A stretch of 64,000 bases of DNA from NCBI GenBank assembly GCA_046735395.1, contig JBJKQR010000016.1:1217-65216 (forward strand), given 5' to 3'. Of this stretch, positions 1 through 64,000 are shown in pieces. Positions within the stretch are counted from its first letter, which is position 1. Each line of letters starts with the position of its first letter. The notes under the pieces were generated by a model, which saw only the letters and a program-made list of their open reading frames with translations, ran no database searches and was not told the origin of the DNA. The stretch is from Fidelibacterota bacterium (GTDB lineage: Bacteria; Fidelibacterota; Fidelibacteria; Fidelibacterales; DSDE01). The position numbers were made by a program, and so were the translations under genes.

Positions 1-51
1 ACGGCGGAAAATGCTGACAAGACATTGGAAGAAAAACTGAAACTCAGATAG
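1..51 (+). CDS. 3' end of a gene, probably phosphate-binding protein PstS (partial)
   Basis: Frame 1 reads TAENADKTLEEKLKLR to TAG at 49-51, 12 bp before pstC. Identity is inferred only from position. Confidence 0.45.
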   Translation, partial: TAENADKTLEEKLKLR

Positions 52-63
52 GAAGTTAATTCA

Positions 64-978
64 TTGATTCAGAACAGATCTGAATTCAGTACAAAACGTT
101 GGATCAGAAATGCAGAGCCTTTCATCAAGGTTCTGCTTTTCATGGCGACGATTATTTCCGTAATCACCACTCTGGGTATCGTCATAATCCTGGTCCGCGA
201 ATCGTCCGGATTCTTCCGGGAAATTCCCCTCCACGACTTTCTGTTCGGAAAGAAATGGGCACCTCTGCTTCATCCCCAGTCCTTCGGCGTGCTGCCGCTG
301 CTGAGCGGAACCATGATGATCGTGCTGGGGGCGTCGCTCATCAGTATTCCCATCGGCCTGGTGACAGCCATCTATCTCAATGAGTACAGCAATGAAAAAT
401 TCCGGGCGATTGTCAAACCGGTGCTGGAAGTTCTGGCTGGGATTCCCACCATTGTATACGGGTATTTCGCGCTGACCTTCATTACGCCCATTCTGCAGAA
501 GATATTTCCCCAGACTCACATCTTCAATGCGGCGTCCGCATCCATCGTGGTGGGCGTCATGATTCTGCCCATGGTGGCCTCGCTCTGCGATGATGCCATC
601 AATGCCGTTCCCAAGTCGCTCCGGGAAGCGGCCTTTTCCATGGGAGCCATTCGTTTTGAAGTGGTGTGGCAGGTGACGGTTCCGGCGGCTCTGTCCGGGA
701 TTACCGCGTCCTTTGTGCTGGCCATCAGCCGGGCCATCGGTGAGACCATGGCCGTGACACTGGCGGCAGGCGCCACTCCGAAGCTGGGTATGAATTATCT
801 CGAATCCATTCAGACCATGACGGCTTATATTGTTCAGGTCAGCCTGGGTGATACGCCGGCGGGAGGCCTGGAATACAAGACCATCTTTGCCGTGGGAATT
901 CTGCTCTTTGCCATCACTCTGGTCATGAATATCATTGCCGGACGGGTGATGAGATATTTTCGCGAGGAATACGAATGA
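64..978 (+). CDS. pstC: Phosphate ABC transporter permease PstC
   Basis: Multi-TM protein with FGVLPLLSGT, LAGIPTIVYG, the EAA loop (LREAAFSMGA) and SRAIGETMAV; operon context. Confidence 0.96.
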   Translation: MIQNRSEFSTKRWIRNAEPFIKVLLFMATIISVITTLGIVIILVRESSGFFREIPLHDFLFGKKWAPLLHPQSFGVLPLLSGTMMIVLGASLISIPIGLVTAIYLNEYSNEKFRAIVKPVLEVLAGIPTIVYGYFALTFITPILQKIFPQTHIFNAASASIVVGVMILPMVASLCDDAINAVPKSLREAAFSMGAIRFEVVWQVTVPAALSGITASFVLAISRAIGETMAVTLAAGATPKLGMNYLESIQTMTAYIVQVSLGDTPAGGLEYKTIFAVGILLFAITLVMNIIAGRVMRYFREEYE

Positions 979-1853
979 AAAGTTCGAAAGATTTTGCCCG
1001 GCATCTGCGAAACCGGAAACGGAAGGAAACGATTTTTCGTGCAGTCGGTGTGGCCGCCACCTTTTTCAGCATCATCATGCTTATACTTCTGCTTATCCAT
1101 ATCACGCTCCAGGGAATTGGCTGGCTGAACTGGCATTTTCTGACTTCATTCCCCTCCCGTTTTCCGTCACGGGCCGGCCTCAAATCGGCATTATGGGGCT
1201 CGGTATGGCTCATGGCCTACGTGATTCTCATTGCCGTGCCGCTGGGAATTGCCTCCGCCCTCTATCTGGAGGAATACAAGGTGAAAGGCCGCCGGGGCCG
1301 ATTCATCGAACTGAATATTACAAATCTGACCGGTGTGCCCTCCATCATTTACGGCATGCTGGGCCTCACCGTGTTTGTCCGTTTCATGGGTATGGGACGA
1401 TCCGTACTCGCGGGAGCACTGACCATGTCCCTGCTGATCATGCCCGTTATCATTGTCGCCAGCCGGGAAGCGATCCGGGCTGTACCGCAGAGTATCCGAT
1501 CCGCAGCCTACGCGCTGGGAGCCACGCAGTGGCAGACCATCTTCTACCACGTGCTGCCGGCTTCCATTTCGGGTATTCTCACCGGGGTGATCCTCAGTAT
1601 TTCACGGGCCATCGGTGAAACCGCTCCGCTTATCATGATCGGTGCCCTGTCCTATGTGGCCTTTGTTCCAGGCGGACCCATGGATGAATTTACGGCATTG
1701 CCCATTCAGATCTTCAATTGGGCTGCACGGCCTCAGGCCGATTTTCAGAATCTGGCCGGAGCGGGGATCATCGTGCTGCTCATTCTGCTTTTGATCATGA
1801 ACTCACTGGCCATTCTCATTCGGGCCAAAGCCCAGAAAAAATACAAGTGGTAA
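975..1853 (+). CDS. pstA: Phosphate ABC transporter permease PstA
   Basis: [36 protein letters not shown]; ATGA overlap with pstC. Confidence 0.96.
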
Positions 1854-1854
1854 T

Positions 1855-2628
1855 ATGAAGACACAGCAAATACCTGACGAAAATGTGGTTCTCGAAACGA
1901 GGGATCTCCATCTGAAATACGGCGAGAAGACGGCAATCGAGCCCATATCCGCCCGTTTCGAGAAAAACCGCATCACGGCTCTGATCGGCCCCAGCGGCTG
2001 CGGAAAAAGCACACTGCTCCGGACCTTCAACCGGATGAATGATTTCATTGATAATTTTTCCCACACGGGACAGGTCCTCTTCGAAAACCAGGATATCTAT
2101 GACCGCAGCGCGGATCCGGTGGAAATCCGCCGTCGCATCGGCATGGTTTTTCAGAAACCCAATCCCTTTCCCAAATCCATCTACAATAATATTGTCTGGG
2201 GGCCGAAGGTTAATGGCTATCACGGAAATTTTGATGATCTGGTGGAGGAAAGCCTCACCGGTGCGGGCCTGTGGGATGAGGTGAAGGACCGGCTCCGGGA
2301 TTCAGCCCTGGCTCTGTCCGGGGGCCAGCAGCAGCGGCTCTGCATCGCCCGGGCCATTGCCATGAAACCGGAAGTCATTCTCATGGATGAACCGGCCTCA
2401 GCGCTCGATCCTAAAAGTACCTTGAAAATTGAAGATCTCATGTCTGAACTGGTGAAAAACTACAGTATTCTCATCGTGACCCACAACATGCAGCAGGCGG
2501 CGCGAATTTCCGACCGGACCCTGTTTCTCTATGAGGGCCGGATGATCGAATATGGTGAGACGGAAAATCTCTTTACCCGTCCGGAACAGAAAATGACCGA
2601 AGATTATATAACCGGCCGTTTCGGCTGA
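1855..2628 (+). CDS. pstB: Phosphate ABC transporter ATPase PstB
   Basis: Walker [23 protein letters not shown], signature [14 protein letters not shown]-terminal YITGRFG. Confidence 0.97.
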
Positions 2629-2641
2629 AAGGACCGAATTT

Positions 2642-3313
2642 ATGTCAGTTCATCTGAAAAAGGAAGTGGACAAACTGAACCGGATGGTCATGCTGGTGGC
2701 CGCCGAAGTGGAAAAGAACCTGGTCAATGTGATTACCGCGCTGCGTGAAGGTGATGCGGAGCTGGCGGACAAGGTGGTGAAGGCCGATGTGAATATTGAT
2801 CAGCTGGAGGTGGAGACCGAGGAGGAATGCCTGAAAACCCTGGCGCTGTACCAGCCGGTGGCCAATGATCTCCGCTATATCGTCGCTGTGCTCAAGATCA
2901 ATAATGACCTGGAACGGATCGGAGATCTGGCTGCCAATATTGCCAAATCCGTCAAGAATCTGAAAAAGGCCGTGTCCTCGGATTACAAGGTCCCCGACCA
3001 GATCTTTGTTATGGGTGAACGCATCCGGGTCATGCTGAGGGAAGGATTGAATTCTCTTGTCAATCTGGATACGGTGAAGGCCATCAGCGTCTGCGAATCG
3101 GATAATGAAGTGGATAAGATTTATTACGAAATGTATGATTATGTCATCCGTGAGTCGGAAACAAACAAGGTTCCGGTGGGCGGACTGCTGCAGGTGCTCA
3201 TCATTGCCCGCTACATGGAACGCATTGCCGATCATGCCACCAATATTGCCGAAGACGTGTATTATCTCGTCAAGGGCGAAATCAACCGGCATAACCGACT
3301 GAATCGGGAATAA
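2642..3313 (+). CDS. phoU: Phosphate signalling protein PhoU
   Basis: QPVANDLR, DLERIGDLAANIA and ERIADHATNIAE repeats. Confidence 0.96.
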   Translation: MSVHLKKEVDKLNRMVMLVAAEVEKNLVNVITALREGDAELADKVVKADVNIDQLEVETEEECLKTLALYQPVANDLRYIVAVLKINNDLERIGDLAANIAKSVKNLKKAVSSDYKVPDQIFVMGERIRVMLREGLNSLVNLDTVKAISVCESDNEVDKIYYEMYDYVIRESETNKVPVGGLLQVLIIARYMERIADHATNIAEDVYYLVKGEINRHNRLNRE

Positions 3314-3361
3314 TCCGTTTTCGCACCCTTCCGGGGGAAGCGAAAAACTTCACATAAAAAT

Positions 3362-3395
3362 AAAAAACCCGAAGCGGCAGCCGTTTCGGGTTTTT
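3362..3395. terminator. Bidirectional intrinsic terminator between phoU and the AKR gene
   Basis: AAAAAA-CCCGAAGCGG...CCGTTTCGGG-TTTTT hairpin with A and T tails, between convergent genes. Confidence 0.85.
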
Positions 3396-3434
3396 GCATT
3401 TATGGGGATAAATTGAGCTTGTGAACCGTCCTGC

Positions 3435-4391
3435 TCAGAGGGCGGGAATGAGGTGAGCCGGAATGGGGTCCATCGCGCCCACAGATGAATTTTCTCTCAC
3501 CTGTTCCGGAGTCTTCGCGCCCGGAATGACGGTATGACAGGCCGGATGGGAGATGCAGAAGCGGAGTGACACCTGCGCCATGGACTGCTCCGGATAGGCT
3601 TCAAAAAGCGGCCGCATTTTTGCCAGGCCCTTCTGGTACTCGACGATTTTTTCGGGAGACAGGTTCATGGACCGGTGATCTTCCGGGCTGAAGCGTGTGT
3701 TCTCATCAAATTTCCCGGAAAGGAATCCGAAAAGAATGGGAATGCGGACAATGATGCCGATTCCGTATTCCATTGCTTTAGGAAAGAGAATCTTCTCCGC
3801 CTCCCGCTCCAGAAGGTTGTAACGGACCTGAAGGCTGTCCAGCAGGTCGTGATGGCGGTCCAGAAGATGAGCCTGTTCGCTTTCCTTGAAACTCTGTATG
3901 CTCAGGCCGGCATGGATGATTTTTCCATCCTTCTTCAGCTGCTCCAGAGCTTCCCAGGGTTCATCGCGTTCCAGTTTGTCCAGATCGGGGCTGTGAAGCT
4001 GCAGCAGGTCGATTGCTTCCACGCCGAGACGTTTCAGGCTTTTTTCCGCCGCCTCGATCAGGTATTCCTTTTTGTAATTCTGCTGAATGGGCCCATAGCC
4101 TTCATCATCGTCTCCGGATGCGTAATAGAAATCATTGCCGGCTTTGGTGGCGACGATGACGTCCTTTTTACCGCGCTCCCGGATCAGCCGGGCAATCAGC
4201 TCCTCCGAATGTCCGAAACCGTAGGCATCGGCGGTATCGATGAAGGTTACGCCCTGATCCAGCGCTTCATTGAGTGCCCGCATGGACACGGCGTCGTCTG
4301 TGGGCCCCCAGTTCATGCCACCGATGGCCCAGGCTCCAAACCCCACTCTCGAGACAAGCGGTCCCCGTTTTCCCAGCGTATTTGTCTTCAT
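3435..4391 (-). CDS. Aldo/keto reductase
   Basis: GFGAWAIGG, FIDTADAYGFGHSE, ATK, SLKRLGVEAIDLLQLH, IPGAKTPEQV. Confidence 0.93.
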   Translation of the reverse strand: MKTNTLGKRGPLVSRVGFGAWAIGGMNWGPTDDAVSMRALNEALDQGVTFIDTADAYGFGHSEELIARLIRERGKKDVIVATKAGNDFYYASGDDDEGYGPIQQNYKKEYLIEAAEKSLKRLGVEAIDLLQLHSPDLDKLERDEPWEALEQLKKDGKIIHAGLSIQSFKESEQAHLLDRHHDLLDSLQVRYNLLEREAEKILFPKAMEYGIGIIVRIPILFGFLSGKFDENTRFSPEDHRSMNLSPEKIVEYQKGLAKMRPLFEAYPEQSMAQVSLRFCISHPACHTVIPGAKTPEQVRENSSVGAMDPIPAHLIPAL

Positions 4392-4879
4392 GATTCCCGT
4401 CCTTTCTGATCTGCCTCATCTCCGGCAATTCGTTGTTTCAGTGTTGAAGTAAAAGTTTGCATGATATCGTATTCCATAATATCGGCCAGGGTAAGGCGCT
4501 TCATCATGGCGTCCATGACAGCCTGGGCGCTGTACCAGAGATTTCGTACGGTACAGTCGCTGAAATGGCTGCATACATCGGTGGCGCCGCTGAATTTGGT
4601 ACAGAAGTCCTGATCATAGAGCCGGCCGCCCAGGCCTTCCAGAACCCGGGCAACGGAAATAGTCTCCGGTGCACCGGCCAGCAGATACCCGCCCTTTTTT
4701 CCGCGGGTGCTCACGATGAAGCCCTGCATGCGCAATAATCGGAGTATCTTGGCCGTCTGGTGTTCACTCAGCCCTTCCTGTTCGCTGATTTCAGGAATGG
4801 TAAGGCCCTCGTCCTTCCGGTTCCTGGCCAGCTGTATCAGGCAGCGCAGGCCGTATTCTTCAGTTGATGAAAATTTCAT
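4388..4879 (-). CDS. Rrf2-family transcriptional regulator with three C-terminal Cys (IscR/SUF-regulator-like)
   Basis: EEYGLRCLIQLA, STRGKKGGYLLA wing, C-X9-C-X5-C motif (CTKFSGATDVCSHFSDC). Confidence 0.9.
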   Translation of the reverse strand: MKFSSTEEYGLRCLIQLARNRKDEGLTIPEISEQEGLSEHQTAKILRLLRMQGFIVSTRGKKGGYLLAGAPETISVARVLEGLGGRLYDQDFCTKFSGATDVCSHFSDCTVRNLWYSAQAVMDAMMKRLTLADIMEYDIMQTFTSTLKQRIAGDEADQKGRES

Positions 4880-4920
4880 TCCTGAACTCCCCGGTTATTC
4901 CGGCTTCTGTTTTGGACGGA

Positions 4921-5244
4921 TCAGTCGAAAATTCCCAGCTCAAGCTTGCCGGCATCGCTGATCATATCCTTGTTCCACATCGGTTCCCAGACAAGGTTAA
5001 CCTGTACATAGTCCGGGGCATTGGGTATCATGGCGACCTTGCTCTTCACCTGAGCGACAATGCTGTCCGAAACAGGGCAGGTGGGGGAGGTGAGGGTCAT
5101 GTCGATATCCACCCTGTTATCCTGGATGTCAATCCTGTAAACCAGGCCCAGATCATAGATATTCACCGGGATTTCCGGATCGAATACGCTTTTCAGCATT
5201 TCGATGACCTGCATTTCCAGCCGTTGTTTTGCTCTCTCTTCCAT
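4921..5244 (-). CDS. sufT: Fe-S assembly protein SufT/PaaD (DUF59)
   Basis: DPEIPVNIYDLGLVY, MTLTSPTCP, LVWEPMW. Confidence 0.9.
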   Translation of the reverse strand: MEERAKQRLEMQVIEMLKSVFDPEIPVNIYDLGLVYRIDIQDNRVDIDMTLTSPTCPVSDSIVAQVKSKVAMIPNAPDYVQVNLVWEPMWNKDMISDAGKLELGIFD

Positions 5245-5335
5245 CGCTCTATCCTGTTTGCTGAGTCATCCGTACAACGGAGATCGTAAGTGCTAAAATT
5301 GTTTGTGTCATGCTTTGTGATTCCGGGTTGCCGTA

Positions 5336-5785
5336 TTATTCCTCGGTGCTGCTGACATCCGAACTCTTGTCGAGGGCATTTTTCAGGGTATGCCAGGCGA
5401 GGGCGGCACATTTGACCCGGGACGGGTAATTGCGGACACCGGAAAAGACGGACAGCTTGCCCATTTCGGCCATATCCGGATCCAGCCTGCCGGTGATAAT
5501 ATCGTGGAATTGGGTGCTGAGTTCTTCAACTTCTTCGAGCCGCTTTCCCTTCACCAGTTCGGTCATCAGGGAGGCGGAGGACTGGGATATGGCGCAGCCG
5601 CTGCCCTGAAAGGAGGCATCTTCCACAATGCCGTCCCTGACGGTCAGGTAAACATCGATCTTGTCGCCGCAGAGAGGATTGTGTCCGGCCGCCTGATGAT
5701 CCGTATCGCTGATGATGCGATGGTTTCTCGGTTTGCGGCTGTGATCGAGAATGATTTGCTGATACAGTTCGTTGAATTCGCTCAT
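5336..5785 (-). CDS. sufU: SUF-system NifU-like sulfur transfer protein SufU
   Basis: LYQQIILDH, NPLCGD, GCAISQSSAS, RVKCAALAW with the SufU-type insertion. Confidence 0.93.
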   Translation of the reverse strand: MSEFNELYQQIILDHSRKPRNHRIISDTDHQAAGHNPLCGDKIDVYLTVRDGIVEDASFQGSGCAISQSSASLMTELVKGKRLEEVEELSTQFHDIITGRLDPDMAEMGKLSVFSGVRNYPSRVKCAALAWHTLKNALDKSSDVSSTEE

Positions 5786-5824
5786 CGTTGTTTCCTGATT
5801 TTTAATTACCGGGAGCCGGCCGCT

Positions 5825-7048
5825 TTATCCGTTAAAAAGTCGAACAACATCAAGCAGCGCGTCCCGGAGGCGGTCTATGTCCTCAGTCGTATTGTAGAGT
5901 CCCAGAGATGCCCGGGTTGTGGCGGGAATACCGAAATAATCCATGACGGGCTGCGTGCAGTGGTGGCCTGTGCGGACCGCCACACCGCGGTCGTCCAGAA
6001 GCGTGCCCACGTCGTGGGGATGAATGTCCTGCAGCGTGAAGGATATGACGGATGCGCGGTGGGCCGCTGTTCCCACAAAAGTCAGGCCCGGGATATCCCC
6101 GAGGCGCTTCAGCGCATAGTTCATGAGTTTGCTTTCATGGTCTGCCAGCGTATCAAATCCGATCTGTTTCAGATAATCGATTGCGGCTGCAAATCCGACA
6201 GATCCGGCCATGTCGGGGGTCCCTGCTTCGAAGCGGTGGGGCAGATCGTTATACAGCGTTTTTTCGAAGGTGACGGAGAGGATCATGTCCCCGCCGCTCT
6301 GATAGGGATCCATGTCCTTCAGGACCGATTCCCGCGCGTAGAGGGCGCCGATTCCGCTGGGCCCGTACATTTTATGAGCGCTCAATGTATAAAAATCACA
6401 GTCCAGATTGCGGACATCCACGGTCATATGAGCGGCTGCCTGAGCTCCGTCCGCCAGAAACAGGGCGCCATGCTCGTGGGCGAGGGCGGCCATGCCGCGG
6501 ATATCATTGATGGTCCCCAGTGAATTGCTGAGATGCACGCAGCCGACCAGGCGGGTTTTCTGACCCAGCAGAGTGCGGTACGCATCCATATCGAGTTCGC
6601 CGTTTGCCAGCATGGGGATGACTTTCAGTATTGCTCCCTTTTCACTGCAGATCCGCTGCCAGGGAACGATATCGCTGTGATGCTCCATGGCAGAGATAAG
6701 CACTTCATCTCCCGGTTTCAGATGTCGGCCTCCCCAGGACCGGGCAACCAGATTGATGGCCTCCGTGGCGCCGCGAACAAAAATGATTTCCCGGTTCGAG
6801 GCAGCATTCAGAAAGGAGCGGATCTTTTCCCGGGCACCTTCATAGGCATCCGTGGCCCTCCGGGATAATTCATGAACACCTCGGTGAACATTGGCATAAT
6901 CTGTCCGGTAAAAATGGCTGATGGCGTCAATGACCTGAATGGGTTTCTGCGTACTGGCCGCATTGTCCAGATAAACAAGCGGATGTCCCTTTATGGTCTG
7001 TGACAGGATGGGAAAATCTTTGCGCAGGTCATGTGTTTCCGCTTTCAT
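5825..7048 (-). CDS. sufS: Cysteine desulfurase SufS (start revised to ATG at 7048)
   Basis: YLDNAASTQKP, SAHKMYGPSG (PLP Lys), VRTGHHCTQP (group II catalytic Cys). Confidence 0.95.
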   Translation of the reverse strand: MKAETHDLRKDFPILSQTIKGHPLVYLDNAASTQKPIQVIDAISHFYRTDYANVHRGVHELSRRATDAYEGAREKIRSFLNAASNREIIFVRGATEAINLVARSWGGRHLKPGDEVLISAMEHHSDIVPWQRICSEKGAILKVIPMLANGELDMDAYRTLLGQKTRLVGCVHLSNSLGTINDIRGMAALAHEHGALFLADGAQAAAHMTVDVRNLDCDFYTLSAHKMYGPSGIGALYARESVLKDMDPYQSGGDMILSVTFEKTLYNDLPHRFEAGTPDMAGSVGFAAAIDYLKQIGFDTLADHESKLMNYALKRLGDIPGLTFVGTAAHRASVISFTLQDIHPHDVGTLLDDRGVAVRTGHHCTQPVMDYFGIPATTRASLGLYNTTEDIDRLRDALLDVVRLFNG

Positions 7049-7184
7049 GGCGCAAACATACTTAAATCTGGACAAAAAAGTCAAGATAAAAAGATGTCGA
7101 TTTTCAGGGCCGGAATTCAGGAATCATGAAGATGAAAAGAAAATTCCCCCTGTACAGGGAAAAGCGTATATTTCGTAAAAGACA

Positions 7185-8192
7185 GTGGAGATCCGGGTGA
7201 AGCAGATTACGCCGAAGACCATTCTTGCCCTGGCAGTGATTCTGCTGGCAGTGGGAAGTGTCGGCTATCATCTTATTGAAGGCTGGAGTCTTTTTGATTC
7301 CTTTTACATGACGGTCATTACCATTTCTACCGTGGGCTATCGGGAAATGGGGGACATGAGCGAACCCGGACGCCTGTGGACCATCACCCTGATTATTGTC
7401 GGCGTATCCATGGCGGCTTTTATTGTAGCCCGGTTTACCGAACAGCTGGCGGATGTCATTCGCTACAGGAGGAGAAAGATGCTGAGGCGAATTGAAAAAC
7501 TGAAGGATCATTACATCATCTGCGGCTACGGCCGCATCGGCAGAGTGATAGCTGAAGAATTAAAGCGCAGCGGCAGCCGGTTCGTCATCATTGAGCGGAA
7601 CACGGAGCAGCTTGAGGATCTTGATGCGGAAACGATGCTGTATCTGAATGCCAATGCGGTGGATGAGGATGTACTGCTTCAGGCCAATATCCGGGATGCG
7701 CGCGGCCTGGTTTCAGTCATTGATTCCGATGCGGAAAATGTCTTTCTCACGCTGGTGGCGAGGGAATTGAATCCGGACTTGTTTATTGTTGCCCGGTCTG
7801 TTGATCCGGCTGCGACCCTGAGAATCCGCAAGGCCGGGGCCAATAAGGTGCTCAATCCCTATAACCTGAGCGGCTATCGGATGGCCCAGATGCTGATCAA
7901 TCCCAAAGTGAATGAATTTGTGGACATGCTCCGGGAGGATTCACATCTGGGAATGAGCATTGAGGAGGTTCTGATCAGTCTGGACAGCAGCATGGCCGAC
8001 CGCAGTATCGCCGAGATCAATTTTCGAAAGAATTATTCCATCCTGATTACGGGCATTATCCGCCGCAGCGGAGAGCTGCTCTTCAATCCTGCGCCGGATA
8101 CGCTCATCGAAGCAGGGGACAGTCTCATCGCCATCGGGAAAAAACAGGACATCGGCGAGCTCAAGCACGCCGCCGCCAAATCGGTCAATTAA
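7185..8192 (+). CDS. 2-TM potassium channel with RCK (TrkA-N/TrkA-C) domains, MthK/Kch-like
   Basis: TM-pore-TM with TISTVGYRE filter, HYIICGYGRIG Rossmann, C-terminal NPAPDTLIEAGDSLIAIG. Confidence 0.9.
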   Translation: MEIRVKQITPKTILALAVILLAVGSVGYHLIEGWSLFDSFYMTVITISTVGYREMGDMSEPGRLWTITLIIVGVSMAAFIVARFTEQLADVIRYRRRKMLRRIEKLKDHYIICGYGRIGRVIAEELKRSGSRFVIIERNTEQLEDLDAETMLYLNANAVDEDVLLQANIRDARGLVSVIDSDAENVFLTLVARELNPDLFIVARSVDPAATLRIRKAGANKVLNPYNLSGYRMAQMLINPKVNEFVDMLREDSHLGMSIEEVLISLDSSMADRSIAEINFRKNYSILITGIIRRSGELLFNPAPDTLIEAGDSLIAIGKKQDIGELKHAAAKSVN

Positions 8193-8207
8193 CGGATATT
8201 ATCAGAA

Positions 8208-8594
8208 TTATTTACCTATTGAATCTTTACCGAGGATATCACCCACACAGCTCAGGAGTTCGTCACCGGAGAAGGGCTTGCCTATCATCTTTTCGGCGCC
8301 GATTTTACTTGCGACTTCCAGATATTGGGGCGAGGACGTTCTTCCTCCGCCCGAAATGGCAATGATATGGGTTTCCGGATAGTGGGATGAAATGTGGTTT
8401 ATCAGTTCAAATCCTTCAATATCAGGCATGATGATGTCGGTAATCACCAGTTCAAAGGCCTTTTCTTTCAGTGCTTGCATGGCATCCTGGCCGTTGGCGG
8501 CTGTTGTGACGCTGTTTTTCGTCAGCCGCGTCAGGGTTTTTTCCATGGCCTTTAATACGGCTGTATCGTCATCAACTAATAGTATTGCTGCCAC
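8208..8594 (-). CDS. Single-domain response regulator (REC); start revised to GTG at 8594
   Basis: ILLVDDD, ITDIIMPDIEG, IAISGGG, KPF; AAGGA lies upstream of the GTG. Confidence 0.88.
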   Translation of the reverse strand: MAAILLVDDDTAVLKAMEKTLTRLTKNSVTTAANGQDAMQALKEKAFELVITDIIMPDIEGFELINHISSHYPETHIIAISGGGRTSSPQYLEVASKIGAEKMIGKPFSGDELLSCVGDILGKDSIGK

Positions 8595-8726
8595 TCTGTA
8601 TCCTTTCCATTCCGGGTTCACGAACTTTTATGTAAATTCCATCGAATCTTAAAGGATTTATGGAAAAATGACAATCAAAACCTTTTCAATCAGGAGTAAT
8701 TTTTACGTGGAAGGGGTGAGGAGAAA

Positions 8727-9248
8727 ATGAATTCCGGCCGGCTGCAGATATCAGAGGAATTGCTGACAGCGTTTCTTGCGCGGCTGGGAACTCTGAGTAA
8801 AACGGTGGATCTGCCGCTGCTGGGACCCCGAAAATTATCCATCCGCCCCGCTCTGCTGCGTCTGGACAGGGATCGGCTCGAGCTTCCCGTTTTTCGTTCA
8901 GATGAGGAGGAGCCCTCGCCCCGGGAATATTTTAGGATCAGTCTGACCGGTTTTCGGCTGCAGAACGGCCTTCTGTGCCTCACACCATCCGTAGAGGGAC
9001 ACCGGCTGCTCTCCGTTTCGGTGAATGTGCTGTTCAGGCTGCTGCACTCCTTTCTGGGAAAAAAACTGATGTCTGCGGCCGGAATGGATGCCGGGACGCT
9101 GTTCCGCGGGAAGGGGCGGGAACTTCAGATTGATCTGCGCTCACTCCTGGAATCACTGGACTTGTCAGATATTCAAATTGAGGAATTTCACATCGACGGG
9201 GGGCTTGATCTCCGGATTTCCCTTCGATCCATACCCCCTTTTCCTTAA
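8727..9248 (+). CDS. Hypothetical protein
   Basis: 173-aa ORF with a GAGGAG RBS that fills the gap; no recognisable motif. Confidence 0.5.
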   Translation: MNSGRLQISEELLTAFLARLGTLSKTVDLPLLGPRKLSIRPALLRLDRDRLELPVFRSDEEEPSPREYFRISLTGFRLQNGLLCLTPSVEGHRLLSVSVNVLFRLLHSFLGKKLMSAAGMDAGTLFRGKGRELQIDLRSLLESLDLSDIQIEEFHIDGGLDLRISLRSIPPFP

Positions 9249-9463
9249 ATAATTATTCCTTCACGGGCTGATATGTCAATCATCGTTGACGCTTGTTGCC
9301 ATTGGTTGACACTGGTGTATATACCGCTGATAATAAAACAGTTATGATGTTTGGATACGACCTATTGTCAACTTGTGTCGCTGTTTATGACAAATAATGG
9401 GTCAAATTAAGTAACTCGTTATTATACAATGAGATATATGTCGATTTGTATAGTATTACTATC

Positions 9464-9478
9464 TGGCATAGTTGTTGA
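9464..9478 (+). promoter_or_regulatory. Putative sigma54 (-24/-12) promoter of the REC-cheW-MCP operon
   Basis: TGGCAT-AGTTG-TTGA versus consensus TGGCAC-N5-TTGC, in an AT-rich region with upstream GTCAA/TTGAC repeats. Confidence 0.5.
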
Positions 9479-9514
9479 AGTGGTTGAAATTAATGAAAAA
9501 ATGAGACTAAGTAT

Positions 9515-9901
9515 ATGATGTGTCTGATTGTCGAGGATGAAGCTCCGACGAGATTTGCCTTTAAACTGACTCTGGAAAAATTCGGGTACGAAGTCATGGA
9601 GGCCGAAGATGCCATGATTGCCTATTACCTGATACAGAATCTTATCAAATCGGAAAAGACTCTGGATTTTATTCTTCTGGATCTGTATCTGCCTTCAGTC
9701 AGCGGGCTTGATCTGATTGACAAACTGAAGGAAGAGGGCGTTTCCATTCCCCTGCTGGTGACATCAGGATTTCTGACACCGGTTGTACGCAGGGAGCTGG
9801 AAGCGCGGGATATTGAATTTATTCTTCCCAAGCCATTCAAACCGGATCGGCTTGAGCAAATAATTGAACAGATTAAGAACAAAAAGCGGAGGACGATATG
9901 A
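9515..9901 (+). CDS. Single-domain response regulator (CheY-like REC)
   Basis: LIVEDE, ILLDLYLPSVSG, VTSG, LPKPF; ATGA overlap with cheW. Confidence 0.88.
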   Translation: MMCLIVEDEAPTRFAFKLTLEKFGYEVMEAEDAMIAYYLIQNLIKSEKTLDFILLDLYLPSVSGLDLIDKLKEEGVSIPLLVTSGFLTPVVRRELEARDIEFILPKPFKPDRLEQIIEQIKNKKRRTI

Positions 9902-10407
9902 CAGTAGATCAAGTCCAGCACCATACTGCACGGGCGGGGAAGTATCTTACTTTCAAACTGGGCAGCGAGGAGTTCGGTATCGTGATCATGAAGGTCAAGA
10001 CCATCATTGGCCTCATGGAGATCACCAAGGTGCCGCGGACTCCCCATTTCGTGCGGGGCGTCATTAATCTCCGGGGTCAGATCATTCCCATTGTGGACAT
10101 GAGGAAGAAATTTGGCATGGAGACGATTGATGATACCCGTGAGACAACGATTATCGTTGTGGAGGTGAGAAAGAGCGATCATATCCAGGAAATAGGAATC
10201 GTGGTGGATTCCGTTTCGGAAGTGATGGATATCAGCGAAGAAAACATCGATGATACACCCGAATTCGGATCGGAATTCGAGTCTGATTTCATTATGGGCA
10301 TGGCCAAGGCCAAAGGGCGTGTCATCTCCCTGCTGAGCATCGAACAGATTCTCTCGACAGATGAGATCGTCAAACTGGCGGAGCTGAACCAGGGCGCTAA
10401 CGACTAA
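9898..10407 (+). CDS. cheW: Chemotaxis coupling protein CheW
   Basis: YLTFKLGSEEFGI, VRGVINLRGQIIPIVD, GIVVDSVSEV. Confidence 0.95.
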   Translation: MTVDQVQHHTARAGKYLTFKLGSEEFGIVIMKVKTIIGLMEITKVPRTPHFVRGVINLRGQIIPIVDMRKKFGMETIDDTRETTIIVVEVRKSDHIQEIGIVVDSVSEVMDISEENIDDTPEFGSEFESDFIMGMAKAKGRVISLLSIEQILSTDEIVKLAELNQGAND

Positions 10408-10449
10408 GGTTTCCAAAAAGAATTAATTCTCTTAACAAGGGGAGATGCT

Positions 10450-13110
10450 ATGTTTGAAAATATGACATTGACGAAGAAAATCACTATGGGCTTCGGCGTC
10501 GTTCTGGTCCTGTTGCTCATTACCGGTATCGTTGCATTTTTTGCAATCAATGCCGGGAGCAATGGTTTCAATGAACAGATACGCCAGGCTGATGTGACGA
10601 ACCTGATCAGCCGGATTCAGGCTAATATTCTCGAGACCCGCATGGGAGTGAAGGGCTACCTGCTGAAGAACAATCAGGAAAGCCTGAAACAGTTCAAGGA
10701 CAGGGCAAAGGCCACGGAAGACTTCATCAAGGAAACGGAAGGGGTCGTGATAAATCCCGAACGTGAAAAGATCATCAAGAGTACGGACGAAAGTTTTGGC
10801 GAATATCAGACCGGATTTGATAACATGGTAAAACTCATGAATCACAGTCATGATGTTATTGACAAGATTCTGGATGTCCAGGGTCCGGACATGGAGAAGA
10901 AGCTCGGCGATATCATGACCTCCGCCGAGGCGGATGGTGATGTGACTGCCGCAGTGGACGCGGGAATGGCAATGAGGCATCTGCTGCTGGCACGCATTAA
11001 CGTGAAGGAATTTATCCATTCGAACAGCCAGGACGCTGTGGATCGGGTCAATGAGGAATTCAACACGTTCCAGCAGGAAATGGACAAGCTGGATGCGGAG
11101 CTTCAGAACCGGACACGCCGGGCTCTCTTCAGCCAGGTTTTGAGTGGACGGGACAAATATATGGCAGGGTTTGAGGATCTGGTCAAGACTATACAGGACC
11201 GCAATGAGATCGTGGACGGAACCCTTGACCGGCTCGGGCCGATCTTTGCCAAGGATATCGAAGAGCTGAAACTGGCCTATAAGGCAGATCAGGATGCGCA
11301 GGGCGCGGCTCAGACCAAGATGAATGACCTGCTGATCATCGTGGTGATCGTTGTAGTGATCGTGGCGGCTGTCGCCGGTATTTTCCTGGCACGAAGCATC
11401 ACACAGGCCATTACCCGGCCCATCAACGATATGGTAAACGTGGCAAAGGATATTGCCGAGAAGGAGTTGGTGTCCCTGTCCGGCGTCCTCTCGAATATTG
11501 CCCAGGGTAATCTGGCGACCGTTTTCAAGATGAACCTGAAAAAGGTTGCGGTGAGGACGGAAGATGAAATCGGTGTTCTGGGTAATGCCTTCAACATGAT
11601 GATGGAAAAATTTCAGGAAGTTGCCAACTCCATGGACAGCCTGAAAGATAATATCACGGCACTGGTTACGGATGCAAATGCACTGTCGGAAGCCGCTGTA
11701 GCCGGAAATCTGGCGAACCGCGCCGATGTATCCAAGCATCAGGGCGATTACCGGGCTGTGATGCAGGGCGTGAATGATACGCTCGATGCGGTGATCGGAC
11801 CGCTGAGAATGGCTGCCACGTATGTGGACAGAATCTCCAAGGGTGATATTCCTGAAAAGAATACAGACAGCTACAACGGTGATTTCAACGAGATAAAGAA
11901 TAATCTGAATATGGCGATCGATGCCATCAACTCCATGGTGGCCGATACAGACCTGCTGGTGAAGGCCGCCGCGGCCGGAGAGCTGAAAACCCGCGCGGAT
12001 GCCAGTAAGCATCAGGGTGATTACCGGGCCATCGTTCAGGGTATCAATGATACCATGGACGGTGTGATCACTCCGGTGAATGAAGTGATATCCGTCATGG
12101 AAAAAGTGGCGGACAAGGATATGTCCATCCGTGTGAACGGAGACTATAAAGGTGACATGGATACCTTCAAAACCTTTGTGAATACTGCCATTGAAAATCT
12201 GGACACGGCCCTGGCTCAGGTAGCAGAAGGTGTGGTTCAGGTCAGCAGCGCCTCCGATCAGATCAGCAAGGGTAGCCAGAGCCTGGCGGAAGGCGCCAAT
12301 GAACAGGCCTCATCACTTGAGGAAGTATCCTCCAGCCTGGAAGAAATGGCCTCCATGACCAACCAGAATGCGGATAACGCCAAGCAGGCAAATAACCTCA
12401 GTCAGGAAGCCAATACCTTCGCCGAGACCGGGAACCAGTCCATGAAGCGGATGACGGATGCCATCGAACGGATCAAGACATCCTCCGATGAAACGGCCAA
12501 GATCATCAAGACTATTGATGATATTGCTTTCCAGACCAACCTTCTGGCCCTGAACGCGGCAGTGGAAGCTGCCCGTGCGGGAGATGCGGGGAAGGGATTT
12601 GCCGTGGTCGCGGAAGAAGTCCGGAATCTGGCGCTGAGAAGTGCGGAAGCGGCCAAGAATACGGCGGCCATGATCGAGGAATCGGTCTCCAATTCCCAGA
12701 ATGGTGTACAGATTACCAATGAAGTCGCCGAGATCCTCGAAAAGATCCAGGGTTCATCCGGCAAGGTCAACAGTCTGGTTGCCGAAATTGCCGCTGCCAG
12801 CAAGGAACAGGCTGCCGGTATTGACCAGGTGAATACGGCTGTGGCCCAGATGAACAAGGTTACTCAGCAGAATGCCGCCAATAGCGAGGAATCTGCCTCG
12901 GCTTCGGAAGAGCTCAATTCCCAGGCTATGGAACTGAGCAATATGGTGGGCAGCTTCAACCTGTCACAGAAACGCGTTCAGCCCACTGTGAAACGCGTCG
13001 CGGCTCCGGCCCCCAGGCCCGCTGCCACGGAAACTAAAGCGAAAAAGGTTGTGAAAGTGAAGAATCCGGAATCCGTTATTCCTCTGGATGACGATTTCGG
13101 CGATTTCTAA
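10450..13110 (+). CDS. Methyl-accepting chemotaxis protein (large helical periplasmic sensor, multiple HAMPs, C-terminal pentapeptide)
   Basis: Two TMs, signalling hairpin [34 protein letters not shown], ending DDDFGDF. Confidence 0.96.
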
Positions 13111-13130
13111 TTCCTGACCTGTTGTAGATT

Positions 13131-13174
13131 ACCGGTTCCGGGCATATCTGTCCGGAGCCGGTTTTACTTTTTTT
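13131..13174 (+). terminator. Intrinsic terminator after the MCP gene
   Basis: ACCGGTTCCGGGCA-TATC-TGTCCGGAGCCGGT stem followed by a T-rich tail. Confidence 0.8.
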
Positions 13175-13395
13175 CAGCATTACTCAGAGAAAGGGATCCT
13201 GTGAACCGAATTTCAGGAACTCAAACCGGAAGCAAGGGGAGAGTGATTGTCGCATCGGAGTATCAGTATATCCCATCGATCTGTCTGATGATACTGCTGA
13301 AAGCCGGACGGGGCATATTGGCGGCCGAGCCGGCATCGTGGTTAATCAAGGTCTGATGCTTTCCACGTTTTATTTAATACGGAGGCGGACCCATT

Positions 13396-16300
13396 TTGAA
13401 CCGACAGTATCTGATCATTGTTATTGCCTTCATCCTGTCTCTGTTTGCAGCGAATAGTATTATCGACAAGGTTTTTGACGAAGACAGAACGAATGTACAA
13501 ACAATATATTATGACCGGATGCAGACGATCAGCACCATGCTGTTCGATGCCATGTTTCATGAAGCTGAAACCATTTTCAATACGGAGATCAATAAACCGG
13601 ATATCCTGACTCTGGCTGCGCAAGCATCCTCCTCCGAGTCGCAGGATGTCACACAAGCCCGGCATCTGCTGTATCAGCGTCTTCTGCCCCTGTTTGAAAG
13701 TTTGCAGGCGGAAGGCATACAGCAGATACAGTTTCATACGCCTGATTTAAGAAGTTTTCTCCGCATGCACAGGCCCGATGTCTACGGTGATGATCTCTCG
13801 CCTTACCGGGAAACGGTGGTTCACTGCAATAATTTTCTTGAACCCGTATTCGGCCTGGAGAGCGGTCGCTATTCGGAAGCCTATCGAAATGTCTTTCCGC
13901 TGTTTATCGAAAACCGCCATATCGGGTCCGTGGAAATTTCCTACTCCATTTCGGAAGCGGGAAAGCGCTTTACCCGGAAATTCAGCCGGAACCTGGCGCT
14001 TTTCGTCCATCAGCATGTCTTTCGGGAAACAGCCTTCAATGATAAAAAGGAGCTCTGCTACTGCCCCAGTGCCATTTCACCCGACTGGTACTATGACAGG
14101 GATACCTATTTAGGTGATACGCTGCTTGAGCTGAACAGGCAGATTCAGACGAGTATACAGGATTATCTGGGCAGCCCTGAACCGCATGTATTCTCCGCGT
14201 CGCAGAATGACAGGTCCTTTCTCATTGTCTTTTACCCGGTTCACGACTATTCAGGCCAGCTTGCCGGATATCTCACCACCTATTCGGAAAACCACCGGCT
14301 GCAGAGTATCCGACAGGAAAGCCTCATGACGAAGATTTACGTCGGACTGCTCCTGATTATTCTTTTTGCTTTGATAACCCTGAGCACCGTAAAAAACCAG
14401 CGCCTGAAGATCAGTGAGGAAAAATTCAAACTGATGGCTCACCATACCCAGCACTGGGAATACTGGCGGAATCCTGACGGAGAGTACCAGCTCGTCACGC
14501 CTGCCTGTGAAACCATCACCGGATACAGCCCCCGGCTTTTTACAGCTTCACCGGGACTGTTTCTCTCGATCGTGACCGATGAATTCAGAGAGGATGTGGC
14601 GGCTCACCTTATAGACGAAAGTGATAAGGATTTTCTGGATGACTGCCGGATGGAATTTACCATCCGCACCCGTAACAAGGACCTGCGCTGGATTGAACAT
14701 CAGTGCCATGCCGCCCGTGATGAAAACGGCCATTTCATCGGCCGTCGGGGCAGCAATATTGATATTACAGAAAAAAAGAAACTCGAAATGGATCTGGATG
14801 ACCGGACCCGTTTTTTTGAACAGGTATTCATGCAGTCTTCCATTTCGACACTCCTTCTGGACCGGGACGGCTGGGCTGTTGCAGCGAATCCCGGTTTCAC
14901 CGCCTTGTTCGGAATCCCTGCGGAGGCTATAGAAAATCATAATTACAATATATTCAAGGATGTGATCAACCGTTCACAGGGTGTGGATGTACTGCTGCAT
15001 CATGTGTACAGCAAGCTCCGCAGCGAAACTTGGGAAATGGAATATGACATTCGCAGGGGCGCGGAAAGTCAGAATATTCTCACATCCCGACGGCAGACTG
15101 TCTGGATATCCATCGTCGCCTTTCCCGTTCTGGACCACAACGGGAATCTTATCAATGTGGTCATGCAGCATGAAGATATCAGTAAACGGAAGGAATCTGA
15201 CCTCCGGCTGAAGGAATCGGAGATCCTCTTCCGATCCGTCTGGGAAAATTCGGCCAACCCCATGCGGATCTGTGACCGGGACGGGCGCATGCTGAATGTC
15301 AATACGGCCTTCTGCTCCATCGTGGATCTGCCCAGGGAAAAGCTGATCGGCCACTATCTGGATGTGGTCTACGCGCCGGGGATGGGGGGCGAACTCCTGG
15401 AAACCTACCGCAGGCGCGTTGTGGAAAACAGCATTCAGGATCGTTTCAAGCGACGGCTGAAATTTCGGACCGGTGAGGAATTCTGGTTTGATATCGCTAA
15501 CAGCTATCTGAACTCTGAGGAAGACAATGAGCAGATTCTGAGTATTTTTACGAATATTTCCGAACTTAAGACAGCGGAACTGGCGCTGCGGGAAAGCGAG
15601 GAAAAATTCCGGGCCCTGTCCGAATCCTCCAGCCTGGGGCAGGGATACTGGTCTGTGTCCGGCGAACTCATCATGTTCAATTCGGTCGCGGTGAAGAATC
15701 TGAATCGTCCGCTTGAGGACATGCTGGGAAAATCCTGCACGGAAATCTTCGGCGTGGAAAGCGGCGCAACCTATCTGGAACGAATTCGTGAATGTGCCTC
15801 CCGGCAGAAGTCCATGGGCTTTGAGGACGAAGTGACGGAGAATGGTGAAAGCAAATGGTTCTATTCCACCTATGACTGTATTTACGGCGACCGGGGGGAA
15901 ATACTGGGAATACAGATCACCAGCCAGGATATCAGTGACCGGAAGAATATGGAGGATGAGACCCATCGTATCCATGGTTATTACCGGAATGCCATCCGAA
16001 ATCTGAAAGGTATTCCCTATATAATCAATCTTGAACAGGATTGCTATGAATTCATGAGTGAGGAGGCGGTTGAAGTTTTCGGTATGCCGGCAGACGAGCT
16101 TACTCCGGCAGATTTCCGCGGCAAAATTCAGAACCTGCATATCATTGACTACAGCGGAAAAGTATGGGAAAGTAACACTGCATATGGAAATGCCTTTAGA
16201 AATGGAAAAATTTCCGAATATCAGTCGGAATTCACGGTCATGCTGGAAGACGGAAGCGAGAAAATATTTTCCGATATCTCTGTGCCGATGGACAAGGACA

Positions 16301-17544
16301 ATCGCGGAGCTGTAATTCGCTCCTTTGGTATTTTACAGGATATTACGACCCGGAAAGTAGCGGAATCGGAACGGAGTAATCTTGAGGAACAGCTGCGCCA
16401 GAGTCAGAAAATGGAAAGTATCGGCCACCTGGCCGGCGGTGTGGCTCATGATTTCAATAATATTCTCACGGCCCAGATTGTGTTCGCCAGCCTGCTGGCT
16501 GAAAAAATAAGCGATGAAGAACAGAAGACCCTGATTGACCAGATTCAGCTGTCCAATGAGCGTGCGGAAAATCTGGTGCGCCAGCTTCTGGCATTTTCAC
16601 GAAAGCAGGCCTATTCGCCGCGGCTGCTGGATCTGAATGCCACTGTGAGCAATCTGAAGAAAATGCTGCGCAGAATGGTGCCCGAAGATATTGAACTGCG
16701 TTTTTCCCTTGATGCGGATGTTCCGAAAATATTGGCTGACCCGTCCCAGGTCGAGCAGATCGTGATCAATCTGATCGTCAATGCAAAGGATGCTATTCAG
16801 AGCGGCGGTAAACTTAAAAAGAATATCGAACTCCTGACACGACGATACGGCAATGATCAGGAAATCGCTCTGAGCGCCGATCGCCTTCCTGCCGGGAGCT
16901 ATGTGCAGATTCAGATCAGAGATAATGGCTGCGGAATGACACCGGAAATTATCGAATCAATTTTTGAACCCTTTTTCACGACCAAGGAGAGCGGGAAGGG
17001 AACGGGACTGGGCCTGTCCACGGTCTTTGGGATCATTAAGCAGAATGATGCTTACATCGACGTGATTTCCGATGCGGGCACGGGGACGGATTTTACCGTC
17101 TACTGGCCGCTGAATGAAGAGGAACAGTCTCCGTCCGATTATGAAAATATTGAAATAGAGCTGAAGAAGGGCTATGAAACCCTGCTCTTCGTGGAAGATG
17201 ATGATCTGACGCTCATGGCCATCTCCGGGTATCTGGAGGATCTGGGCTATGACGTCATTACCGCCCGGAACGGCCAGGAGGCCTTTGAGGAATACCGCAG
17301 CAATCCACAGCGTTTTGACTGTGTGATTACCGATATGACCATGCCGAAAATGAACGGGTTAGAGCTGATTCAGGAAATCCATCACCTTGATCCCGATCAG
17401 AAAATTATCATGTGTTCCGGTTACAACGAAAAATGGAATGAATTCAGGGTTGATTCCCTGAAGGATATTCCCTTCATTCCCAAACCCTATCATATCAATG
17501 TCTTAAATACAAAAATACGGGAACTCTTCGACGAGGAAGACTGA
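13396..17544 (+). CDS. Hybrid sensor histidine kinase (periplasmic dCache_3-like domain, about 5 PAS, HisKA, HATPase, REC)
   Basis: [20 protein letters not shown] Cache signature; repeated PAC ends (DITEKK, DISKRK, DISDRK, DITTRK); [21 protein letters not shown]; GTGLGLS; [11 protein letters not shown]. Confidence 0.93.
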
Positions 17545-17658
17545 TGGTTTCAGCCGCCCGTCTTTCATGACTTCCTCCTGAATCAGGTGCGATTGCTGTG
17601 AAGATTCCTCATTCTAAATGATGGCAGTATGCTTGCGCGGATTCCGATTTTATGGGGC

Positions 17659-17692
17659 AAAAAAAAGCGCCTGCGAATAAAATCACAGGCGC
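17659..17692 (-). terminator. Intrinsic terminator of the GH20 gene
   Basis: GCGCCTG...CAGGCGC stem preceded by A8 on the plus strand (U tail on minus). Confidence 0.75.
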
Positions 17693-17729
17693 GAAACAGA
17701 AATGAATCGTCTTTAAATGCTGTCCGGAC

Positions 17730-20270
17730 TCAGATGCGGACGCAGCGGCTTCCCCTGCCATCCGTTGAAAAGCTGCGCAGGCGGACTTCCTTATCCGTCG
17801 TCAGCGGGCCCTCGTAGAGAGGAGAGGAGGCATTCGGCACGCTTCCGTCCAGAGTATAGCGGAGTGTGAGGCCGGGGAAGAGGCAGTTCGCGGAGACCAC
17901 ATTGCCTTCACGGACAGCTCCCGGCAGCGGCAGCCGATAGCCGATGCCCAGTTTGTCGAGGCGCCGGAGTTCCCTGCTGCCCAGTTCGGCGCAGAAAGCT
18001 GCCCAGGCCTTGTCCAGCTCGGTCAGTCTGCTGCTGTCGTCATCAATGACCGCCCAGGCCGGCTTGGCAGACCAGGACCGTTCCGCCAGGGCGACGGTCT
18101 TCGGGAAAGCCATGTACTGGAGCCGCTGTGCTGTGGGCAGTTCCTCACTCCACAACTCTCCCTGGAGGCCGATAATGTTTTTCGCTGCTTCAGGAGCAAG
18201 TTTGTGAAAAGCATTCCGCTGTTCGGCGCTGAAAGGATTTCCCATTCTGTCGGTCCAGGCGCAATACGCGAAATTTTCGGGTGTGAATTCATAGACTTTC
18301 CGGGTATCGGTAAATCCGCCCCAGTAGAGTCCGGCTTCCTCCGGATCCTTGTCATAGGCCAGATCGAAGTAAAGGTTCGTCACATTGGCGAGGACAACGG
18401 GAAAGCCGGATTCGGCGAGTGTGTAGGCCAGGTCTTCACGTCCCCAGCCCCATACCGAATTCCAGATGAAAGCCACCGGCTTGCCGGCGCCATCTGTCAG
18501 TTTACCGGCGTTTTTATCAAATTCCACCGCCACTTCTTCCCAGCCGCCGAGCTGGATATTCTGCTCGGCCAGTATTTTTGAGCAGCGAACGAAAAAGTAA
18601 GTGAAAATATCATGCCGTTCGGTAATATCCGGATTACTTTCCTTCAATTTTGCGCAGGCCGGGCTTTTTTCCCAGACACCCCGGGCCACTTCGTCGCCGC
18701 CCAGATCCAGCAGCTTCAATTCGAGGCCTGCATCCGCGTACATGTCCTTCAGATCCTTCGTCAGGACCGTAAAGAAGCGGTAGGTCGATTCCAGGCCCGG
18801 ATCCACCACATTGTCATCAAAACGCTGGACGGAGTGATAGACGGAGGAGTCGGCCGGATCAATCAGTCTGAACTCATCGGCCTTTTCCATATCGCCCTGC
18901 GCCGCATAACGCCGATAGCGGAATTCCATGGATTTCACCGCGGCACGGGCATGGCCGGGAAAATCAAATTCAGGTACGATGTCCATATGCCGCTGGGCCG
19001 CATAGGTCAGCAGATCAATAAATTCCACTCGTGAGAAAAATTCATGATCCTTCACGAAGGGGCCGCTTCCATGCAGCGGTATGAGATGATCGGCTTCGTC
19101 CAGTGTATGGCCCCGACGTGCACCGAACTCCGTCAGCTCCGGCAGGTCAGGAATTTCCAGCCGCCAGCCTTCGTCATCACCCAGATGCAGGTAGAGTTTG
19201 TTCATCTTGTACATGGACAGCGCATCCATCATCTGTTTCATTTCGCTGATGCCATGGAAATTCCGTGAAACATCGATATGCAGCCCGCGATAGGGAAAGC
19301 GGGGATAATCATTGATGACCTGCTCATACAGAACGGCAGAGGGATCGAATTCCAGAGGAGAAAGAAGTGAATAGAGGCTCTGAAGCCCGTAAAAGATACC
19401 GGCTCCGGACGCGGCGCGAATTTCGATTCCCTTGTCATTGCTCAGAGAAAGCATATATTCCGAATCCCGTTTAAGGTCTGCATCACGGACCAGCCTGAGC
19501 GGGGTCGCGTCTGTATTTTCCCCCTCCGATCCGACGTTCAGAAAATTGCCCACCTCTCCGCGAAAAACGGCAACTTCCGTCTGGAAACCGTCAGCTCCGC
19601 TGACATTGAGGGCAGATCCGCAGTGAAATACCTCTGAATTCAGAACCTGTTTCACCGGTGTGGGAATAATGTTTCCAGTCTGCTCCGTATCGAATGCACT
19701 GAATTTTGCATTTTCTTCATAGCGTGACCGGGCGGTCGGTACGGCCAGGTGATCTTTTTTCGAGCGGGTCAGATCTTCCTCCCTGATGGAATTTTTTCCG
19801 TCAAAGGGGATTTCCTGAACAAATTCCTTGCCTTCCTTCTCCTGAAATACCGTATAAAATCCCATGGGCAGTGAGGAATACTTGATCAGCGGAGAATCGA
19901 AATTCAACGCGGCTTTCAGGCTTTTTCCCGGTTTCAGTTCCGTGCCTTCAGTGAGGGTCAGGTAATAGAATCCACTGTTGACATGAGTCAGTTTGAATCG
20001 TGTTTCAGACTCGGGCTGGTAGACACTGTGAAGTGAATTGAAATACAGCGCCCAGTTTTCCGATGTAAGGGTAACGGGAGACTGATTGCTGATGGACAGG
20101 TAGTACCTGTTGGCCTTGTCAGTCTCCTGCGGCGGATTATTCCATTCAAGCCTGATCATCTTTTTTGATTCGCTCCCTTCCCGGCATGAAAAGAGCAACA
20201 GTCCTGTTGCCAGTAGGATGGATCCATTCCTCAGAAAGGCCCTCAGACTGTTTTTTCGATGCTTTCTCAT
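17730..20270 (-). CDS. GH20 beta-N-acetylhexosaminidase/chitobiase, probable lipoprotein
   Basis: Lipobox LLFSC; DYPRFPYRGLHIDVSRNF; HLGDDEGWRLEIP; catalytic GGDE; GLQGELWSE; C-terminal RYTLDGSVP. Confidence 0.93.
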   Translation of the reverse strand: MRKHRKNSLRAFLRNGSILLATGLLLFSCREGSESKKMIRLEWNNPPQETDKANRYYLSISNQSPVTLTSENWALYFNSLHSVYQPESETRFKLTHVNSGFYYLTLTEGTELKPGKSLKAALNFDSPLIKYSSLPMGFYTVFQEKEGKEFVQEIPFDGKNSIREEDLTRSKKDHLAVPTARSRYEENAKFSAFDTEQTGNIIPTPVKQVLNSEVFHCGSALNVSGADGFQTEVAVFRGEVGNFLNVGSEGENTDATPLRLVRDADLKRDSEYMLSLSNDKGIEIRAASGAGIFYGLQSLYSLLSPLEFDPSAVLYEQVINDYPRFPYRGLHIDVSRNFHGISEMKQMMDALSMYKMNKLYLHLGDDEGWRLEIPDLPELTEFGARRGHTLDEADHLIPLHGSGPFVKDHEFFSRVEFIDLLTYAAQRHMDIVPEFDFPGHARAAVKSMEFRYRRYAAQGDMEKADEFRLIDPADSSVYHSVQRFDDNVVDPGLESTYRFFTVLTKDLKDMYADAGLELKLLDLGGDEVARGVWEKSPACAKLKESNPDITERHDIFTYFFVRCSKILAEQNIQLGGWEEVAVEFDKNAGKLTDGAGKPVAFIWNSVWGWGREDLAYTLAESGFPVVLANVTNLYFDLAYDKDPEEAGLYWGGFTDTRKVYEFTPENFAYCAWTDRMGNPFSAEQRNAFHKLAPEAAKNIIGLQGELWSEELPTAQRLQYMAFPKTVALAERSWSAKPAWAVIDDDSSRLTELDKAWAAFCAELGSRELRRLDKLGIGYRLPLPGAVREGNVVSANCLFPGLTLRYTLDGSVPNASSPLYEGPLTTDKEVRLRSFSTDGRGSRCVRI

Positions 20271-20405
20271 TCCCTGTTACTCCTTATTTTTATTCAGTTT
20301 AATTTTAATTATTAGGTAGTATAAGCTAAATATTTAGTATTAAAGATCTGAAGGTGTTTCCTCGTAGCATGTCTCTATAGTGTGCGTGCGGGTTATGCCG
20401 GTCCT

Positions 20406-20903
20406 TCAGCTGTCACGCCTCAGTTCTTCAAGTTTTGCCCTGACCATGTCACTGTGCCGCACTTCTCCGCTCTTACGCTTCATCCGCACCTGGACTTTCT
20501 GCCACTTCGCGGCAATAAGGCCGTCGGGGCTGACGATGAAGGTTGAACGAATGACCCCTTCAAACTCCCGGCTGTAATTCTTTTTCATTCCCCATGCGCC
20601 CCATTCCCGCATCACCGTCTTGTCCGGGTCGCTGAGCAGGCTGATCCGCAGACCGTATTTGTCAGTGAATTTTCTGTGGGAAGCTTCCGTATCCGCGCTG
20701 ATTCCCACGATATCGGCATGCAGCTCCCGAAATTCATCCAGTGCATCCGTGAAATCACAGGCTTCCTTTGTGCAGCCCGGCGTATCGTCTTTCGGGTAGA
20801 AGTAGACCACCAGCCATTTCCCATCGAAAGCCTGACGTTCTACCATCTGTCCCTTCAGGTCCTTCAGCCGGAAGTTCGGCGCCTTATCTCCGATTTCAAG
20901 CAT
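20406..20903 (-). CDS. bcp: BCP/PrxQ peroxiredoxin
   Basis: YFYPKDDTPGCTKEAC and RSTFIV. Confidence 0.92.
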   Translation of the reverse strand: MLEIGDKAPNFRLKDLKGQMVERQAFDGKWLVVYFYPKDDTPGCTKEACDFTDALDEFRELHADIVGISADTEASHRKFTDKYGLRISLLSDPDKTVMREWGAWGMKKNYSREFEGVIRSTFIVSPDGLIAAKWQKVQVRMKRKSGEVRHSDMVRAKLEELRRDS

Positions 20904-21065
20904 TTTTATCCTCCATCACCGGGATATTCCCGTTATGGTTTGCCCGCTTATTCAGATTCAGGTTCACGAATCCATAATACTCAATTGAACTGTTGAATGA
21001 AATAAAAACTTTTTCCGTATATAATATTTTTGTAAAATTCTGTCAACGGAGAAGGACGACGGATT

Positions 21066-21452
21066 ATGCAGCACTATCAATTCATCGACGCCCTGACATT
21101 TCTATATCATAGTTTTGCCCACAGTACCAATGGGCGCATCAGTGACGCCGAACAGGAAATGATCGTGGATAAGCTGCTGAACTGGAAACTGCTGCATAAT
21201 GTGGATGAACTCCGTTCCACCATTCACCGAAGCCATGCCATGTATCTGGATTGCCTCACGAATGATTCACTCCATGATACCATCAATGAAATGATTCAGC
21301 TCCTGACCATGAATGAATTGCCGGAAGGTGTCCGGATCACCATTATCAATGATCTCATGGATATTGCCATGGCTGATGGCGAGGTGCTGGAAACTGAAGT
21401 CCGCTGGATAAAGAGCCTGGCCGATGGCTGGGACATTCCCCTGAATATCTGA
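21066..21452 (+). CDS. TerB-like (tellurite resistance B fold) protein
   Basis: Paired acidic motifs GRISDAEQ and IAMADGEVLETE; AAGGA RBS. Confidence 0.65.
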   Translation: MQHYQFIDALTFLYHSFAHSTNGRISDAEQEMIVDKLLNWKLLHNVDELRSTIHRSHAMYLDCLTNDSLHDTINEMIQLLTMNELPEGVRITIINDLMDIAMADGEVLETEVRWIKSLADGWDIPLNI

Positions 21453-21474
21453 ACCCCGAAAGAGAAAAAATAGC

Positions 21475-23439
21475 ATGCCTCAGAATCTGATTGAAAAAAT
21501 TGTGCAGAACTACGTCATTCATTCCGACGCGAACGTTCACTCCGGTGATTTCGTTACGGTGGAACCGGCTCATGTCATGACGCATGACAACACGGGTGCA
21601 GTCATGCCTAAATTTACGTCCATCGGCGCATCCCGGATCTTCAATCCTCGGCAGCCTGTTTTTACCCTGGACCATAATGTGCAGGACCGGAGCGAGGACA
21701 ATCTGGCGAAATACCGAAAAATTGAGGATTTCGCCGCCAGACAGGGCGTGGATTTTTATCCTGCCGGCCGGGGAATCGGACATCAGATCATGTGTGAGGA
21801 AGGCTATGCCTTTCCCGGGACTCTGGTGGTCGCTTCAGACAGTCATTCGAATATGTACGGCGGCCTCGGAGCGCTGGGAACGCCCATTGTCCGGACAGAT
21901 GCGGCGGCGCTCTGGGCCACGGGCCGCACCTGGTGGCAGATCCCGCCGGTTGCGCGGGTTATTCTCACCGGCACACTGCCTGAACGATGCAGCGGAAAGG
22001 ATGTGATCCTCACACTCTGCGGCCTCTACAATCAGGATGAGGTCCTGAATCATGCGGTGGAATTTTCGGGTCCGGGACTGGATTCGCTGAGTATCGAAGA
22101 ACGTCTGACCATTGCCAACATGACGACGGAATGGGGGGCTCTGGCCGGAGTATTTCCCATTGACTCCGTCTGCCTGGACTGGCTCGGGGAGCGGACTCAT
22201 CTTGTCAATTCCAGGCCACTGCCGCAGGTTCCGTCCTGCGCCGGCTTGTCCGTGCATCCCCGACTGAATCCCGAACGGCTTGCCGCCCTGAGAAAAAATA
22301 TTCCTCATGCCGATCCGGATGCCGCCTATGCTGTAGAGATCAGCCTGAACCTTTCCGAAGTAAAACCGGTGTACACCGGCCCTCATAACGTGAAGACACT
22401 GGGAAATGCTCAGGATGGAAAAGGAATAAAAATTGATAAAGCCTACCTGGTGAGCTGTGTGAACAGCCGGGTGGGAGACATTGCGCGGGCTGCCGATGTA
22501 CTCAGAGGCGGAAAAGTCGCCGATCATGTAAAATTTTATATAGGTGCCGCCAGTCGTGAGGTACTGGAGGAAAGCCGGCAGCGCGGGGACTGGCAGGTTC
22601 TGCTGGAAGCGGGAGCCATAGAGCTGCCGCCCGGATGCGGGCCCTGTATCGGACTGGGAACGGGATTGCTGGAAGACGGTGAAGTGGGGATATCGGCCAC
22701 GAACCGGAATTTCCGCGGGCGCATGGGATCGAAGAATGCGTCCGCCTACCTGGCTTCTCCGGCGACGGTCGCCCGCTCGGCCATGAAAGGATACATTGAT
22801 ATAGAGGATGAAGGTATCAAACTGCCGGCCCGGTCCTGCCGGCGCCTGGCAGCGGCGGAACGGGAGGCAGCCGCGGTTGATATCAGTGATGGATTCCCTG
22901 CCGAATTGAAAGGCGAGCTGGTCTGGTGTCACGCCGACAATCTGAATACCGATGGAATTTACCCCGGTAAATATACCTATGTGGATAGCATTACGCCGGA
23001 ACAGCAGGCGGATGTGGTCATGGAAAATTATGATGCGGATTTTTCCCGCAGGGTCAAGGCCGGCCAGATACTTGCCGGAGGAGCGAATTTCGGAACCGGT
23101 TCAAGCCGGGAGCAGGCTGCAACGGCCCTGAAGTACCGGGGAATTGCCTGCGTGATCGCTGAATCCTTTTCCGAAACCTATAAACGGAACGCCCTGAATA
23201 ACGGTTTCCTCGTTCTGGAAATTCCCGGCTTGGTGCAGGATCTGCGGAAGCAGTTCGGAAAAGACGAGCTGACCCGGATGACCGGACAGGATATCCAGCT
23301 TGATTTCGTTCGCAGCCGGGCACGCTTCGGCGGAAAGAGCTATGCCTTTTCTCCGGTCGGGAAGACGGCTCAGGAACTGGTGCTGGCCGGAAATCTGGAG
23401 AATAAGGTTTCGGCCGAAATCAAGGCCGCTGCCCGCTGA
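21475..23439 (+). CDS. lysF: Single-chain homoaconitase (fungal Lys4/LysF-type aconitase-family protein)
   Basis: QNLIEKIVQ, VMTHDNT, ASDSHSNMYGG, TPIVRTDAA, SCVNSR, GCGPCIGLG, fused swivel domain NLNTDGIYPGKYTY...NFGTGSSREQAA. Confidence 0.8.
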   Translation: MPQNLIEKIVQNYVIHSDANVHSGDFVTVEPAHVMTHDNTGAVMPKFTSIGASRIFNPRQPVFTLDHNVQDRSEDNLAKYRKIEDFAARQGVDFYPAGRGIGHQIMCEEGYAFPGTLVVASDSHSNMYGGLGALGTPIVRTDAAALWATGRTWWQIPPVARVILTGTLPERCSGKDVILTLCGLYNQDEVLNHAVEFSGPGLDSLSIEERLTIANMTTEWGALAGVFPIDSVCLDWLGERTHLVNSRPLPQVPSCAGLSVHPRLNPERLAALRKNIPHADPDAAYAVEISLNLSEVKPVYTGPHNVKTLGNAQDGKGIKIDKAYLVSCVNSRVGDIARAADVLRGGKVADHVKFYIGAASREVLEESRQRGDWQVLLEAGAIELPPGCGPCIGLGTGLLEDGEVGISATNRNFRGRMGSKNASAYLASPATVARSAMKGYIDIEDEGIKLPARSCRRLAAAEREAAAVDISDGFPAELKGELVWCHADNLNTDGIYPGKYTYVDSITPEQQADVVMENYDADFSRRVKAGQILAGGANFGTGSSREQAATALKYRGIACVIAESFSETYKRNALNNGFLVLEIPGLVQDLRKQFGKDELTRMTGQDIQLDFVRSRARFGGKSYAFSPVGKTAQELVLAGNLENKVSAEIKAAAR

Positions 23440-23602
23440 GCCATTCTCCGGTTCAGGTATTGAATATTTCGCAGATATAAAGATTTATACCGCCGCCATT
23501 CTTCATGATGACCGGGTCGGAACGCTTGAAAATAAGTAGGGAAAACGGGCATGCTTTCTTAAATTTCCGCCGTGAAAAGCGGATGTGGACAGGAGTGAGC
23601 GG

Positions 23603-24544
23603 ATGAAGGAACTGATATTCAGCTTTAATGTTGTGATGCCGGTATTTCTCATTGTATTTCTGGGCATTTTCCTGAAACGGATACGCCTCATTGACGAGCG
23701 TTTTGTACAGACTTCCTCCGCGCTTGTATTCAATGTCACCATTCCGGCCCTTATTTTTATCAATATTGCCAAGGCGGATTTTACCCAGGCTTTTCAGGGC
23801 GCTCTGATCGGATTCGGCGTGGTGAGCGAGCTGGCCGCCTTCGGGCTGATCTGGATATTCAGTTACAGTATCCGGGACGCCGCCAGCCGGGGCAGTTTCA
23901 TTCAGGCCGGCTTCCGCAGCAATTTTGCCATTCTCGGCCTGGCCATCCTGATGAATCTCTACGGGCCGAAGTCCATTCCGCCCGCATCGGTTCTGCTGAC
24001 CTTCATCATGCCGCTCTTCAATATCCTCAGCATTATCGCGCTCCTGAAATTCCGCGACAGGCAAAATGGCGGAAAAACACCGAATCTTCTGATGGAAGTC
24101 CTGAAAAACCCGCTCGTTCTCGCTGCCATCGCGGCGCTACCCTTTTCCATCTGGTCCGTTCATATTCCGCAGGTGTTTGATAAAAGCATTGCCTATCTGG
24201 CCTCATTAACGATGCCCCTTGCCCTCATCGGTATCGGTGCCGCCATGAGCTTCAGCGGCCTGAAGACAAATCTGGGCCTGATCTCCATGGCCAGTCTCAT
24301 CAAGATCGTTCTGCTGCCCCTGCTCTTTACGACACTCGCCGCAGTGCTGGGTCTGCGGGGACAGAATCTGGGCATTCTGTTCATTCTGTTTGCCAGCCCC
24401 ACGGCCATTGTCAGTTTTATCATGGCACGGGCCATGAACAGTAACAGCCTTCTGGCGGCCAATGTCATTCTGGTGACGACGCTTCTGTCAATCTTGACTC
24501 TGGGAGGAGGAATCTTTATATTGAAATTCCTTGGAATGATTTAG
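23603..24544 (+). CDS. AEC (auxin efflux carrier) family transporter
   Basis: About 10 TMs; PVFLIVFLG, FRSNFAILGL, LKNPLVLA, ASPTAIVSF; AGGAG RBS before ATG 23603. Confidence 0.88.
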   Translation: MKELIFSFNVVMPVFLIVFLGIFLKRIRLIDERFVQTSSALVFNVTIPALIFINIAKADFTQAFQGALIGFGVVSELAAFGLIWIFSYSIRDAASRGSFIQAGFRSNFAILGLAILMNLYGPKSIPPASVLLTFIMPLFNILSIIALLKFRDRQNGGKTPNLLMEVLKNPLVLAAIAALPFSIWSVHIPQVFDKSIAYLASLTMPLALIGIGAAMSFSGLKTNLGLISMASLIKIVLLPLLFTTLAAVLGLRGQNLGILFILFASPTAIVSFIMARAMNSNSLLAANVILVTTLLSILTLGGGIFILKFLGMI

Positions 24545-24548
24545 GAGG

Positions 24549-24713
24549 AAAGATGAGCGATAAGAAGATAACTCCGATCGGAGAGTGCAGCAGCGATTCA
24601 TCGGTGAATTTCCGGTTGCTGAATCAGGTGAAAAGATGAGCGAAAAGAAAATAACACCGATCGGAGAGTACAGCAGTGATTCGGCGGTTAATTCCTGGCT
24701 GCTGATTCAGGAG
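24549..24713 (+). repeat. Diverged tandem duplication (period 83 nt) of the yhaM 5' end; the first copy is a 28-aa ORF at 24553-24639
   Basis: MSDKKITPIGECSSDSSVNFRLLNQV versus MSEKKITPIGEYSSDSAVNSWLLIQE; 13 substitutions in 78 nt, no indels. Confidence 0.9.
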
Positions 24714-25598
24714 ATTTCCCTGCGGGAAACCCGGGACGGCAAGCCTTATCTGGATATTCTTTTTCGTGACCGCAGCGGAATTATTCGGGGAAAAATGTGG
24801 CGTCTCAAGGGTGCGGAACGGGAGAAATTTTCTCCCGGCCAGGCAGTTGCTGTCAGCGGCCGCATCGATACCTTCAATGATGAACTGCAGCTGAACGTGG
24901 ATAAGATGGTTGTGGTGAATGAAGAGCTGCACCGGGACCGGGGCTTTTCCTGGGATCTGCTGCTGCCCCGATCGTCGCGCGATCCCAATGAACTCTTTGA
25001 CGATATTGTGGAAAAAATTGCCGCGCTGAAATCCGAGCATCTGCAGCGCCTCTGTCTCATGATTTTTGAGGAAAATCATGAAAAACTGCTGAGACACCCG
25101 GCCAGCCTTATTCTGCATCATGCCACGCTCGGCGGATATCTGGAACATGTATGGTCCATGCTGAAACTGGCGGAAAATGCCGCCGGCCTCTATTCTGTCG
25201 ATGAGGATCTGCTGACCGTCGGAATTCTGCTGCACGATATCGGAAAACTTGAGGAACTGAAGGGCTTCCCCGATAATCAGTACACGGATGAAGGAAATTT
25301 TATCGGCCATATCGTTCTCGGTTTTCAGCTCGTCGGCCGGTATGCCGACCGAATCAGCGATTTTCCCGAGGATATTCGTCTCAAACTGGGGCATATCATT
25401 CTTTCCCATCAGGGCGAATATGAATATCAGAGTCCGAAAAAACCGGCCATTCCCGAAGCGATTCTCGTCCATTATTTTGATGAACTGGATGCCAGGATGA
25501 ATATGTTCAATTCCGCGGTTGACCGGGATGCGGCAAAGGGAAATACCTGGACCAGCCGAAGAAATATTTTCGGCGTACCCCTTTTCAGCAAGGCTTGA
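24636..25598 (+). CDS. yhaM: 3'-5' exoribonuclease YhaM/Cbf1 family (OB fold plus HD domain); start revised to 24636
   Basis: TRDGKPYL..RDRSGIIRGKMW OB fold; HHATLGGYLEH, LLHDIGK, GHI, ILSHQGEYEY.SP, HYFDELDA. Confidence 0.85.
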   Translation: MSEKKITPIGEYSSDSAVNSWLLIQEISLRETRDGKPYLDILFRDRSGIIRGKMWRLKGAEREKFSPGQAVAVSGRIDTFNDELQLNVDKMVVVNEELHRDRGFSWDLLLPRSSRDPNELFDDIVEKIAALKSEHLQRLCLMIFEENHEKLLRHPASLILHHATLGGYLEHVWSMLKLAENAAGLYSVDEDLLTVGILLHDIGKLEELKGFPDNQYTDEGNFIGHIVLGFQLVGRYADRISDFPEDIRLKLGHIILSHQGEYEYQSPKKPAIPEAILVHYFDELDARMNMFNSAVDRDAAKGNTWTSRRNIFGVPLFSKA

Positions 25599-26212
25599 TA
25601 CCAATGACCGGATCCATTTTTCAGCGAAATCTTCGCATTGCCCGAAACGGGATTTTCATTGCCCTCTTTCTGGGACTCGGAATGATTTTTGTCTATGTGC
25701 CCAATGTGGAATTCATCATGTTCATGACCGTTCTCAGCGCCCGGGTCTTTTCCTATGGACGCGGCCTTTTTGTGGTGATCTCGGGAGAAAGCCTCTTTGC
25801 CATTCTCAATCCCATGGGCTCATCCCTGGCCTATCCATGGCTTTTTGCCGCCCAGCTTCTGAGCCTGTTTCTCATTGTGACGGTGGTCGGGCTGCTGAAG
25901 CCGGCGATAGCCATATTTGAAGGGCGGAAGTCCTTCCCCTGGGCTCTGGCTGCGCTGGGGATTCTCGTAACCGTCATCTATGATACACTGACCGGGCTGT
26001 CTTTTCCCCTGGCCTCCGGGTTTAATACGGCTCAGATTCTCACGTCCTGGCTGGCAGGAGTGCCTTTTTATGGAATTCATATCTTTTCCAATGCCCTGAT
26101 TTTTATTTTTATTCTCAGTCCGACTCTGGATTACATCCGTGTTCACTATCCGGATCTGGGCAGGGAGGGAGCAGCTTCCATGTCTGCAGAAGAGACGGAG
26201 CCTGTAGCATGA
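25595..26212 (+). CDS. ECF transporter S component-like membrane protein
   Basis: About 6 TMs with VPNVE near the N-terminus and GVPFYGIHIFSN, resembling CbrT-like S components. The start may instead be ATG at 25604. Confidence 0.6.
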   Translation: MIPMTGSIFQRNLRIARNGIFIALFLGLGMIFVYVPNVEFIMFMTVLSARVFSYGRGLFVVISGESLFAILNPMGSSLAYPWLFAAQLLSLFLIVTVVGLLKPAIAIFEGRKSFPWALAALGILVTVIYDTLTGLSFPLASGFNTAQILTSWLAGVPFYGIHIFSNALIFIFILSPTLDYIRVHYPDLGREGAASMSAEETEPVA

Positions 26213-27714
26213 AACACATAAAATTAATTATTTGTAGCGGCTGGCTCAGAATATCATATTTGCGGCGCTCACTGCTCGTCCTGCCGTTTCTGATGGCAAC
26301 TGTTGCCCCGGCAACCGCAACGGATCTGGATGCCTATCCGAAGTATTTCAGTTTTCAGCCGCGGGAACGGCTCCCCATGCTCAGCCTGCCTCAGAGCTGG
26401 CTGGCCCTTCCTCCCATGACGGTCACTCTGCGGGATGATTCGTCCATGACCCGTGCTCAGTACGGCAAGGGAGATTATAATTCATCAGCGGTGGTGGTTG
26501 AATATATGCCGGCCGGAACCGGCTTTTACGGGGCGATGAACCGCGAAACCTACCTGGGCTATCAGCCTTTTCAACGGGCTGATTACCGGATTCTGAAAAC
26601 GGTTCACGACTCGGAACTGGAATTTTCTGATCAGCAGGCGGATTACACGATGAACCTGAGCGATCTGACCGGGCCCGGACATATTTCCTTCAGAATGCGG
26701 AAGGCTGTCCTGAATACTCCGGTTTCCCTGTTTGGACGTTCTTCTGAATTCAAGCTTGAAACGGGTCTGTTAGACCTGAAACGCAGCCACATTGACAGCG
26801 ATGTGGATGGACGTGCTGAAATGCCTTTCCTGAAAATGGAAAATGACCTGCATGCCGGTCCCTCAGTGCTGAGCCTCAGAGTGGAAAACCGGTTCTGGAG
26901 CCATGACAGCTCCGGGGCTCGAACCACATTGGCTGAATTGAAGGGAACGCTGGGAGGATTGAGCGCCGGCCTGGGTTTTCTTGACAGGACGCCCTATCTG
27001 CGGATGAATTTCCACGGTGAAAAATACGGACTTTCCTGGGATACGGGACTGGAACCCCTGTTTCCGGCTCTTGACCTCGGCCCTCTGACGAACCCCAATG
27101 CAAGCCTTCTGGAAAATGTCCATGCCGCAGTTGCTTTTGAAGGACAACACGGGCCCTTTTCGCTGTCTGCAGCCCTGCGGGCCGATTACGGCCTGGCAGA
27201 TGCCTGGGCGACGTTTTATTCTGTGAATTCCATGTCCTATGTTTATCAGAAGGCCGTCACGCCCTTCAGTGCACACGCCAGCCTTCAGACTGCGTTTGCG
27301 ACCCGTTACGCGACACTGGAACTTAATGGAAAGGCGTTCATAACCCAATCCTATTCGGACCTTGATTACGATCCGGAGATCTATTCGCTGTCCGCGCTTA
27401 TAGACCTTCCGCTCACACTGTTCGACGGGAATCTGCAGGCCCATCTTCGCCCCGATGTGGCCTTTGTCGGCAGTTTTTCTCCGGGAAATACATATTTTTC
27501 TCCCGTTTTTCTGAAGTATCTGCAGATTTATGAGGCCGGAAACAGTATTCAGAAGGATGTATTCCTTGGATTTACGGGCCGGGCAAGGATCGGCAGCCTG
27601 GAAATCGAGTACGACATGCGGAATGTTCTGGCGCGTCCGGTGCAGCCGGCTCTGAATGCAGCAGTATATAACCGATTGTTTATGTTGAATATAAACTGGT
27701 GCTGGATGAATTGA
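26209..27714 (+). CDS. Putative outer-membrane beta-barrel protein (hypothetical)
   Basis: Signal-like hydrophobic segment ending APATA, alternating beta-strand pattern, C-terminal strand FMLNINWCWMN. Confidence 0.55.
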   Translation: MKHIKLIICSGWLRISYLRRSLLVLPFLMATVAPATATDLDAYPKYFSFQPRERLPMLSLPQSWLALPPMTVTLRDDSSMTRAQYGKGDYNSSAVVVEYMPAGTGFYGAMNRETYLGYQPFQRADYRILKTVHDSELEFSDQQADYTMNLSDLTGPGHISFRMRKAVLNTPVSLFGRSSEFKLETGLLDLKRSHIDSDVDGRAEMPFLKMENDLHAGPSVLSLRVENRFWSHDSSGARTTLAELKGTLGGLSAGLGFLDRTPYLRMNFHGEKYGLSWDTGLEPLFPALDLGPLTNPNASLLENVHAAVAFEGQHGPFSLSAALRADYGLADAWATFYSVNSMSYVYQKAVTPFSAHASLQTAFATRYATLELNGKAFITQSYSDLDYDPEIYSLSALIDLPLTLFDGNLQAHLRPDVAFVGSFSPGNTYFSPVFLKYLQIYEAGNSIQKDVFLGFTGRARIGSLEIEYDMRNVLARPVQPALNAAVYNRLFMLNINWCWMN

Positions 27715-27804
27715 CGATCAGGCAGGCCGGCTGAAGCTGCTGAAGGTCGCCATCGGTTTCCCTTTTTACATTCACAATGTTCCTCATCACAAAAAATGCC
27801 GGGT

Positions 27805-27854
27805 TTGACGCAGGTCAAGTGGCGCTTGTAATTACTTTAAATGATGTGTATATT
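27805..27854 (+). promoter_or_regulatory. TTGAC-N4-GTCAA palindrome followed by a sigma70-like promoter
   Basis: TTGACGCAGGTCAA at 27805-27818; TTGTAA (27826)-17 nt-TATATT (27849). Confidence 0.55.
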
Positions 27855-27936
27855 TGTCTGAGATAAAAGAGACTTAGGGAGTTTATGCCTGACATTTTCG
27901 AGCAGGAAAAGTGAAAACTACAGACCGGGAAAGCAT

Positions 27937-28635
27937 ATGGGGCGTCTGATAAAAATTTGTATCTCTGTGTTAATGATCCTTGGTGGTGTAACTGCCCTGA
28001 TGGCACAGAATGAGAGTTTCGATGACCTCTTCAATTTTGGTGAGGAGGTTCAGGAGACGAAAGACAGTACGGGAGACCAGTTTGATTCCCTCTTCGGGGA
28101 CAGCAGTGACAGCCTGGTGCTGGACCAGGGCCTGCCGGATCAGAAGGGAAGTGGTGAAGGAGATGTGGTCATAAAAATGCTGGAGAAGAAGGAGATCCCG
28201 CGTCAGCTGGCCCTGACGCTGAGCCTGGCTTCACCCACCTATGTCAGCACTGATCTCATGACCTGGAATTCCTATATTGACGGACGTTTTTCCATCGAAT
28301 TTCCCATGGTGCTCTTCGGTGTGATTCCCGGGTTTTCGGTGGCCACCTTCAAGTTTGAGAACGCGCTGCCGGTCGGCGGTGTGTATAAGGGCGTTTCCAT
28401 GTTCGGAACGGTCTCACGTCCGCTTTTTCCGGGAAAAATTTCTGTCGGTGCCGGTGTCGTCGGTAGCAGTCCGGGCGCATTTATCCAGCAGGGCTATGAA
28501 TTTACTTTCTGGGACCGGCTGATTCTTGGTGCGGATTTCCGGCTGACCTGGACCAGTGCCGGTCCGAATGGTGGCGCTGTCAGCTGGTTTGATATCGGTT
28601 TTACTCCCGGCCTTGTGGCCATGAAGATCAAATAG
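27937..28635 (+). CDS. Secreted hypothetical protein with an acidic N-terminal linker and a small beta-barrel-like C-terminal domain
   Basis: Signal peptide ending ALMA-Q; D/S-rich segment; about 8 amphipathic strands. Confidence 0.7.
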   Translation: MGRLIKICISVLMILGGVTALMAQNESFDDLFNFGEEVQETKDSTGDQFDSLFGDSSDSLVLDQGLPDQKGSGEGDVVIKMLEKKEIPRQLALTLSLASPTYVSTDLMTWNSYIDGRFSIEFPMVLFGVIPGFSVATFKFENALPVGGVYKGVSMFGTVSRPLFPGKISVGAGVVGSSPGAFIQQGYEFTFWDRLILGADFRLTWTSAGPNGGAVSWFDIGFTPGLVAMKIK

Positions 28636-28669
28636 ACGAACTCCTGATGACGGAAAAAAACCGGGTTCA

Positions 28670-31600
28670 ATGATTATGAAACGTATTCTGATAATCCTGT
28701 TTCTGGCTTCCGCAATGGCAAACGCTTCATCGCTGGCCCTGTTTCCGTCCTCCAATATTATCGATTATTCGGCTACGGCCGACAGTTTTCTCGTCAGCTC
28801 CGATACCCAGTGGACAATTTCTCAGGATCCGAGTGACACCTGGGTGACACATCTCAGTACCGCCGACAGCAGCGGAAATGTCACCGTTGTTCTCACGGTG
28901 ACAAAGAATGATCAGAGTCAGGTACAGCGGGTGGCCGTACTGACGGTCAATACGGATGATCTGACTGTCAGCCGTACCTATACGCTGCGGCAGAATGGAG
29001 ATATCACCGATCCAGTGGTGTCCGTGGATTCCAAACGGACAAACGACAACCGCCCCTCCCTGACCGGTACCGTGGACGACAATACGGTAACGATGTCGGT
29101 CGTTGTGAATGGTGTAACCTATAACAATCCGGCGACCTTCAATATTGCCGGAGCTTCGGCCCCCTGTACCTGGACACTGGCTGACAATACGATTCAGACA
29201 CTGGCTGACGGCACCTATGAAGTGCAGGTCACGGCAACGGACCCTGCCGGCAACAGCGGGACCGATGCCACGAACAGTGAACTGGCCGTGGATACAACTC
29301 CGCCTGTTTTTTCCTCTGTGGTCATAAAGTCAAATCAGAGTGATACGACCATCGCCAAAGTCGGAAATATCATTTCCGTCCTCTTCACCAGCAATGAGTC
29401 CCTGAGCGGAACGCCGTCCGTAAGTATTCACGGGAAGGTCGCTGCCGTGAACCGGAGCGGATTGAACTACACGGCCACCTACACGCTGCAGAGCAGTGAC
29501 GCGGATGCAGACCCGCTTCCCTTCACCATCGATGCCGTGGATCTCGCCGGAAATTCCATTACCACCATTACGGAGGATGATATCGCGTCCTCTGTCAAGT
29601 TTGACAAGACAGCCCCCACACTGACGGACGTCAGTATCAGCAGCAACAACGCCAATCCGGCCCTGGCCAAATCAGGCAACCAGATCAGCGTGGTATTTAC
29701 GGTGAACGAAACCCTGAGATCCACACCGACCGTGACCATTAATTCACAGTCCGCCACGGTTTCGTCCTCAGGCGTTCTCACCTATACCGCTCTCTATACC
29801 ATGTCATCCCTGACAGACCTGGCAGCCATTCCCTTCACCATCAATTACATTGATAAGGCCGGCAACAGCGGCGCTCAGGGAACGTCTACAACCGATGCCT
29901 CTTCGGTGCGCTATGATGTGACGGCTCCGACCCTGTCCAATGTTTCCATTGTATCCGGAAATGCAGTGCCCACCCTCGCCAAAACAGGGGACCTGGTCAC
30001 CCTGACCTTTACGGCCGACGAAACCCTTCTCAGCTCGGCACTGCCGACGGTGAATATTCTGGGTACGGCGGTTACACCCACAAAAAGTGGTCTGGATTAT
30101 ACGGCTGAATATACGCTATTGGCTACCGATACACAGGGACTGGTGTCTTTTACCATCGATTTTTTCGATGCGGCCGGCAATGCGGGCCTGCAGGTGGATG
30201 AAAATTCCGCCTCCAATTCGGTGACCTTTGACCGGACCAAGCCGACATTGAGTAATCTGAAAATACAATCGAACAATGCCGACTCGACCCAGGCGGTTGT
30301 CGGGAACCAGATCTCCGTAACCTTTCTGGTCAGTGAACAGCTTGGCGCTGATCCCACCGTCACCATCAGCGGCCGGGCAGCCACCATCAGTAAAAGCGGA
30401 CTGACCTATACGGCAGTTTACACGATGCAGGCCATTGATACGGAAATTGCCCAGATTCCTTTCACTGTAGACTTTACCGACCGCAGCGGGAATGCGGGAG
30501 TTCAGGTGACGCAGACATCCACATCCGACGGATCCTCCGTAAAATTTGATAAGACAGCGCCGACTCTGTCCTCAATCTCCATAACCAGTTCCAATGCGGT
30601 AGCAACGCGGGCAAAGATCGGCGACACCATCACGCTCAGTTTTACTGCAAGCGAGACACTGCATTCGACCATGACGGTCCTGATTCTGGGCAACGCGGCC
30701 ACGGTGACACACAGCGGCCTGGATTATACGGCCACCTATGTGACCCAGAATACGGATGCATCGGTGAATCCCGTTCCCTTTTCCATTGCCTACAAGGATC
30801 CGGCCGGGAATGCAGGGGCCACCGAAACATCCACAGATGACGCATCCGCTGTGAATTTTGACCGTACGGCACCGACCCTGTCTGCCGTGCATATCAGTTC
30901 GTCGAACGCGGATAATACGGTGGCGATTTCCGGTGATGTGGTCAGCCTCACCTTTACGGCCAGCGAGGCGCTTAATGCGAATCCGACGGTTCTCATCGGC
31001 GGGCGCGCCGCTTCGGTCTCGGCGAATGCACTGAATTATACCGCGACCATAACCATTCAGGGCAGCGACGCCTCCACCGATACTCTGAGTATCAGTATCG
31101 CCTTCAGGGATGCTGCCGGAAATTCGGGAACGACGGTGACCCACACCGACGGATCGGTTGTTGCTGTTGACAATACGGTTCCCACGCTCAGTAATATCAG
31201 TATCCGCAGCAATAATGCCGATTCATCGGCCTTTGCCAAAGCCACCGACCAGATACGTCTTACCTTCACCGTGAGTGAAGTGCCCGGTGCGGATCCGACG
31301 GTCACCATCATGAGCCATGCCGCAACCGTTACCCATACCGGTCTGAATTATACGGGAACCTATACAGCTCAGGCAACGGATGCGGATGCTTCACCGGTTA
31401 CATTTACCATCAACTGTTCCGATGCGGCCGGAAATTCCAGCGCTACCGGGACGGCGACCACCGATGCCTCATCGGTCATTTTTGATAAGACGAAGCCGAC
31501 TCTGACGGCCCTGAGTATCGTTTCGGATGGGATTAATTCCGCCTATGCCAAAACCGGCAACACCGTAACCCTGTCTTTTACGGCCAATGAAACGCTGGGC

Positions 31601-34600
31601 GCGCTGCCGGATGTAAAGATTGTCGGGATCGTCGTCCCGGCTGTCCAGGGCGCCGGGAACAGCTACACGGCCTCCTATGCCATGCAGAGCAGCGATACGG
31701 AAACGGCTTCCGTGCCCTTTACCATCGATTTTCGGGACCGACCCGGCAATGCCGGTATCCAGGTGAGTGAAGCGGATCTGAGCGGATCCGGCGTCCGCTT
31801 CGACCGAACCCGCCCCCAGATGAGCACCGTGAGTATTCTCAGTAACAATGCAAATACGGCCTATGCGAAAGCACAGGATATTATCACGCTGAACCTGATT
31901 TCCAATGAGCCGCTCAGTGCAAATCCCGTCGTTACCATCCTCGGCAATGCAGCAACGGTCACTTCAAATGGAAACAACAGCTACAGCGCCACCTACCAGA
32001 CACAATTAACCGACGCCAATACGAATCCGGTTACGTTCACTGTCAATTTTACCGATATGGCGGGCAATGCCGGAACCCAGGTTTCGACCGTGACCGATGC
32101 GTCTTCGGTGAATTTCGATAAGACTCCGCCGACAGTTTCGACTGTTCATATTCAGTCGTCAAATGCGACCACGACTCTGGCGAAAAATGGCGATATTGTC
32201 ACCGTCTCGTTTGTTGTGAGCGAAACATTGAAGGCCAATCCGACCGTGACGATCGCCGGGCAGGCTGCGACCGTGACCGCGGCGTATCCGAATTACAGCG
32301 CGGCCTATACCATGAAAGCGTCGGATACGGAAGGGGATGTGACCTTTCTCATCACCTATTATGATGCGGCCGGAAATGCCGGAACCCAGGCGAGCACAAC
32401 CAATGATGCCAGTTCCGTAACCTTCGACCGCAGCGCCCCCGGTATCACCCTTCTCGGGATCCTGTCCTCAAATACCCATCCCGAAGCGGCAAAATCCGGT
32501 GATGTGATTACGGTGAATATCACTGCTGATGAGCCGCTGAGTGCCCTGCCGGTTGTATCCATCTATGGAAATGCGACGGTTGTCACGGATAATGGCGGCA
32601 ATTCCTATTCTGCCGATTATACCCTGCAGGGAACGGACAATGAAATTTCTGCTGTTCCCTTCAGCCTGACCATGACAGACGTTACGGGAAATACATCGCT
32701 TCCCTATACCGAATCGGATATTACTGACGGTTCATCCGTATATTTTGATAAGACGGCTCCTCTGCTGGGAACCGTGAGCATCAGCAGCAACAATGCCAAT
32801 AATTCTGCTCTTTCGAAAATCGGGGATGTGATCACCCTTACCATGACCGCAAATGAAGCTCTGAAACAGAGTCCGGTTGTGACGATCGGCGGCCAGTCCG
32901 CGGCGGTTGCCTCTGCAGGCGGAACAACCTATTCGGCCACCCTCACAACATCAGCGGCTCTGATGGACGCGGCCCCTCTGGCCTTTTCCATCAGTTTTAC
33001 GGATTATGCCGGAAATGCCGGTGTGGCCGTGTCGATGACGACAGATGCCTCTTCCGTCGAATTTGACAGAACCGCGCCGACTCTGGCCAGTGTTCATATC
33101 GAATCCGATAACAGTGACAGTACAAAAGCCCGGGTGGGGGATCAGGTGACCCTTAGCATCTGGGCCGATGAGACGCTGGAAGCGAATCCGACCGTTACCA
33201 TTGCGGGGAACGGCGCTGCCGTGACAGACCTTGGTGGGAATGTTTATACTGCCAGTTATATCATGCAAGCCGGGGATACGGATGCTGCTTCCGTTGCCTT
33301 TTCCATCAGTTTCACCGATGCTGCCGGAAACGCTGCGGCTGCAGCGCGAACCACCACGAGCGACGGATCCGCTGTCAAATTTGACAAGACGCTTCCCGGG
33401 CTGTCGGTGGTGCATATTGAATCCGATAATGCCAATAATTCGGCCCTGGCACGTCCCGGCGATGTCGTTTCCCTGACACTCACCTCATCGGAGCCGCTTC
33501 TGAGCAATCCCACTGTGACCATTGCCGGTACTGCAGCCACGGTTACCAATAACGGAAATAATAATTATACGGCGGCCTACACGATGCAGAACAGTGACGG
33601 AGATGCGGCCGCAATCACTTTCAATGTCACCTTCCGGGATGCATCCGGCAACAGCGGTACAGCTGTGACGGCGACCACCGATGCCAGCTCTGTCCGCTTT
33701 GACCGAACCCTGCCCCAGCTTTCACCGGTGCATATTGAATCGGATAATGCGGATATTACGCTTTCCCGATCCGGTGACCGCATTACCGTAACCTTTACGG
33801 CCAGCGAAGCTCTGCTGGGAACCCCCACGGTTTTTATTGCCGGGTCGGCTGCTGCCGTGACGAACAACGGCCTGGATTATACTGCGGTGTACACCCTTCT
33901 GGGATCCGAAGCGGATACCAGCTCTGCGGCCTTAATTATTAACTTCAGCGATCTGGCCGGAAATGCAGGGAATGCCGTTCTGGCCTCCAGCGACGGATCT
34001 CAGGTCCTTATTGATAATACACGGCCGTCACTTACTCTGGTTCATATCGAATCAACCAATACGGATTCCACCCGTGCCCGGGTGGGGAACCAGATTCTGA
34101 TATCCTTTCACGCCACGGAAACGCTTCTCGATCTGCCGGTGGTGACCATTCTGGGGCATACGGTGGTTCCGGTTCAGAATACGCAGGATTACACGGTCAG
34201 CTATACTCTGGTTGCCGGCGATTCGGATGCTTCAAATCCCGTTCCCTTTACGATTAATTTTCAGGATGAAACCGGTAATTCAGGCACACAGGTGTCCGCC
34301 ACCGGCGACGGGTCGACCGTTCTCTTCGACAAGACTCCGCCCGGCCTGACCCAGTCGACCATCTACAGTGATAATGCCAATCCGGCCTACGCCAAGGTCG
34401 GCGATACGGTGACGCTCGAATTTACCGTCAATGAAGCCCTGCTTACCGCTCCGGTCGTGGGCCTCGCCAACCGGACTCCGGCCCTGATCTCTGCACATCC
34501 GGCCTATTCTGCGTCCTACACCATGCTGGACACGGATTTTGAGACGGACCAAATTGCTTTTTATATCACACTCACTGACCTGGCCGGCAATACGGTAACC

Positions 34601-37600
34601 ATTGATACAACCCTTGATGCCTCGAATGTTGATTTTGACAAGAGTGTTCCCACTGTCAATTTTGCCTACAGTGATTCCCTTGTAAAGAACGGAGATTCCT
34701 ATACGATCATTCTGCAGCCGGATGATGATCTGAATACCTCTCCCGGTCCGGTGATCACCATTAATTATGCCGGCGGCAGCTCGGTGACGAATGCGGCCAT
34801 GGCCTACCAGACCTATCAGGGCACCCCTTCCTGGATCTACACAACGGTCTGTCCGGCAGGGAATGACGGCCTGGCCACCGTGCAGCTCACTGCCAGCGAT
34901 TTTGCCGGGAATACGGCTGTCATCGGAACCGGTGCTCAGGCGCTGACCGTCGATAATACGGCTCCGACCGCTGTTGCCGTCACATCCGTTCTGCCCAATG
35001 CGGTAAGCCTGAATGATAAATATTATTCGTCAACCAGTGACGGTATCACAGTTACGGTTCCGGTGGACAATTCGGATCCCGGACTGATCGGAGGCCGGGT
35101 CCAGCTGAAAATGAAGCCGGAAGGGGGATTGAATGATTATAATGTGGGAGCTCCGGTCACGATCCAGAATTACCTGGCCAAGACCTTTAATTTCACAGAC
35201 GCCCAGCTGACGACCTATCTGCTGGGGAAGCCGGATATTCAGGATGGGCAGAATCTGCTCACCTGGTATGAACTCAGCGATAAAGCCGGGAATATCACCA
35301 CCAGCGCGATCGCTCTCGACACCCTGCTGCTCGATCGGGTAGGGCCGACGGTGGGTACGATCCGGGATGGCGCGGCAGCGGATATTGATTTCATTACGAA
35401 CGGCGTAACGCTCAAGGCAAACTGGAGCGGCTTCAGTGATGGAGAGTCGGGGCTGCTCGACTATTCGGTCATCTTCGGCGAGGCGGCGGACGGAAGTGAT
35501 GTCCTTGCTTCTCCCTTTGTGAATGTGGGAAGCCTGACGTCCATTGATACCAGCCAGACAGTTGCTCACAATATTCATTATTATGCGAACATCTATGCCC
35601 GGGACAAGGCCGGAAATGTTTCTGACACGCTGATCAGCGATGGAGTCCTGTCGGATTTCATTGCTCCCACATCAACGATCGACAGCCTTCGGGATTTTAT
35701 TTATGATACGGATTGGAGTGCCCTGTTCCTGGACAGTCTCCGTGGAAACGTTCAGGATAACGGCAGTGATGCGGCCTCCTTCGGCCTGTCCATTCAGAGA
35801 AGTTCAGATGGCTACTACTGGCACGGAAGCGGTTGGATTGTTGATTCCACTGCACTGCCCATAGCCAGACATCTTCTCAGGGAAAATCTGCTGGAAGGAT
35901 CTCCGCTGACCTCAAATTTTTACTATGATTATTCATATTATTTTCCCGCATCGGCCATGGCAGACCGGGATACCTATATTTTCCGGTCCTCGGCCGTGGA
36001 CAGCGCCGGTAACAGGCAGGCCGTCACAACCATCGATTCCTTTCAGTTTGTCGTGGACCATCCGCCCGTATTTACACCTGACGCCACACCGGCTTCAGTC
36101 ACGGAAGACAGTGTCTTTTCCCGAATTTTTACCGCCACCGATGCGGACAGGGGTACTTTCAGCGATGACAGCCTGTCCTATCATATAGATTACGGACCGC
36201 GGGGAATGGTGCTCACGGAACTTTCGGATACGACGGTCAGGGTGTCCTGGCAGACGGATAACTGGGATGCGGATACAGTATTTTCGATCATTGTCAGTGA
36301 CAGCCGCTCCGCTCAGGATACGGTGACCCTTCCTATCTCGTTTATCGCGGTGAATGATGCGCCGCAGCCCTTCAGCCTTCTGGCTCCGCGCCCGACGACA
36401 CCCCGTGCTTTTGTTGCGGCGGATGCCGACACCTTCCGCTTCCGCTGGAATGCGGCCCTCGATGTGGACGACTCTCTCCTGACCTACCGCCTCTTTCTCA
36501 TGCAGCAGATTGATGACAGCACCTGGACAGACAGCAGTTACGCCGCGGGGCATGATACGAGTCTGGTGCTGAATCTTCAGACCCTGGATTATTTTGACGC
36601 GACTCTGCCCTGCTACGCCAGAGTGACGGTGGCGGATACCCAATATACGGTTCTGTCCGCCGATACCTCCCGTTTCAGTCTGGGCCGGCCGAACCTGCAG
36701 CTCAGCACGGATTCAAATGACGACAGCATGTACGTACAGGTCATCCGTAATGAAAACGGAACGCTTCCCCTTGTCATGGAAAATACCGGGTTTATGGATC
36801 TCGACTGGAGAATCCGCAACCTCCCCGACTTCGTGACGCTTACGGATACCGTGGGAACCCTGAAGCGCGGTATCAAGGATACGCTGACCCTGCTTGCCCG
36901 CAGCACCGGCCTTCCTCTTCACTATACCAATGATTCCTTACTGCTGATTTCCAATACCCGCGACACCGCCCGGGATTCACTGACAGTGAAAGTGACGATC
37001 TATGTATCCAGCAAGGGTGAACTGACGCTGGCCGTTCTCCAGAACAGCGCCTTCAAACATCATTTTGAATTCATGCTCAATGATTCAGTGGGCATGATTG
37101 ATTCACTAAGCTTTTTACTGGATACAACGGCCATCACGGCCGAATCGGTGGATGACTACACCTACATTGCCCGAACCTCTATTCTGTCGCCCGGAAGCCA
37201 TGTCATTCGCGTGAATACCAATTCCTTCGCCGGAACGGCTCAGCTGAACCGGAATCTGGTTGTGGCCCTGGCCAAATCTTCTTCAGCCTGGGCCGGCCGC
37301 TCTCCCGACGGGGATTTTTCCCTTTCTGCGCCTCTGGGTGCCATTGAAGCTGACCAGCCGCTGCTCTTTATTGATTCAACCGCCTTTCCGCCTGCATTCC
37401 CGAAACACGCGGCCTATCAGGCCGGGCAGCCGGGACAGAAATTTCTGAAACCCGTGCAGGTTTCACTTCGACCCTCATCTCCGGACAGGGCCTTGTATCT
37501 CGTGGACAGAGACGGACGATGCACCGAACTGCCCTCTGTGGAGCGGGACGGGAAAATTGTTGCCTGGACGGATGAAATGGGATTATACAAGGAAGGGCCG

Positions 37601-37909
37601 CGAACCATCATCGTCGCGGATAAGACGGAACTCGGAAATGCCTATCCGAATCCCTTCAATCCGGTGACACGCATCCCCTTTGATCTGGGCTTTCTGGATG
37701 GACCGCAGCAGGTTTCTTGTAAGATTTACAATATTCTGGGTCAGGAAGTCCTGACTCTGGCCAGCCGCCGCTTCGATGTGGGGCATTATGAACTGACCTG
37801 GGCCGGAACGAATAAATTCGGCCAGACGGTTGCATCCGGCGTCTATATTGCCCGGATACAGACGGAAAACGGTTATGTACAAACCCGAAAAATGGTGCTG
37901 ATTCGCTGA
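28670..37909 (+). CDS. Giant (3079 aa) surface protein: BACON-like, Ig-like, 17 tandem Ig-like repeats, FN3/cadherin-like domains and C-terminal FlgD-Ig/T9SS-type sorting domain
   Basis: Signal peptide; repeats D-x-T-x-P...D-x-AGN; VDHPPVF...TATDAD...VNDAP; terminal LGNAYPNPFNP...IYNILGQEV...ASGVYIARI...TRKMVLIR. Confidence 0.9.
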   Translation: MIMKRILIILFLASAMANASSLALFPSSNIIDYSATADSFLVSSDTQWTISQDPSDTWVTHLSTADSSGNVTVVLTVTKNDQSQVQRVAVLTVNTDDLTVSRTYTLRQNGDITDPVVSVDSKRTNDNRPSLTGTVDDNTVTMSVVVNGVTYNNPATFNIAGASAPCTWTLADNTIQTLADGTYEVQVTATDPAGNSGTDATNSELAVDTTPPVFSSVVIKSNQSDTTIAKVGNIISVLFTSNESLSGTPSVSIHGKVAAVNRSGLNYTATYTLQSSDADADPLPFTIDAVDLAGNSITTITEDDIASSVKFDKTAPTLTDVSISSNNANPALAKSGNQISVVFTVNETLRSTPTVTINSQSATVSSSGVLTYTALYTMSSLTDLAAIPFTINYIDKAGNSGAQGTSTTDASSVRYDVTAPTLSNVSIVSGNAVPTLAKTGDLVTLTFTADETLLSSALPTVNILGTAVTPTKSGLDYTAEYTLLATDTQGLVSFTIDFFDAAGNAGLQVDENSASNSVTFDRTKPTLSNLKIQSNNADSTQAVVGNQISVTFLVSEQLGADPTVTISGRAATISKSGLTYTAVYTMQAIDTEIAQIPFTVDFTDRSGNAGVQVTQTSTSDGSSVKFDKTAPTLSSISITSSNAVATRAKIGDTITLSFTASETLHSTMTVLILGNAATVTHSGLDYTATYVTQNTDASVNPVPFSIAYKDPAGNAGATETSTDDASAVNFDRTAPTLSAVHISSSNADNTVAISGDVVSLTFTASEALNANPTVLIGGRAASVSANALNYTATITIQGSDASTDTLSISIAFRDAAGNSGTTVTHTDGSVVAVDNTVPTLSNISIRSNNADSSAFAKATDQIRLTFTVSEVPGADPTVTIMSHAATVTHTGLNYTGTYTAQATDADASPVTFTINCSDAAGNSSATGTATTDASSVIFDKTKPTLTALSIVSDGINSAYAKTGNTVTLSFTANETLGALPDVKIVGIVVPAVQGAGNSYTASYAMQSSDTETASVPFTIDFRDRPGNAGIQVSEADLSGSGVRFDRTRPQMSTVSILSNNANTAYAKAQDIITLNLISNEPLSANPVVTILGNAATVTSNGNNSYSATYQTQLTDANTNPVTFTVNFTDMAGNAGTQVSTVTDASSVNFDKTPPTVSTVHIQSSNATTTLAKNGDIVTVSFVVSETLKANPTVTIAGQAATVTAAYPNYSAAYTMKASDTEGDVTFLITYYDAAGNAGTQASTTNDASSVTFDRSAPGITLLGILSSNTHPEAAKSGDVITVNITADEPLSALPVVSIYGNATVVTDNGGNSYSADYTLQGTDNEISAVPFSLTMTDVTGNTSLPYTESDITDGSSVYFDKTAPLLGTVSISSNNANNSALSKIGDVITLTMTANEALKQSPVVTIGGQSAAVASAGGTTYSATLTTSAALMDAAPLAFSISFTDYAGNAGVAVSMTTDASSVEFDRTAPTLASVHIESDNSDSTKARVGDQVTLSIWADETLEANPTVTIAGNGAAVTDLGGNVYTASYIMQAGDTDAASVAFSISFTDAAGNAAAAARTTTSDGSAVKFDKTLPGLSVVHIESDNANNSALARPGDVVSLTLTSSEPLLSNPTVTIAGTAATVTNNGNNNYTAAYTMQNSDGDAAAITFNVTFRDASGNSGTAVTATTDASSVRFDRTLPQLSPVHIESDNADITLSRSGDRITVTFTASEALLGTPTVFIAGSAAAVTNNGLDYTAVYTLLGSEADTSSAALIINFSDLAGNAGNAVLASSDGSQVLIDNTRPSLTLVHIESTNTDSTRARVGNQILISFHATETLLDLPVVTILGHTVVPVQNTQDYTVSYTLVAGDSDASNPVPFTINFQDETGNSGTQVSATGDGSTVLFDKTPPGLTQSTIYSDNANPAYAKVGDTVTLEFTVNEALLTAPVVGLANRTPALISAHPAYSASYTMLDTDFETDQIAFYITLTDLAGNTVTIDTTLDASNVDFDKSVPTVNFAYSDSLVKNGDSYTIILQPDDDLNTSPGPVITINYAGGSSVTNAAMAYQTYQGTPSWIYTTVCPAGNDGLATVQLTASDFAGNTAVIGTGAQALTVDNTAPTAVAVTSVLPNAVSLNDKYYSSTSDGITVTVPVDNSDPGLIGGRVQLKMKPEGGLNDYNVGAPVTIQNYLAKTFNFTDAQLTTYLLGKPDIQDGQNLLTWYELSDKAGNITTSAIALDTLLLDRVGPTVGTIRDGAAADIDFITNGVTLKANWSGFSDGESGLLDYSVIFGEAADGSDVLASPFVNVGSLTSIDTSQTVAHNIHYYANIYARDKAGNVSDTLISDGVLSDFIAPTSTIDSLRDFIYDTDWSALFLDSLRGNVQDNGSDAASFGLSIQRSSDGYYWHGSGWIVDSTALPIARHLLRENLLEGSPLTSNFYYDYSYYFPASAMADRDTYIFRSSAVDSAGNRQAVTTIDSFQFVVDHPPVFTPDATPASVTEDSVFSRIFTATDADRGTFSDDSLSYHIDYGPRGMVLTELSDTTVRVSWQTDNWDADTVFSIIVSDSRSAQDTVTLPISFIAVNDAPQPFSLLAPRPTTPRAFVAADADTFRFRWNAALDVDDSLLTYRLFLMQQIDDSTWTDSSYAAGHDTSLVLNLQTLDYFDATLPCYARVTVADTQYTVLSADTSRFSLGRPNLQLSTDSNDDSMYVQVIRNENGTLPLVMENTGFMDLDWRIRNLPDFVTLTDTVGTLKRGIKDTLTLLARSTGLPLHYTNDSLLLISNTRDTARDSLTVKVTIYVSSKGELTLAVLQNSAFKHHFEFMLNDSVGMIDSLSFLLDTTAITAESVDDYTYIARTSILSPGSHVIRVNTNSFAGTAQLNRNLVVALAKSSSAWAGRSPDGDFSLSAPLGAIEADQPLLFIDSTAFPPAFPKHAAYQAGQPGQKFLKPVQVSLRPSSPDRALYLVDRDGRCTELPSVERDGKIVAWTDEMGLYKEGPRTIIVADKTELGNAYPNPFNPVTRIPFDLGFLDGPQQVSCKIYNILGQEVLTLASRRFDVGHYELTWAGTNKFGQTVASGVYIARIQTENGYVQTRKMVLIR
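29288..34633 (+). repeat. 17 tandem ~105-aa Ig-like coding repeats
   Basis: Each unit begins [FVYI]D[KRNVT][TS]xP and has the pattern SxN..A[KR].G[DN].[IV]...F..[SN]E.L...P.V.I.G...Y[TS]A.Y...F.I...D.AGN; units are diverged at the DNA level. Confidence 0.9.
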
Positions 37910-38505
37910 TGAAAAAAGCTTTCGCTATCCTGGCAATGATCCTGATGCTGCTTATAGGGCAGCAGTGCCGTAAGGCCTATGTTCCCACCGGGCCGGATTA
38001 TGCGGACTATGGCTGGACCTTTTATGATGCCGGTAATTACCAGGATGCACGGACCTGGTTCCGGGAAGCCGTGGATACGGACAGCCTCTATGTGGATGGC
38101 TTCAATGGCCTCGGCTGGTCGCTGGGAGCGATGGATTCCATGTCCGCTGCCTTTACTGCATTCGGCGAGGGGCTGGTTATCGGTGATACCACGGACTATT
38201 ATCCGGACCTCCTGGCCGGGCGGATTTTCACGGCTCATGCCCTGGGGCTCTATGATTCTGCAGCTGTTCTGTCGGACGTCTTTCTGCGCCTCGACAGTCA
38301 CTGGATCTTTCCCCATGACGAAAATCTGACGGCTTCGGATGTGGTGGTCGTATTGGCGGCGTCCTATTTTTCCCTTCAGAATTACAGTCAGGCCCTGACG
38401 CTCATACAGCGCCTGGATCCGACTTTTACTGCAGATGTGACCACACAGGCGGGAATCAGTACTCTGTCCCTGAAAATTGAAAGCCTTTCCCAGACTTATT
38501 TATAA
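37909..38505 (+). CDS. TPR-containing putative lipoprotein
   Basis: MKK plus hydrophobic stretch plus Cys20; TPR pattern GWTFYDAGNYQDARTWF...GFNGLGWS; TGATG overlap with the giant gene. Confidence 0.78.
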   Translation: MKKAFAILAMILMLLIGQQCRKAYVPTGPDYADYGWTFYDAGNYQDARTWFREAVDTDSLYVDGFNGLGWSLGAMDSMSAAFTAFGEGLVIGDTTDYYPDLLAGRIFTAHALGLYDSAAVLSDVFLRLDSHWIFPHDENLTASDVVVVLAASYFSLQNYSQALTLIQRLDPTFTADVTTQAGISTLSLKIESLSQTYL

Positions 38506-38566
38506 TCAGTTAGAAAATAGTTGTAGTGCCCGATCATTTCCGTAATATTAGGGAAAAAATGAGGCG

Positions 38567-39928
38567 ATGATGAATACAGAACATTTTGTAGCGATTTTCG
38601 GGGGTGCAGTGGCAGGATCGGAGGCTGCCTGGCAGCTCAGCCGTCAGAATATCCGCGTTGTCGTATTTGAACAGAATTCCCTGCCCTATGGAAAGATTGA
38701 AAGCGGGCTTCCCAAATGGCATTATAAATTACGCGATAAACAGGAAACACAGATTGATGAAAAACTGGACCAGCCTCTGGTTCATTTTGTGCCGCAGGTG
38801 AGGCTTGGTCGGGATCTGAATGTGGAGGATCTGATTCGGAACTGGGGCTTTTCGGCAATTCTGCTGGCGACCGGAGCCGGGATGGACCGGCCCCTTCCTG
38901 TGGACGGGTTCGAAGAGCTTAAGGGCCGGGGCCTGGTATACCAGAATGATCTCATGGACTGGTTCAACCATTGTCATGATCCCGAGTTTGAAGGCCAACG
39001 ATTTCAGATACCGGATGAAACCGTCATCATCGGGGGTGGCCTGGCGAGCCTGGACGTGGCTAAAATCTGTATGATAAAGATCGTGCAGACAGCATTGCAC
39101 AGCCACAAGGGCATTCTGGTCGATGCGCTGACCTTTGAGCGTGAGGGTGTGCTGCCCTATCTGGAAAAACAGGGATTGTCACTGGCTGACCTGAATGTAA
39201 AAGGCTGTACCCTGGTGGTCCGGAAGACGGTGGAGGCCATGCCTCTGACCGTTATTCCGGATCATGCCGGACCGGAGGATCTGAAGAAAGCCGGAGAGAC
39301 ACGGCGAAAATTGCTGGAAAAAGTCCGGGAGCGCTTCGGATTTACAGTGATTCACGAACGGGAAATACAGGGATTTTCCACCCGGGATGGCCGGCTCGCG
39401 TCTATTCAACTGAGGTCAACCCGTGCCGGACAGGAAGGCGTGGAGGAAGAAATACCGGTTCCCCTGCTTGTATCAGCCATCGGTTCCCTGCCCCGGCCTC
39501 TGCCCGGGCTTCCCATGAATGGTGACGTGTATGATTTGGAGGATCCGGACAGCGGCAGGCTGCGGAATGTCGGGCCCGTTTTTGCTCTGGGCAACGCGGT
39601 AACCGGGCGTGGAAATATTCAACAGTCTCTTATCCATAGCCGCCGTGTGTCCGAACTGATATTTGATGAGTATCTGAGTACGAATTCCGGAGATTATGAT
39701 GAAATTCTGGAAGCGGCCCGCTCGCGGTCGGAAGGCCGGATTCAGCATATCCTGTCAATGGTGAAGGGACAGGCCGGGATTCCAGTGGAAAAACTGGATC
39801 TCATTGTGGAAAAAATCCGAACGCTTCAGGAAAAGTCCGGGTACAGCGGAAATTACCGAAAATGGATTGAGGAGCATACACCGCCCCGCCTCGAGCAGAT
39901 TCTGGAAAGCGGGGAACATCCCCGGTAA
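38567..39928 (+). CDS. FAD/NAD(P)-dependent oxidoreductase (GltD/ferredoxin-NADP reductase-like, no N-terminal Fe-S domain)
   Basis: VAIFGGAVAG, PYGKIESGLP, ILLATGA, IIGGGLASLD, VFALGN. Confidence 0.8.
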   Translation: MMNTEHFVAIFGGAVAGSEAAWQLSRQNIRVVVFEQNSLPYGKIESGLPKWHYKLRDKQETQIDEKLDQPLVHFVPQVRLGRDLNVEDLIRNWGFSAILLATGAGMDRPLPVDGFEELKGRGLVYQNDLMDWFNHCHDPEFEGQRFQIPDETVIIGGGLASLDVAKICMIKIVQTALHSHKGILVDALTFEREGVLPYLEKQGLSLADLNVKGCTLVVRKTVEAMPLTVIPDHAGPEDLKKAGETRRKLLEKVRERFGFTVIHEREIQGFSTRDGRLASIQLRSTRAGQEGVEEEIPVPLLVSAIGSLPRPLPGLPMNGDVYDLEDPDSGRLRNVGPVFALGNAVTGRGNIQQSLIHSRRVSELIFDEYLSTNSGDYDEILEAARSRSEGRIQHILSMVKGQAGIPVEKLDLIVEKIRTLQEKSGYSGNYRKWIEEHTPPRLEQILESGEHPR

Positions 39929-39936
39929 AATTCGTT

Positions 39937-39965
39937 AAAAAAAAGCCCGGAGTAAACCGGGCTTT
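39937..39965. terminator. Intrinsic terminator between convergent genes, strongest for fadD on the minus strand
   Basis: A8-GCCCGG-AGTAAA-CCGGGC-TTT. Confidence 0.8.
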
Positions 39966-39989
39966 ATGTACTGAGTAAGGATTGAATAA

Positions 39990-41798
39990 TCAGTTCTGGT
40001 ACAGGGCGTCGAATTCAGCCCTGTACTTATCTTCCACCACTTTCCGCTTGATCTTCAGAGAAGGGGTGAGGGTTCCGTCCGAAATGGTAAAGGGATCGGC
40101 AAGGATAAGGAATTTCTTCACCTGTTCGAAGCGGGCAAGTTCTTCCTGCTTCGGCGCCAGATCCTTGTCAATCAGCTCGTAGACCTCGGGTTTTTTAACC
40201 AGTTCGGCGAAGCTGTCGTAGCTGACGCCGTTTTCTCTGGCCCAGTTTTCCAGCGCTTCCGTGCTGGGGACAATGGCAGCCGTCAGGAAATTCCGACGGT
40301 CCCCTATGACGACAATCTGATCAATCCAGCGGGAGGAGATCAGTTTGTTCTCAATATTGGCCGGAGCGATGTTCTTGCCGCCGGACGTGACAATCAGGTT
40401 TTTCTTGCGGTCGGTGATTTTCAGAAAACCCTCTTCGTCAATTTCTCCGATATCTCCGGTGGCAAACCAGCCGTCACTGTCTATAGCTTCCTTCGTTGCT
40501 TCAGGATTATTGTAGTAACCTTTCATAATATTGGGGCCTCTGAACCAGATTTCCCCGTCATCGGCGATGCGGGTTTCCACATCGGCGATATTTTTTCCCA
40601 CGAATCCGAATTTGATATTATCAATGGGATTGACATTCGTCACGGGTGTGGTTTCGGTCAGGCCGAAGCCCTCCAGGATCAGGATTCCGGCGGAGGCGAA
40701 AAATTCTCCGATGGTCTTGGGCAGGGGAGCGCCGCCGCTGATGCCGAAGATGAAATTCCCCCCGAAGGCATCCGAAATCTTATGGAATACAAGTTTCTGA
40801 GCCAGGGCGAATTTGAGTCCCAGCAGGCCTGTCGGCTTCTTTGCCTTCTGAAGATATTTCTTGCTGACCTCAGAACCGACGGACGTGGCCCAGTTGAATA
40901 TTTTCTGTTTGACAGGGGAGGAAACGGCAATGGTCTCGTTCACCTTTGCATAAATCTTTTCGTAAAGCCGGGGCACCGATATGAGATAATGCGGTTTTGC
41001 CACGCGCAGATTTTCGGGAACCTGCGGAACGGATTCGGCAAAATAGGTGGTGGCTCCGATCCAGAACGTGGCGTGAGAACCCATGCGCTCCAGGCTGTGG
41101 CTCAGGGGCAGAAAACTGAGGAAACGTTTGTTTTCAAGGAAATGGACTGCATCCTGAGTGGCCTGTACATTCGAGGCGATGTTGAACTGCGTCAGCATCA
41201 CACCCTTGGGATTTCCAGTGGTACCGGATGTATAGATGAGTGTCCACAGATCCTCCGGGGAAATTTTCTTTCCCTCGTCTTCCAGCGTGTAGCCGGCGGT
41301 TTCAAGGAAGGCTTTTCCCTTTTCCTTCAGGTCTGCGAAAGTCAGAATCCAGTCTTCGTCGAATTTTTCATCATCAAACACTACCATATGTTTCAGGGTG
41401 AGAATCTTGTTCTTGATCTGCAGAATTTTTTCAGCCTGTTCGCGGGAGCTGGCAAAAACCAGAGCTGAACCTGAATCATTGAGAATGAATTCGATCTGTT
41501 CGGGAATTAGCGTGGGATAAACGGCGACCGTCACGAATCCGAAATGAGCGCAGGCATAATCGGTGAGAGTCCATTCGGATCTGTTTTCCGATTGAATGGC
41601 AATCCGGTCACCTTTGGCATAGCCCAATGACCGCAGACCCATCGCAACCAGTTCAACGATGTCCCGTCCCTGACGGTAGCTGATACTTTCCCAGTTGTCA
41701 CCTTTTTTCTCAAAAAATAAATCCCGGTCACCATTCTTGTTCACAGAGTCACTGAATAGCTCAGGCAGCGTCTCCATGTATTTCAGTTTGTATCCCAT
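39990..41798 (-). CDS. fadD: Long-chain fatty acid-CoA ligase
   Basis: AMP-binding motif IYTSGTTGNPKGVML, EGFGLTET, GWFATGDIG, ITDRKK, LTPSLKIKR. Confidence 0.92.
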   Translation of the reverse strand: MGYKLKYMETLPELFSDSVNKNGDRDLFFEKKGDNWESISYRQGRDIVELVAMGLRSLGYAKGDRIAIQSENRSEWTLTDYACAHFGFVTVAVYPTLIPEQIEFILNDSGSALVFASSREQAEKILQIKNKILTLKHMVVFDDEKFDEDWILTFADLKEKGKAFLETAGYTLEDEGKKISPEDLWTLIYTSGTTGNPKGVMLTQFNIASNVQATQDAVHFLENKRFLSFLPLSHSLERMGSHATFWIGATTYFAESVPQVPENLRVAKPHYLISVPRLYEKIYAKVNETIAVSSPVKQKIFNWATSVGSEVSKKYLQKAKKPTGLLGLKFALAQKLVFHKISDAFGGNFIFGISGGAPLPKTIGEFFASAGILILEGFGLTETTPVTNVNPIDNIKFGFVGKNIADVETRIADDGEIWFRGPNIMKGYYNNPEATKEAIDSDGWFATGDIGEIDEEGFLKITDRKKNLIVTSGGKNIAPANIENKLISSRWIDQIVVIGDRRNFLTAAIVPSTEALENWARENGVSYDSFAELVKKPEVYELIDKDLAPKQEELARFEQVKKFLILADPFTISDGTLTPSLKIKRKVVEDKYRAEFDALYQN

Positions 41799-41997
41799 CC
41801 TACCCTCCTTATGTGCCTGTTCACTTTAGTCTCCGGCCGATACCCCGTCTTCCTGTGATTGCGTCGCCGCTCTTCCATGGTCAGACAATTGAAATACCCC
41901 AAACCGGATACTCATTCCATCAGAAAAAAATACGGCAGGAACCCAGCAGATTCAAGCAGGAATTTCTGTATCGGCAGAGAATAGCAAAATATTTTTA

Positions 41998-42026
41998 TTG
42001 CTTGTCATACAATATTTTATTAAAAT
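41998..42026 (+). promoter_or_regulatory. sigma70-like promoter of tRNA-Glu
   Basis: TTGCTT-17 nt-TAAAAT, 19 nt before the tRNA. Confidence 0.65.
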
Positions 42027-42045
42027 AGCTGGCTTTTTGAAAAGT

Positions 42046-42117
42046 GTCGCATTCGTCTAGTGGTTAGGACTCAGGACTTTCATTCCTGCAACAGGGGTTC
42101 GACTCCCCTATGCGATA
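42046..42117 (+). tRNA. tRNA-Glu (anticodon TTC); CCA not encoded
   Basis: Acceptor GTCGCAT/ATGCGAT; D arm GTCTAGTGGTTAGGAC; anticodon arm CAGGA-CTTTCAT-TCCTG; T arm AGGGG-TTCGACT-CCCCT. Confidence 0.97.
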
Positions 42118-42122
42118 CACAG

Positions 42123-42148
42123 AGCCCTCTGAAAAGAGGGCTTTTTTT
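42123..42148 (+). terminator. Intrinsic terminator after tRNA-Glu
   Basis: AGCCCTCT-GAAA-AGAGGGCT followed by a T run. Confidence 0.9.
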
Positions 42149-42316
42149 ATGAGGGTGAAAAGTGTAAATTGATCGAAACAGAAACTTGACGCAGGACACA
42201 TTTTTTCATTCATGTACAATTTAAATTTAAGCAAACCATTGAGCCGACGGGCGTCGGGATAAGGACAATTTAACCAAAACCTGAATGGCGCAATCTTAGG
42301 AAATGAAGGCGGGATT

Positions 42317-43528
42317 ATGAGAATAAACAAGAGCTGGGTTGGAGGCATACTGGTTCTGATGCTGGCAGGCGGGCTGTCTGCAACGGATCTGTCAGTAACG
42401 GAAGAATTCTTCAATGAAGGGATTGTCAGTTTTTATCTCTCAGATTTTGATCTGGAGAATCCGCAGAATAACCAGTTGATATTTGAGTACCGCATCGGTG
42501 AAAAGGGTAAAAATGACTGTACCTTTGATTCGCCGGTTACGGTCAGTTTTGAGTTCAAGCTGAAGGCACGTATTTTCAGTCTGGGCTGGGCTGGCTATCG
42601 TGACATTGCCACGGTCAATATTTACCCCTTTCAGCTGAATGGCCCCATGCGGATCAGTAATCAGCTGCTCGGAACGAATGTGGATGAGCATATGGTCAAG
42701 TATGATTGTCCCGAAGCCGGTGCATTTGTGGATATGAATGGCGGACGGGCAAGCATCAATTCGGAAAACCTCGCGGCGATTTCAAATATTGTATTTGCCA
42801 CGAATAAATTGCCGGGAGGCCAGTACAGTTTCATCTTTACTGTTTATAATGAAAGTGAAGGCGGTTCCGCGACGATCAGCCGGGATATCAATATCAGTTC
42901 CCCCACGAATCTGCAGCTGGTGAGTCCCGGAAGCAACACCGAATCCTCCGCGGCCTTTGAACAGATTTTCAGCAAATATCCTGTATTTCAGTGGGATAGT
43001 GAGAGCTGCGGCAGCTGCGAATATGCTATCCGTATCTGTAAGTTTTCACCGGATGTTCACAGCAGCAGCCTGTCTGCCCTGCAGGATGAATCCGTGCTTC
43101 CCTTTCCCGATGACGGCGGATACTATGCGCTGGGCGCAAATGTCAATTCCTATAACTATGATCCGTCCATCGCCGGACTTGAACTCGAATTCGGTGAAAG
43201 TTATGTCTGGCAGGTTCAGAAATCCTTCGGCACCTCTTCCGGAACTACCGAACTGAAGAGTGAAATTTTCGGATTCACCCTCGTGGATCCGGCCGGCGAC
43301 AATATCGGTACCGGCATTCCTTCGGATCCGGTTTCCAATGGCCTGAAGGCGCTGATCGGAGAAGACCGCTTCCGTCAGTATTTTTCATCCGGCGGAGAGC
43401 TGAACGGTTTTCTCAGCAATGGAAAAGTAACCTTGAACGGGACGTCCATTTCCGTTGGTGAATTGGAAATGATTCGAAATGCCATTCAAAACGGTTCATA
43501 CACAATTCAGAATATTTCAGTAGAGTAG
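42317..43528 (+). CDS. Secreted beta-rich protein with an FN3/DUF928-like C-terminal module (hypothetical)
   Basis: Signal peptide ending GLSA; PTNLQLVSP...PVFQW...YAIRI...LEFGESYVWQVQ pattern. Confidence 0.75.
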   Translation: MRINKSWVGGILVLMLAGGLSATDLSVTEEFFNEGIVSFYLSDFDLENPQNNQLIFEYRIGEKGKNDCTFDSPVTVSFEFKLKARIFSLGWAGYRDIATVNIYPFQLNGPMRISNQLLGTNVDEHMVKYDCPEAGAFVDMNGGRASINSENLAAISNIVFATNKLPGGQYSFIFTVYNESEGGSATISRDINISSPTNLQLVSPGSNTESSAAFEQIFSKYPVFQWDSESCGSCEYAIRICKFSPDVHSSSLSALQDESVLPFPDDGGYYALGANVNSYNYDPSIAGLELEFGESYVWQVQKSFGTSSGTTELKSEIFGFTLVDPAGDNIGTGIPSDPVSNGLKALIGEDRFRQYFSSGGELNGFLSNGKVTLNGTSISVGELEMIRNAIQNGSYTIQNISVE

Positions 43529-43537
43529 GAGGGCGGC

Positions 43538-44233
43538 ATGTTTATCAATCGACGCATTGTTACGGGTTTTGCACTCATGCTTCTTGCCATGGCCCCGCTT
43601 TTTGCCGCTCAGAAGATGGCGGTTATCACCAAGGCCCGGGGAGACGTAATGATTAAATCCGCTGCGGATAATAAATTCAGCAAGAGCGGAAAAATCGGAA
43701 CAGTTCTTGAGGACGGAGACGCCGTAAAGACCGGCAGTGACGGTTTTTCTGTCATCGTATTTCTGGATGACAAGAGTCAGGTCAAGCTTTATAACAGCTG
43801 TACCCTTGAGATCCGGGGTGAGAAACAGAACGGAGCTCTGACCAAGAGTATGGCCATGGGATTCGGAAAACTGAAGGCCGAAGTGGCCAAGCAGGTCGGC
43901 GGTGCACAATTCAAGATTGCCACTCCCACCTCCGTTGCATCCGTGAAGGGAACCGAATTCTGGATGATCAGTGATGAAAGTAACGGTGATCAGATTATCG
44001 GACTCAGCGGTCTGGTTCAGCTCCTGAATCAGGTGTCGGGACAGAGTGTCATGGTGGCATCCAATCAGACGGGGGTTTCCATGCCCGGCGGTGATGTGAA
44101 TGTGTCCGTGACCAGTCCTGAATCCATTCCGGATGAAGAGGAGGGTGCAGATGACTCCACACCGAACCAACTCCGCTTCCAGTATCAGGATTCAGACGGA
44201 AATCTTAAGGAAGTTATCATAGATTACCGGTAA
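43538..44233 (+). CDS. Stand-alone secreted FecR-domain protein
   Basis: Cleavable signal (LFA-AQ); LEDGDAVKTGSDG, FLDDKSQVKL, FKIATPTSVASVKGTEF; GGAGG RBS. Confidence 0.88.
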   Translation: MFINRRIVTGFALMLLAMAPLFAAQKMAVITKARGDVMIKSAADNKFSKSGKIGTVLEDGDAVKTGSDGFSVIVFLDDKSQVKLYNSCTLEIRGEKQNGALTKSMAMGFGKLKAEVAKQVGGAQFKIATPTSVASVKGTEFWMISDESNGDQIIGLSGLVQLLNQVSGQSVMVASNQTGVSMPGGDVNVSVTSPESIPDEEEGADDSTPNQLRFQYQDSDGNLKEVIIDYR

Positions 44234-44274
44234 TTCCGGGAGACCTTTCACTAATTATTTCCTATATTCCCAGT

Positions 44275-46812
44275 ATGTTGCGTAGTCTGCTGTGGCTGGT
44301 GCTGAGCCTGAGTGTTCTCGAGGCGGCGCCCTATGAAATCATTCATTATCCGCGAACCTCCTATTCCCTGCAGTTTCCTTTTCAGGTCGATGCTATTTTT
44401 TCCGGCGATGTTTCTCAGGTGCTGTCAGCCAGAGTACTGGGACGGCAGAGCGGCAGCAGCATATACCGTGAATTTCCCATGGACTTCGATGGCCTGAACT
44501 GGTCCGTGACCATCCCCACATCTGATTTTGATAAGAATGGTTACGAATATCTCATTGTGTTTCAATTGAAGAATGAGGGTCTGGTTACCTTTCCGGAGCA
44601 CAATCCCTTCAGCTCGCCACAGAAATGTATGTATGATAAGGACGCGGATGCAAATCTTCCCCGGGAAAGCGATGTGGAGGAGGACGTGGCCGGCGGAAGC
44701 ATTGAGTCGGGTGTCATCATTCTGTCTCCGGAACCGGGCAGCAAAATCGCGGTTCAGGATCTGGTCATAACCCTGTCGCTCTTCAATACTCCGGACGCGG
44801 ATCTGTCGTCCCTTAAAATATTTTTAGATAAAACGAATCTCACATCTTTTGCAGTCGTCACACCGGAAGTGATTACCCTTACGCCCCTTACCGGAAAATT
44901 AAAATCCGGGACTCACAGCGTGGAAGTGCGCATGAATAACAATTTCGGAGCGGCCTTCAAGCCACTGGTCTGGAGTTTCGAGCTGGTGGCGGATATCACT
45001 GAAAGCGAAAAAGTGTTCAAATCCGACGGAAAAATATCGCTTGAATACCGGAACGAAAATCTGGACGGCATCCGCAATAATCTCATGAGGGGAAAACTGA
45101 ATTACAATGGGTCGGCGGCTCAGGTATCCTACGGAGCCACTCTGAACCTGGTGGATAACGAGTCTCCCGAATTTCAGCCCCGAAACCAATACGCGGCCTT
45201 CATTAACAGCGACTACATGGATCTGGAGCTGGGTGACTGTTATCCGCTGTTTACCCGGACTGCTCTCTGGGGCAGCCGGATTCGCGGCGCTCATGCCAAT
45301 CTGAAATTCGGCCTCTTCAATTTTCAGTTCGTTACCGGGGCGAGTCTGAGAAAAGTGAACGGAAGCGCAGAATTCGTTGATTCACTGCAGACCTGGAATG
45401 TTCAGGATTATACCTACGGGCGGAATGTCATCGGCATCAAACCCAGTTTCGGGTCCGAGGATCGCTTCAATGTCTACCTGAGCGTCGTTCAGACCCGCGA
45501 TGATACGAGCAGTATTTATCCCCCGGATTTTATCGATGGATTTGATCCCCTGAATCAGAGCTACCGGCTGACCGGCGCCAAACCACGGGATAATCTGGTC
45601 ATCGGTTTCGGGCACTCCCTTATTCTCGATAACCGTAAATTCAATTGGTACAACGACATTGCCATCAGCCTGAGCAATTCGGATATCAGCCGCGGCGCCC
45701 TGGATTCCATTGCCTTCGGGGATACGACCCTGGTTTTCAGTGACCTGATGGGGATGATGGGCTTTCCTCTGACCACGGAAGCACTGGCTCCTGTTTTTAT
45801 CATAAATGAAAATACCGGGATTCCCATTCCCATTGCGCTGACTAAGGATATGACCGTGCAGGTGAGTCCGCTTACATTTTCTGCCTATCCTACTCTGGCC
45901 TGGATGTCCCAGTTTCAGCTCGATTATTACGGGCATTATGTCAATATCAATTACAAGCGCGTGGCGCCCGAGTATCAGGCCCTTGCCCACAACGGGATCA
46001 TGAGTGACAACAAGGTTCTGGATCTGTCGGACCGGATCCGCATGCTGGATAACAAACTGTTTCTGAATCTGAATTACAACAGTCAGCGTGATAATCTGCT
46101 GGAGGGAGTCAAACAGTATACCAGCGATGGCCGCAGCACGAGTATCGGTCTCAATATCATGCCCGGGCCCGGTTTTCCCACGGCAACCATCAGCATGAAA
46201 GTGCTCAATCGTTTCAATAATGCCTCGCGGGTGGATACGCTCGTGATGCAGAGTACGGACACCACCAGCCTTAATCCGGTCTCCTACAGCTTCAGTGATC
46301 CCCGGATAAATAATCAGAGCCGCTTCCAGATGCTCAACGTGAGCCAGCCCTTCCGTATTTTCGGGAAAAAGAATTCCCTGAATATTTCCTACATTTCATC
46401 AGACCGGCGGGATCTGGTTCCCAACCGGCCCGTCAATTTCATGGATATCAGCATGGGAATGGAGGCCCTGACCCTGACAGCGATCACCACGCTGAGTCCG
46501 GTTCATGTGCAGGCCCTGTCCTACAGCCGCACCCGGAATATCAGCGCGGGAACGCAGCAGTATAATTACAATATCATGGGATACAAACTGGATTCCAAAC
46601 TGTTCGCCGACCGTATTTCGAATTCGGTCAACCTGAAATATACGCGAGCTTTCGGACTGGTGAATTTCTGGCAGATAACGGCCGGGGACGACATCCGGAT
46701 GAAAATATTGCAAAATCAGTTACTATTCTCCTTTCAATTTAATAAAATAGTTCAGGATGTCAGATCAGCGAACTCGCTGAAATTTTATTTGAAATATTCG
46801 ATTACATTTTAA
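44275..46812 (+). CDS. Putative outer-membrane protein: two N-terminal Ig-like domains plus a large beta-barrel
   Basis: Signal peptide (LEA-AP); ILSPEPGS...LKSGTHSVEV Ig-like domain; ELGDCYPLFT...GSRIRG; C-terminal strand FYLKYSITF ending in Phe. Confidence 0.72.
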   Translation: MLRSLLWLVLSLSVLEAAPYEIIHYPRTSYSLQFPFQVDAIFSGDVSQVLSARVLGRQSGSSIYREFPMDFDGLNWSVTIPTSDFDKNGYEYLIVFQLKNEGLVTFPEHNPFSSPQKCMYDKDADANLPRESDVEEDVAGGSIESGVIILSPEPGSKIAVQDLVITLSLFNTPDADLSSLKIFLDKTNLTSFAVVTPEVITLTPLTGKLKSGTHSVEVRMNNNFGAAFKPLVWSFELVADITESEKVFKSDGKISLEYRNENLDGIRNNLMRGKLNYNGSAAQVSYGATLNLVDNESPEFQPRNQYAAFINSDYMDLELGDCYPLFTRTALWGSRIRGAHANLKFGLFNFQFVTGASLRKVNGSAEFVDSLQTWNVQDYTYGRNVIGIKPSFGSEDRFNVYLSVVQTRDDTSSIYPPDFIDGFDPLNQSYRLTGAKPRDNLVIGFGHSLILDNRKFNWYNDIAISLSNSDISRGALDSIAFGDTTLVFSDLMGMMGFPLTTEALAPVFIINENTGIPIPIALTKDMTVQVSPLTFSAYPTLAWMSQFQLDYYGHYVNINYKRVAPEYQALAHNGIMSDNKVLDLSDRIRMLDNKLFLNLNYNSQRDNLLEGVKQYTSDGRSTSIGLNIMPGPGFPTATISMKVLNRFNNASRVDTLVMQSTDTTSLNPVSYSFSDPRINNQSRFQMLNVSQPFRIFGKKNSLNISYISSDRRDLVPNRPVNFMDISMGMEALTLTAITTLSPVHVQALSYSRTRNISAGTQQYNYNIMGYKLDSKLFADRISNSVNLKYTRAFGLVNFWQITAGDDIRMKILQNQLLFSFQFNKIVQDVRSANSLKFYLKYSITF

Positions 46813-46817
46813 ACGGG

Positions 46818-48986
46818 GTGGGTATGAACAAGAAAAAACGACAGAATTATCTGGTAGTCGGCGGGATCCTTGTTCTGGTGTTTATCGCGGTATTAGTGAC
46901 ACGATATCTGGGACTTTTCCAGACGCTTGAATTGAAGACTCAGGATTTCAGATTTCTGCACAGAGGGCCGATTCCGCACGATGATAAAATTGTGGTGGTT
47001 TCGCTTGACCAGGAGAGCTGGGAATCCATACCCTATGACTATCCCTATCCGCGGCAGATGTGGGCGAAGGTCATTGAGAATCTGAATGAAGCCGGCGCCC
47101 GGCTCATCGTCTTTGATGTGCAGTTTGATGTGGCCCGGGAAGACAGCGCCGGAGACAAGATTTTTGCCGAGGCCATCCGCAAGGCGGGCAATGTCATTCT
47201 GGCCAGCAAGCTGAATCTTGTGGAAAAGCGCGGACAGATATTCACCAGTATCACCGAACCCTACAAGCCCTTTCTGGATGCAGCACTGGCAACAGGCCTC
47301 ATCGGGGAGCTGAAGGATATTGATCAATATACGCGGAATTATTCCATTTTCTACCCTTATGACGGGAAGTACTACCTGTTCCTGGCATTGAAGGCCGTAA
47401 AGGAATATATGGGTATTCCCGATTCGGTGAAAATGACCGTCAGCCCGGATTCAAAATATATCCTGTACGGGCCCTTGAGAATACTTCATAACCCGCGTGA
47501 AATCAATACGATGACCATTAATTACTACGGACCTTCGAAAACCTTTGAAACCTTTCCTCTGGAAAATATCATTGATGATTCGGATGTGGATCTGCGCGGG
47601 GAAGCGGATACGGACTATATGGAGCTATGGAAGAACAATTCCGTGTATCCGCCGGAAATCCTTGAAATGCTGAGAGGAGAAGACGGCGAGAGTCCCTTCA
47701 AGGATAAGATCGTGTTCATCGGGGATGCATTGGAGGAACATTTCGATCTCAAATTCACGCCCTTCTTCAACTATCATGAGGAACCCAAACTCACATCCGG
47801 CGTGGAAACCCATGCTCATGCGGCCCAGACTATTCTCGATGCCAATTACATTATTCATACTGAAAGATCGGTTGATAATATTATCGTTCTGATCATGACA
47901 ACATTGACTCTGCTAATCAGTGTGACGCTGGGACCGGTATGGGGTATCATTTCCCTGCTGGCCATCGTGGGAAGCTATATCGGAATATCGGTCTGGCTCT
48001 TTGATTCATACAATATCTGTGTGGAATGGCTGCCCGCCATCGCCGGTGCGCTCATGGCCTACGGCCTCAATACCATTTACGATTTTATCCTGGAACAGCG
48101 GGAAAAGAAAAAGATCCGTGGCATGTTCTCCACCTATATGTCACCGAAGATTCTCAGATATCTGGAAGATCATCCCGATGCCTTCCGGCTTACGGGTGAA
48201 AAACGCGAATCTTCCATCTTCTTTTCCGATGTGGAGGGATTCACCACTATTTCCGAATCTCTTTCCGCAGAAGAACTGGCCCTGGTCCTCAACAAATATC
48301 TGTCACCCATGACGGACATTCTCATGAAGTACGACGGGTATGTGGATAAATATGAGGGCGATGCCATCATGTGCGATTTCGGGGTTCCCGTTGAGGATCC
48401 GGACCACGCGTGGAAGGCCTGCTGGGCCGCACTGGATCAGCAGGAACGTCTGGTCTCGCTCCGGGAGGAACTGCTGAAGGATCACAATGTACGCGTAAAA
48501 GTCCGGATGGGAATCAATTCCGGGCTGGTATCGGCGGGAAACATGGGTTCTGATCAGCGCTTTCAGTACACGGTCATGGGGGATGCCGTCAATGCCGCGT
48601 CCCGCTTTGAAGGAGCAAATAAACAGTACGGGACCTATCTGATGATCGGTGAGAAGACCTTCAAAGCTGCTGCTGACAAGATTGAAGCCCGGGTTCTGGA
48701 CCGCCTGATCGTCAAGGGAAAGAACGAATATATCACGGTATATCATCTGCTGGCAAAAAAGGGCGAACTGTCGGATGAGGTCGCGGATATGAAAACGCAT
48801 TTTGAGAATGGCATGGATCATTACTGGAACCGGGATTTTGATGCGGCCATCGCTGAATTCCGCAAGGCTCTGGAAATCGTTGAGGACGATGCGCCTTCAA
48901 AAGTTTTCATTTCCCGATGTGAGGCGTTCAAGGAAACGCCGCCGCCGACGGACTGGCAGGGTGAATTTATTATGACGACGAAATAG
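46818..48986 (+). CDS. CHASE2-domain class III adenylate cyclase with a C-terminal TPR-like helix pair
   Basis: CHASE2 (IVVVSLDQES..YPYPR..WAKVIENL..GARLIVFDVQF; FKDKIVFIG; SGVETHA), 3 TMs, catalytic FSDVEGFT, VDKYEGDA, YTVMGDAVNAASRFEG. Confidence 0.93.
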   Translation: MGMNKKKRQNYLVVGGILVLVFIAVLVTRYLGLFQTLELKTQDFRFLHRGPIPHDDKIVVVSLDQESWESIPYDYPYPRQMWAKVIENLNEAGARLIVFDVQFDVAREDSAGDKIFAEAIRKAGNVILASKLNLVEKRGQIFTSITEPYKPFLDAALATGLIGELKDIDQYTRNYSIFYPYDGKYYLFLALKAVKEYMGIPDSVKMTVSPDSKYILYGPLRILHNPREINTMTINYYGPSKTFETFPLENIIDDSDVDLRGEADTDYMELWKNNSVYPPEILEMLRGEDGESPFKDKIVFIGDALEEHFDLKFTPFFNYHEEPKLTSGVETHAHAAQTILDANYIIHTERSVDNIIVLIMTTLTLLISVTLGPVWGIISLLAIVGSYIGISVWLFDSYNICVEWLPAIAGALMAYGLNTIYDFILEQREKKKIRGMFSTYMSPKILRYLEDHPDAFRLTGEKRESSIFFSDVEGFTTISESLSAEELALVLNKYLSPMTDILMKYDGYVDKYEGDAIMCDFGVPVEDPDHAWKACWAALDQQERLVSLREELLKDHNVRVKVRMGINSGLVSAGNMGSDQRFQYTVMGDAVNAASRFEGANKQYGTYLMIGEKTFKAAADKIEARVLDRLIVKGKNEYITVYHLLAKKGELSDEVADMKTHFENGMDHYWNRDFDAAIAEFRKALEIVEDDAPSKVFISRCEAFKETPPPTDWQGEFIMTTK

Positions 48987-48994
48987 CTGTTGAT

Positions 48995-50173
48995 TCAGGC
49001 CTGCAGCTCGATCCGGAAGGTCGTTCCGGCTCCGGCTGATGTCTGTAATATATAAATCCGGCCTTTGTGATATTCTTCAATGATCCGCTGGGTCAGGCTC
49101 AGTCCCAGGCCCCAGCCGCGCTTTTTAGTACTGAAACCTGCCTTGAAAACGGATTTCCGGAATTTTTCGGGTATACCTTTACCCGTATCGGACACATCAA
49201 TGAATACTTTTCGGTCATTGATACTCTTCAGGTTCACGGATATGGTACCGGCCTGCCCCTCCAGCGCGTCAACCGCGTTCTTGATGAGATTCTCCAGGGC
49301 CCATTCGAGCAGATCTCCGTTGCCTTTCAGCTTGAGCGGTGTGTAGTGCCTGCCGTCGAAGAGAAGTTCCACATTGGAGTTTTTCCGGGGGATGCGGGTG
49401 CTCATGTATTCCTGAACATTGTGTATGTGCGTTTCCAGCTGTATGGGGGTGCGTCGGGTCCTGGATCCGATCTGGGAAAAGCGATGGGATACCTTTTCCA
49501 GCCGCTGTATGTCACGGTCCATCTCTTCAAATTCATTGACATCACGTCCGAAGCGTTCCCGGGCAAGTTCCAGCCAGCCCATGAGCGAGGAGATGGGAGT
49601 GCCCAGCTGGTGCGCGGTTTCCTTTGCCATGCCCACCCAGATGAACTTCTTTTCGGATGACCGGATATATTCAAAGACCATGAAGGCAAAGAGGATGAGG
49701 ATGGTCGCACCGAAGATTTCGATGAAGGGCATCCATTTCAGGCGGGTAATGACCTGGGAGTCACCGTAGTGAATATAGCTGATGGGTCGGTTGTCATATT
49801 CGAGCATGACGGGCCGGGTGTAGCGGTCCATTTCCCGGGCCTTTTTCAGAAGGAGAGCTGTCTTTTCCTCATTGAGCCGGTCTGTATTGGGAATATCCGG
49901 AATGTTTTTCCAGGCAGTTATTTCACTGTTAGGCCGGGCTGTGATGATGATGGGAAAGGTCAGCCGGTTGATGATTTCATCAAAAATGAAGGAGAAGTCA
50001 CCGATCTGGTCATTGCTGGCCAGCTTGGCGTATAATTCGGTATAGATGGACAGGACGCGCTCGGATTCATGTCTGAGATTATTCACATTCTGGTGTGAGT
50101 AGATGATGACGCCCAAAATAAACAACAGAGATACGGTCAGAAAAAATAGTTTGATTCTGGATGTTGAAAACAT
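48995..50173 (-). CDS. Membrane sensor histidine kinase
   Basis: Two TMs, WVGMAKETAHQLGTPISSL, ENLIKNAVDA, DTGKG, GWGLGLSL. Confidence 0.92.
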   Translation of the reverse strand: MFSTSRIKLFFLTVSLLFILGVIIYSHQNVNNLRHESERVLSIYTELYAKLASNDQIGDFSFIFDEIINRLTFPIIITARPNSEITAWKNIPDIPNTDRLNEEKTALLLKKAREMDRYTRPVMLEYDNRPISYIHYGDSQVITRLKWMPFIEIFGATILILFAFMVFEYIRSSEKKFIWVGMAKETAHQLGTPISSLMGWLELARERFGRDVNEFEEMDRDIQRLEKVSHRFSQIGSRTRRTPIQLETHIHNVQEYMSTRIPRKNSNVELLFDGRHYTPLKLKGNGDLLEWALENLIKNAVDALEGQAGTISVNLKSINDRKVFIDVSDTGKGIPEKFRKSVFKAGFSTKKRGWGLGLSLTQRIIEEYHKGRIYILQTSAGAGTTFRIELQA

Positions 50174-50174
50174 G

Positions 50175-51068
50175 CTATCTCCCCGGTGTTGACATGTCAG
50201 GATTAAGGAGGGACAGGATCCGCGGACAGTCCTGATAATCGCGGATAACGGACAGATCCCTGTATTCCCTGAAAAGGTCCTTCAGTTGTGTTTCCTGCGA
50301 TTTGCCGCCGAACTCGAGAACGGCAGCGCCTCCGGCAGAAAGCCAGTGCTTGAAGTGTGCTGCAAATAATTTATAAAAGGAGAGGCCGTCGCCTCCGTCG
50401 CTGAGTGCCATATAGGGTTCATAATGACTGACCCTTTTATCAAGCCCTGCCAGTTCGGGTTCGGAAATATAGGGGGGATTGGACATGATGAGTGTATAGG
50501 GGCTGTCCGGACTGAAGGTATTGACGTCTTCCCTGATGATGTGGATTCTGTCTGACAGATTGTGATAGCGGATATTCCGCTCCATCACTTTGCAGGCTTC
50601 GACGGATTTTTCCAGAGCCTCAATGCGGGCATTGGGAAGGTGCCGGGCGACCGCAATAGACATGGCACCCGATCCGGCGCCGATATCGAGAATCCGATAC
50701 TCCTCGTAGCAGCCCTCCCGGAAAATCCGCAGCACTTCATCCACAAGGAGTTCGGTTTCCGGGCGGGGAATGAGAACATGTTCATCGACAACGAGTTTCA
50801 GTCCGTAAAATTCTGTCTGACCGATGATCTGCTGAACGGGTTTATGTGCCGCGCAGAGAAGCAGATAGGATTTGAACTTCTGCAGCTCAGGCGCATCGAG
50901 GGGCCGGTCAAAATTCATGTATAACTGGACACGGCTGCAGTCCAGTACATCGCAGAGCATCCATTCCACAGAGGAACGTGCATCATCGATCTGTTTCTGC
51001 TGAAGGTAATCCGTCGACCAGGCCATCAAATCTGTGATTCGCCAGATTTTAGGAGATTCCATGGTCAT
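50175..51068 (-). CDS. prmC: Release factor glutamine methyltransferase PrmC/HemK
   Basis: VLIPRPETE, LDIGAGSG, SNPPY; lies downstream of prfA. Confidence 0.95.
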   Translation of the reverse strand: MTMESPKIWRITDLMAWSTDYLQQKQIDDARSSVEWMLCDVLDCSRVQLYMNFDRPLDAPELQKFKSYLLLCAAHKPVQQIIGQTEFYGLKLVVDEHVLIPRPETELLVDEVLRIFREGCYEEYRILDIGAGSGAMSIAVARHLPNARIEALEKSVEACKVMERNIRYHNLSDRIHIIREDVNTFSPDSPYTLIMSNPPYISEPELAGLDKRVSHYEPYMALSDGGDGLSFYKLFAAHFKHWLSAGGAAVLEFGGKSQETQLKDLFREYRDLSVIRDYQDCPRILSLLNPDMSTPGR

Positions 51069-51088
51069 TCTCCGGACTTTGAATCCGC

Positions 51089-52150
51089 TTAGAGATTGTT
51101 GAGTTTTTCGAGATTTTCGGCAACTTTCAGATGTTCGATAAGATCGTAGATATCGCCATCCAGAAAGGACGCCAGCTGATGTATGGTATAATTGATCCGG
51201 TGGTCGGTCACCCGGCCCTGCGGAAAATTATAGGTTCGGATTTTTGCGCTGCGGTCACCGGTGCTCACCTGGGATTTCCGTTCTGCGGCGATCTCCGCAT
51301 CCCGCTTTTCCAGCTGGTAACTGAGGACGCGGCTGGACAGGATCTTCATGGCCTTTTCTTTATTCTTGTGCTGGGATTTTTCATCCTGGCAGGTTACCAC
51401 GATCCCGGTTGGGAAATGGGTGATACGAATGGCGCTCTCGGTCTTATTGACGTGCTGACCTCCGGCGCCGCTGGCCCGATAGGTGTCAATGCGGATATCC
51501 TTGTCTTCAATATCAGCTTCTACTTCGGAGGCCTCAGGCAAAACAGCTACGGTTGCAGCGGAAGTATGAATGCGGCCGCTGCTCTCGGTGACGGGAACCC
51601 GCTGAACCCGATGGACACCTGATTCATATTTCAGGATTCCGAAAGCACCGTCGCCATTAATGGAAAAGGAAATCTCCTTGATTCCTCCCGGACCGGAAGG
51701 AGAGAGAGAGAGGACGTCCTTACGCCATCCCTGACGTTCCGTGAAACGTGAGTACATGCGATAGAGATCTGCAGCAAACAGCGCAGCCTCGTCTCCGCCG
51801 GTTCCGGCGCGAATTTCAATAATGGTGTTCCGGACGTCATTCGGATCCTTGGGGATGAGAAGGATGCGAATGTCCTCCTCAAGCTGGTCCCGTCTTTCCC
51901 GGAGTTCATCCAGTTCATCGCTGACCAGAGCTTTCAGTTCCTCATCTTTCCCGGCAAGAATGGACAAATCGTCCTCAATATGGGCCAGAACCTCCCTGTA
52001 TTCCTTGTGGGCGGCCATGATCGGTTCCAGGGCCTTCTGGTCGCGGGACAGCTGTTGATATTTTGCCGGATCCTGAAAAGTTTCAGGCTGGCTCAACTCA
52101 TTGACGATTTCTTCGTAACGCTTGCGTATATCGGTCAGTTTTTCCTGCAT
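51089..52150 (-). CDS. prfA: Peptide chain release factor 1
   Basis: [10 protein letters not shown] (PxT motif of RF1), [24 protein letters not shown]. Confidence 0.97.
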
Positions 52151-52153
52151 GGC

Positions 52154-53107
52154 TCACTCGATTGCATCCGCCTTGTAGGTCTTTCCCCGGTATTTTTCCC
52201 AATCGCCGGCAAAGGCCTCCTTCAGGGATGTGCGGGCAACTTCGAGCATACTGTCATCCGGCTGCCGGGTCGTGATTCTCTGAAGCCAGAGTCCGGGTTT
52301 GGTCATCCAGCCAAACCATCGGCTTTCCATATGACGGGCGGTAAATTTGATGCCCTCATAGCCCAGGCCCGCCACCAGCGGAATCATGGGGAGGTGGAAG
52401 AGCAGGCGTGTTTTCAGGGTCAGCGTACCCAGAAAATAAATCAGCGATGCATCAATGGCGGCGTAAAGTATAATGGCCGTGACCAGCGAAATGAAAAGGA
52501 AACTGGTTCCGCAGCGGGGATGATAGGTGCTGAAGGGCCGGATTTCCTCAATGTCCATATTCCGGCCGTTTTCAAAGGCAAAAATCGTCTTGTGCTCGGC
52601 TCCGTGATACTGGAAGAGTCGTTTTACATCATCCATCCGTGAAATGAGAAAGAGATAGAGCAGAAAAAACACAATGCGAAATACACCCGAAACGAGGTTG
52701 AAAGTCCAGGCGGTCTTTTCGATGGAAAAGGCACGGGTTGTGAGCCAGAGCGGCAGAACGAAAAAGAAGGCGATGGCCAGCCCGAAGGCAAAAACGGTAA
52801 GCAGCAGGTCGCCCAGCTTCGCAAAGGTTCCCTTTTCCTTTTGCTCATGGTCGGCCTCGCTCATATCCGCGCTGTACTGCAGGGTCTGCATGCCGATCTT
52901 CATGGCCTCAAAAAGTGAAATCATGCCCCGGAGTACGGGAAGTGACAGGATTTTAAACCGTTTTACCAGGCTTTCAAATTTTTGCCGGTCAAAGACGATG
53001 CTGCCGTCGGGCCGTCTCACTGCCGTGGCATAGGCGCCCGGAACCCGCATCATCACACCTTCAATGACAGCCTGTCCTCCGACCAGGATGCTGGTCTTCT
53101 GGAGCAT
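52154..53107 (-). CDS. DUF1385 family membrane protein; start revised to 53107
   Basis: VGGQAVIEGVMMR, FQYHGAEHK, HPRCGTSF, GLWLQRITT; typical rpmE-DUF1385-prfA/prmC context. Confidence 0.9.
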   Translation of the reverse strand: MLQKTSILVGGQAVIEGVMMRVPGAYATAVRRPDGSIVFDRQKFESLVKRFKILSLPVLRGMISLFEAMKIGMQTLQYSADMSEADHEQKEKGTFAKLGDLLLTVFAFGLAIAFFFVLPLWLTTRAFSIEKTAWTFNLVSGVFRIVFFLLYLFLISRMDDVKRLFQYHGAEHKTIFAFENGRNMDIEEIRPFSTYHPRCGTSFLFISLVTAIILYAAIDASLIYFLGTLTLKTRLLFHLPMIPLVAGLGYEGIKFTARHMESRWFGWMTKPGLWLQRITTRQPDDSMLEVARTSLKEAFAGDWEKYRGKTYKADAIE

Positions 53108-53189
53108 GGGGTATAAAATTTTTCTTAGTAAATACAAAATAGCCCACCTGTATGTGATAGAGGCAGTCTCAGATTTATGAATCCCGAAT

Positions 53190-53390
53190 CTAGTTTTTGC
53201 CGTATTTTCTTCGGAACTTCTCGATGCGTCCTGCAGTATCGACCAGCTTCTGTTTGCCGGTATAAAAGGGATGGCAGGCAGAGCAGATTTCAACTTTGAT
53301 GTCACCGCTCGTTGAACGGGTTTCAAAAGTGTTTCCGCATACGCAGCTGACCGTGGCGACTTCGTATTTGGGATGTATTCCCTGTTTCAT
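53190..53390 (-). CDS. rpmE: 50S ribosomal protein L31 (Zn-binding type A)
   Basis: [12 protein letters not shown] and [18 protein letters not shown]. Confidence 0.97.
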
Positions 53391-53421
53391 AGTTCTCCTT
53401 TTTGCACTTTCATAGCCTGAA

Positions 53422-53450
53422 AATTTAATTCAACTCAGATTTATTTTCAA
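53422..53450 (-). promoter_or_regulatory. sigma70-like promoter of rpmE
   Basis: Minus strand TTGAAA-17 nt-TAAATT. Confidence 0.6.
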
Positions 53451-53519
53451 GCAGATTTTAATTCTTTCAGCAGACTTCGGAATATTTCCGAAACGGGACC
53501 GGATTCGGGCCGGGAAAGA

Positions 53520-54314
53520 TCAGCTGTTTCCCTCTCCCTGAGTCTTTCCTGAAAAGGCATCTGCGAAACGGCGAAAAGGTTCGAAAAAGTCAATGGGGAT
53601 GGGAAAGATGGTTGTTGTGTTGTTTTCGGATGAAATTTCCACCAGTGTCTGCAGGTATCTGAGCTGGATGGCAGAGGGATGGCGGTCGATGATTTCCGCT
53701 GCCTGCGCAAGCCGTTCAGATGCCTGGAATTCCCCTTCGGCGGCAATAATCTTGGCCCGGCGTTCCCGCTCAGCTTCCGCCTGCTTGGCCATGCTCCGCT
53801 GCATTTCAACGGGAAGATCCACGTGCTTGATTTCCACATTGGCGACCTTCACACCCCAGGGATCGGTATGGCGGTCAATGATTTCCTGCAGGCTGTGATT
53901 GATCTTTTCCCGGTCGCTGAGCAGTTCGTCCAGCTCGCTCTGTCCCAATATGGACCGGAGTGTGGTCTGGGCCAGCTGGGAGGTCGCATAATCATAATTC
54001 TCAACCTGAACTACCGCTTTCTGAGGATCCAGGATGCGGTAATAGATGACAGCATTGACTTTGATGGAGACATTATCCTTGGTTATGACATCCTGCGGGG
54101 GAACATCCATGACAACGGTCCGCAGTGATACTTTCACCATCTTATCAATGACGGGAATCAGGATGATGATGCCCGGGCCCTTGGACTTGATGACGCGTCC
54201 GAGGCGGAAAATGACTCCCCGTTCATATTCCCTCAGAACTTTGATGGCCGATGACAGAAACATAACCACGATTACAAAGAGGGCAGACAGGCTGAATAAA
54301 GAATCAGAAAACAT
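53520..54314 (-). CDS. SPFH/stomatin (slipin) family protein
   Basis: [46 protein letters not shown]. Confidence 0.95.
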
Positions 54315-54332
54315 AATTCGGTACTCCTGTGT

Positions 54333-55622
54333 TTATATTTTTTTTACATGCAATACAAGATGAGTGACATCCATGATCTCTACCTGGGAATAGCGCGGGA
54401 TTTCCTCATCCGCCACCGCTTTCCAGATTTCACCATTAATGAACACGGTTCCGCCATTGGCATTGACCGTGCTGGCTGTTTCGCCCGTTTCTCCGACAAG
54501 CCCTTCGAAACCGGTGACCGGCTTGTTCTTCATGGCTTTCACGACAAGCTTTACCGCTACTCCGAAAAGCAGGACTGCAAAGATGACCGAGGGAATGATG
54601 ATGGACCAGGATACCCTCAGAACGGGATCCGGGGAGTCGAAGAGCATGAGCGACCCGATGATCATGGCGACAATTCCTCCTATGGTCAGCATACCGTAGC
54701 TGATGATTTTTATTTCAAGTACAAAGAGAATGATGCCCAACAGAATGAGGGCGATGCCGGCGAAATTCACCGGCAGAATCTGGAAGGCGTAGAAGGCGAG
54801 AATAAGAAAAAACAGGCCGAGAACCCCGGGCAGGATACGTCCGGGACTGGAGATTTCAAAGAACAGGCCGTAGAAACCGAGCATCATTAGCAGGTAGGCC
54901 ACATTGGGATGGGAAAGAATATCCAGCAGCTGATACTTCCAGCTCATGGATTTTTCATGGACCATTTCTCCCTTGCAATGCAGAACAACAGGGCTGCCGG
55001 CAACCGTGACAGTCCGGTTGTCCAGACTGTCCAGAAGGGCGGCTCTGTCCCGTGCGATAAGATCTATCACCCTGAGCTTCAGCGCTTCCGTTTCGGTTAC
55101 GGAGACGGAATGGATGACGGCATCCTTCAGCCATTCGCGGTTGCGTCCTCTCTCATCCGCAATGGACTGAATGGTTGCGACGGCGTCATTGGTCACCTTT
55201 TCGATCATGGTATCCGAACTGTCCTTCCGGGCCTGAGTTCCGAAAAGTCCGCCGCCGCTTGTGACCGGATGGGCAGCGCCGATATTGGTTCCCGGGGCCA
55301 TGGCTGCCACATGGGCGCAGGCCGTGATGAATACGCCGGCCGAGGCTGCCTGTGCGCCGGAGGGAGCGACATAGACGATGACCGGGATGTCTGAGGCCAT
55401 GATGGTCTTGATGATGTGCCGCATGGAGGTCATAAGGCCGCCGGGCGTATCCAGTTCTATGATGACGCAGGAGCGCCCCTGCTCCCCCGCTTCCAGAATG
55501 TTGTCGGAAATATATTTGTCGGAGGCGGGATTGATGATCCCGTTAACGGATATGAGGCTAATTCCCCCGGCCTGCAGCAGGGATATGACAAAGAAAAGCA
55601 GGACGGTTATCCGTTTTTTCAT
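54333..55622 (-). CDS. nfeD: Long-form NfeD (ClpP-like serine protease, TM domain and OB fold)
   Basis: LDTPGGL, AASAG, GTNIGAAHPV, TGFEGLVG, INGEIWKA. Confidence 0.93.
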   Translation of the reverse strand: MKKRITVLLFFVISLLQAGGISLISVNGIINPASDKYISDNILEAGEQGRSCVIIELDTPGGLMTSMRHIIKTIMASDIPVIVYVAPSGAQAASAGVFITACAHVAAMAPGTNIGAAHPVTSGGGLFGTQARKDSSDTMIEKVTNDAVATIQSIADERGRNREWLKDAVIHSVSVTETEALKLRVIDLIARDRAALLDSLDNRTVTVAGSPVVLHCKGEMVHEKSMSWKYQLLDILSHPNVAYLLMMLGFYGLFFEISSPGRILPGVLGLFFLILAFYAFQILPVNFAGIALILLGIILFVLEIKIISYGMLTIGGIVAMIIGSLMLFDSPDPVLRVSWSIIIPSVIFAVLLFGVAVKLVVKAMKNKPVTGFEGLVGETGETASTVNANGGTVFINGEIWKAVADEEIPRYSQVEIMDVTHLVLHVKKI

Positions 55623-55687
55623 GCTCTCCTCACACAGTATCAGTCTTTGCCTGTAGTATAAGGAAAAAAGACATAAATACCATAAGA

Positions 55688-56839
55688 TTAAATGAAATTC
55701 AGCCGGTAGAGGTTGTACTTTTTACTGATACGTCCACCGGACTTTTCCATGAGTTTGTTCATTCTCCCGTTCTGTGCCTGTATCCAGGATACTTCGGCAG
55801 TGTCCACATTGTGGAGAAATGCCTGATCCCGGATTTTCCTGTAGAGTGAGGCATCAATGCCGGAATCCAGGAATCGGTGATCAAGTTCAATAACCAGGAT
55901 TCGAAGTGACCGGGGGTGACGGATACTGTGTCTGAGCCGAAGATAGCTGAGCGGCCCGAAACTGCCCCGGGCATTCCGCGGAATCTCATTGATGTTGGGG
56001 AGAGCCAGGCATACACCGATGGGTTCATCATTGATTTCAGCGATCCAGGCAAAATCGGGGTGGGACAGTTTGGCGAGATTCCGGGCCCGGTTCTCAAAAT
56101 CTTCCGCATCGGGCGGATAATTTCCCCAGTCCGGCTGCCAGGCATTGCTGTATACATTATAGGCTCGTTTCAGTTCATCCGGGAGCCTGTCCTTGCGAAA
56201 TTTCCGGATGATCAGTCCCGGCGTCTTTTCCGCCGTGGATGCGATCTTGAGGACCAGGGGATGAAGTTGGGAATTCCTGTCGAAATGCCAGGCATAATGC
56301 TGTTTTTCCAGCTGGAATCCGTATTTCTCCCATAATTCTCTGTAATAGGGCGGGTGATAGGGCATGAAGATGGAGGGTGGCAGCCTGAATCCTTCGGCAA
56401 GAAGGCCGGCTTCGTCATTTATGGTAAAATTAACCGGCCCGAGGATGGAGCTGCAGTGATTCTGTCTGAGCCAGTCCCGGGCAGAATCAAAGAGAGCTTC
56501 AGCAACCGGGTGGCTGTGGAGACATTCAAAGAAGCCGATGAATCCGCAGTGATCCTGGTAAATTTCATTGTGTCTCCGGTTCAGGTGAGCAGAAATACGC
56601 CCGACCGGAGAACCATCCCGGAAAGCCATAAATAATTGTGCCTTGTTTCTCTTTAGAAAGTCGGAATATTTTGCATCAAGCCGGCGTTTTTCCATGAAGC
56701 GAAAAGGTGGAATCCACTGTTCATGGTGACGATAGAGCCGGTAGGGCAGGTTGATGAATTGTTTCATCAAGCCGGATGATTCAACGGGAACGATCCGGAT
56801 CCCGTGATGGCCGTCGGTCCTGTTTAGCATTTCCATCAT
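55688..56839 (-). CDS. YghO-like tandem GNAT acyltransferase (bacterial ceramide synthase-like family); start revised to about 56839
   Basis: FINLPYRLY..WIPP, GRISA, GFFE, GPVNF..NDE.GLL.EGF..PP..MPYHPPYY, LPNINE, EVSWI...N..MN. Confidence 0.72.
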   Translation of the reverse strand: MMEMLNRTDGHHGIRIVPVESSGLMKQFINLPYRLYRHHEQWIPPFRFMEKRRLDAKYSDFLKRNKAQLFMAFRDGSPVGRISAHLNRRHNEIYQDHCGFIGFFECLHSHPVAEALFDSARDWLRQNHCSSILGPVNFTINDEAGLLAEGFRLPPSIFMPYHPPYYRELWEKYGFQLEKQHYAWHFDRNSQLHPLVLKIASTAEKTPGLIIRKFRKDRLPDELKRAYNVYSNAWQPDWGNYPPDAEDFENRARNLAKLSHPDFAWIAEINDEPIGVCLALPNINEIPRNARGSFGPLSYLRLRHSIRHPRSLRILVIELDHRFLDSGIDASLYRKIRDQAFLHNVDTAEVSWIQAQNGRMNKLMEKSGGRISKKYNLYRLNFI

Positions 56840-57095
56840 TTGTATTTTATCGAGTGGCCGGCACATATCCAAGGAAAATATTAAACAGGGAGGGATCCGA
56901 TTCTCTTTATCCATTTCAGAGCAGGTGCAGACGTCAGGCCGGACAAATGGGGAATATGCATGGTACAACTGCTGATGATCGTTGATTTTACCACGGCAAG
57001 AGTCTAAATTACGTCGCTGAAGAAGGAGCTGTTGCCTGGAAAAAAATGGCAGGGAAACGCATCGGGTAAACGGAACCGGAGACGAAGGCGATCCG

Positions 57096-60041
57096 TTGTT
57101 CAGGGACCATATTCTGGCCGGACAGCTGCTCAGGAATATTTTTTCCAGCAGCCACTGGCCCATCTGGATTATGAGCCCGGACGGACTTCTTCTGGATATC
57201 AATGATTCCGGGGAAAAAGTCCTGAATATCGAGAAATCGAAATTTGTGGGCAGATACAATTTTTTTCATGACAGGATTCTGAAATCTCAGAAATTTGAGG
57301 AAATGGTTCAAAATATTCTGCAGACCGGAACCTTTCAGGAAGGAAATATCCGTTTTCGCAGATATGAAAAAGGACGCGATGCTTCCCTTTCCGGCGATGA
57401 TGCCCTGTTTCTTTCCGGTGTGATTCATCCGGTCTTGGACAGGTCCGGGAACGTCCGTTATCTTGTAGGTCAGTTCATCGATAAGACGGAACAGAAATCC
57501 CTGAGCCCGGAAAAATATATGACGATTGCCGAGTATGCCTACGACTGGGAAGAATGGATCCGTCCTGACGGCAGCTATGAATATCTCTCCCCCAGTTTCA
57601 AACGGATTACGGGATATGAACCGACGGAACTGCTTCAGGATCCGGAGCTGCTGTTGCGGATCTGCTGTGAAGAAGACCGCTCGCTGCTGCGAAGTCAGAT
57701 TCGGGAGGCTTTTGACAACAAAGGGACACTGAGGGATTTTGAATTTCGAATCCATCACCGGGACGGGGCACTGCTCTGGATTCACCACAGCAGTCAGCCG
57801 GTTTATTCGGAGCAGGGGAAATATCTGGGACAGAGAGCGTCGAACCGTGACATTACACGGCGGAAAAATATGGAACTCAAACTCAGATCACTGACAGAGA
57901 TGAACAGCCGCCTGAGCACGGATTATGCAAAAAATATCAAATCCATTCTGGAGGACATCCCCTCACTGATCCCGGGGCGATGCCTCATCTTTGCGCCGGG
58001 CAGAGACAGTGATCAGGACGGAATTATCTGGTATGACGATGCGTATTCCTGCCGGGATGGCCGGGAATTGATTTCTTTCTGGAAACATTATCATGCCGGG
58101 TATCTGACGCTGAAAACCGACAAGGCGGATGTTTACAGAGATGAATTTCAGGATACGAGCCACAGCTGTCTGGAAAATGCCGGCATCGGGAGTTTTATCT
58201 TTTATAATTTTTATATGGGCACTCTGGTTCGGGGCAGCCTCTGTATTCTGCACGAGCCCGGCTTTGTTTTCAGTGATTTTGATCAATACCTGCTGAGTAC
58301 GGTGGGGCAGATCCTGGATACACAGATGCAGAAGGAGGATCTCTTCGATGTCCTGACCCGCCAGCAGGCAGATCTGGAAAAACGAAGCGCGGATATCGAA
58401 CTGATAAAAAGCCTCAATGAAGCCGGGAATACCTGTCAGAATTTTGGCGAAATAATTCAATTTTTATATAATTATACCACGAAATCGTTTAATTCATATG
58501 GCTATATCTTTTTACCGGTAGACCGTGACAAGGAAACCATAGCCTTCAATGATGAAATTCTGCGGGATCTGACCCGTAAAAAGAACCGGATTACCGGCCG
58601 GGAATCCTCACCCAAAATTTATTCCTTCGTGGACGATCCTTTGCTGAAATCCTATTTCGAACATCCGGAACAGCGGCTGATGGTGGATGGCAGTCCGGCG
58701 ATGGAGCATTTCCGAAGTATCTTTTCCGAAGTGATCGGGACCCGCAGCCTCTTTGATGAAATGAAGGAATGCCTGATTGTTCCGGTGCTGTCGGATAAGC
58801 AGATTCTCGGAGTTCTCTGCCTTCCGGAAAAGGAACGGGTACGGAAAACCGATGAAATCCGGCTCGGATCGGTAGCCCTGGCTCTCGTGCCCATTTTTGA
58901 AAAATTTTCTGCGGCGGAACGGCTGCGGAAAAGCGAACTTCAGTATCGCGGACTGGTGGAGCAGAGCAATGACGGAATCGTGATTCTTCAGGATGAAATC
59001 ATCCATTTCGCAAATCCGAAAATGGGAGACATCCTTCTTCTGGAAAATAATGGCCTGGTCGGCCGGAATTTTCTGGATTTTGTGAATGAGGAAGAACGTG
59101 AAAAATTTCGCAAACGGCATCACAACCGATTGAACGGAGGCTATGAGCCGGCCATTTACGATATGGTTCTGGTACGGACCAATGGTGAGCGGATTCCGGT
59201 GGAGATCAACAGCTCCGTATCCCAGTCCCTCCATGGCCGCCCCGCTTCCCTGACCATCGTGCGGGACACGCGGGAACGGAAAAAGGCGGAGGACGCCCGT
59301 ACCAATTTTCTGATTCAGCAGGAAAAGCTGCGCAGTATGAATATCATGGCCGCGTCCATTGCCCATAATTTCAATAACGCCCTTCAAAGTATCCTCGGGG
59401 GAATGGAAATCGCCATGCAGACCATGGGTGACGATTCACCGGCCTACAAGATCCTGAAACTTTCGGAAAGCTCGGCCCGGGAAGCCCGTGAACTCGGCCA
59501 GCTGATGCTGACCTATGTGGGATATACACAGGGGCGTTTTGACGAGATTGAGCTGAATGGGGTGCTGCAGTCCGAAGCGGATAAATTCCACTCCGAGCAG
59601 CAGAATATTGAAATCAGTATCCGGCTGCATTCCCGGAAAATCCGGATCCGTGCCGATGAAAAACAGCTTCGTCAGGTGATCCGTCAGTTGTTGAACAATT
59701 CCCTGGAAGCTCTGGCCGGGATCAGTAAAAAACGTATTGAGATCAGTACAGCTGTGATCCGCAGTGATTTTCAGATGGTGAAGCATAATTTCATGGAGGA
59801 GAAGTCGGAATACAGCGCCGTGATAAAAATATTCGATAACGGAGAAGGAATGGATGCTTCCGTTCTTGAACGGGTCTTCGATCCCTATTTCAGCACCCGC
59901 TTCGCCGGCCGGGGCTTGGGACTGGCTGTGGTGCAGGGCATCATGAGAAGCCACAAAGGCGCGATTCACATAAGTTCTGAAATGAATAACGGAACGGAAG
60001 TTAAATTATATTTTTCATATAATTTTGAAACGGAAGCTTAA
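57096..60041 (+). CDS. Cytoplasmic PAS/GAF sensor histidine kinase without REC domain
   Basis: PAS (AYDWEEW..PDG..YLSPS..ITGY; NRDITRRK), GAF-like segments, SIAHNFNNAL, DNGEGM, GRGLGLA. Start uncertain. Confidence 0.88.
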   Translation: MFRDHILAGQLLRNIFSSSHWPIWIMSPDGLLLDINDSGEKVLNIEKSKFVGRYNFFHDRILKSQKFEEMVQNILQTGTFQEGNIRFRRYEKGRDASLSGDDALFLSGVIHPVLDRSGNVRYLVGQFIDKTEQKSLSPEKYMTIAEYAYDWEEWIRPDGSYEYLSPSFKRITGYEPTELLQDPELLLRICCEEDRSLLRSQIREAFDNKGTLRDFEFRIHHRDGALLWIHHSSQPVYSEQGKYLGQRASNRDITRRKNMELKLRSLTEMNSRLSTDYAKNIKSILEDIPSLIPGRCLIFAPGRDSDQDGIIWYDDAYSCRDGRELISFWKHYHAGYLTLKTDKADVYRDEFQDTSHSCLENAGIGSFIFYNFYMGTLVRGSLCILHEPGFVFSDFDQYLLSTVGQILDTQMQKEDLFDVLTRQQADLEKRSADIELIKSLNEAGNTCQNFGEIIQFLYNYTTKSFNSYGYIFLPVDRDKETIAFNDEILRDLTRKKNRITGRESSPKIYSFVDDPLLKSYFEHPEQRLMVDGSPAMEHFRSIFSEVIGTRSLFDEMKECLIVPVLSDKQILGVLCLPEKERVRKTDEIRLGSVALALVPIFEKFSAAERLRKSELQYRGLVEQSNDGIVILQDEIIHFANPKMGDILLLENNGLVGRNFLDFVNEEEREKFRKRHHNRLNGGYEPAIYDMVLVRTNGERIPVEINSSVSQSLHGRPASLTIVRDTRERKKAEDARTNFLIQQEKLRSMNIMAASIAHNFNNALQSILGGMEIAMQTMGDDSPAYKILKLSESSAREARELGQLMLTYVGYTQGRFDEIELNGVLQSEADKFHSEQQNIEISIRLHSRKIRIRADEKQLRQVIRQLLNNSLEALAGISKKRIEISTAVIRSDFQMVKHNFMEEKSEYSAVIKIFDNGEGMDASVLERVFDPYFSTRFAGRGLGLAVVQGIMRSHKGAIHISSEMNNGTEVKLYFSYNFETEA

Positions 60042-60064
60042 TAGCTGTCAGGGGGAAGAGTGTT

Positions 60065-60628
60065 ATGAAAAGAACGACCCGTTTTGGAATGAGAGTCTTA
60101 TTGCTGTTGGCGATGGTGGCCGTATGTGGCCTTCAGGCCGATGATTCGTCCGATGGATATCGGGGCATTCTCTGGGGCTCATCCCGGGAATCAGTGAGAA
60201 AAAGCGCCGGCCAATTCTACAGCGGCGACGCAAGGGAGCTGGATGATGCCCTCATCTATTCAGGCACCTTTCAGGGATTTGATGCCTATTTCAAGTACAT
60301 GTTCCGGGAAGACAGCCTGGTGATGGTGGCCATCACGGCCGATTTTCCCTGGCCGCTCAACGACAAGGCAAAGTTCAAGGCGAATTTCAATAAGTCGGAA
60401 AGTGCTTCAGACAATGTTCTGGACCGGATCCGGGGAAAGTACGGACGTGAAATCCAGTCGGACAAGGTGGGAACCGATTCCTACTACCATTGGAATGCGG
60501 GTGATACGGATATTGAGGTGATTCTGCTGCGCGGAATACAATACAGATTAACTCTCAGTTACAGCTGGAAAAGCTATTTTCAGCGAAGCCAGGTCCGCAA
60601 GGATCAGGGCTTTCAGGATGAACTATAA
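60065..60628 (+). CDS. Secreted hypothetical protein
   Basis: Signal peptide (LQA-D); GYRGILWGSS N-terminal motif; GGGGG RBS. Confidence 0.72.
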   Translation: MKRTTRFGMRVLLLLAMVAVCGLQADDSSDGYRGILWGSSRESVRKSAGQFYSGDARELDDALIYSGTFQGFDAYFKYMFREDSLVMVAITADFPWPLNDKAKFKANFNKSESASDNVLDRIRGKYGREIQSDKVGTDSYYHWNAGDTDIEVILLRGIQYRLTLSYSWKSYFQRSQVRKDQGFQDEL

Positions 60629-60655
60629 AATGAAGAAAGAGGTGGCCCGACTGCG

Positions 60656-62488
60656 ATGAGGATTCCCTTTACAAAATATCTTGATGCGCATGTTGTTCTC
60701 TTCGATGGAGCAATGGGAACGGAAATCTATAAACGCGGTCAGTTTATCAATGTCTGTTATGACGGTCTGAACCTGACGAATCCCGGTCTGATCCGGGAGA
60801 TTCATGACAGCTATATGCAGGCCGGGGCGGATGTTCTGGAGAGCAATACCTTCGCTGCCAACCGCCTCAAACTGAAAAAATACAATCTGGAAGATAAAGT
60901 TCGCGAAATCAACCTGGCCGGTGCCCGGCTGGCCCGGGAGGCGGCCGGGGAGGACCTTTATGTGGCCGGATCTCTGGGCCCGCCCGGACAGATGCTGCAG
61001 CCGCGAGGGCCTCTCAGCCGGGAAGATCTGGAGGAAATTATTCTGGAACAGGCGTCTGCCCTGTATGAGGGTGGCGTGGATCTTTTCCTTCTGGAAACCT
61101 TCAGTGATGTCAGCATTCTGGAAGAGATTATCCGGATTCTCAAACGTCATTTTGACCTTCCCGTCATCGCCCAGATGACCATCAGTGAGGACGGAAACAG
61201 CATGTTCGGCTCCGATCCTGCAGATCTGATCCGCCGGGTGGAGGATGCGGGCGCAGACGTGGCCGGCCTCAACTGCACTGTGGGTCCCAAGACCATGCTG
61301 GAAGCGCTGGAGAACCTGTCCGGAAAGACACGCTGTCCCATTTCCATCATGCCGAACGCCGGTTTGCCGCAGAATGTGGACGGACGTAATATTTACCTGG
61401 CTTCCGCCGAATATTTCGGGGAGTACGCCCGGCATTTCATCAATGCGGGCGCGCGCGTCATCGGGGGATGCTGTGGAACCAGCCCTGATTTTACACGGGC
61501 CATGCGCAAGGCCATCTCTTCCCTTCAGCCGAAACGGATAATTCCCGAAATCCGCGAAAAGGAAGCCCCGACGGGACCGGAGCTCATGCCGAGCCGGGAA
61601 AAATCACCCTTTGCCGCGGCGCTGGCAGACGGACGTTTTGTCACGACCGTGGAGATCGTACCGCCGCGCGGCAGCAACACGGAGAAAGCCCTGGAACAGG
61701 CCCGGATTCTGAAGAATGCCGGTGTGGACGCGGTGAACATCCCGGATGGCCCGCGGGCGCTGTCTCGTATGGGTGCCCAGTATCTTTCGCTATTGCTGCA
61801 GCGGGAAAGCGGAATTGATGTCATACAGCACAACGCCTGCCGTGACAGAAACCTGCTCGGGATGGTCGGTGACCTGCTGGGTGCGGATGCACTGGGGATT
61901 CGAAATCTGCTGATCATCACCGGTGATCCGCCCAAAATGGGGTCTTTTCCCGATGCTACAGCCGTCTTCGATGTGGACAGCATCGGCCTGACCTCCGTCG
62001 CCCGGACCCTGAATCAGGGTTTTGACCTGGGTGGCAGCCGCCTGCCGGCACCCACCCGTTTTTTTCTGGGTGTGGGTGTGAATCCGGGCGCCATCGATCT
62101 GGACCGGGAATTGGAACGCTTAGACGCAAAAATCGCGGCGGGGGCGGAATATGCCATTACGCAGCCTGTTTTTGATGTGGATATTTTCCGGCGTTTCATT
62201 TCACGGATTTCCCATGTGAAGATTCCCATCATTGCCGGTATCTGGCCGCTGGTCAGCGTCCGCAATGCCGAATTCATGAATAATGAAGTCCCCGGGGCGG
62301 CGGTTCCGGAACAGATTATGGCCAGAATGAGGGCATCAGCCAACAAGGAGGAGGCACGCGAGACCGGGCTGCAGATTGCGCGGGAGACCATCGCCGGGAT
62401 CCGGGACCTGATTTCAGGCGTCCAGGTTTCCATGCCCTTCGGAAACGTGGATTATCCGCTGGAAGTTCTGAAAGATACACTGCCGTGA
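60656..62488 (+). CDS. yitJ: Bifunctional homocysteine S-methyltransferase / 5,10-methylene-THF reductase
   Basis: DGAMGT, GLNC, PNAGLP, GGCCGT Zn ligands; MTHFR part VEIVPPRG, CRDRN, ITGDP, ITQPVFD. Confidence 0.92.
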   Translation: MRIPFTKYLDAHVVLFDGAMGTEIYKRGQFINVCYDGLNLTNPGLIREIHDSYMQAGADVLESNTFAANRLKLKKYNLEDKVREINLAGARLAREAAGEDLYVAGSLGPPGQMLQPRGPLSREDLEEIILEQASALYEGGVDLFLLETFSDVSILEEIIRILKRHFDLPVIAQMTISEDGNSMFGSDPADLIRRVEDAGADVAGLNCTVGPKTMLEALENLSGKTRCPISIMPNAGLPQNVDGRNIYLASAEYFGEYARHFINAGARVIGGCCGTSPDFTRAMRKAISSLQPKRIIPEIREKEAPTGPELMPSREKSPFAAALADGRFVTTVEIVPPRGSNTEKALEQARILKNAGVDAVNIPDGPRALSRMGAQYLSLLLQRESGIDVIQHNACRDRNLLGMVGDLLGADALGIRNLLIITGDPPKMGSFPDATAVFDVDSIGLTSVARTLNQGFDLGGSRLPAPTRFFLGVGVNPGAIDLDRELERLDAKIAAGAEYAITQPVFDVDIFRRFISRISHVKIPIIAGIWPLVSVRNAEFMNNEVPGAAVPEQIMARMRASANKEEARETGLQIARETIAGIRDLISGVQVSMPFGNVDYPLEVLKDTLP

Positions 62489-62550
62489 CCGGCCTGTCAG
62501 GATAAATGTCAAATGGAGACTTTGAATCGTAAAATGTGTGAGGACGATAA

Positions 62551-63357
62551 ATGAAAACGGTGATCAAGACCGGATATGCCAATGTGTACCGGGAAAACAG
62601 TTTTTCCAGCATGCTGGTGACACAGGGAATTGTCTGGGAGAAAGTCGATATTCTGCAGGAAATAGAAGACTGGATCAACATCCGCCTCCCTGACGGATAC
62701 GAAGGCTGGTGTCAGCGCTTCTCTCTGCAGGAGCTCGATGAGGAAATGGAGGCTGTGTACAGCCGCAATAAACGGATTACCGTTCAGATTCCCCATACGG
62801 AGATCAAATCCTACAGTGATCGCGATAATGGTTACGAACGGAAGGGAATAGCCGTATTCGGAGGCCGCTACCCCATTCGCCGTGTGAATGGCAACTGGAC
62901 CGAGATTTACCTGCCCGACGGCCAGTTCGGATGGATTCAGCAGCAGACCGTATCCGAAATGCCGGCGCGGGACAAAGTTATGTACTTCGCGGAAAAAATG
63001 ATCGGGACCTCGTATTTCTGGGGCGGAAAAAGCGAAAATGGTTTTGACTGCTCAGGCTTTGTCCAGTCCGTCTTCGGCGTCTGCGGAATGCAGGTTCCCC
63101 GGGATGCATCCATGCAGAAAACCTTTCTGGAAAAATATCGCGTGGCCGGGGCCGACGATGTGAAGAAGGGCGACCTGGCCTTTTTTCAGAAACCGGACGG
63201 ACGCATCAGCCATGTGGCCATCATGATGGAGCCGAAGCGCTTCATTCATTCCTCCGGTGAAGTGAAAATCAACAGCGTCGATCCGGAAGCTGCGGATTAC
63301 AGCGAAAAGCTGAAAAATATGCTCGAGGGCATTTACAGTATTGAATCATTAACTTAA
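62551..63357 (+). CDS. SH3-NlpC/P60 peptidase (YkfC/dipeptidyl-peptidase VI-like)
   Basis: Two SH3b-like modules (LPDGYEGW, LPDGQFGW); YFWGG, GFDCSGF, ISHVAI, FIHS; no signal peptide. Confidence 0.88.
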   Translation: MKTVIKTGYANVYRENSFSSMLVTQGIVWEKVDILQEIEDWINIRLPDGYEGWCQRFSLQELDEEMEAVYSRNKRITVQIPHTEIKSYSDRDNGYERKGIAVFGGRYPIRRVNGNWTEIYLPDGQFGWIQQQTVSEMPARDKVMYFAEKMIGTSYFWGGKSENGFDCSGFVQSVFGVCGMQVPRDASMQKTFLEKYRVAGADDVKKGDLAFFQKPDGRISHVAIMMEPKRFIHSSGEVKINSVDPEAADYSEKLKNMLEGIYSIESLT

Positions 63358-63378
63358 TACAGAGAGGCATTTCATTCC

Positions 63379-64000
63379 ATGAGTGCGAAGGTATCACTGA
63401 CGGGAATCAAGCCAAGCGGAATTCCCCATATCGGAAATTATTTCGGAGCCATCAAACCGGCTCTTGAACTGGTGAAAAATTATGAAGCGCGGTATTTTAT
63501 CGCCGATTATCACGCCCTGAATACCATCAAGGACCCGGAACTGCTGACCTCGCAGACTTATGACCTGGCCGCCACCTGGCTGGCCTGCGGGCTGGACCCG
63601 GAAAAGGTCATGTTTTACCGGCAGTCAGACGTGCCCGAGACCCTGGAACTGACCACCATTCTCATGGCCTTCACTCCCAAGGGACTGATGAACCGGGCCC
63701 ATGCCTACAAAGCCATGGTTGCGCAGAATCAGGAAACGGGACGGGATGTGGATGACGGCATAAATATGGGCCTCTATACGTATCCGGTGCTGATGGCGGC
63801 GGATATTCTGCTCTTTGATACGAATGTGGTTCCGGTGGGGAAAGATCAGAAACAGCATGTGGAGATTGCGGCAGATATTGCCCAGACGGTTAATCATAAT
63901 TACGGCAGTGAACTGCTAGTTATCCCGGAACCGCTGGTCTCCGAGGAAACCCAGATCATCAACGGGCTGGATGGCCGGAAAATGTCCAAAAGCTACAATA
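63379..64000 (+). CDS. trpS: Tryptophan-tRNA ligase (5' part, runs off the window)
   Basis: MSAKVSLTGIKPSGIPHIGNYFGA (HIGN), YPVLMAADIL, VPVGKDQKQH, KMSKSY. Not in the ORF track because it has no stop in the window. Confidence 0.96.
   Translation, partial: MSAKVSLTGIKPSGIPHIGNYFGAIKPALELVKNYEARYFIADYHALNTIKDPELLTSQTYDLAATWLACGLDPEKVMFYRQSDVPETLELTTILMAFTPKGLMNRAHAYKAMVAQNQETGRDVDDGINMGLYTYPVLMAADILLFDTNVVPVGKDQKQHVEIAADIAQTVNHNYGSELLVIPEPLVSEETQIINGLDGRKMSKSYN

Follow-up and report, generated by a model that had tools for sequence, protein, structure and literature searches.

A four-gene cassette conserved in Fidelibacterota and KSB1 that may relay an outer-membrane event to a CHASE2 class III cyclase

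Within a window of 64,000 nucleotides from a Fidelibacterota bacterium, four co-oriented genes, here called g1 to g4, encode a secreted two-sandwich protein, a FecR-domain protein, an outer-membrane barrel and a CHASE2 cyclase, and because this arrangement is conserved across genomes it goes far beyond chance. We read the cassette, with a probability of roughly 55%, as a split and differently built counterpart of the NsrA-CyaK system of S. meliloti, which would relay an outer-membrane event to cAMP. This reading follows from the architecture of an NsrA-like ORF that combines FecR, TPR and barrel in one chain beside a CHASE2 cyclase.

The four plus-strand ORFs occupy positions 42317-48986 with gaps of 9, 41 and 5 bp. 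Upstream they are bounded by a tRNA-Glu (UUC) identified by ARAGORN (42046-42118, plus strand), whose unit ends in a 10-pair terminator-like hairpin with a T run behind it (42121-42144, plus strand), and downstream by a convergent histidine kinase gene (48995-50173). The cassette contains neither a cAMP receptor gene nor a phosphodiesterase gene, and Pfam detected no sigma-70 domain in any of nine cassette-area proteins scanned. The spacing, the boundaries and the lack of an ECF sigma factor at the cassette are thus as the earlier note had described them.

The last gene, g4 (46818-48986, plus strand, GTG start), encodes a 722-residue inner-membrane class III cyclase whose C-terminus is TPR-like. 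Its CHASE2 periplasmic sensor domain (residues 21-366, 46878-47915; PF05226, E 4.8e-39) is bracketed by hydrophobic segments at residues 10-28 and 355-384, and is followed by the catalytic domain (residues 464-641, 48207-48740; PF00211 Guanylate_cyc, E 2.6e-24). The catalytic motifs FFSDVEGFT, DKYEGD and YTVMGDAVNAASRFE are intact and align with those of P. aeruginosa CyaB (3r5g, E 6e-31). The roles of the motif residues, and hence the nucleotide specificity, are presumably those known for class III cyclases. In the cytoplasmic tail, which is conserved to the final residue in the family alignment, residues 660-690 (48795-48887) form a weak TPR-like repeat (TPR_2, E 0.0024) scoring 18.3 bits, under the Pfam cut-off of 27.

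The product of g2 (43538-44233, plus strand) is a periplasmic protein of 231 residues. Its FecR domain (residues 62-157, 43721-44008; PF04773, E 2.1e-7) scores 31.7 bits against a Pfam cut-off of 24, and the Leptospira FecR-type proteins LipL45 and Lsa33 gave partial NCBIfam matches that fell far under their cut-offs. Hydropathy shows neither an internal membrane helix nor a cytoplasmic anti-sigma domain, the sole hydrophobic segment being N-terminal and signal-like. Behind an acidic linker lies a conserved C-terminal tail (about residues 205-231, 44150-44230) with the consensus LRIQLQNxQGDxKxxKIEYK in an alignment of 20 sequences, a candidate docking peptide.

The outer-membrane protein encoded by g3 (44275-46812, plus strand, 845 residues) belongs to an unannotated family, with no match in Pfam or NCBIfam. 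In the structural model (pLDDT 81.2), two N-terminal Ig-like beta sandwiches (about residues 20-120 and 145-238, 44332-44988) precede a beta barrel (residues 249-845, 45019-46809) with about 24-26 long strands, as counted from the DSSP string, and the chain ends in YSITF, the terminal residue being Phe. The first domain resembles an Ig-like domain of 5ak7 (Z 13.2, rmsd 2.5, 105 residues aligned). For the barrel the top structural match was MtrB (6r2q chain B; Z 20.0, rmsd 5.1, 443 residues aligned), followed by matches at Z of 15.8 or less that include the PapC and FimD ushers (Z 14-15) and TonB-dependent receptors (Z about 12-13.6). In the MtrCAB porin-cytochrome complex, MtrB forms a large barrel around a periplasmic partner protein. 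Sequence identity between g3 and MtrB is nevertheless 7%, MtrB lacks the N-terminal Ig-like domains, and, unlike in MtrCAB, no CxxCH haem motif was seen in the translations of g1 or g2; as modelled, the two resemble each other only in how large the barrel is and how it is shaped.

The first gene, g1 (42317-43528, plus strand), encodes 403 residues modelled (pLDDT 78.8) as two FN3-like beta sandwiches, at about residues 23-193 and 196-325, with a small C-terminal alpha/beta unit. Its FN3 matches in a structure search are generic (Z 8-9.2), and neither Pfam nor NCBIfam offers a family for it, nor does Pfam for any of 20 members of its own family. An N-terminal signal-peptide-like segment is present in each of g1, g2 and g3. 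All four protein assignments of the earlier note therefore stand, including the intact cyclase motifs, the Ig-like domains and terminal Phe of the barrel protein and its lack of a TonB-dependent receptor plug, for which Pfam gave no Plug, TonB-receptor or STN match at E <= 1 in 24 g3-family members. The likeness of g1 to DUF928 did not hold up, with none of the 20 family members matching DUF928 at E <= 1.

Among the 401 genomes sampled from the same phylum, 285 carry g3 homologues. We examined 51 places in this phylum (29 top hits, 2 further wide loci and 20 hand-picked divergent places) and found the order g1-g2-g3-g4 at 46 of them; the remaining five comprise one place cut by a contig end, one without a g1 hit and three g1-g2-g3 trios without the cyclase. 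Gene spacing in the relatives is tight or overlapping, and the cassette is found in many marine Marinimicrobia. In candidate division KSB1 the g3 family is present in 85 of 121 sampled genomes, and a genome of this division holds the complete cassette in the same order; g3 adjoins g4 in 18 of 19 loci, and the sole exception, like every failure to find g2 or g1, reflects a flank that was too short. Identity of the window proteins to the KSB1 copies is only about 24-35% over the best tblastn segments. The neighbourhood conservation on which the earlier note had hung its proposal is thus seen as a conserved unit in two phyla. Neither CHASE2 nor g3 was found in families f11 (0/37 genomes), f28 (0/8) and f4 (0/1) or in one genus (0/22), and both are present in most other families of the phylum, whose related genomes are not independent.

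The closest parallel comes from pSymB of S. meliloti, where an ORF of 1216 residues, in which FecR spans residues 85-179, TPR spans 436-550 and the C-terminal half is unannotated, lies directly upstream of a CHASE2 cyclase gene whose start its stop overlaps; an equivalent pair is present in Ensifer adhaerens. The position and length of the S. meliloti ORF, together with the published barrel range (PMC7529298), lead us to infer that it is NsrA, which is described as a receptor associated with the outer membrane, having its barrel portion at residues 600-1200 and needed with CyaK for signal perception (PMC7529298). For an external protein signal to be converted to cAMP, receptor and cyclase are both reported as required (PMC7529298, PMC13001267). 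As in NsrA with CyaK (and CyaD1/CyaD2), where the CRP-family regulator Clr provides the readout, the barrel and FecR of the cassette are encoded immediately ahead of a CHASE2 class III cyclase of the inner membrane, and the FecR domains of g2 and the NsrA-like ORF are homologous (hhalign probability 93%, E 3.5e-7). The parallel drawn in the earlier note is in this respect closer than claimed, but the barrel family is a different one: the g3 barrel and the NsrA-like ORF show no similarity in sequence (hhalign probability 0.2%), so the likeness lies in architecture and not in shared barrel descent. Unlike NsrA, the cassette encodes FecR and barrel in separate genes, and its barrel is preceded by two Ig-like domains and lacks a periplasmic TPR; unlike NsrA-CyaK, it adds g1, its cyclase has a cytoplasmic TPR-like tail, and it is hosted by free-living FCB-group bacteria instead of plant symbionts. 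What distinguishes the cassette from the known relay is the unannotated g3 barrel family, with 3696 representative clusters at E <= 0.001, together with the extra gene g1.

FecR is the only component common to barrel modules and CHASE2 modules, which fits an adaptor role. In S. meliloti, smc02177 presumably adjoins cyaD1, with no barrel. This FecR-domain gene is given as a Clr target, and SMc02177 and its neighbour SMc02178 are reported as dispensable for plant-signal perception (PMC5498481), so the proximity of a FecR gene to a CHASE2 cyclase need not mean that it acts upstream in the pathway. A figure legend in the same paper describes constitutive cAMP production by CyaD1 lacking CHASE2 (PMC5498481), which fits CHASE2 as an inhibitory sensor. 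Elsewhere, FecR is described beside CHASE2, with no barrel, in Burkholderia and in Pseudomonas including P. aeruginosa, with a Burkholderia operon of response regulator, LysM-FecR, CHASE2 histidine kinase and DUF4136 (PMC5192318), and a Campylobacterota cluster is described that combines a CHASE2 cyclase, a phosphodiesterase, a FecR protein and a TPR protein (PMC9239204). As in the cassette, a secreted FecR protein is encoded beside the CHASE2 sensor, and the two were suggested to share a pathway (PMC5192318, PMC9239204). In contrast to the cassette, these clusters lack a large barrel of the g3 family and g1, and LysM or other additions are present in their FecR proteins. The outputs differ as well, Burkholderia having a histidine kinase and Campylobacterota a cyclase plus a phosphodiesterase. 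Since the pairing of FecR with CHASE2 is already on record (PMC5192318, PMC9239204, PMC5498481), the principle itself is not new.

In the relay that we favour, the two Ig-like domains of the large g3 barrel would, as the model leads us to expect, reach into the periplasm, where soluble g2 would dock at the side of g3 or g1, possibly through its conserved tail, and would contact the CHASE2 domain of g4; g1 may be a ligand-binding or barrel-associated subunit. A change at the barrel, such as the binding of an external macromolecule or altered barrel occupancy, would be passed through FecR to CHASE2 and would relieve inhibition of the cytoplasmic cyclase, and the resulting rise in cAMP would be read by at least one of the seven cNMP-binding proteins of this genome. 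Much the same path from surface cue through FecR and CHASE2 to cAMP had been put forward in the earlier note; the conserved unit and the sharing of FecR between barrel and CHASE2 modules support it, but the cyclase is not a constant partner of the other three genes.

The g1-g2-g3 trio stands without a cyclase at 3 of the 20 divergent loci and on contig C60 of the same genome. The cyclase therefore appears to be an output attached to an outer-membrane module that is itself autonomous, FecR looks like a shared adaptor, and signalling to the cyclase cannot be the only role of the trio, whose primary job may be something other than signalling. This would also fit an export or assembly machine in which the g3 barrel translocates, sheathes or anchors g1-type FN3 proteins at the cell surface, FecR serves as a periplasmic chaperone or adaptor and the cyclase only monitors, or feeds back on, the load. 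On C60 the barrel is homologous to g3 (hhalign probability 99.9%, E 8e-35), and the g1 position holds a protein of at least 1868 residues with four Ig_Rha78A_N domains, fn3 domains and a DUF928-scoring segment, a make-up that, judged by its domains, would be typical of a surface adhesin; it has a domain in common with g1 (hhalign probability 97.3%, E 1.8e-11). The best fold matches of the barrel, MtrB and the ushers, likewise hold or pass proteins, and g1 gave no NCBIfam match to a T9SS C-terminal domain, so that another route would be needed if it is surface-exposed. Against such a machine, its cargo depends on a presumed placement of g1 outside the cell, no known Pfam secretion family matched the barrel in any of 24 g3-family members at E <= 1, and the retention of the cyclase at 46/51 and 18/19 places in the two phyla points to a tight functional link. 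We consider this explanation somewhat unlikely, and it and the cAMP relay are not mutually exclusive.

Classical cell-surface signalling, in which a FecR anti-sigma factor works with a TonB-dependent transducer and with an ECF sigma factor encoded elsewhere, would account for the FecR domain of g2, which as in E. coli FecA-FecR-FecI would connect an outer-membrane barrel to a signalling step at the inner membrane, and is in line with the TonB-dependent receptors among the fold matches and with an ECF-type sigma factor in this genome, which lies away from the cassette beside a second CHASE2 locus. Unlike FecA-FecR-FecI, however, the cassette has no TonB-dependent plug or signalling domain and no ECF sigma factor, its 231-residue FecR protein has no transmembrane anti-sigma part, its barrel matches MtrB clearly better than TonB-dependent receptors, and its output is a cyclase, all of which makes this explanation very hard to credit. 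An operon of convenience, in which separate envelope functions are merely encoded together and the cyclase senses its own ligand through CHASE2 free of partners, seems improbable to us. CHASE2 cyclases do have varied neighbours: the second one of this genome adjoins an M48/SH3 protein, with no FecR or barrel neighbour, and a Niveispirillum plasmid carries MBG, TPR-CHAT and a CHASE2 cyclase. The dispensability of SMc02177 and SMc02178 agrees with such independence, and part of the cassette adjacency could be inertia since conserved synteny extends into the flanks, where rRNA or tRNA lies upstream, tRNA-Glu itself in 4 of 20 wider loci (L035-L038). Nevertheless, a FecR-barrel fusion lies beside the rhizobial CHASE2 cyclase, where NsrA is reported as genetically required with CyaK (PMC7529298), and the order and tight spacing persist across two phyla at low sequence identity while the flanks differ: the downstream neighbour is a histidine kinase in this genome, but order-level relatives have DnaG at that place and other families have REC-PglZ.

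The four genes at 42317-48986 of the window form a cassette that is real and strongly conserved. They encode a secreted protein (g1, 42317-43528, 403 aa), a FecR protein (g2, 43538-44233, 231 aa), an Ig-plus-barrel protein (g3, 44275-46812, 845 aa) and a CHASE2 cyclase (g4, 46818-48986, 722 aa, GTG start), all on the forward strand and separated by 9, 41 and 5 bp, respectively. Of the 401 genomes sampled from the phylum, the window's own included, 285 have homologues of g3. In other genomes, the 29 top-ranking loci all showed g1, g2 and g3 in the same order, and 28 of them also showed g4, the single miss being a contig end. In twenty wider loci, 18 of them the same places and two new, g1-g4 were full-length and spaced by -92 to 77 bp, except that g4 was truncated at a contig end in one locus and that in another g2 was missed by the ORF filter, with its tblastn match present. 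At 20 divergent places, hand-picked from the lower part of the list of g3 homologues with long contigs chosen, all four genes were present in 16, g1 was undetected in one, and g1-g2-g3 occurred without a cyclase in the fetched stretch in three. The earlier note had proposed neighbourhood conservation as a check on the cassette, and in total the complete set was recovered at 46/51 places in the phylum.

The arrangement recurs in the KSB1 phylum, where relatives of g3 were present in 85 of 121 sampled genomes and one record held the whole cassette as tightly packed ORFs of 361, 237, 842 and 712 aa. Across 19 KSB1 loci, g3 and g4 were adjacent in 18, g2 was present in 16 and g1 in 12, with all of the misses coinciding with a fetched flank that was too short; median identities to the window were 33% for g1, 42% for g2, 29% for g3 and 51% for g4. 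Within the window's own phylum, CHASE2 and g3 both went undetected in families f11 (0/37), f28 (0/8) and f4 (0/1) and in one genus (0/22), and one genus had CHASE2 in 5/5 genomes and g3 in 0/5; these counts come from related, non-independent genomes, and no statistics were derived from them.

The boundaries of the unit agree with the coordinates of the earlier note, which had described four co-oriented genes with these gaps between a tRNA terminator upstream and a convergent gene downstream. A tRNA-Glu gene (42046-42118, +) precedes the cassette and is followed directly 3' by a hairpin of 10 pairs with a T run (42121-42144, +), and a divergent acyl-CoA ligase gene lies on the other side of the tRNA gene. 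A promoter scan gave no more than a sigma-70-like site with 9/12 matches at 42193-42220, and its total of 15 sites vs 9.1 +/- 3.5 in shuffled sequence is not informative. Downstream, a histidine kinase gene converges on g4, and prmC and prfA come after the kinase gene. The stops of g4 and of the kinase gene are 8 bp apart (48987-48994), and no terminator-like hairpin turned up in the scan of this interval. We rejected the histidine kinase as a member of the unit because the same position holds DnaG or REC-PglZ in relatives. In several families a same-strand REC-PglZ response regulator, an architecture known from PorX, comes after the cyclase gene and is followed by tsaE (fetched loci L039:9947-12002, L050:7789-9854 and L049:889-2523). 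It was likewise rejected as a member, since the only PglZ gene of the window's own genome sits on a different contig (C63) and the link to the cyclase is therefore not constant.

The product of g4 contains CHASE2 (Pfam, E 4.8e-39) and a class III cyclase domain (Guanylate_cyc, E 2.6e-24), arranged as an N-terminal membrane segment, CHASE2, hydrophobic segments at 355-384, the cyclase and a weak TPR-like tail, so that by hydropathy CHASE2 is bracketed by hydrophobic segments. Among solved structures, the closest to it in sequence is the Pseudomonas aeruginosa CyaB catalytic domain (3r5g, E 6e-31), with whose corresponding motifs the g4 motifs FFSDVEGFT, DKYEGD and YTVMGDAVNAASRFE line up, and residues D471, K511, D515, T585, N592 and R596 were invariant in an alignment of 20 orthologues (A5). 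In class III cyclases, residues of these motifs serve as the two metal-binding Asp, as the substrate-defining Lys/Thr pair usual in adenylate cyclases, and as the Asn and Arg of the transition state; the catalytic domain of g4 is predicted to be that of a class III adenylate cyclase. The reading of g4 in the earlier note as an inner-membrane CHASE2 cyclase with intact motifs was thus upheld by Pfam, by the CyaB alignment and by the invariance among orthologues. A second gene of this kind lies on contig C8 of the same genome (L003:6307-9695, -) and encodes a 718-aa CHASE2-cyclase-TPR protein with 27% identity to g4 over its full length and an identical architecture; the next gene encodes an M48 peptidase that has an SH3 domain, and a FecR or barrel neighbour is absent. 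Two CHASE2 matches are common in genomes of the phylum.

For g2, the FecR domain and cleavable signal peptide proposed from the sequence were recovered as an above-cut-off match to PF04773 (E 2.1e-7) and, by hydropathy, a signal-peptide-like N-terminus with no further hydrophobic segment. The FecR core is highly conserved among 20 orthologues (alignment A4), as is a C-terminal tail of ~20 residues that follows an acidic linker and has the consensus LRIQLQNxQGDxKxxKIEYK. A TPR match was absent from both g2 and g3 in Pfam. LipL45-type proteins may be linked to cyclases. A paper on a Leptospira FecR protein (PMC13719327) makes no mention of a cyclase, CHASE or an operon, and the FecR/LipL45 passage of a 2014 Leptospira review names no cyclase.

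No Pfam or NCBIfam family was found for g3, with matches at E <= 1 in 0/24 alignment members apart from stray sub-threshold Ig-domain hits. An AlphaFold2 model built from the 24-sequence alignment (pLDDT 81.2) places two beta sandwiches (~20-120 and 145-238) ahead of a large barrel (249-845), with ~24-26 long strands as counted in the DSSP string and a C-terminal Phe. The top structural match was MtrB (6r2q_B; Z 20.0, rmsd 5.1, 443 residues aligned), followed at Z 12-16 by porins, the PapC and FimD ushers, and TonB-dependent receptors, and Foldseek returned outer-membrane barrels with TM scores <= 0.34 and no named family. The model and the MtrB match bear out the Ig-like domains and Phe-terminated barrel of the earlier note, and they point to g3 as a predicted outer-membrane beta barrel encoded together with FecR and a cyclase. 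The likeness to MtrB and its porin-cytochrome complexes is one of barrel fold only; unlike in those complexes, no CxxCH was seen in the g1 and g2 translations and no cytochrome family was present among the neighbours. No relationship to Slam/type 11 secretion (DUF560) was seen at the level of sequence, where the Slam barrel and Slam TPR Pfam models gave no match at E <= 1 in 24 members of the g3 family. A fusion of g3 to FecR was also sought, and a FecR domain was present in 0/10 long family members scanned.

Searched against 1.84 billion representatives, a profile built from the g3 alignment hit 3696 clusters at E <= 0.001, of which 635 reached E <= 1e-30. For ten family members looked up, an organism was named for three (Marinimicrobia, candidate division KSB1 and Candidatus Electryonea) and a further two carried hypothetical-protein names only; the best named homologue came from a Marinimicrobia bin, and the neighbours of g3 in a protein atlas were Fidelibacterota clusters labelled only as hypothetical proteins. 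The first sandwich resembles the Ig-like domain of 5ak7 (Z 13.2). This domain is repeated 18-20 times in the giant proteins P0081 (3051 aa), which additionally has beta-helix, PKD and Big_7 domains, and P0101 (4022 aa), a recurrence suggesting that it is a repeat module of large surface-type proteins.

The first gene of the cassette is likewise without a Pfam or NCBIfam family (0/20 alignment members at E <= 1). In its model from 20 sequences (pLDDT 78.8), a pair of FN3-like sandwiches precedes a small alpha/beta unit at the C-terminus, and the structural matches are generic FN3 domains (Z 8-9). Of the FN3/DUF928-like character attributed to g1 by the earlier note, the FN3 part stood and the DUF928 part was not confirmed, PF06051 being found in 0/20 family members at E <= 1; our literature search on DUF928 returned nothing related.

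FecR and CHASE2 have been paired in print before. Published accounts describe a Burkholderia operon (PMC5192318) that comprises a response regulator, a LysM-FecR protein, a CHASE2 histidine kinase and DUF4136 and of which P. aeruginosa has a version of two genes, and a Campylobacterota cluster of a CHASE2 cyclase, a phosphodiesterase, a FecR protein and a TPR protein (PMC9239204). For Sinorhizobium meliloti, PMC5498481 lists the FecR-domain gene smc02177 with smc02178, and a figure legend of the same paper gives constitutive activity in S. meliloti for CyaD1 lacking CHASE2. Work on the NsrA system of this organism describes an outer-membrane-associated receptor, NsrA, with a barrel portion at aa 600-1200 (PMC7529298), which together with the CHASE2 cyclases CyaK and CyaD1/D2 translates a protein signal, the ribosomal protein uL2, into cAMP, which is read by Clr (PMC13001267, PMC7529298). 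No ligand or activation mechanism for CHASE2 itself appears in the passages of the literature cited here, and we found no published account of the cassette in FCB-group bacteria.

A search with g4 identified a locus on pSymB of S. meliloti Rm41 with a 1216-aa ORF carrying FecR at 85-179, TPR at 436-550 and an unannotated C-terminal half, at the end of which a 649-aa CHASE2 cyclase starts exactly. Because the NsrA barrel is placed at aa 600-1200 (PMC7529298), we infer that the 1216-aa ORF is NsrA. The same pair of FecR-barrel ORF and CHASE2 cyclase was found in Ensifer adhaerens. The present cassette resembles NsrA-CyaK in having CHASE2 fused to a class III cyclase in the inner membrane (g4), in a FecR domain encoded upstream of the cyclase, the FecR parts of g2 and of the NsrA-like ORF being homologous (hhalign prob 93%), and in a co-encoded outer-membrane barrel (g3, as predicted by structure). 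It differs in that FecR, TPR and barrel are in one chain in S. meliloti, whereas in the window FecR and barrel are divided between two ORFs, g2 and g3, with 41 bp between them, and in that the g3 barrel profile (A1) had no detectable relationship to the 1216-aa ORF (hhalign prob 0.2%). A tblastn search of all plasmids gave no match to g3. NsrA would thus unite FecR with a barrel in a single polypeptide, of which the cassette in the window would be the split form.

The classical FecA-FecR-FecI system was a poorer likeness. Unlike FecA, g3 is without a plug or signalling domain (Plug, TonB_dep_Rec and STN all gave no match at E <= 1 across 24 family members) and begins with two Ig-like sandwiches; g2 differs from FecR, which has a membrane helix and a cytoplasmic anti-sigma domain, in being 231 aa long with an N-terminal signal-like segment only, and no sigma-70 domain was present in nine neighbouring proteins. 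The earlier note had stated the absence of both a TonB receptor plug and an ECF sigma factor, and these searches agree with it. On a Niveispirillum plasmid (L115, 14-7854), the genes upstream of a CHASE2 cyclase, all in its orientation, encode an MBG-repeat protein, a TPR-CHAT protein and a 226-aa protein without a family; this different neighbourhood suggests that the partners of CHASE2 vary among lineages.

FecR is the sole part common to barrel-FecR and FecR-CHASE2 modules, which argues for it as the bridge between an outer-membrane unit and CHASE2. In the mechanism that we propose, g3 and g1 would make up the outer-membrane unit, g2 would connect this unit to the CHASE2 domain of g4, a change at the barrel would lift the CHASE2-mediated inhibition of the cyclase, and the resulting cAMP would be read by some of the seven cNMP-binding proteins of the genome. 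The main rival to this relay is that g1-g2-g3 primarily exports or anchors a surface protein and that the cyclase reports on the trio. Trios without a cyclase do exist, g1 has an adhesin-like giant paralogue, and the g3 barrel is MtrB-like and usher-like in size, all of which favour export or anchoring; the parallel with NsrA-CyaK speaks for the relay. The giant paralogue lies in a second trio on contig C60 of the same genome (L078:25-9535, +), which no cyclase follows and next to which are glycolysis genes on the other strand. This protein, at least 1868 aa long and cut by the contig start, has four Ig_Rha78A_N domains, fn3 and a DUF928-scoring segment, and it shares the second domain of g1 (hhalign prob 97.3%, E 1.8e-11), with the DUF928 segment (274-362) situated beside, not on, the g1-like part (124-255). 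The other members are a 392-aa FecR protein and a 900-aa protein whose homology to g3 (hhalign prob 99.9%, E 8e-35) extends from the two Ig-like domains through the barrel. Next to a third FecR protein of the genome (C62, L079:5888-8320, +, 810 aa) is a 257-aa protein that belongs to no known family.

Taken together, the relay reading of the earlier note is partly supported: the cassette would combine an NsrA-CyaK-type relay with the FecR-CHASE2 pairing, built from two unannotated protein families, with the NsrA-CyaK parallel in its favour and the cyclase-free trios counting against it. A further-reaching proposal, which we regard as unlikely, casts the trio as an outer-membrane machine of the FCB group that works on its own, is widespread and has gone undescribed, in which a new-family barrel of ~26 strands would enclose or pass a protein partner and FecR would serve as a universal periplasmic plug-in to CHASE2 cyclases, kinases or nothing, making the cassette a protein-threaded trans-envelope signalling wire in place of a conventional receptor. 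The model for a g3 barrel that encloses a protein partner as a conduit across the outer membrane is MtrB, which encloses MtrA.

These results may have implications for Marinimicrobia, as the phylum is also called, which are abundant ocean bacteria that have barely been cultured. The g3 gene is present in about 7/10 of the sampled genomes, almost always within the cassette, which is probably one of the main couplings of cell surface to second messenger in these bacteria. Two of the four cassette proteins belong to large families without annotation, that of g3 alone numbering 3696 representative clusters. The comparison with NsrA yields the testable rule that the FecR domain is an adaptor joining outer-membrane barrels to CHASE2 sensors, and a split system with small soluble parts should lend itself to reconstitution more readily than the NsrA fusion of 1216 aa.

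The cassette's fixed place behind stable-RNA genes may bear on its expression. In other families it starts ~150-200 bp past 23S-5S rRNA genes (L040, L042, L047 and L052), and many contigs end 2.5-3.5 kb upstream of g3, as expected for an rRNA repeat. The window and its order-level relatives have tRNA-Glu at the upstream side in place of the rRNA genes.
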